Virus record (IMG/VR): IMGVR_UViG_3300039360_000012
Direction: 5' to 3' (one strand)
Origin: a virus
Taxonomy: Duplodnaviria > Heunggongvirae > Uroviricota > Caudoviricetes
DNA length: 5,181 nucleotides
Shown: positions 1-5,181 of the stretch, one piece after another
How the letters are laid out: each line of letters starts with the position of its first letter
How positions within the stretch are numbered: position 1 is the first letter of the stretch
The notes under the pieces: generated by a model
Seen by the model: the letters and a program-made list of their open reading frames with translations, nothing else
What the model was told of the DNA's origin: nothing
Database searches by the model: none
Program-made: the position numbers and the translations under genes

Positions 1-408
1 CGCTTTGAGCACGGTGTGACGGACTGTTACACACTGTTCCGGGATGCTTATCATCTGGCGGGGATTGAGATGCCGGATTTTACGCGGGAGGATGACTGGT
101 GGCGTCACGGTCAGAATCTCTATCTGGATAATCTGGAGGCAACGGGGCTGTATCAGGTGCCGTTGTCAGCGGCGCAGCCGGGCGATGTGCTGCTGTGCTG
201 CTTTGGTTCATCGGTGCCGAATCATGCCGCCATTTACTGTGGTGACGGCGAGCTGCTGCACCATATTCCTGAACAACTGAGCAAACGAGAGAGGTATACC
301 GACAAATGGCAGCGACGCACACACTCCCTCTGGCGTCACCGGGCATGGCACGCATCTGCCTTTACGGGGATTTGCAACGATTTGGCCGCCGCATCGACCT
401 TCGTGTGA
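1..408 (+). CDS. K: Tail assembly protein K, NlpC/P60-family peptidase C-terminal part; 5' end lies upstream of the window (partial)
   Basis: The reading frame is open from nt 1 (cgc ttt gag cac ggt gtg = RFEHGV) with no upstream stop, so the GTG at 16 is an ORF-finder artefact, not the real start. The translation (...HGVTDCYTLFRDAYHLAGIEMPDF...PGDVLLCCFGSSVPNHAAIYCGDGELLHHIPEQL...) matches my recollection of the lambda gpK C-terminus, including a Cys...His arrangement typical of NlpC/P60. Stop is TGA at 406-408. The 3' end overlaps gene I by 103 nt in another frame, as in lambda. Confidence 0.9.
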   Translation, partial: RFEHGVTDCYTLFRDAYHLAGIEMPDFTREDDWWRHGQNLYLDNLEATGLYQVPLSAAQPGDVLLCCFGSSVPNHAAIYCGDGELLHHIPEQLSKRERYTDKWQRRTHSLWRHRAWHASAFTGICNDLAAASTFV

Positions 409-947
409 AAACGGGAGCCGAAGCCATCCGGGCGCTTGCCACGCAGCTACCGTCGTTTCGCCAGAAACTGAATGAGGGCTGGTATCAGGTGCGCATTGCC
501 GGGCGTGATGCAGGCGAAACCGAATTATCTGCCCGTCTTAATGAGCCGCTGGCAAATGGTGCCGTGATCCACATTGTGCCGCGTCTGGCGGGAGCTAAAA
601 GTGGCGGTGTTTTTCAGGCAGTGCTGGGTGCGGCGCTAATTGCTACGGCAATCTGGATGCCAGGAATCAGTATCGCTTTCAGTAACATTCTCTTTTCTAT
701 GGGGGCAGCGATGACGCTTGGTGGTGTCGCACAGATGCTGGCCCCTAAACCCAAAACTCCACGTACACAGACAACGGATAACGGCAAACAGAACACCTAT
801 TTCTCCTCACTGGATAACATGGTTGCCCAGGGCAATGTCCTGCCTGTTCTGTACGGTGAAATGCGCGTGGGGTCACGTGTGGCATCTCAGGAGATCAGCA
901 CGGCAGATGAAGGGGATGGTGGTCAGGTTGTGGTAATTGGGCGGTAA
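306..947 (+). CDS. I: Tail assembly protein I (lambda gpI-like)
   Basis: ATG at 306-308 with a GAGG-containing purine run at 286-294 upstream; stop TAA at 945-947; 213 aa. The N-terminus (MAATHTLPLASPGMARICLYGDLQRFGRRIDLRVKTGAEAIRALATQLP) and C-terminus (KQNTYFSSLDNMVAQGNVLPVLYGEMRVGSRVASQEISTADEGDGGQVVVIGR) closely match lambda gpI as I recall it. It has the hydrophobic/Gly-Ala-rich central segment typical of gpI. The overlap with K is the characteristic lambdoid arrangement. Confidence 0.9.
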   Translation: MAATHTLPLASPGMARICLYGDLQRFGRRIDLRVKTGAEAIRALATQLPSFRQKLNEGWYQVRIAGRDAGETELSARLNEPLANGAVIHIVPRLAGAKSGGVFQAVLGAALIATAIWMPGISIAFSNILFSMGAAMTLGGVAQMLAPKPKTPRTQTTDNGKQNTYFSSLDNMVAQGNVLPVLYGEMRVGSRVASQEISTADEGDGGQVVVIGR

Positions 948-952
948 TATTA

Positions 953-1000
953 TTTACTCATGTTCTAACTGATTTAATATTTATATCGAACACTGATAAT
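953..1000 (+). promoter_or_regulatory. Candidate sigma70-type promoter region for the lipoprotein moron (AT-rich; exact -35/-10 assignment uncertain)
   Basis: The region between the I stop and the lipoprotein start is strongly AT-rich. It contains hexamers resembling -35/-10 elements, e.g. TTTACT (953-958) and TAATAT (975-980) with 16-nt spacing, and GATAAT (995-1000). Several alternative pairings exist, so the exact promoter is not resolved from sequence alone. Confidence 0.25.
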
Positions 1001-1019
1001 TATTCTGTTGGTTAGCTAT

Positions 1020-1358
1020 ATGAACAAAACGATTTTATTCTGCACGATTATTGCCTTAACAGGATGTAAATCTTTGGATTACGTAAAATCCGGAAAACCT
1101 GTAATGGAAGGTAATTCATTAAAAAATATTGATGAATTGTCAGGCTGCATATCCAGACAATGGGCTGGTAATGGAACACCTATAACATCCCTTCCTATTG
1201 AGAATGGGGTAAGCCTTTTAGTTCCACAGGCTATGGGTGGGTATGATGTTGTGCTTGATATCAAAAAAGCAGGAAATGGCAGTAGTTTTACTCTTTATGA
1301 ACGCGTACCAGCATTAACGCCAAAAATTTTTGCTGATAGTGTTAATGCATGTAAATAA
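1020..1358 (+). CDS. Small secreted lipoprotein (moron) inserted between tail genes I and J; predicted outer-membrane lipoprotein, function unknown (candidate lysogenic-conversion / superinfection-exclusion factor)
   Basis: ATG at 1020 gives MNKTILFCTIIALTG|CKS...: a basic n-region (K3), a hydrophobic h-region and a lipobox L-T-G-C (signal peptidase II type). The residue after the lipidated Cys is Lys, not Asp, so outer-membrane sorting is expected under the E. coli +2 rule. Mature protein is about 92 aa with two additional Cys. Stop is TAA at 1356-1358, followed immediately by TAG. The ORF track starts this ORF at an in-frame TTG at 1008, but the ATG at 1020 gives the canonical signal peptide. 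No strong Shine-Dalgarno is visible. Base composition is markedly AT-rich compared with flanking K/I/J. I do not recognise the protein as a named family. Confidence 0.7.
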   Translation: MNKTILFCTIIALTGCKSLDYVKSGKPVMEGNSLKNIDELSGCISRQWAGNGTPITSLPIENGVSLLVPQAMGGYDVVLDIKKAGNGSSFTLYERVPALTPKIFADSVNACK

Positions 1359-1382
1359 TAGTTAATCCTGCCGTAACTCATG

Positions 1383-1410
1383 AGCCGCCTTTTGGGCGGC
1401 TTTGTCGTTT
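1383..1410 (+). terminator. Candidate rho-independent terminator downstream of the lipoprotein gene
   Basis: Inverted repeat AGCCGCC (1383-1389) / GGCGGCT (1395-1401) around a short T-rich loop, followed by TTGTCGTTT. It is GC-rich and the T tract is imperfect. It lies 25 nt after the lipoprotein stop and just upstream of the J ribosome-binding site. Confidence 0.4.
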
Positions 1411-1424
1411 ATGGAGTGTGAGGA

Positions 1425-4400
1425 ATGGGTAAAGGAAGCAGTAAGGGGCATACCCCGCGCGAAGCAAAGGACAACCTGAAGTCCACGCAGTTGCTGAGTG
1501 TGATCGATGCCATCAGCGAAGGGCCGATAGAAGGTCCGGTGGATGGATTAAAAAGCGTGCTGCTGAACAGTACGCCGGTGCTGGACAGTGAAGGGAATAC
1601 CAACATCGCCGGTGTCACGGTGGTGTTCCGGGCAGGTGAGCAGGAGCAGACACCGCCGGAGGGTTTTGAATCCTCCGGATCCGAGACGGTGCTGGGTACG
1701 GAAGTGAAATATGACACGCCGATCACCCGGACCATCACGTCTGCAAACATCGACCGTCTGCGCTTTACCTTCGGTGTGCAGGCTCTGGTGGAAACCACCT
1801 CAAAGGGGGACAGGAATCCGTCGGAAGTCCGCCTGCTGGTTCAGATACAGCGTAACGGTGGCTGGGTGACGGAAAAAGACATCACCATTAAGGGTAAAAC
1901 CACCTCGCAGTATCTGGCCTCGGTGGTGGTGGATAACCTGCCTCCGCGCCCGTTCAATATCCGGATGCGCAGGATGACACCGGACAGCACCACAGACCAG
2001 CTGCAGAACAAAACGCTCTGGTCGTCATACACCGAAATCATCGATGTGAAACAGTGCTACCCGAACACGGCACTGGTCGGTGTGCAGGTGGACTCGGAGC
2101 AGTTCGGCAGCCAGCAGGTGAGCCGTAATTATCATCTTCGCGGGCGCATTCTGCAGGTGCCGTCGAACTATAACCCGCAGACGCGGCAATACAGCGGTAT
2201 CTGGGACGGAACGTTTAAACCGGCATACAGCAACAACATGGCCTGGTGTCTGTGGGATATGCTGACCCATCCGCGCTACGGCATGGGGAAGCGTCTCGGT
2301 GCGGCGGATGTGGACAAATGGGCGCTGTATGTCATCGGCCAGAATTGCGACCAGTCGGTGCCGGATGGCTTTGGTGGCACGGAGCCGCGCATAACCTGTA
2401 ATGCCTGGCTGACCACACAGCGTAAGGCGTGGGATGTTCTCAGTGATTTCTGCTCTGCGATGCGCTGTATGCCGGTATGGAACGGGCAGACGCTGACGTT
2501 CGTGCAGGACCGACCGTCGGATAAGGTGTGGACCTATAACCGCAGTAATGTGGTGATGCCGGATGATGGCGCGCCGTTCCGCTACAGCTTCAGCGCNNNN
2601 NNNNNNNNNNNNNNNNNNNNNNNNNNNNNNNNNNNNNNNNNAACGGCTGGGAGACGGCGACAGAGCTTGTGGAGGACACGCAGGCCATTGCCCGTTACGG
2701 TCGTAACGTCACGAAGATGGATGCCTTTGGCTGTACCAGTCGGGGGCAGGCACACCGCGCCGGGCTGTGGCTGATTAAAACGGAGCTGCTGGAAACGCAG
2801 ACCGTGGACTTCAGCGTGGGCGCAGAAGGGCTTCGCCATGTACCGGGCGATGTCATTGAAATCTGCGATGATGACTATGCGGGTATCAGCACAGGCGGGC
2901 GCGTGCTGGCGGTGAACAGCCAGGCGCGGACACTGACGCTCGACCGTGAAATCATGCTGCCATCCTCCGGCACCACGCTGATAAGCCTGGTTGACGGAAA
3001 TGGCAATCCGGTCAGCGTGGAGGTCCAGTCCGTCACCGACGGCGTGAAGGTGAAAGTGAGCCGTGTTCCTGACGGCGTTGCCGAATACAGCGTGTGGGGG
3101 CTGAAGCTGCCGACGCTGCGCCAGCGCCTGTTCCGCTGTGTGAGTATCCGGGAGAACGATGACGGTACGTATGCCATCACCGCCGTGCAGCATGTACCGG
3201 AAAAAGAAGCCATCGTGGATAACGGGGCGCACTTTGACGGCGACCAGAGCGGCACGGTGAATGGTGTCACGCCGCCAGCGGTGCAGCACCTGACTGCCGA
3301 AGTCACCGCAGACAGCGGGGAATATCAGGTACTGGCGCGATGGGACACGCCGAAGGTGGTGAAGGGGGTGAGCTTTATGCTTCGCCTGACCGTGGCAGCG
3401 GATGACGGCAGTGAGCGGCTTGTCAGCACAGCCCGGACGACGGAAACCACATACCGCTTCAGGCAACTGGCGCTGGGGCGTTACACGCTGACAGTCCGGG
3501 CGGTAAATGCGTGGGGACAGCAGGGCGATCCGGCGTCGGTATCGTTCCGGATTGCCGCACCGTCAGCGCCGTCGCGGATTGAGCTGACTCCGGGCTATTT
3601 TCAGATAACCGCCACGCCGCATCTTGCCGTTTATGACCCGACGGTACAGTTTGAGTTCTGGTTCTCGGAAAAGCGGATTGCGGATATCAGGCAGGTTGAA
3701 ACCACAGCCCGCTATCTTGGCACGGCGCTGTACTGGATAGCTGCCAGTATCAATATCAAGCCGGGCCATGATTATTATTTTTACATCCGCAGTGTGAACA
3801 CCGTTGGCAAATCGGCATTCGTGGAGGCTGTTGGCCAGCCGAGTGATGATGCATCCGGCTATCTGGATTTTTTCAAAGGAGAGATAGGGAAAACCCATCT
3901 GGCTCAGGAGTTGTGGGCGCAGATTGATAACGGTCAGCTTGCGCCTGACCTGGCTGAAATCAGGACGTCCATTACGGATGTCAGCAATGAAATCACGCAG
4001 ACCGTCAATAAGAAACTGGAAGACCAGAGTGCAGCGATCCAGCAGATACAGAAGGTTCAGGTTGATACAAATAATAACCTGAACAGCATGTGGGCTGTGA
4101 AGCTGCAGCAGATGCAGGACGGACGCCTTTATATCGCGGGTATCGGTGCCGGTATTGAGAACACCCCCGACGGTATGCAGAGTCAGGTGCTGCTGGCGGC
4201 AGACAGGATTGCGATGATTAATCCTGCGAATGGCAACACAAAGCCGATGTTTGTTGGTCAGGGCGATCAGATATTCATGAACGAAGTGTTCCTGAAATAC
4301 CTGACGGCTCCCACCATTACCAGCGGCGGTAATCCTCCGGCATTTTCCCTGACACCGGACGGGCGGCTGACGGCGAAAAATGCAGATATCAGCGGTAACG

Positions 4401-4900
4401 TGAATGCGAACTCCGGGACGCTCAACAATGTCACGATTAATCAGAACTGCCGGATTCTGGGAAAACTGTCAGCCAACCAGATTGAAGGCGATATTGTTAA
4501 AACGGTGGGCAAAGCTTTCCCCCGGGACTCCCGTGCACCGGAGCGGTGGCCATCAGGGACCATTACCGTCAGGGTTTATGACGATCAGCCGTTTGACCGG
4601 CAAATTGTTATTCCAGCGGTGGCTTTCAGCGGTGCCAGACATGAACGGGAGAATAGCGATACTTATTCGTCATGCCGCCTGATAGTGAAGAAAAACGGGG
4701 CTGAAATTTATAACCGAACGGCTCTGGATAATACTCTGATTTACACGGGTGTTATTGATATGCCTGCAGGCAGTGGCGTAATGACACTGGAGTTTTCGGT
4801 ATCAGCATGGTGGGTAAATGGCTGGTATCCCACAGCAAGTATCAGCGATTTGCTGGTTGTGGTGATGAAGAAAGCCACCGCAGGCATCAGTATCAGCTGA
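1425..4900 (+). CDS. J: Tail tip / host-specificity (central tail fibre) protein J, lambda gpJ-like; single gene interrupted by a 45-N run (2597-2641) that breaks the apparent frame
   Basis: ATG at 1425 with GGAG at 1413-1416; the N-terminus [54 protein letters not shown] matches lambda gpJ as I recall it. The two ORF-track pieces (1425..2774 and 2669..4900) are one gene: upstream of the N run the frame reads ...[12 protein letters not shown] (through codon gcN at 2595-2597), and directly after it, at 2642, the other frame reads [30 protein letters not shown]..., contiguous gpJ sequence. Stop is TGA at 4898-4900. Total length is about 1158 codons, similar to lambda gpJ (about 1130 aa). The central part contains fibronectin-III-like segments. 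The C-terminal third is recognisably gpJ-like but diverged from lambda. Confidence 0.9.
2597..2641. other. Run of 45 ambiguous bases (N): assembly gap or masked segment inside gene J
   Basis: Directly visible as n x45. Flanking coding frames differ by one nucleotide, so the true length of the missing segment is not 45. Confidence 0.95.
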
Positions 4901-4918
4901 ATTTTATAACCCCAATAC

Positions 4919-4946
4919 GGGCGTCAGAAATGACGCCTTTTTTATT
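4919..4946 (+). terminator. Rho-independent terminator downstream of J
   Basis: Perfect 7-bp stem GGCGTCA (4920-4926) / TGACGCC (4931-4937) with a GAAA tetraloop (4927-4930), followed by TTTTTTATT (4938-4946). It lies 19 nt after the J stop codon. Confidence 0.65.
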
Positions 4947-4967
4947 GCAGAAAAGCGAGAGGTAATT

Positions 4968-5181
4968 ATGCGTAAATTATGTGCTGTTATTCTGTCCGCA
5001 GTAGTCTGGCTGGTTGCCGCTGGTACGCCAGCGAGCGCAGCAGAGCATCAGTCCACACTAAGCGCCGGGTATCTTCAGGCCCATACTGATATGCCAGGCA
5101 GTGATGACCTGAAGGGCATTAACGTGAAATACCGTTATGAATTTACGGACACGCTGGGGCTGGTGACGTCATTCAGTTATG
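4968..5181 (+). CDS. lom: Lom-like outer-membrane protein (Ail/Lom/OmpX family beta-barrel), 5' part; continues beyond the window end
   Basis: ATG at 4968 is preceded by GAGAGG (4957-4962) at 5-nt spacing. The translation MRKLCAVILSAVVWLVAAGTPASA|AEHQSTLSAGYLQAHTDMPGSDDLKGINVKYRYEFTDTLGLVTSFSY has a Sec signal peptide ending in ASA. The mature start, with alternating aromatic/hydrophobic residues and the motif GINVKYRYE, matches lambda Lom and the Ail family as I recall them. Position immediately downstream of J is the same as lom in lambda. No stop codon before the window end. Confidence 0.8.
   Translation, partial: MRKLCAVILSAVVWLVAAGTPASAAEHQSTLSAGYLQAHTDMPGSDDLKGINVKYRYEFTDTLGLVTSFSY

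What the first reader, a model, noticed from the sequence alone, without database searches (positions are those of the whole stretch)
948..1410. AT-rich compositional island with moron architecture inside the late tail operon
The segment from the I stop to the J ribosome-binding site is visibly AT-rich (the lipoprotein ORF looks to be in the high-30s % GC by eye, against clearly GC-richer K, I and J). It has promoter-like hexamers upstream of the ORF (953-1000) and a GC-rich hairpin downstream (1383-1401). This promoter/ORF/terminator unit with foreign composition, embedded between conserved late genes, is the classic moron arrangement described for lambdoid phages such as HK97 and HK022. It implies horizontal acquisition and expression independent of late transcription, with Q-antiterminated late transcripts expected to read through the hairpin to J.
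Basis: partly seen in the sequence, partly recalled or inferred. Interest (0 to 1): 0.55.

Follow-up and report, generated by a model that had tools for sequence, protein, structure and literature searches.

The report
Lipoprotein cargo gene between tail genes
A small, AT-rich accessory gene for an uncharacterised outer-membrane lipoprotein sits between tail genes I and J of a lambda-like E. coli prophage; it is an ordinary "moron"-type passenger gene, but the hairpin behind it belongs to the phage backbone and an own promoter is not shown.

Summary
The AT-rich island is real. Positions 948-1377 are 34.7% GC, against 56.4 ± 4.4% for other 430-nt windows. It holds a 112-aa lipoprotein ORF (1020-1358), here called X.

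X is an insertion polymorphism. Among 80 prophage contigs with a near-identical I gene:
- 63 have a 59-60-bp I-J spacer, as in lambda.
- 15 carry X.
- 2 carry an antisense sodC gene instead.

X belongs to PHROG 914, a family with three invariant cysteines and no Pfam or PDB relative. It is under purifying selection (pN/pS about 0.17). Homologues occupy other slots, including K-X-I-J and G-T-X-H (the HK97 gp15 slot), and one lies next to a repressor gene.

Two parts of the moron reading are not supported:
- **Hairpin (1382-1402).** It is the pre-J hairpin/T-run/SD element found in X-less lambda, PhiR40_1 and all related tail modules examined.
- **Promoter.** Only 8/12 sigma-70 matches exist in the 24%-GC leader.

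X-linked SNPs span about 883-1417. This suggests transfer by homologous recombination from a phage that already carried I-X-J.

The function is unknown. Superinfection exclusion or another lysogenic conversion is inferred by analogy only.

The parts
306..947 (+). Tail assembly gene I (213 aa). It overlaps the K gene (..408) by 103 nt, as in lambda.
   Evidence: Pfam Lambda_tail_I, E 5e-24; ORF list.
883..947 (+). Left part of the X-linked haplotype block inside I. Positions 883, 935, 941, 944 and 946 are fixed in 15/15 X-bearing loci and absent from 63/63 empty loci. The changes in the last five codons, including the stop (TAA versus TGA), are synonymous.
   Evidence: Site-by-site association; alignment with lambda.
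948..1019 (+). 72-nt leader at 23.6% GC. It has two pairs of weak sigma-70-like hexamers (953-958/975-980 and 973-978/995-1000, each 8/12) and no strong SD before the ATG.
   Evidence: no site of 9/12 or better on the + strand.
1020..1358 (+). ORF X, a 112-aa prelipoprotein of PHROG 914. The signal peptide spans 1020-1064, the lipobox is LTG|C and the lipidated Cys16 codon is 1065-1067. Lys at +2 implies outer-membrane sorting. Cys43 and Cys111 are invariant, which suggests a disulfide.
   Evidence: PHROG 914, E 7e-33; alignments; AF2 model with pLDDT 85; pN/pS 0.17.
1359..1381 (+). 3' untranslated stretch of X, with a second stop (TAG) at 1359-1361. The right end of the DNA that has no counterpart in lambda falls at about 1377.
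   Evidence: Alignment with lambda and PhiR40_1.
1382..1412 (+). Terminator-like hairpin (1382-1402) plus T-rich tail. This is the native pre-J punctuation element. The X-linked allele is AGCCGCC/GGCGGCT and the lambda allele is AACCGCC/GGCGGTT, a compensatory A-T to G-C change.
1413..1424 (+). J ribosome-binding region. GGAG lies at 1413-1416, 8 nt before the ATG. The X-linked SNP at 1417 is the right-most marker of the haplotype block.
   Evidence: Read directly from the sequence; the same 'TTTATGG(A/G)' layout occurs before I and J in related phages.
1425..4900 (+). Tip attachment / host specificity gene J, interrupted by a run of N (2597-2641) that shifts the apparent frame.
   Evidence: Pfam FNIII-A_GpJ, E 1e-42.
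4919..4938 (+). Canonical intrinsic-terminator-like hairpin plus T6 after J. It precedes lom (4968-5181, truncated by the window end), the classic lambda accessory gene.

Best explanation
Positions 948-~1377 are a passenger ('moron-type') gene cassette. It sits in the I-J junction of a lambda-like prophage, upstream of the backbone's own pre-J hairpin.

The cassette encodes X, a 112-aa prelipoprotein of an uncharacterised, widespread prophage family (PHROG 914). After SPase II processing, X is predicted to be anchored to the outer membrane facing the periplasm. It is predicted to form a compact alpha+beta domain, probably held by a Cys43-Cys111 disulfide.

Transcription (inferred):
- X lies on the late strand with no terminator between I and X, so the Q-antiterminated late transcript must include it.
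- A weak promoter in the 24%-GC leader, or in the I 3' end, may additionally express it in lysogens.
- Any such unmodified transcript would stop at the 1382-1402 hairpin and would not reach J.

Function (inferred by analogy only): an envelope-acting lysogenic-conversion factor. The most likely role is superinfection exclusion, by blocking a receptor or the incoming tail tip or DNA-injection step in the periplasm.

Origin: in this lineage the block arrived by homologous recombination with another lambdoid phage that already had I-X-J, because X-specific SNPs run from about 883 to 1417.
For: Insertion polymorphism:
- Lambda and PhiR40_1 lack X.
- Of 80 loci with I at >=91% identity, 63 are empty, 15 carry X and 2 carry sodC.
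- X occupies 349 places in 337 of 5426 complete E. coli genomes. This compares with about 8576 places that match the lambda I-J junction query, a count that also includes partial matches.

Composition.

X is a real, selected gene:
- PHROG 914, E 7e-33.
- 121 family representatives, with three invariant Cys.
- AF2 model with pLDDT 85.
- pN/pS about 0.17 over 14 alleles.

Mobility of the family:
- K-X-I-J in Klebsiella and Kluyvera prophages and in the isolated phage Fraca.
- G-T-X-H.
- Next to a repressor-type HTH gene in a Burkholderia prophage; in an early region; in a head region.

The hairpin is backbone.

Haplotype block.

Analogues with known exclusion roles are HK97 gp15, Cor and Ltp (PMC3594210; PMC4936722).
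Against: - No expression data. The promoter matches are only 8/12 and are no better than AT-rich chance.
- X shows no association with a particular J receptor-binding domain, which a receptor-blocking partner might predict. It occurs with at least three J C-terminal types: 4 of 25, 2 of 14 and a singleton.
- The hairpin allele is perfectly linked to X (15/15 versus 0/63). Import of the hairpin together with X cannot be strictly excluded.
Confidence: 0.7

Rival explanations
1. Classic autonomous moron. The promoter (953-1000), ORF and its own imported terminator (1383-1401) were acquired as one unit. The unit is expressed from the repressed prophage independently of late transcription.
For: - The composition is foreign.
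- Four 8/12 promoter-like sites lie in the leader, more than in 97% of shuffles.
- X is followed by a terminator-like hairpin in every context examined.
- The hairpin allele is perfectly linked to X.
- A remote homologue sits next to a repressor gene, a typical lysogen-expressed position.
Against: - X-less relatives have the homologous hairpin at the same place. The pre-J hairpin is present whatever the position of X.
- No promoter site reaches 9/12, while 21% of shuffles give a better site.
- K-X-I-J relatives have only 32 nt plus an SD upstream of X, and two of them have no promoter-like site.
Confidence: 0.3
2. X is not a mere passenger. It is a functional partner of the tail-tip module, in particular of gpI, and is expressed with the late genes. 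For example, it could act in the envelope during infection, lysis or release, or neutralise incoming gpI or tail-tip proteins of related phages.
For: - X-family genes lie directly beside an I gene in several divergent lineages: I-X-J in E. coli; K-X-I in Klebsiella, Kluyvera, L154 and Fraca.
- In Pseudomonas phage AH14a, p33 is an X-family member (hhalign E 3.5e-6; BFVD TM 0.70/0.83). It precedes an I paralogue far from the tail module.
- The satellite AH14b keeps an I gene plus a lipoprotein gene.
Against: - Remote family members lie in early, immunity or head regions with no I gene nearby.
- Enterobacter-type phages place X between T and H.
- About 79% of close relatives, and lambda itself, do without X.
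- The slots flanking I also hold unrelated cargo such as sodC, Bro/Ant/Arc genes and other lipoproteins. A cargo hot spot therefore explains the adjacency.
- AH14a p83 and AH14b p21 are not convincingly of the X family.
Confidence: 0.15
3. The ancestral state is I-X-J, and the 60-bp 'empty' spacer of lambda is a deletion scar. On this view the island is not a recent insertion.
For: - The empty spacer starts with an ATG that overlaps the I stop (TGATG).
- In one common allele, its first 16 nt align with the first 19 nt of X (ATGA--AAAACG-TTTTAT). Only 2.4% of shuffles score as well.
- Both states share the hairpin and the J leader.
Against: - For the lambda allele the same comparison is not significant: 31% of shuffles reach the score. 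The allele was chosen post hoc.
- The AT-rich composition and the varied positions of X in other phages argue for gain rather than ancestry.
Confidence: 0.12
4. Non-functional AT-rich junk or a decaying pseudogene; the ORF is fortuitous.
For: RefSeq calls it hypothetical. Some copies are frameshifted or truncated (P0002, P0018, L065-L067, H120).
Against: - pN/pS is 0.17.
- The family is conserved down to about 25% identity, with an invariant lipobox Cys and two further invariant Cys.
- The fold prediction is confident.
- 66 intact copies were found in the loci fetched.
Confidence: 0.03

Closest known systems
Morons of lambdoid phages (HK97 gene 15; lambda lom and bor), as defined by Juhala et al. 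2000 and reviewed in PMC3594210
   Same: - X is extra DNA between conserved late genes and is absent from close relatives.
- Its GC content deviates from the flanks.
- It encodes a small envelope protein and is followed by a terminator-like hairpin.
- The family also occupies the very G/T-H slot where HK97 gp15 sits.
   Different: - No convincing promoter of its own.
- The downstream hairpin is the resident I-J element, not an imported terminator.
- Prophage expression is not shown.
- The protein is unrelated to gp15 (an inner-membrane protein), Lom (a beta-barrel) or Bor.
Phage exclusion lipoproteins: Cor (phi80/N15/HK022), T5 Llp, Streptococcus TP-J34 Ltp
   Same: They are small phage-encoded lipoproteins encoded next to tail or receptor-binding genes. 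This is the basis of the functional guess (PMC3594210; PMC4936722).
   Different: - No sequence or profile match to any Pfam, PADLOC or PDB entry.
- No linkage to a particular J receptor-binding domain.
- Exclusion has not been tested.
Prophage sodC cargo in lambdoid tail regions (Gifsy-2 sodCI type)
   Same: It occupies the same I-J junction in 2 of 80 related E. coli prophage contigs. Gifsy-2 sodCI is highly expressed from the prophage (PMC7067206). Both show that the I-J junction is a cargo hot spot.
   Different: sodC is antisense to the late operon, replaces the pre-J hairpin region and has a known enzymatic function. X is sense-oriented and of unknown function. The position of sodCI within Gifsy-2 is from my memory and was not checked here.
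DUF3568/Flpp3, DUF302 and BamC N-terminal domain folds

Membership tests
Moron (Juhala/Hendrix definition, PMC3594210) | Extra DNA between genes whose order is conserved, absent from closely related phages | tested here: met
   Lambda, PhiR40_1 and 63 of 80 loci with a near-identical I gene have a 59-60-bp I-J spacer in place of the 477-bp one.
Moron (Juhala/Hendrix definition, PMC3594210) | Base composition different from the flanking genes | tested here: met
   GC is 0.347 (GC3 0.25) against 0.56 (GC3 0.55-0.72), about 5 sd below other windows.
Moron (Juhala/Hendrix definition, PMC3594210) | Own promoter | tested here: inconclusive
   Only 8/12 matches exist and none passes the 9/12 scan. 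21% of shuffled leaders contain a better site. Some K-X-I homologues have no promoter-like site upstream.
Moron (Juhala/Hendrix definition, PMC3594210) | Own terminator | tested here: inconclusive
   A terminator-like hairpin follows the ORF, but it is homologous to the hairpin of X-less relatives at the same position. Only the allele is X-linked.
Moron (Juhala/Hendrix definition, PMC3594210) | Expressed from the repressed prophage | not testable with these tools
   No transcript or protein data were available. This needs RNA-seq or 5' RACE on a lysogen.
Moron (Juhala/Hendrix definition, PMC3594210) | Horizontal spread: the same gene at different positions in different phages | tested here: met
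   Arrangements seen are I-X-J, K-X-I-J and G-T-X-H, plus sites near a repressor, in an early region and in a head region.
Bacterial lipoprotein (SPase II substrate) | N-terminal signal peptide ending in a lipobox [LVI][ASTVI][GAS]C | tested here: met
   MNK-TILFCTIIA-LTG|C. The Cys is invariant in 62 of 62 aligned family members. Lipidation itself was not tested.
PHROG 914 | Significant full-length match to the family profile | tested here: met
   E 7.3e-33, residues 1-112 on profile positions 1-118 of 118. The family has no assigned function.
Cor / Llp / Bor phage lipoproteins | Sequence or structural homology | tested here: not met
Intrinsic (Rho-independent) terminator | G+C-rich stem-loop followed directly by a U-rich tract | tested here: met
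   9-bp stem with 6 G-C pairs and tail UUUGUCGUUUAU. The U-tract is interrupted, so this is a weaker form than the T7-T8 versions in Klebsiella and Fraca phages. Termination activity is not testable here.

The most novel reading that the evidence does not exclude
The PHROG-914 lipoproteins are a new, widespread class of prophage exclusion factors. They would act in the periplasm against the incoming tail tip of lambda-like siphophages, with gpI or the tape-measure C-terminus as target. That would explain why they are so often encoded directly beside gene I, including beside an I paralogue outside the tail module in Pseudomonas phage AH14a.
Probability: 0.15. Interest if true: 0.6.

Novelty: new member of a known kind. 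Interest (0 to 1): 0.3.

Why it matters
About 6% of complete E. coli genomes carry this gene, including O104:H4 outbreak strains, O55:H7 CB9615 and the K1 strain S88. About 4% of places matching the lambda I-J junction query hold it (349 of about 8576). It is annotated only as 'hypothetical'.

If X is an exclusion or envelope-remodelling factor, it would affect phage susceptibility (phage therapy, Stx-phage spread) or host fitness.

The comparison also shows two general points:
- The I-J and K-I junctions are cargo hot spots.
- A hairpin/T-run/SD element punctuates these late operons regardless of cargo. Such hairpins should therefore not be read as evidence of an imported terminator.

The finding itself is otherwise an ordinary example of a well-known phenomenon.

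Tried and rejected
1. **Rfam scan of the window.** Only a chance miRNA hit (E 0.83) fell over the leader, so there is no known RNA element.
2. **NCBIfam.** Only a VirB7 signal-peptide-level hit (E 0.08, below cutoff) appeared; rejected.
3. **PADLOC.** No defence-system model matched.
4. **Link between X and the J receptor-binding domain.** X occurs with at least three J C-terminal types in roughly background proportions, so the link is rejected on this small sample.
5. **afdb50 fold search.** The library was unavailable.
6. **Genome-contig scan.** It returned only one locus, from Kluyvera.
7. **Remote family members in viral contigs.**
   - The A4 alignment was too divergent to seed a scan.
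   - P0050 found nothing.
   - P0036 gave one locus.
8. **X homologues in isolated phages.** There was no near-identical DNA match. tblastn found only Fraca and LMessi, at about 30% identity.
9. **The empty lambda spacer as a remnant of the X start.** The test was not significant for the lambda allele (p 0.31) and marginal for another allele (p 0.024, chosen post hoc).
10. **AH14a p83 and AH14b p21 lipoproteins as X-family members.** hhalign probability for p83 was only 43%, so p83 was not accepted; p21 was not compared directly and is linked to p83 only through the AH14 paper's homology statement.
11. **Literature searches.** Searches for this gene and for a lambda I-J terminator found nothing specific.

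Full report
**Anatomy of the window**

The window is a lambda-like tail-tip module:
- K (to position 408; NlpC/P60 domain).
- I (306-947; Lambda_tail_I).
- An unannotated-type ORF, here called X (1020-1358).
- J (1425-4900; FNIII-A_GpJ), broken by a run of N at 2597-2641.
- A terminator-like hairpin (4919-4938).
- The start of lom (from 4968).

An identical stretch lies in E. coli STEC1575, where RefSeq calls X 'hypothetical protein'.

**Check of the observation**

The compositional island is real.
- GC is 0.236 in the 72-nt leader (948-1019), 0.366 in the ORF (GC3 0.25) and 0.347 over 948-1377.
- GC is 0.56-0.57 in K, I and J (GC3 0.55-0.72).
- Other 430-nt windows average 0.564 ± 0.044, with a minimum of 0.458.

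The hairpin is real. It spans 1382-1402 with 9 pairs, 6 of them G-C, and a T-rich tail. Its centroid energy is -15.4 kcal/mol and its z-score is -2.3.

The promoter-like hexamers exist only as 8/12 matches: TTTACT-16-TAATAT at 953/975 and TTTAAT-16-GATAAT at 973/995.
- The standard 9/12 scan finds nothing on the + strand here.
- The number of 8/12 hits (four) exceeds 97% of shuffles of the leader.
- However, 21% of shuffles contain a better site.
- The promoter is therefore neither shown nor excluded.

**Is it an insertion?**

Yes, relative to most relatives. Lambda and PhiR40_1 go from the I stop to the J start in 60 bp.

I fetched 80 viral contigs whose I gene is at least 91% identical to the window's and measured the I-J spacer:
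- 63 have the 59-60-bp form.
- 15 have the 477/478-bp X form.
- 2 (L117, L142) have a spacer of about 698 bp carrying an antisense Cu,Zn-superoxide dismutase gene.

In complete E. coli genomes, X occupies 349 places in 337 of 5426 genomes. About 8576 places match the lambda-type I-J junction query; this count also includes partial matches. X-bearing strains include O104:H4, O55:H7 CB9615 and S88.

**The hairpin is backbone, not cargo**

X-less spacers read ...GAAACCGCC-TSCG-GGCGGTTTTRTCRTTTATGGAGCRTGASGA-ATG. The window reads ...GAGCCGCC-TTTT(G)-GGCGGCTTTGTCGTTTATGGAGTGTGAGGA-ATG. The two share the stem core, the distance to J and the downstream leader.

The third stem pair differs by a compensatory change: A-T in lambda and G-C in the window.

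All other lambda-like tail modules I examined have a G+C-rich hairpin plus T-run plus 'ATGG(A/G)' (the SD) 10-25 nt before the J start. This holds although X lies elsewhere in them. The phages are Klebsiella L004, Kluyvera L008, L068, L069, L077 and the isolated phage Fraca. The stems differ in sequence but are fully complementary.

One caveat remains: the X-type hairpin allele is perfectly linked to X (15/15 versus 0/63).

**Boundaries**

DNA with no counterpart in lambda runs from 948 to about 1377. X-specific SNPs extend further:
- Into I, at window positions 883, 935, 941, 944 and 946; those in the last five codons, including TAA versus TGA, are synonymous.
- To the right, through the hairpin up to 1417, 8 nt before the J ATG.
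- None lie in the first 300 nt of J.

This pattern is what homologous exchange with a diverged phage already carrying I-X-J would leave. The primary illegitimate insertion therefore happened elsewhere or earlier.

**The gene product**

X starts MNKTILFCTIIALTG|C, a canonical lipobox. Lys at +2 implies outer-membrane sorting by established Lol rules.

It matches PHROG 914 (unknown function) over its full length, E 7e-33. Pfam, NCBIfam, PADLOC and PDB sequence searches found nothing meaningful.

A profile search of 1.84 billion representatives found 121 relatives, nearly all 105-125 aa. In an alignment of 62 of them, the lipobox Cys, Cys43 and Cys111 are invariant, and Pro27, Trp48 and Gly63 nearly so.

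Among 66 intact E. coli-type copies (14 alleles) there are 10 synonymous and 6 non-synonymous polymorphic sites. This gives pN/pS of about 0.17. X is a real gene under purifying selection.

**Where the family lives**

- Homologues at 50-60% identity sit between K and I in Klebsiella, Kluyvera and related prophages. There, X lies 32 nt behind K with a strong SD and has its own canonical terminator.
- Others sit between T and the tape-measure gene in Enterobacter-type prophages. This is exactly the slot of HK97 gene 15, the founding moron.
- More distant members:
  - Between K and I in the isolated phage Fraca, behind a second lipoprotein gene.
  - Behind a 4-kb Arc/Bro/ORF6N cargo island in L154.
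  - Beside a second copy of gene I far from the tail genes in Pseudomonas phage AH14a. There, p33 gives hhalign E 3.5e-6 and a BFVD match with TM 0.70/0.83.
  - Next to a repressor-type HTH gene in a Burkholderia prophage, in an early region, and among head genes.

The family is thus a mobile prophage accessory gene. It is frequently, but not always, adjacent to gene I.

**How it most likely works**

- Shown: X is a conserved lipoprotein gene of foreign composition, variably present, sense-oriented in the late operon, and followed by the resident terminator-like hairpin.
- Inferred, late expression: late transcripts from pR' (Q-modified) must traverse X and the hairpin to reach J. Lambda itself has the hairpin before its essential J gene.
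- Inferred, lysogen expression: any unmodified transcript that starts in the leader would end at 1403-1412. That would express X alone.
- Inferred by analogy only (gp15, Cor, Llp, Ltp; PMC3594210, PMC4936722): X modifies the envelope of the lysogen, most plausibly to exclude superinfecting phages.

Two results count against a simple receptor-masking partner of J. X occurs with at least three J C-terminal types, at roughly background frequencies. It also matches no known exclusion protein.

**Verdict**

Two of its three architectural pillars do not hold up: the imported terminator is contradicted and the own promoter is unproven.

This is a new, uncharacterised member of a well-known class of phage accessory genes at a recognised type of cargo hot spot. 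Interest is modest. It would rise if the family proved to be a new exclusion mechanism linked to gpI.

Noticed in passing
L117 2694-3390 (also L142): In 2 of 80 related prophage contigs, the same I-J junction carries an antisense periplasmic Cu,Zn superoxide dismutase gene (sodC; Pfam Sod_Cu, E 2e-32) instead of X. A hairpin lies directly after the I stop and the usual pre-J hairpin is absent. The I-J junction is therefore a multi-cargo hot spot.
   Followed up: partly
L004 6367-6401 and 7018-7053; L162 4355-4391 and 5010-5046; L008, L068, L069, L077, L078 and L154: Every lambda-like tail module examined has a G+C-rich hairpin, a T-run and 'ATGG(A/G)' (the SD) just before the J start. The K-X-I-J phages have a second copy just before the I start. 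In Fraca the two copies are nearly identical (AGCCACC-TTCG/CCCG-GGTGGCT + T7). Strong canonical terminators inside a late operon imply obligatory antitermination. They may also act as recombination or punctuation sites.
   Followed up: partly
L001 668-740 (lambda 15441-15513): In lambda-type 'empty' spacers, an ATG overlaps the I stop (TGATG). It opens a 22-codon mini-ORF (MQNVLCETACGRFCHLWSVRNG) that runs through the hairpin and stops at TAA just inside the J start (ATGGGTAA). This layout would allow I-to-J translational coupling. In one allele its first 16 nt weakly resemble the start of X (p 0.02-0.3).
   Followed up: partly
window 2597-2641: A run of 45 N inside J (an assembly or scaffold gap) shifts the apparent reading frame, so J appears as two ORFs (1425-2774 and 2669-4900). 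The identical STEC1575 copy has an intact 3396-nt J.
   Followed up: yes
L003 (NZ_CP116044.1 2562762-2591787): In STEC1575 the identical segment lies in a rearranged prophage at the Qin (ydfJ/ydfK) locus. M-L-K-I-X-J-lom' runs in one direction. The H-T-G-V-U-Z-head genes are inverted next to it. Truncated lom and tape-measure fragments mark the breakpoints. The prophage is probably defective.
   Followed up: no
window 1326-1355, - strand: The best sigma-70-like match near the island is on the opposite strand (TTTACA-18-AAAAAT, 9/12). It points antisense into the 3' end of X. This is probably chance in AT-rich DNA.
   Followed up: no
L162 3647-3994: Phage Fraca has a second, unrelated lipoprotein ORF (MRKFLSILACSLIIVG|C..., 115 aa) between K and the X homologue. 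The record annotates it from an internal start (3725). Two lipoprotein genes therefore lie in tandem before gene I.
   Followed up: no
L155 1638-2037 (AH14a p33/p34), L155 999-1580 (p32); L157 1998-3062: In Pseudomonas phage AH14a, the X-family ORF p33 is annotated without a signal peptide, and the 37-aa p34 lies directly upstream, so the start may be mis-called or frameshifted. p33 precedes a paralogue of gene I far from the tail module. The satellite AH14b keeps only an I gene plus a lipoprotein gene.
   Followed up: partly
L070 4950-5003: In the G-T-X-H type prophages, the SD of X (GGAGG) is paired in a hairpin (CCTCC-TTACTTCT-GGAGG) directly before the start codon. This may be a translational control element.
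   Followed up: no
L068 1083-4898; L154 1619-5592: The K-I junction of some prophages holds about 4 kb of cargo (Arc-like repressor, Bro-N/KilA-N/ORF6N antirepressor-like genes, an HTH regulator) immediately upstream of the X homologue.
   Followed up: no

What the first reader, a model, noticed from the sequence alone, without database searches (positions are those of the whole stretch)
1020..1358. Uncharacterised outer-membrane lipoprotein gene inserted between tail genes I and J
In lambda, I and J are separated by only a short intergenic spacer (established knowledge); here they are 477 nt apart and the extra DNA encodes a 112-aa protein with a textbook lipoprotein signal peptide (MNKTILFCTIIALTG|C, +2 Lys, so outer-membrane sorting is expected). 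The mature 92-aa product has no feature I can assign to a known family. Small prophage-encoded outer-membrane lipoproteins include Cor (phi80/N15/HK022) and Llp (T5), which block the phage's own receptor FhuA, and Bor (lambda), which confers serum resistance. This gene sits next to the receptor-binding gene J, so it is a strong candidate for a new superinfection-exclusion or lysogenic-conversion factor. Function is inferred from context only.
Basis: partly seen in the sequence, partly recalled or inferred. Interest (0 to 1): 0.8.

Follow-up and report, generated by a model that had tools for sequence, protein, structure and literature searches.

The report
Prophage tail-cluster lipoprotein moron, function untested
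A small outer-membrane lipoprotein gene really has been inserted between tail genes I and J of a lambda-like E. coli prophage, but it belongs to a phage gene family already flagged in 2004 and 2020, its function is still untested, and the evidence here weakens the idea that it blocks the phage's own receptor.

Summary
An ORF at 1020-1358 encodes a 112-aa prolipoprotein in a 35% GC island between tail genes I and J. A related phage with a 60-nt I-J spacer shows the insertion spans about 950-1378. The gene is under purifying selection. It occurs in 339 of 5426 complete E. coli genomes, at about 4% of lambda-type I-J junctions.

It is not an orphan. It belongs to phrog_914, the family of phiKO2 Gp19 (annotated "putative moron gene product") and Serratia phage OS31 p54 (proposed in print as a possible Cor analogue, untested). 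In 127 of 131 members there is a lipobox, the +2 residue is never Asp, and two further cysteines are conserved.

The mature domain shows no homology to Cor, Llp, Bor or the tested mEp exclusion lipoproteins. The predicted fold is a generic alpha+beta domain.

The own-receptor-blocker idea is weakened:
- The same allele sits beside at least four J C-terminal types.
- Relatives occupy K-I and chaperone/tape-measure slots.
- Phage Fraca carries both a homologue and a cor gene.

Best guess: an accessory envelope factor, probably phage exclusion not tied to J's receptor-binding domain. The function is inferred only.

The parts
1..408 (+). 3' part of tail-tip assembly gene K (NlpC/P60 domain), cut by the window start
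   Evidence: Pfam NLPC_P60 E = 4.3e-13. RefSeq annotation 'C40 family peptidase' in the identical locus L001.
372..947 (+). Tail assembly gene I (RefSeq start 372; the ORF is open from ATG 306)
   Evidence: Pfam Lambda_tail_I E = 5e-24. L001 annotation 19433-20008 maps to window 372-947.
950..1378 (+). Inserted low-GC DNA (the moron) relative to the 60-nt empty I-J spacer
   Evidence: Alignment with PhiR47_1. GC 34.7% against 55-58% in the flanks.
948..1019 (+). AT-rich 72-nt leader. Only weak sigma-70-like matches; the best -10 is GATAAT at 995-1000.
   Evidence: The tool scan found no + strand promoter. A permissive scan gives TTAATA-15-GATAAT (9/12, poor spacer) or TTTAAT-16-GATAAT (8/12). 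This is not evidence of a promoter.
1020..1358 (+). Lipoprotein CDS: 112-aa precursor, 97-aa mature
   Evidence: phrog_914 E = 7e-33. Purifying selection. AF2 pLDDT 83.7.
1020..1064 (+). Signal peptide, residues 1-15
   Evidence: Read from the sequence: K3 n-region and hydrophobic ILFCTIIALTG. Conserved across the family.
1056..1067 (+). Lipobox L13-T14-G15-C16; the lipidated Cys codon is 1065-1067
   Evidence: 127 of 131 family members have a lipobox, and the +2 residue is never Asp.
1382..1410 (+). Intrinsic-terminator-like hairpin plus T-run. It is ancestral to the I-J spacer and now follows the lipoprotein gene.
   Evidence: dG -15.4 kcal/mol, z = -3.5. Present in the empty site as well.
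1425..4900 (+). Host-specificity gene J. The reading frame is broken artificially by the N-run at 2597-2641.
   Evidence: The C-terminal 199 aa are 90-96% identical to J of PhiR47_1, 2G7b, VT1-Sakai and PPompW.

Best explanation
It is a moron: about 430 bp of horizontally acquired, AT-rich DNA inserted between the stop codon of tail gene I and the pre-existing I-J hairpin of a lambda-like prophage. It carries one gene of the phrog_914 / phiKO2-gp19 family. The product is a prolipoprotein. [quoted passage not shown] There it would be a 97-residue periplasmic protein: a tether of about 12 residues, then a compact alpha+beta domain probably locked by a C43-C111 disulfide. It is not a virion or assembly component. 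Because no terminator separates it from I, it is transcribed at least with the late tail operon. Transcription in the lysogen from a weak promoter in the 72-nt leader is possible but not shown. The most likely job is accessory modification of the envelope that excludes incoming phages, and possibly spares progeny from debris. This would act by binding an outer-membrane or periplasmic component, or the penetrating tail tip. It would not act as a dedicated blocker of the receptor recognised by this phage's own J C-terminus. Shown here: the insertion, the coding status, the lipoprotein features, family membership, the recurrent tail-module location, and the lack of linkage to the J receptor-binding domain. 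Inferred: localisation, the disulfide, expression timing and the exclusion function.
For: Insertion and composition. Real gene under purifying selection. Lipobox in 127 of 131 members, +2 never Asp, exactly two further Cys in 112 of 127. Confident compact fold. Family membership: phrog_914; 125 representatives of about 112 aa; phiKO2 Gp19 at 63 bits and Fraca at 75 bits against the family HMM. Recurrent location in the siphophage tail module, in three slots, each followed by a terminator and each with GC below its flanks. One of those slots is exactly that of the HK97 gp15 exclusion moron (PMC3594210). Precedents where small phage lipoproteins in or beside tail genes are exclusion factors: Llp, Cor, and mEp Lpp021 and Lpp010, which were tested experimentally (PMC11893012). 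Against own-receptor specificity: the same allele accompanies J C-termini of at least 89%, about 67% and about 52% identity, or not alignable, in 30, 4, 6 and 3 of 44 loci. This J type is in 4013 of 5426 genomes, and phages carrying it lack the gene. Fraca has both a homologue and cor.
Confidence: 0.4

Rival explanations
1. Cor/Llp-type blocker of the phage's own receptor. The lipoprotein would bind the periplasmic face of the outer-membrane protein recognised by this prophage's J and lock it in a form that cannot support infection.
For: Small outer-membrane lipoproteins of siphophages do this: Llp on FhuA, Cor, and Lpp021 and Lpp010, which exclude phages of their own receptor type. The same suggestion was published for OS31 p54. 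68% of loci carry one J C-terminal type.
Against: The mature domain has no homology to any of these: at most 0.6 bits, against 46-61 bits for true members. It is longer (97 aa against about 55-80). Known examples sit beside the receptor-binding end of J or the RBP gene; this gene abuts J's conserved 5' end, or lies in K-I or G/T-TMP slots. An identical allele accompanies at least four J C-terminal types. The 68% figure matches the background abundance of that type. Phages with that J type lack the gene. Fraca carries both a homologue and cor.
Confidence: 0.15
2. Bor-like lysogenic-conversion factor that benefits the host rather than acting on phages, for example through serum resistance, adhesion or envelope-stress tolerance. 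On this reading its place in the tail operon is incidental.
For: Lambdoid morons such as bor and lom do this, and a Lom/Ail gene lies just downstream of J here. The closest solved fold is Flpp3, a Francisella lipoprotein described as a virulence determinant. Chromosomal, non-phage homologues exist. The I-J gap also takes unrelated cargo.
Against: There is no homology to Bor: no Pfam hit and -0.6 bits for the mature domains. No own promoter is demonstrated, and one homologue is translationally coupled to K. The repeated tail-module location across 26-50% identity in lambda-like, HK97-like and N15-like phages argues for more than chance.
Confidence: 0.2
3. Late-gene helper of the phage's own lytic cycle. 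It would be made with the tail proteins and modify the outer membrane so that progeny are not lost on debris or vesicles, or so that release is aided.
For: No terminator separates it from I, and in L080 it overlaps K, so it is co-transcribed with late tail genes.
Against: It is absent from about 96% of equivalent prophages, so it is dispensable. Protection from debris again implies receptor specificity, which is not seen. It has no spanin-like features such as a C-terminal transmembrane segment, and it is not in a lysis cassette.
Confidence: 0.1
4. Periplasmic inhibitor, in the manner of an immunity protein, of the NlpC/P60 peptidase domain of tail protein K, which it usually follows.
For: It lies directly downstream of K in most lineages. 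K has an NlpC/P60 domain.
Confidence: 0.04

Closest known systems
phiKO2 Gp19 / phrog_914 family (also Serratia phage OS31 p54, Escherichia phages Fraca VUF53278.1 and LMessi)
   Same: Homologous over the full length: phrog_914 E = 7e-33, and Gp19 scores 63 bits against the family HMM. Size is about 111-113 aa, with a lipobox, two conserved cysteines, low GC, a following terminator, and a location inside the tail-tip gene cluster of a temperate lambda-like siphophage.
   Different: Only 26-31% identical. Those genes sit between K and I, whereas this one sits between I and J and uses the pre-existing I-J hairpin. None has been tested experimentally.
HK97 gp15 moron (superinfection exclusion; YebO-like inner-membrane protein)
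   Same: A moron inside the tail operon of a lambdoid phage. Homologues of this lipoprotein in L065-L070 occupy the same slot, between the tail chaperone and tape-measure genes. gp15 excludes according to the incoming phage's tail, not its receptor, and it has chromosomal homologues.
   Different: gp15 is a small inner-membrane protein, not an outer-membrane lipoprotein. Sequence relatedness was not tested here and is not expected.
Cor (phi80/N15/HK022/T1) and T5 Llp
   Same: Small phage-encoded lipoproteins with outer-membrane sorting signals, encoded among tail genes.
   Different: There is no homology once the signal peptide is removed. They are shorter (mature about 55-62 aa against 97), lie beside the receptor-binding end or RBP gene, and are linked to FhuA use. 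Fraca has cor in addition to a homologue of this gene.
mEpimmI Lpp021 (Pfam PF24052 Phage_lipoprotein) and Lpp010
   Same: Lipoprotein genes in the structural cluster of temperate coliphages with K/I/J-type tail tips, shown experimentally to exclude phages.
   Different: They are unrelated in sequence, 72-82 aa long, encoded on the opposite strand immediately downstream of J, and track the receptor type.
Lambda Bor (PF06291)
   Same: A prophage moron encoding an outer-membrane lipoprotein of similar length (97-aa precursor).
   Different: No homology. Bor lies next to the lysis genes on the opposite strand, and its function is serum resistance.
Flpp3 (DUF3568) / BamC N-terminal domain fold
   Different: Sequence identity is 6-10%. 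The Foldseek E-value is only 5e-3 and TM about 0.5. The fold is common (DUF302, KA1 and Bet v 1-like domains match equally well), so this gives no functional inference.

Membership tests
Bacterial lipoprotein (Lgt/Lsp/Lnt substrate, Lol-sorted to the outer membrane) | N-terminal signal peptide with a positive n-region and hydrophobic h-region, ending in a lipobox [LVI][ASTVI][GAS]C | tested here: met
   MNKTILFCTIIALTG|C. A lipobox is present in 127 of 131 family members.
Bacterial lipoprotein (Lgt/Lsp/Lnt substrate, Lol-sorted to the outer membrane) | No Asp at +2 (the inner-membrane retention signal in E. coli) | tested here: met
   +2 is Lys here. Asp occurs at +2 in 0 of 127 family members.
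Bacterial lipoprotein (Lgt/Lsp/Lnt substrate, Lol-sorted to the outer membrane) | Actual lipidation, globomycin-sensitive processing and outer-membrane localisation | not testable with these tools
   Needs labelling and fractionation experiments.
Moron (Juhala/Hendrix sense) | Extra DNA between two genes that are adjacent in related phages | tested here: met
   The empty site in PhiR47_1 has a 60-nt spacer. About 8,300 lambda-type I-J junctions occur in E. coli against 351 filled ones.
Moron (Juhala/Hendrix sense) | Base composition different from the flanks | tested here: met
   34.7% against 55-58% GC. The same trend holds in all homologous loci.
Moron (Juhala/Hendrix sense) | Own terminator | tested here: met
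   Hairpin plus T-run at 1382-1410, dG -15.4. In this slot it is the ancestral I-J hairpin. In the K-I and G/T-TMP slots a terminator accompanies the gene.
Moron (Juhala/Hendrix sense) | Own promoter and expression from the repressed prophage | tested here: inconclusive
   Only weak sigma-70-like matches in an AT-rich leader. One homologue overlaps the K stop codon. Needs RNA-seq or 5' RACE.
phrog_914 / phiKO2 Gp19 family | Full-length profile match | tested here: met
   phrog_914 E = 7.3e-33, residues 1-112 on profile positions 1-118 of 118. The family HMM recognises Gp19 (63 bits) and the Fraca homologue (75 bits).
phrog_914 / phiKO2 Gp19 family | About 112 aa, lipobox, two conserved Cys (positions 43 and 111), conserved P27, W48 and G63 | tested here: met
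   Alignments A2 and A3. Cysteine census.
Cor family | Sequence homology to Cor | tested here: not met
   Mature Fraca Cor scores 0.6 bits against the family HMM.
Cor family | Gene located beside the receptor-binding end of J or the tail-fibre genes, and linked to receptor (FhuA) use | tested here: not met
   The gene lies at the 5' end of J. It shows no linkage to the J C-terminal type.
T5 Llp | Sequence or fold homology to Llp | tested here: not met
Lambda Bor (PF06291) | Match to the Pfam Lambda_Bor model or to the Bor sequence | tested here: not met
   No Pfam family at E <= 1. Mature Bor scores -0.6 bits.
Pfam PF24052 Phage_lipoprotein (mEp021 Lpp021 type) | Match to PF24052 | tested here: not met
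   mEp021 gp81 matches at E = 5.6e-31. This protein has no Pfam hit.
Superinfection-exclusion proteins in general | Expression reduces infection by specific phages | not testable with these tools
   No experimental report was found for any family member.

The most novel reading that the evidence does not exclude
The family is an outer-membrane-anchored, periplasmic counterpart of HK97 gp15 or of the Gram-positive Ltp. On this reading it is a tail-module-linked lipoprotein that stops infection after adsorption. It would intercept the penetrating tail tip or tape-measure protein of lambda-like siphophages, independently of which outer-membrane receptor J recognises. That would explain why it travels with the K/I/J/TMP block and not with the J receptor-binding domain.
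Probability: 0.12. Interest if true: 0.7.

Novelty: new member of a known kind. Interest (0 to 1): 0.35.

Why it matters
About 6% of complete E. coli genomes carry this conserved gene with no known function, and relatives occur in Klebsiella, Enterobacter, Kluyvera and Serratia prophages. If it excludes phages it would add a fourth unrelated family of phage exclusion lipoproteins. A mechanism not tied to the receptor-binding domain would be relevant to phage therapy host-range prediction and to understanding how tail tips cross the envelope. As it stands it is a well-defined, cheap-to-test candidate rather than a surprise: moron-encoded envelope proteins in lambdoid tail operons are a familiar theme, and the Cor-analogue idea is already in print for this family.

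Tried and rejected
- **Curated families:** Pfam, NCBIfam and PADLOC scans gave nothing. The only NCBIfam hit was VirB7, on the signal peptide alone at 12.7 bits.
- **PDB sequence search:** a profile search returned nothing at E <= 10.
- **Known lipoproteins:** direct HMM comparison with Cor, Llp, Bor, mEp021 gp81 and mEp010 gp116 showed similarity in the signal peptide only.
- **Promoter:** I searched for a convincing promoter and found only weak matches.
- **J-type linkage:** I tested for linkage to the J C-terminal type and rejected it. The regular expression missed many alleles, so one search replaces it.
- **Long profile hits:** P0091 is an Ig_7 repeat protein and therefore spurious. P0115 was not resolved.
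- **Rfam:** no match in the window.
- **Literature:** nothing for WP_001332187 or phrog_914. The phiKO2 paper is not held. The BASEL and telomere-phage papers say nothing about this gene.
- **Locus scans:** The search for related loci failed with the broad alignment because it had no conserved stretch. The genome-contig scan gave a single Kluyvera locus.
- **Rejected readings:** a junk ORF is rejected because of purifying selection. A virion or assembly protein is rejected because the export signal is conserved. A spanin is rejected because there is no lysis-cassette context and no C-terminal transmembrane segment.

Full report
**1. Observation**

The window carries the 3' end of tail gene K (to 408; NlpC/P60) and gene I (372/306-947; Lambda_tail_I, E = 5e-24). 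Then come a 477-nt gap and gene J (1425-4900, interrupted by a 45-N masked run at 2597-2641). In the gap, ATG 1020 to TAA 1358 encodes 112 aa beginning MNKTILFCTIIALTG|CKSLD. GC falls to 34.7% over 950-1378, against 55.4% in I and 57.7% in J.

Phage PhiR47_1 has I and J flanks that are 86-99% identical, and its I-J spacer is only 60 nt. The alignment puts the extra DNA at about 950-1378. It also shows that the hairpin plus T-run at 1382-1410 (dG -15.4 kcal/mol) is present in the empty site too (dG -15.2). That hairpin is therefore an ancestral I-J spacer element, which the inserted gene now uses.

The mature protein is 97 residues, not 92.

**2. It is a real gene**

- The 491-nt region is found at 95% identity or better in 339 of 5426 complete E. 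coli genomes. It is always prophage DNA and is annotated "hypothetical protein" (WP_001332187.1).
- The corresponding empty junction occurs about 8,300 times in 4,254 genomes, so roughly 4% of lambda-type I-J junctions are filled.
- Among 57 E. coli-type copies from IMG/VR there are 14 alleles, with 11 synonymous and 6 nonsynonymous variants (normalised ratio about 0.16). Two homologues of about 50% identity give dN/dS = 0.07.
- A few copies are frameshifted or truncated (L060-L062, L071), as expected in decaying prophages.

**3. Family**

Pfam, NCBIfam and PADLOC give nothing. PHROGs gives a full-length match to phrog_914, function unknown (E = 7e-33).

Close relatives (48-62% identity) are in Jejubacter, Kluyvera, Klebsiella and Enterobacter. 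A profile search of 1.84 billion representatives finds 125 clusters, nearly all 105-125 aa.

Across the family the invariant positions are the lipobox Cys, C43 and C111. A lipobox is present in 127 of 131 members, the +2 residue is never Asp, and 112 of 127 have exactly two further cysteines. That indicates an outer-membrane-sorted lipoprotein with one conserved disulfide; the localisation and the disulfide are inferences.

AlphaFold2 gives a confident compact alpha+beta domain (pLDDT 83.7, pTM 0.76). The fold searches are uninformative:
- Foldseek against PDB finds nothing significant.
- BFVD yields only an uncharacterised Pseudomonas phage protein.

**4. The family is already in the record**

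Querying the phage collection with the Fraca homologue finds Klebsiella phage phiKO2 Gp19 and Serratia phage OS31.
- Gp19 is a true member (63 bits against the family HMM). Its GenBank annotation reads [quoted passage not shown], with a putative terminator right after it, in the order K-gp19-terminator-I-terminator-J.
- The OS31 paper notes that p54 is 44% identical to Fraca VUF53278.1 and has a lipoprotein signal. It says p54 "might be an analog of Cor proteins" on the basis of position and size (PMC7556043).
- No experiment on any member was found.

**5. Genomic contexts**

Members within about 26-60% identity sit in the tail module of temperate lambda-like siphophages, in three slots:
- **K-LP-I-J:** Fraca, LMessi, phiKO2, the Kluyvera prophage, L063, L064, L072, L073, L079 and L080.
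- **I-LP-J:** the E. coli form.
- **Between the G/T chaperone genes and the tape-measure gene:** L065-L070. This is the slot of the first described moron, HK97 gene 15, whose product is a superinfection-exclusion protein that acts according to the incoming phage's tail rather than its receptor (PMC3594210).

In every representative the gene's GC is 5-17 points below its flanks, and the gene is followed directly by a GC hairpin plus T-run.

Upstream signals are weak. In the window the best matches are TTAATA-15-GATAAT or TTTAAT-16-GATAAT, in AT-rich DNA. In L080 the start codon overlaps the K stop. Co-transcription with the late tail genes is therefore expected, while lysogenic expression is unproven.

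More distant members lie in other phage regions (L084 in a replication module, L085) or in a chromosomal, high-GC context between a UvrD-type helicase gene and an AI-2E transporter gene (L081/L082). This echoes the Xanthomonas homologue noted for Gp19.

Only one of 185,579 species-representative genomes has a close relative.

**6. Test of the "blocks its own receptor" idea**

If the protein masked the receptor recognised by J, it should track J's C-terminal receptor-binding region. It does not.
- Of 44 loci with a lipoprotein at least 90% identical and room for a full J, 30 have the window's J C-terminal type (89% identity or more). Another 4 have a type about 67% identical, 6 a type about 52% identical, and 3 have no alignable C-terminus. 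The J N-terminus stays 89-100% identical throughout.
- The majority type is simply the commonest in E. coli: it matches in 4,013 of 5,426 genomes.
- Sequenced phages with that type (PhiR47_1, 2G7b, VT1-Sakai, PPompW and others) lack the gene.
- The gene abuts J's conserved 5' end, about 3.4 kb from the receptor-binding 3' end. By contrast cor, llp and the experimentally tested mEp lipoproteins lie right beside the receptor-binding end or the RBP gene.
- Fraca encodes both a homologue of this gene and an annotated cor.
- With signal peptides removed, Cor, Bor and mEp010 gp116 score at most 0.6 bits against the family HMM, and Llp and mEp021 gp81 give no reportable match. True members score 46-61 bits.

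**7. Interpretation**

The solid part is this: a horizontally acquired moron encodes an exported, probably outer-membrane, disulfide-bonded lipoprotein of a phage-borne family. The gene is maintained by selection and is repeatedly lodged in the tail-tip region.

The functional part is inference by analogy. Small envelope proteins encoded by morons in or next to siphophage tail genes are, where tested, exclusion factors: gp15, Cor, Llp, Lpp021 and Lpp010.

I therefore favour an accessory envelope role in excluding phages that is not specified by this phage's own J receptor-binding domain (confidence about 0.4). The rivals are:
- a Bor-like host-fitness factor (0.2);
- a classical blocker of the phage's own receptor (0.15);
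- a late-cycle helper (0.1);
- a K-peptidase inhibitor (0.04).

The I-J gap also holds an HNH endonuclease gene in mEp021. Permissiveness of the site may therefore explain part of the positional pattern.

**8. Verdict**

This is a new, uncharacterised member of a known kind of element, the lambdoid tail-operon moron encoding an envelope protein. The family and the Cor-analogue hypothesis are already noted in public records. Interest is moderate (0.35): it is a clean, testable candidate that is widespread in E. coli, but it is not surprising to a specialist.

Noticed in passing
window 2597-2641: A run of 45 N inside gene J. The reading frames on its two sides differ (1425 frame against 2669 frame), so the masked length does not match the real sequence and J appears split into two ORFs.
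   Followed up: partly
window 4918-4946 and 4968-5181: A terminator-like hairpin (gggcgtcagaaatgacgcc followed by a T-run) follows the J stop. After it comes the start of a Lom/Ail-type outer-membrane beta-barrel gene (MRKLCAVILSAVV...), which is a second envelope moron in the same window.
   Followed up: partly
window 1382-1410; L074 2162-2190; L088 6007-6029: A strong hairpin plus T-run is conserved in the I-J spacer even in phages without the insert, and phiKO2 annotates a terminator there too. So an intrinsic terminator sits inside the late tail operon just before J. Its role (attenuation, or dependence on Q antitermination) was not examined.
   Followed up: partly
L003 5647-5994; L002 5725-5994: LMessi and Fraca carry a second, unrelated lipoprotein gene (MRKFLSILACSLIIVGC...) immediately upstream of the family homologue, giving two tandem lipoprotein genes between K and I. 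Fraca's annotated start appears too far downstream and omits the signal peptide.
   Followed up: partly
L075 45958-46524 (mEp021): mEp021 has an HNH endonuclease gene inserted between I and J. The I-J gap is therefore a recurrent insertion site for unrelated cargo.
   Followed up: no
L001 13393-26863 (E. coli STEC1575, Qin/ydfJ site): The prophage that matches the window exactly is rearranged. The M-L-K-I-LP-J block is inverted relative to the head and tail-shaft genes, and it is flanked by truncated tape-measure and Lom/Ail pseudogene fragments. It is probably a defective or recombinant prophage.
   Followed up: no
L081 879-2167; L082 236-1524: A high-GC chromosomal family member (P0044) is followed 39 nt later by a conserved 302-aa secreted protein with no Pfam or PHROG match. 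The pair lies between a UvrD-like helicase gene and an AI-2E transporter gene. This may be a bacterial ancestor or partner system, in line with the Xanthomonas XCC2962 note in the phiKO2 record.
   Followed up: partly
L063 6045-10001; L037: L063 has about 4 kb of extra DNA between K and the lipoprotein gene. L037 shows K and the J N-terminus about 5 kb upstream of I and the lipoprotein gene, which suggests duplicated or rearranged tail-tip modules.
   Followed up: no
P0115 (782 aa): A long protein with six weak matches to the family profile and no Pfam domain. Its nature is not resolved. The similar hit P0091 is an Ig_7 repeat protein and is spurious.
   Followed up: partly

What the first reader, a model, noticed from the sequence alone, without database searches (positions are those of the whole stretch)
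3850..4900. Divergent C-terminal receptor-binding region of J points to a receptor other than LamB
The N-terminal and central parts of J are nearly identical to lambda gpJ as I recall it, but from about nt 3850 onward the protein is clearly different. One example is [75 protein letters not shown]; the final about 250 aa keep only a gpJ-like scaffold ([64 protein letters not shown]) with many substitutions up to the C-terminus ...[16 protein letters not shown]. The lambda gpJ C-terminus is the LamB-binding determinant (established knowledge), so this mosaic J probably has a different receptor. The nucleotide composition also looks somewhat more AT-rich in this 3' part, consistent with recombinational replacement. 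If the neighbouring lipoprotein is an exclusion factor, its target may be this receptor.
Basis: partly seen in the sequence, partly recalled or inferred. Interest (0 to 1): 0.6.

Follow-up and report, generated by a model that had tools for sequence, protein, structure and literature searches.

The report
Common OmpC-type tail tip J variant
The tail-tip protein J of this lambda-like prophage really does carry a different receptor-binding end from phage lambda, but that end is the commonest type in E. coli prophages, and a close relative of it has already been shown to use the porin OmpC instead of LamB, so the finding is correct but ordinary.

Summary
Observation confirmed. J (1425-4900) is about 97% identical in protein to lambda gpJ up to residue ~805. 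Nucleotide identity falls from ~0.9 to 0.2-0.6 at nt 3829-3880, and GC falls from 0.59 to 0.51.

The divergent part has three modules:
- an alpha-helical shaft 28 residues longer than lambda's;
- a moderately conserved beta-prism ending in the [20 protein letters not shown] block;
- an Ig-like receptor-binding domain (Pfam PF12421) only 44-46% identical to lambda's.

Interpretation supported, and sharpened. The last 168 residues are ~88-91% identical to the natural C-terminus of "gpJ 1A2" (essentially the VT1-Sakai J). Brödel et al. (Nature 2024) fused that C-terminus to lambda J at residue 964. It redirected lambda particles from LamB to OmpC, using O157-type OmpC but not K-12 OmpC. A sister type, A8, has been solved in complex with OmpC (PDB 9wcb). 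OmpC is therefore the probable receptor. The 15 differences from 1A2 cluster at known specificity hot spots, so OmpC-allele range may differ.

Modularity of this "specificity region" was described in 2018. DNA of this domain type occurs in 3379 of 5426 complete E. coli genomes, and lambda's in 98.

The neighbouring lipoprotein is a moron of unknown function, not exclusive to this J type. A masked N-run leaves J's intactness unverified.

The parts
1425..4900 (+). Gene J: central tail fibre / tail tip attachment protein, about 1158-1159 codons, interrupted by a masked N-run
   Evidence: ORFs and translation. NCBIfam NF049904 lambda_TipJ scores 2327.8 bits against a cut-off of 1950 over the whole protein. 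Relatives encode an intact 1159-aa J.
2597..2641 (.). Masked run of 45 N inside J. All relatives have 49 nt here, so the frames on the two sides are offset by 1.
1425..3828 (+). Lambda-like part of J: hub domains and two FNIII/Ig domains, about 97% protein identity to lambda gpJ
   Evidence: Pfam Phage-tail_3, Ig_J and Ig_J_second; the last ends at J residue 817, nt 3874.
3829..3880 (+). Junction 1: the interval where similarity to lambda is lost. It falls at the end of FNIII-2 and the start of the alpha-helical shaft (lambda residue 809).
   Evidence: Nucleotide alignment. Domain limits from PMC11101478.
3848..4090 (+). Alpha-helical shaft module (J residues ~809-889). It cannot be aligned with lambda beyond its first 27 residues, is 28 residues longer, and is 96-99% identical to phage 21 and PhiR46_1.
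4091..4393 (+). Beta-prism (central straight fibre) module (J residues ~890-990), 73% identical to lambda. It ends in the conserved block [31 protein letters not shown], which is the natural and the engineered fusion point (lambda residue 964).
   Evidence: Pfam PF09327. Fusion point in PMC11338833.
4394..4897 (+). Specificity region / Ig-like receptor-binding domain (J residues 991-1158), 1A2 / VT1-Sakai type, predicted to bind OmpC
   Evidence: Pfam PF12421 Ig_GpJ_C scores 128.8 bits at residues 1028-1158. Identity over the domain is 0.88 to 1A2, 0.90 to VT1-Sakai, 0.95 to PhiR46_1, 0.65 to A8 and 0.44 to lambda. PDB 9wca/9wcb is the best solved relative.
4500..4525 (+). Junction 2: similarity to phage 21-type J (0.93-1.0 upstream) is lost here, just before the loop [10 protein letters not shown] (lambda residues ~1006-1012)
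   Evidence: It coincides with the breakpoint reported at position 49 of region 960-1132 in PMC6646904.
1020..1358 (+). Neighbouring 112-aa lipoprotein gene (a moron in the I-J slot), GC 0.37. Context only: not shown to belong to the J receptor system.
4969..5181 (+). Start of lom (Ail/Lom outer-membrane protein), as downstream of J in lambda
   Evidence: Sequence. Annotation of relatives.

Best explanation
This is gene J of a lambda-family prophage of Escherichia. Its product forms the trimeric central tail fibre.

The gene is a recombinational mosaic.
- The hub and FNIII part is lambda-like.
- The distal fibre comes from the pool shared with phage 21 and PhiR46-like phages. It has an alpha-helical shaft 28 residues longer than lambda's, followed by the beta-prism.
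- The last ~168 residues are the exchangeable 'specificity region'. This is an Ig-like domain whose bottom loops dock into a trimeric porin.

The specificity region here is of the 1A2 / VT1-Sakai type, so the phage most probably adsorbs irreversibly to OmpC, not LamB. By analogy with the solved lambda-LamB and A8-OmpC complexes, porin binding would spread the three domains, twist the prism, flip the shaft and open the hub for DNA ejection.

Shown here: the mosaic structure, family membership, and close identity to an OmpC-dependent domain.
Inferred: OmpC binding by this allele, which OmpC alleles it accepts, and the triggering mechanism.
For: - Mosaic: protein and nucleotide identity profiles show junctions at 3829-3880 and 4500-4525. 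GC shifts from 0.59 to 0.51.
- Family: NF049904 lambda_TipJ scores above its cut-off. Pfam Ig_J, Ig_J_second, Phage_Tail_Tip and Ig_GpJ_C occur in lambda order. The gene order is K-I-J-lom.
- Receptor: a frameshift-tolerant alignment to the published gpJ 1A2 DNA gives 153 of 177 identical residues, with several mismatches caused by OCR errors in the stored text. Over the domain, 1A2 is 0.97 identical to VT1-Sakai J and the window is 0.90 identical to VT1-Sakai J, with no indels.
- Function of 1A2: PMC11338833 reports that 1A2 and A8, fused at lambda residue 964, deliver DNA through OmpC. They were evaluated in a lamB/ompC double deletion carrying plasmid-borne ompC variants, and the wild-type lambda vector gave about 2% delivery in that background. 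1A2 uses EDL933 OmpC but not K-12 OmpC.
- Structure: PDB 9wcb holds 'A8 gpJ 713' together with three OmpC chains. The lambda J-LamB mechanism is described in PMC11101478.
- Prior description: PMC6646904 describes residues 960-1132 as an independently exchanged specificity module.
- Negative controls: the domain shows no similarity to the J C-termini of HK022, N15 or HK97.
Against: - No adsorption data exist for this allele.
- It differs from 1A2/VT1-Sakai at 15 of 168 positions. Nine of these lie in three short stretches (lambda numbering 1045-1053, 1090-1092, 1103-1106) that adjoin published specificity hot spots (1048-1049, 1107), so receptor-allele range, or even the porin used, could differ.
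- The 1A2 sequence was read from a machine-read PDF with errors, so the identity figure is approximate.
- The N-run is 4 nt shorter than the homologous stretch in all relatives. A real frameshift, and so a dead gene, cannot be excluded.
Confidence: 0.8

Rival explanations
1. The domain binds a porin or outer-membrane protein other than OmpC (for example OmpF, PhoE or OmpN), or only a set of OmpC alleles different from that of 1A2. The reason would be that the loop residues differing from 1A2 are the ones that set specificity.
For: Nine of the 15 differences from VT1-Sakai/1A2 fall in three short stretches next to the indel and host-range hot spots 1048-1049 and 1107 (PMC6646904). In lambda, four point mutations in this region add OmpF use. 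1A2 and A8 themselves differ in which OmpC alleles they accept.
Against: The domain is 88-91% identical to 1A2 overall, with no indels. A8 is only 65% identical to the window domain and still binds OmpC, so OmpC use spans much greater divergence than this. The hot stretches were chosen after seeing the data, so the enrichment p-value of about 7e-6 is optimistic.
Confidence: 0.12
2. The protein still uses LamB. The divergence would then be neutral drift within one receptor class.
For: It belongs to the same Pfam domain family as lambda's LamB-binding domain (PF12421). LamB, OmpC and OmpF are all trimeric porins that dock in a similar way.
Against: Identity to lambda is 44-46% in the domain, and the loops around lambda 1012, 1048 and 1107 are different. 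The near-identical 1A2 domain gave only 5% delivery to wild-type MG1655, which carries LamB, against 98% for wild-type lambda vector. It gave 98% delivery once EDL933 OmpC was supplied.
Confidence: 0.03
3. J is a frameshifted pseudogene in a decaying prophage, so the divergent C-terminus is not expressed as part of a functional fibre.
For: The frames on the two sides of the N-run differ, and the run is 4 nt shorter than in every relative. VT1-Sakai J is annotated as split by a mutation. IS insertions occur in this region in relatives.
Against: The mask need not preserve length. Both parts are otherwise open across 390 and 753 codons. All close relatives encode an intact 1159-aa J. The 743-aa downstream ORF is not on record as a called gene.
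Confidence: 0.12

Closest known systems
gpJ 1A2 chimera (Brödel et al., Nature 2024, PMC11338833), whose C-terminus is essentially that of the VT1-Sakai (Sp15) prophage J of E. coli O157:H7
   Same: The specificity region is the same length with the same indel pattern, and about 88-91% identical. The conserved fusion block ADISG precedes it in both. The architecture is the same.
   Different: There are 15 substitutions, mostly in three loop stretches: [10 protein letters not shown] against AKHEKEHTDI, GSGV against GHGH, and WWVNG against WLVNN. 1A2 was tested on a lambda shaft and prism, whereas the window has the longer shaft. This allele has not been tested on any receptor.
gpJ A8 / phage 21-type J (PDB 9wca and 9wcb, with OmpC)
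   Same: Phage 21 J shares the window's shaft and prism (96-97% identity; the A8 chimera itself carries lambda's). Both have an Ig-like C-terminal domain from the same family, and the porin receptor is OmpC.
   Different: The receptor-binding domain is only 65-69% identical. It has a 4-residue deletion at the lambda 1012 loop and a 5-residue insertion at lambda 1048-1053. A8 accepts K-12 OmpC, whereas 1A2 does not.
Lambda gpJ (LamB-binding; PDB 8iyk, 8xcj)
   Same: The first ~805 residues are 97% identical. The domain order, gene neighbourhood, trimeric fibre and presumed triggering mechanism are the same.
   Different: Lambda's shaft is 28 residues shorter and unrelated in sequence. The specificity region is 44-46% identical, and the receptor is LamB.
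J 'specificity region' module, lambda residues 960-1132 (Maddamsetti et al. 2018, PMC6646904)
   Same: The window's last 168 residues correspond to this module. Junction 2 lies where that study placed a recombination breakpoint, and the allele differences lie at its hot spots.
   Different: That study assigned no receptors to natural lineages.
J of HK022 and N15 (FhuA users that carry Cor) and J of HK97
   Same: The role as central tail fibre is the same, and there is weak similarity in the prism to HK022 and HK97.
   Different: There is no detectable similarity in the C-terminal domain (E above 5). The window's lipoprotein is unrelated to Cor.

Membership tests
Lambda TipJ (phage attachment tail tip protein J) | Full-length match to the curated model NF049904 above its cut-off | tested here: met
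   2327.8 bits against a cut-off of 1950, covering model positions 1-1163, with the masked residues entered as X.
Lambda TipJ (phage attachment tail tip protein J) | Domain order: hub, two FNIII/Ig domains, fibre (Phage_Tail_Tip), C-terminal Ig_GpJ_C | tested here: met
   Pfam PF13550, PF24421, PF24489, PF09327 and PF12421 in that order, all above their cut-offs.
Lambda TipJ (phage attachment tail tip protein J) | Gene neighbourhood K-I-J-lom in a tail operon | tested here: met
   An extra lipoprotein gene lies between I and J.
Lambda TipJ (phage attachment tail tip protein J) | Uninterrupted reading frame | tested here: inconclusive
   A 45-nt N-run sits where relatives have 49 nt, and the frames differ across it.
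LamB-specific lambda-type specificity region | Close identity to lambda residues 960-1132, including the loops at 1012 and 1107 | tested here: not met
   Identity is 44-46%, and the loops differ in sequence and in length near lambda residues 1107-1114.
LamB-specific lambda-type specificity region | LamB-dependent adsorption | not testable with these tools
   This needs an adsorption or plaque assay on a lamB deletion.
1A2 / VT1-Sakai-type OmpC-specific specificity region | High identity, without indels, to the 168 residues that sufficed to retarget lambda (fusion at residue 964) | tested here: met
   153 of 177 identical to the OCR-damaged 1A2 sequence, and 0.90 to VT1-Sakai, which is 0.97 to 1A2. 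There are no gaps.
1A2 / VT1-Sakai-type OmpC-specific specificity region | Identical residues in the variable loop stretches | tested here: not met
   Nine substitutions lie in three stretches (lambda numbering 1045-1053, 1090-1092, 1103-1106).
1A2 / VT1-Sakai-type OmpC-specific specificity region | OmpC-dependent, LamB-independent DNA delivery | not testable with these tools
   Shown for 1A2 only (PMC11338833).
A8 / phage 21-type specificity region (solved with OmpC) | Its indel pattern (deletion at the 1012 loop, insertion at 1048-1053) and at least ~80% identity | tested here: not met
   Identity is 65-69% and both indels are absent. This is a sister type, not the same type.
FhuA-type J (HK022, N15) | Similarity of the C-terminal domain | tested here: not met
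   No alignment at E below 5.
Cor/Llp-like receptor-blocking exclusion lipoprotein (tested for the neighbouring gene) | Lipoprotein signal with lipobox | tested here: met
   LTGC with an invariant Cys16 across 14 homologues.
Cor/Llp-like receptor-blocking exclusion lipoprotein (tested for the neighbouring gene) | Sequence or fold similarity to Cor or another known exclusion or defence protein | tested here: not met
Cor/Llp-like receptor-blocking exclusion lipoprotein (tested for the neighbouring gene) | Strict linkage to one receptor-binding type of J | tested here: not met
   Of 42 loci, 30 carry type a, 6 a phage 21-like type and 6 a third type.

The most novel reading that the evidence does not exclude
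Two readings are not excluded.

1. The window's loop allele ([10 protein letters not shown] / GSGV / WWVNG) specifies an OmpC-allele range, or a porin, different from 1A2.
2. The 112-aa outer-membrane lipoprotein inserted between I and J is a new superinfection-exclusion factor that blocks porin-type J receptors, playing for OmpC the role that Cor and Llp play for FhuA.

The evidence for the second is weak. The gene sits in a classic moron slot next to the receptor-binding gene. In 36 of 42 sampled loci it accompanies J types that are related to OmpC binders.
Probability: 0.1. Interest if true: 0.5.

Novelty: already known. Interest (0 to 1): 0.15.

Why it matters
It matters little as a discovery. 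J's C-terminal specificity region is a known exchangeable module. OmpC-using J variants are known from phage 434, Gifsy-1, phi330 and the engineered 1A2 and A8 vectors, and this type is annotated in most E. coli genomes.

It has practical value in two ways. It lets one predict that this prophage, if active, adsorbs through OmpC and probably not to K-12. It also adds a natural loop allele that could be tried when tuning OmpC-allele range in lambda-based delivery vectors.

One useful correction for readers who use lambda as the reference: among natural E. coli prophages, lambda's LamB-binding domain is the rare exception.

Tried and rejected
- **Source of the window.** A 51-nt pattern from the receptor-binding domain hit only an Escherichia ruysiae contig among species representatives. 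That locus is 95% identical and lacks the lipoprotein gene, so it is not the source. Contigs that encode the identical protein I are 96-99% identical, none exact.
- **Testing for a split J.** I looked up the 743-aa downstream ORF as a called gene. It is not on record, which is uninformative.
- **Receptor data for the closest isolated phages (PhiR46_1, PhiR47_1, PhiR55_1).** The only paper found mentions them in another context.
- **A 2026 receptor-prediction preprint.** It deals with Drexlerviridae-type GpJ, not lambda-type.
- **Meyer et al. 2012.** Not held. The residue numbers were taken from PMC6646904 instead.
- **The lipoprotein.** No phage-genome DNA match. No Pfam, NCBIfam or PADLOC family. 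The structure prediction was confident, but fold matches were generic. It has no similarity to Cor or to the HK97 and HK022 morons in the same slot.
- **FhuA-type J.** Considered and rejected, because the C-terminus shows no similarity to HK022 or N15.
- **Structure prediction of the receptor-binding domain.** Not run, because solved relatives at 65% and 46% identity already exist.
Full report
**Layout of the window**

- The 3' part of K lies at 16-408, and I at 306-947.
- A small low-GC ORF lies at 1020-1358.
- J lies at 1425-4900.
- A terminator-like hairpin lies at 4920-4937, and lom starts at 4969.
- J is interrupted by 45 N (2597-2641), and the reading frames on the two sides differ by one base.

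**Checking the observation**

I fetched lambda (NC_001416) and aligned the two J proteins.

- Up to residue ~800, each block of 40 residues has 36-40 identities.
- The next blocks fall to 22, 5 and 18 identities. The window carries 28 extra residues in this stretch.
- Identity recovers to 29 and 38 of 40 around the block [20 protein letters not shown]...ADISG.
- The last ~160 residues have 12-21 identities per 40.

The nucleotide profile agrees. Identity to lambda is 0.88-0.99 per 90 nt up to 3854, 0.20-0.61 over 3855-4214, 0.78-0.89 over 4215-4394, and about 0.5 after that. The last long identical run ends at 3828, and nothing aligns after 3880.

GC is 0.590 before 3828 and 0.512 after it. 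Lambda's own 3' part is also lower in GC (0.543 against 0.583).

**Anatomy of the divergent part**

The lambda tail structure paper divides gpJ into hub domains, two FNIII domains, an alpha-helical shaft (residues 809-861), a beta-sheet prism, and an Ig-like receptor-binding domain. Four bottom loops of that domain insert into LamB (PMC11101478).

- In the window, Pfam's second Ig domain ends at residue 817 (nt 3874), so the break with lambda falls exactly at the start of the shaft.
- The shaft (about nt 3848-4090) is 81 residues against lambda's 53. It cannot be aligned with lambda beyond its first 27 residues.
- The prism (4091-4393) is 73% identical to lambda.
- The last 168 residues (4394-4897) are 46% identical to lambda, yet still match Pfam PF12421, 'Tip attachment protein J, C-terminal receptor binding domain', at 128.8 bits.
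- The whole protein scores 2327.8 bits on NCBIfam lambda_TipJ, above the cut-off of 1950.

**A second junction**

- Phage 21 J is 0.93-1.0 identical to the window from the start of J to about nt 4500, including the long shaft and the prism. Identity then drops to 0.51-0.60.
- PhiR46_1 J stays at ~0.95 throughout.
- The window therefore combines a shaft and prism shared with phage 21-like phages and a receptor-binding domain of a different type.
- This junction lies at lambda residues ~1006-1010. Maddamsetti et al. placed a recombination breakpoint at the same place (position 49 of region 960-1132). They showed that this 'specificity region' evolves as an independent module across 1207 natural J homologues, with lineage-defining indels at 1012, 1048-1049, 1077-1078 and 1107 (PMC6646904).

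**Which receptor**

A translated search of 50,697 phage genomes with the last 159 residues sorts lambda-like J proteins into groups:

- more than 90% identical: PhiR46_1, PhiR47_1, 2G7b, VT1-Sakai, the PPompW prophages and many Stx2a phages;
- 60-66% identical: mEp460, 1H12, BP-4795 and many Stx1 phages (phage 21 J, aligned separately, is 68-69% identical to the window over the domain);
- about 44% identical: lambda, DE3 and HK629;
- a further group at about 43%.

Brödel et al. built lambda particles whose gpJ carries natural C-termini fused at lambda residue 964. They evaluated these in a lamB/ompC double deletion carrying plasmid-borne ompC variants. They found that chimera A8 uses OmpC of both K-12 and EDL933, while chimera 1A2 uses EDL933 OmpC and many other alleles but not K-12 OmpC. 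The wild-type lambda vector gave about 2% delivery in that double-deletion background (PMC11338833).

Their supplement prints both DNA sequences, although the stored text has OCR errors. Comparisons of the window with these sequences give the following.

- A frameshift-tolerant alignment of the window's last 177 residues gives 153 identities to 1A2 and 112 of 182 to A8.
- In a multiple alignment over the domain, 1A2 is 0.97 identical to VT1-Sakai J.
- The window is 0.90 identical to VT1-Sakai, 0.88 to 1A2, 0.95 to PhiR46_1, 0.65 to A8 and 0.44 to lambda. Phage 21 is 0.82 identical to A8.

The PDB holds 'A8 gpJ 713' (9wca, 9wcb). Entry 9wcb also contains three OmpC chains, so a sister type has been solved on its receptor.

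HK022, N15 and HK97 J show no similarity to the window's C-terminal domain.

The best-supported receptor is therefore OmpC. This is an inference from about 90% identity to a tested domain.

**Limits of that inference**

- Among 13 distinct sequences of this type collected here, variation concentrates in three stretches.
- The window differs from VT1-Sakai/1A2 at 15 positions. Nine of these fall at lambda numbering 1045-1053, 1090-1092 and 1103-1106, next to the published hot spots.
- The enrichment p-value is about 7e-6, but I chose the stretches after seeing the data.
- Because 1A2 and A8 already differ in which OmpC alleles they accept, the window allele may have its own allele range.
- GenBank host fields fit a non-K-12 range: PhiR46_1 and PhiR47_1 were grown on ECOR13 and PhiR55_1 on E. 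coli C. This is circumstantial.

**How common the variant is**

- DNA of this domain type (381 nt, at least 80% identity) occurs in 3379 of 5426 complete E. coli genomes, with up to 10 copies per genome. The window's own allele (at least 99% identity) occurs in 35 records.
- Lambda's domain occurs in 98 genomes, all at 99% or more. The listed hits are laboratory K-12, B and DE3 strains.
- The variant is therefore the norm and lambda is the exception.

**Intactness of J**

Lambda, PhiR46_1 and ten contigs that carry the identical protein I all have 49 nt where the window has 45 N. All of the relatives whose contig spans the whole of J encode an intact 1159-aa protein. The mask may simply not preserve length. 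I cannot exclude a real 4-nt deletion.

**The neighbouring lipoprotein**

- The 112-aa product has a lipobox (LTGC, Cys16) and two further conserved cysteines.
- Its GC is 0.37.
- It has no Pfam, NCBIfam or PADLOC match, and belongs to phrog_914, of unknown function.
- It has no DNA match in the phage collection, but occurs in 337 of 5426 E. coli genomes.
- Homologues at 50-60% identity occur in Klebsiella, Enterobacter, Kluyvera and Jejubacter.
- It is unrelated to Cor and to the HK97 and HK022 morons that occupy the same I-J slot.
- In 42 IMG/VR loci that hold both this gene and a J C-terminus, 30 have the window's type, 6 a phage 21-like type and 6 a third type.
- PhiR46_1 and VT1-Sakai have the window's J type without the gene.

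There is therefore no specific link to this receptor type. An exclusion role remains pure speculation.

**Verdict**

Both the phenomenon (a modular J specificity region) and this particular module (the 1A2/VT1-Sakai type, which uses OmpC) are already described. The finding is ordinary.

Noticed in passing
window 1020-1358 (+): A 112-aa lipoprotein gene (lipobox LTGC, GC 0.37) is inserted between I and J. It is absent from 50,697 phage genomes at DNA level but present in 337 of 5426 complete E. coli genomes. It belongs to phrog_914 (unknown function) and has 50-60% homologues in Klebsiella, Enterobacter, Kluyvera and Jejubacter. The structure prediction is confident, but fold matches are generic (Flpp3/DUF3568, BamC N-domain). 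It is not similar to Cor.
   Followed up: partly
window 2597-2641: The masked N-run is 45 nt, whereas lambda, PhiR46_1 and ten close contigs all have 49 nt there. The J frames upstream and downstream are therefore offset by one base. This is either a mask that does not preserve length or a real 4-nt deletion.
   Followed up: partly
L076 (HK022) 653-973; L077 (HK97) 1476-1976: HK022 and HK97 carry unrelated annotated morons in the same slot between I and J. This junction is therefore a recurrent insertion site for accessory genes.
   Followed up: partly
window 4394-4897, compared with L001 5024-5404: Lambda's LamB-type receptor-binding domain DNA is found in only 98 of 5426 complete E. coli genomes, and the listed hits are laboratory strains. 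The window's type is in 3379. The textbook domain is the rare one.
   Followed up: yes
window 4500-4525: The junction with phage 21-type J lies inside the receptor-binding domain at lambda residues ~1006-1010. A published analysis of natural J homologues placed a recombination breakpoint at the same position.
   Followed up: partly
window 1382-1402 and 4920-4943: Terminator-like GC-rich hairpins with T tails lie just upstream of J (after the lipoprotein gene) and between J and lom. Phage 21 has annotated terminators at the corresponding places.
   Followed up: no
L075 (Escherichia ruysiae NZ_CABVLQ010000001.1): An E. ruysiae prophage J carries exactly the window's loop sequence (a 51-nt exact match) but lacks the lipoprotein gene and is about 95% identical overall. 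The loop allele therefore moves independently of the moron and across Escherichia species.
   Followed up: partly
L065 3585-5892; E. coli c1-17 (H131): Close relatives have insertion sequences in this tail region. One has an IS21-like element (transposase plus IstB) between K and I. Two E. coli genomes have IS1 in the region. Some of these prophages are evidently decaying.
   Followed up: no
L004 (VT1-Sakai) 2066-5538: The VT1-Sakai J, whose C-terminus is essentially the functional 1A2 domain, is annotated as two ORFs 'truncated by a mutation'. A working receptor-binding module can therefore persist in a broken J gene.
   Followed up: no
Supplementary file 1 of PMC11338833, parts 7-8: The stored text of the gpJ 1A2 and A8 DNA sequences contains many machine-reading errors (indels). 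Identities computed from it are lower bounds. The PDB sequence of A8 (9wca) is clean.
   Followed up: yes

What the first reader, a model, noticed from the sequence alone, without database searches (positions are those of the whole stretch)
4901..5181. Lom/Ail-family outer-membrane protein gene immediately after J, behind a strong terminator
A clean intrinsic terminator (GGCGTCA-GAAA-TGACGCC-TTTTTT) follows J, and then a well-positioned ribosome-binding site and ATG start a signal-peptide-bearing protein resembling lambda Lom. Lom/Ail/PagC-family proteins are expressed from prophages and are associated with adhesion and serum resistance (established knowledge). The leader differs from lambda Lom as I recall it, so this may be a distinct allele. 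Together with the upstream lipoprotein, this prophage would carry two outer-membrane morons flanking J.
Basis: partly seen in the sequence, partly recalled or inferred. Interest (0 to 1): 0.4.

Follow-up and report, generated by a model that had tools for sequence, protein, structure and literature searches.

The report
Ordinary prophage lom gene after J
The end of this window holds the first 71 codons of a common, already annotated prophage gene for a Lom-type outer-membrane protein, sitting just behind a conserved transcription terminator that follows the tail-tip gene J; it is real but ordinary.

Summary
J stops at 4898-4900. A terminator-like hairpin (stem 4919-4938, then T6 to 4944) follows. 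A GAGAGG ribosome-binding site lies at 4957-4962, and an ATG at 4968 opens a frame that runs without a stop to the window end (71 codons).

The fragment matches Pfam Ail_Lom at E 4.2e-42 and PHROG 108 "Lom outer membrane protein". The 381 bases around it are 100% identical to DNA in at least 18 complete E. coli genomes, including strain 042, where the gene is annotated Ail/Lom and encodes 199 aa. 4344 of 5426 complete E. coli genomes have a match.

The allele differs from lambda Lom (45% identity overall, 40% over the first 71 aa) but is a common type in E. coli prophages, so it is not new. The hairpin is kept in relatives, with compensatory changes at three stem pairs, and a second terminator follows lom in the closest relative.

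No sigma-70-like promoter was found upstream of lom, so the full "moron" layout is not shown. Whether this copy is intact cannot be read from the window. All 12 complete relatives with the same first 71 aa are 199-200 aa.

The upstream lipoprotein ORF (1020-1358, 36.6% GC) is real and looks like an insert. Verdict: already known, low interest.

The parts
1425..4900 (+). Tail-tip attachment gene J (context). It is interrupted by a run of 45 N at 2597-2641, which makes it look frameshifted.
   Evidence: Pfam FNIII-A_GpJ, Phage-tail_3, Ig_J, Ig_J_second, Phage_Tail_Tip and Ig_GpJ_C. Relatives have 49 bases where the window has 45 N. That 4-base difference accounts for the frame change.
4919..4944 (+). 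Intrinsic-terminator-like hairpin after J: 8-bp stem GGGCGTCA/TGACGCCT, GAAA loop, T6 tail.
   Evidence: Scan. Folds at -13.6 kcal/mol. Conserved with compensatory changes at 3 of 8 pairs in relatives. Lambda has a different hairpin plus T-run at the same place.
4957..4962 (+). Ribosome-binding site GAGAGG, 5 nt before the start codon.
   Evidence: Read from the sequence. GAGAGGT is invariant in the alignment that includes lambda.
4968..5181 (+). 5' part of lom (Ail/Lom family outer-membrane beta-barrel protein): 71 codons, cut by the window end. Signal peptide is about residues 1-24.
   Evidence: Translation. Pfam PF06316 at E 4.2e-42, 144.6 bits against a cut-off of 23. PHROG 108. 100% identical DNA annotated Ail/Lom in E. 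coli genomes.

Best explanation
This is the start of an ordinary lom gene of a lambda-like E. coli prophage. It encodes a secreted precursor of a small, about 175-residue, eight-stranded outer-membrane beta-barrel of the Ail/Lom/OmpX family. The gene sits in the canonical slot between the tail-tip gene J and the side-tail-fibre gene. The Sec signal peptide would be cut after A-S-A (residue 24) and the barrel inserted into the outer membrane of the lysogen or the infected cell. The hairpin plus T-run after J is an intrinsic terminator. A second one follows lom in relatives, so lom lies between two terminators inside the late operon. During lytic growth, Q-modified polymerase would read through both terminators and Lom would be made at a high level. 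In the lysogen, a low level would come from a promoter that was not identified here. What Lom does at the surface is taken from lambda Lom: adhesion to host epithelial cells, and, when abundant, blocking infection by the cognate phage. Shown here: the gene, its family, its position, the terminator and its conservation. Inferred: read-through, expression, intactness of this copy, and function.
For: Family: Pfam Ail_Lom E 4.2e-42 over residues 1-71, matching profile positions 1-71 of 199. PHROG 108 Lom. The full-length identical-start protein matches solved lambda Lom (9wso, E 5.5e-50), OmpX (1qj8 group) and Ail (3qra) at E about 1e-19 over its whole mature length. Identity of the locus: 381 nt are 100% identical in at least 18 complete E. 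coli genomes and 99.2% in phage PhiR46_1, annotated Ail/Lom or Lom, between J and the side tail fibre gene. Closest relative of the whole window: L125 (99.3% and 98.5% either side of the N-run) has 0 mismatches over 4901-5181 and a 199-aa lom ending in YKF. Intactness prior: all 12 complete relatives with the same first 71 aa are 199-200 aa, and about 5 of 110 lom copies overall carry early stops. Terminator; second terminator after lom in L125. Expression and function of lambda Lom: expressed in lysogens (PMC7067206), strongly in the lytic cycle (PMC9836094, citing Liu 2013), adhesion (Vica Pacheco 1997, cited in PMC3594210), defence against lambda-vir on overexpression (PMC11888456).
Against: The window stops at codon 71, so a downstream frameshift or stop in this copy cannot be excluded. 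The exact source contig was not recovered (best relative 99%). No sigma-70-like promoter was found on the + strand in 4500-5181 or in the matching stretch of L125, so the basis of lysogenic expression is unexplained. This allele is only 45% identical to lambda Lom, and all functional data come from lambda or phi24B Lom, so transfer of function is an inference. No termination assay exists for this hairpin.
Confidence: 0.93

Rival explanations
1. The copy in this genome is a lom pseudogene: a correct 5' end, but disrupted beyond the window by a frameshift, a stop or an insertion sequence.
For: About 5 of 110 lom copies in fetched loci have early stops (108, 157 and 46 aa). Some relatives of this prophage carry IS elements (IS1 in H41 and H53; IS66 in L042). 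The window has an apparent frame break in J at the N-run.
Against: All 12 complete relatives sharing the exact first 71 aa are full length. The nearest relative, L125, has an intact 199-aa gene. The J frame break is explained by 45 N standing in for 49 bases.
Confidence: 0.05
2. The hairpin is not mainly a terminator. It could be an RNA-stability or processing element (a 3' end protector for J mRNA or a 5' protector for lom mRNA), or a translational control element for lom.
For: In the lytic cycle the late transcript must pass it to reach lom and the tail-fibre genes (gene order). It lies only 23 nt before the lom ATG. Its structure is conserved by compensatory change, which any structured-RNA role would also produce.
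Against: It has the full intrinsic-terminator form: a GC-rich 8-bp stem, a tetraloop and an immediately adjacent T6 run that is invariant in relatives. The predicted fold leaves the ribosome-binding site outside the hairpin. No Rfam family matches.
Confidence: 0.15
3. The main role of this Lom allele is phage-directed rather than host virulence. Made at a high level late in infection, it would block adsorption of sibling phages to already infected cells or debris (self-exclusion).
For: Overexpressed lambda Lom gave strong defence against lambda-vir but not T7, and its expression rises late in infection (PMC11888456 / PMC12366544). The gene always sits between the two receptor-binding genes J and stf.
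Against: [quoted passage not shown] In the fetched loci, Lom proteins at least 80% identical to this one occur with five or six different J C-terminal receptor-binding types (one of the six clusters is a frameshifted variant of the main type). That argues against tight matching of Lom to the J receptor specificity, though the sample is biased. Nothing was tested for this allele.
Confidence: 0.3

Closest known systems
Ail/Lom family protein WP_001228228.1 of E. coli 042 (EC042_RS07995), and Lom of Escherichia phage PhiR46_1 (XSB42795.1)
   Same: The 71 residues in the window are identical to both. The DNA of 4801-5181 is 100% identical to 042 and 99.2% to PhiR46_1. Same terminator, same ribosome-binding site, same position between J and the side tail fibre gene.
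   Different: Nothing in the overlapping part. Upstream, those two prophages lack the lipoprotein ORF between I and J.
Bacteriophage lambda Lom (NP_040601.1; solved structure 9wso)
   Same: Same family and same slot between J and stf. Signal peptide, KGINVKYRYE motif and a nearly identical C-terminal 40 residues. A hairpin plus T-run also precedes lambda lom.
   Different: Only 45% identity overall and 40% over the first 71 aa. 199 aa against 206 aa. DNA identity is about 50% over most of the gene and about 90% in the last 90 nt, which indicates a mosaic. The lambda hairpin has a different sequence and is weaker.
Chromosomal OmpX (E. coli), Ail (Yersinia) and Rck/PagC (Salmonella)
   Same: Eight-stranded barrel family. 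The full-length allele aligns to the whole mature OmpX and Ail chains at E about 1e-19, and to the NCBIfam models for OmpX and 'resistance to complement killing'.
   Different: Scores are below the equivalog cut-offs of both NCBIfam models (121.7 against 258 bits; 105 against 176 bits), so it is not an OmpX or Rck orthologue. It is prophage-borne. Serum-resistance or invasion activity was not tested.

Membership tests
Ail/Lom family (Pfam PF06316; PHROG 108) | Sequence match to the family profile above the curated threshold | tested here: met
   144.6 bits against a cut-off of 23, E 4.2e-42, residues 1-71 on profile positions 1-71 of 199. PHROG 108 at E 9.9e-32.
Ail/Lom family (Pfam PF06316; PHROG 108) | N-terminal Sec signal peptide with a signal peptidase I site | tested here: met
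   MRK, a 16-residue hydrophobic core, then TPASA before AEHQ, read from the translation. The OmpX mature chain aligns from residue 29. No dedicated signal-peptide predictor was available.
Ail/Lom family (Pfam PF06316; PHROG 108) | Complete eight-stranded beta-barrel ending in a C-terminal aromatic residue | not testable with these tools
   The window ends at codon 71 and the source contig was not found. Relatives identical over the overlap have 199 aa, cover the whole profile and end in YKF.
Ail/Lom family (Pfam PF06316; PHROG 108) | For phage Lom: location between J and the side-tail-fibre gene | tested here: met
   J is immediately upstream in the window. The stf-type gene is downstream in all close relatives.
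Moron (independent transcription unit in a prophage) | Own promoter active in the lysogen | tested here: not met
   No sigma-70-like site on the + strand in 4500-5181 or in L125 10200-11600. This is a simple consensus scan, so a weak or non-sigma-70 promoter is not excluded.
Moron (independent transcription unit in a prophage) | Own terminator downstream | tested here: met
   In the closest relative L125, AGCCCGCC-GGTTCA-GGCGGGCT followed by T5 lies 27 nt after the lom stop, -18.2 kcal/mol. It is outside the window itself.
Moron (independent transcription unit in a prophage) | Base composition unlike that of neighbouring genes | tested here: not met
   lom is 52-53% GC against 56% for J and 53% for stf. 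By contrast the lipoprotein ORF is 36.6% GC.
Rho-independent terminator | GC-rich stem-loop immediately followed by a U-run, with the structure conserved | tested here: met
   Termination activity itself was not tested.

The most novel reading that the evidence does not exclude
Lom alleles of this common 199-aa type may act chiefly for the phage. Bracketed by two terminators that only Q-modified polymerase passes, the gene would be switched to a high level late in infection and the barrel would block adsorption of sibling phages (self-exclusion). Adhesion would then be a side effect. The diverged N-terminal two-thirds (surface loops) would set which phages are excluded.
Probability: 0.25. Interest if true: 0.45.

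Novelty: already known. Interest (0 to 1): 0.08.

Why it matters
It matters little beyond correct annotation. The window end carries a routine prophage accessory gene, already named by standard pipelines and present in most sequenced E. coli. Two modest points may be useful. The post-J terminator is a conserved, covarying element. And lom shows no recognisable promoter of its own, which is relevant to the open question of how and when Lom is expressed, and whether its main role is virulence or phage self-exclusion.

Tried and rejected
- **Source contig.** I tried to recover it so the ORF could be extended. A genome-contig scan with the full-length protein gave at best 90% identity. An exact 94-nt scan of viral contigs gave 77 loci, none the source. 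An exact-protein look-up with the lipoprotein gave at best 97%. An exact-protein look-up with protein I gave L125 at 99.3% and 98.5%, still not the source.
- **Promoter.** Scans around lom in the window and in L125 found nothing on the + strand. The best hand-read candidate, TATAAC at 4905-4910, has no acceptable -35 element, so I dropped it.
- **Rfam.** No family matches anywhere in the window.
- **Lom and J co-variation.** I tested whether Lom type tracks the J receptor-binding domain. This Lom cluster pairs with five or six J C-terminal clusters (one of the six is a frameshifted variant of the main type), so there is no tight link. The sample was selected on lom sequence and is biased.
- **My own recollection of lambda Lom** was wrong. 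What I recalled was this common allele. I corrected it against NC_001416.
- **First register error.** My first pair count used a structure line shifted by one column. I repeated it correctly.
- **Papers not held.** Liu 2013 and Casjens & Hendrix 2015 are not in the library.
- **Not run.** I did not run structure prediction or the large protein searches, because family membership was already unambiguous.

Full report
**Observation**

The long J frame ends with TGA at 4898-4900. Its product carries the Pfam domains of the lambda tip attachment protein, up to the C-terminal receptor-binding domain Ig_GpJ_C.

Nineteen bases later the consensus scan finds the only terminator-like site of 4500-5181. 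The stem is GGGCGTCA, the loop GAAA, the return stem TGACGCCT (4919-4938), and a T-run reaches 4944 (0.4 sites expected in shuffles). The hairpin alone folds at -13.6 kcal/mol and is the dominant element of the local fold.

GAGAGG at 4957-4962 precedes the ATG at 4968 by five bases. The frame from 4968 stays open for 71 codons to the window end. The ORF lister omits it only because it runs off the end.

The product begins MRKLCAVILSAVVWLVAAGTPASA/AEHQ. That is a positively charged start, a hydrophobic core and an A-x-A site, which is a standard Sec signal peptide as read from the sequence.

**What it is**

The 71 residues match Pfam PF06316 (Ail_Lom) at E 4.2e-42, 144.6 bits against a cut-off of 23, aligned to profile positions 1-71 of 199. 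They also match PHROG 108, "Lom outer membrane protein".

The 381 bases 4801-5181 are 100% identical to at least 18 complete E. coli genomes, including strain 042. 4344 of 5426 complete genomes have a match. In those records the gene is annotated "Ail/Lom family outer membrane beta-barrel protein" and lies between gpJ and a prophage tail-fibre gene.

Isolated phages carry it as well, for example PhiR46_1 (99.2%), 2G7b, P-EibA, VT1-Sakai and many Stx phages at 84-98%. In E. coli 042 the gene encodes 199 aa ending in GVGYKF.

That full-length protein matches:
- the solved lambda Lom chain 9wso at E 5.5e-50;
- OmpX (1qj8 group) and Ail (3qra) at about 1e-19 across their whole mature chains;
- the NCBIfam models for OmpX and Rck, but below their equivalog cut-offs.

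It is therefore a family member and not an orthologue of either.

**Is this copy intact?**

The window cannot say. I could not recover the exact source. The closest relative of the whole window is L125 (GCA_012869195.1), at 99.3% and 98.5% on either side of the N-run. It has no mismatch over 4901-5181 and an intact 199-aa lom.

Among 110 lom copies in fetched loci, 13 share the exact first 71 residues. Twelve of these are 199-200 aa and one is cut by a contig end. About five copies overall carry early stops. I put the chance of a pseudogene at about 5%.

**"Distinct allele"**

Compared with lambda Lom (NC_001416) the protein is 45% identical overall and 40% over the first 71 residues. It has a shorter first loop region and a nearly identical C-terminal 40 residues. 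At the DNA level, identity is about 50% over most of the gene and about 90% in the last 90 bases, which is the usual lambdoid mosaic pattern.

It is nonetheless a very common allele type in E. coli prophages and is already annotated.

**The terminator**

I collected 24 distinct J-lom spacers from relatives. Nearly all have a hairpin plus T-run at the same place.

In an alignment of 10 distinct spacers, 98.8% of cells pair. Three of the eight pairs change on both sides (G-C to A-U, U-A to C-G, A-U to U-A). No shuffle reaches the observed pairing or covariation score, and slid registers drop to 32-61% paired. The T-run and the ribosome-binding site are invariant.

Lambda has a different and weaker hairpin plus T-run at the same position. 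In L125 a second terminator-like hairpin (-18.2 kcal/mol) follows lom and precedes the tail-fibre gene. No Rfam family matches.

**How it most likely works**

- Shown: gene, family, position, conserved terminator.
- Inferred from lambda biology: the late transcript made by Q-modified polymerase reads through both terminators. This is consistent with reports that Lom is strongly expressed in the lytic cycle (PMC9836094 and PMC11888456, both citing Liu 2013).
- Lambda lom is also expressed in lysogens (PMC7067206). In phi24B, lom expression was similar in lysogeny and induction (PMC3342100).
- I found no sigma-70-like promoter on the + strand near lom, and only 23 nt separate the T-run from the ATG. 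The source of lysogenic transcription stays open, and the textbook "moron" layout of own promoter plus terminator (PMC3594210) is only half met.
- GC content of lom (52-53%) is close to that of its neighbours.

For function, lambda Lom has been linked to adhesion to buccal epithelial cells (Vica Pacheco 1997, cited in PMC3594210). More recently, when overexpressed, it gave strong defence against lambda-vir but not T7, which suggests late-infection self-exclusion (PMC11888456). None of this has been tested for this allele.

A quick check found Lom proteins at least 80% identical to this one next to five or six different J receptor-binding domain types; one of the six clusters is a frameshifted variant of the main type. 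That argues against strict matching to J, although the sample is biased.

**Verdict**

The feature is an already known, routinely annotated prophage gene. Interest is low.

Noticed in passing
window 1020-1358 (+), with flanks 948-1424: A 112-aa ORF between tail genes I and J has a lipoprotein signal (MNKTILFCTIIALTG-C, with Lys at +2). Its GC content is 36.6% against 56% for its neighbours, and a terminator-like hairpin follows at 1382-1402. There is no Pfam or NCBIfam match, only PHROG 914 (unknown function). The exact protein is listed in 6742 blocks of the public collection. It is absent from otherwise similar prophages, where I and J are adjacent (E. coli 042, PhiR46_1). It looks like a true inserted moron. 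Its place next to the receptor-binding gene suggests a receptor-masking exclusion lipoprotein of the Cor/Llp kind, which is untested.
   Followed up: partly
window 2597-2641: A run of 45 N inside J makes J appear split into two frames (1425-2774 and 2669-4900). All close relatives have 49 bases there. The 4-base difference explains the frame change, so J is probably intact and the break is an artefact of masking or scaffolding.
   Followed up: partly
loci L015-L027, L032, L033 (genome contigs): Assemblies labelled Neobacillus, Kitasatospora, Leeuwenhoekiella, Pseudomonas, Shewanella, Bradyrhizobium, Paenibacillus and others hold low-coverage contigs 99.5-100% identical to phage lambda J-lom-stf DNA. 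This is almost certainly laboratory lambda contamination and not native prophages.
   Followed up: yes
L125 11254-11275 (downstream of the window): A second, stronger terminator-like hairpin (AGCCCGCC-GGTTCA-GGCGGGCT followed by T5, -18.2 kcal/mol) lies between lom and the side-tail-fibre gene. lom is therefore bracketed by two terminators inside the late operon.
   Followed up: partly
lom of L125 (10628-11227) against lambda lom (L004 4966-5586): DNA identity is about 50% over most of the gene and jumps to about 90% in the last 90 bases. This suggests a recombination joint inside lom that is shared by diverged alleles.
   Followed up: partly
relatives H41, H42, H53 and L042 3377-5893: Some otherwise near-identical prophages carry IS1 or IS66 insertions in the I-J region, so part of this prophage lineage is decaying.
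   Followed up: no
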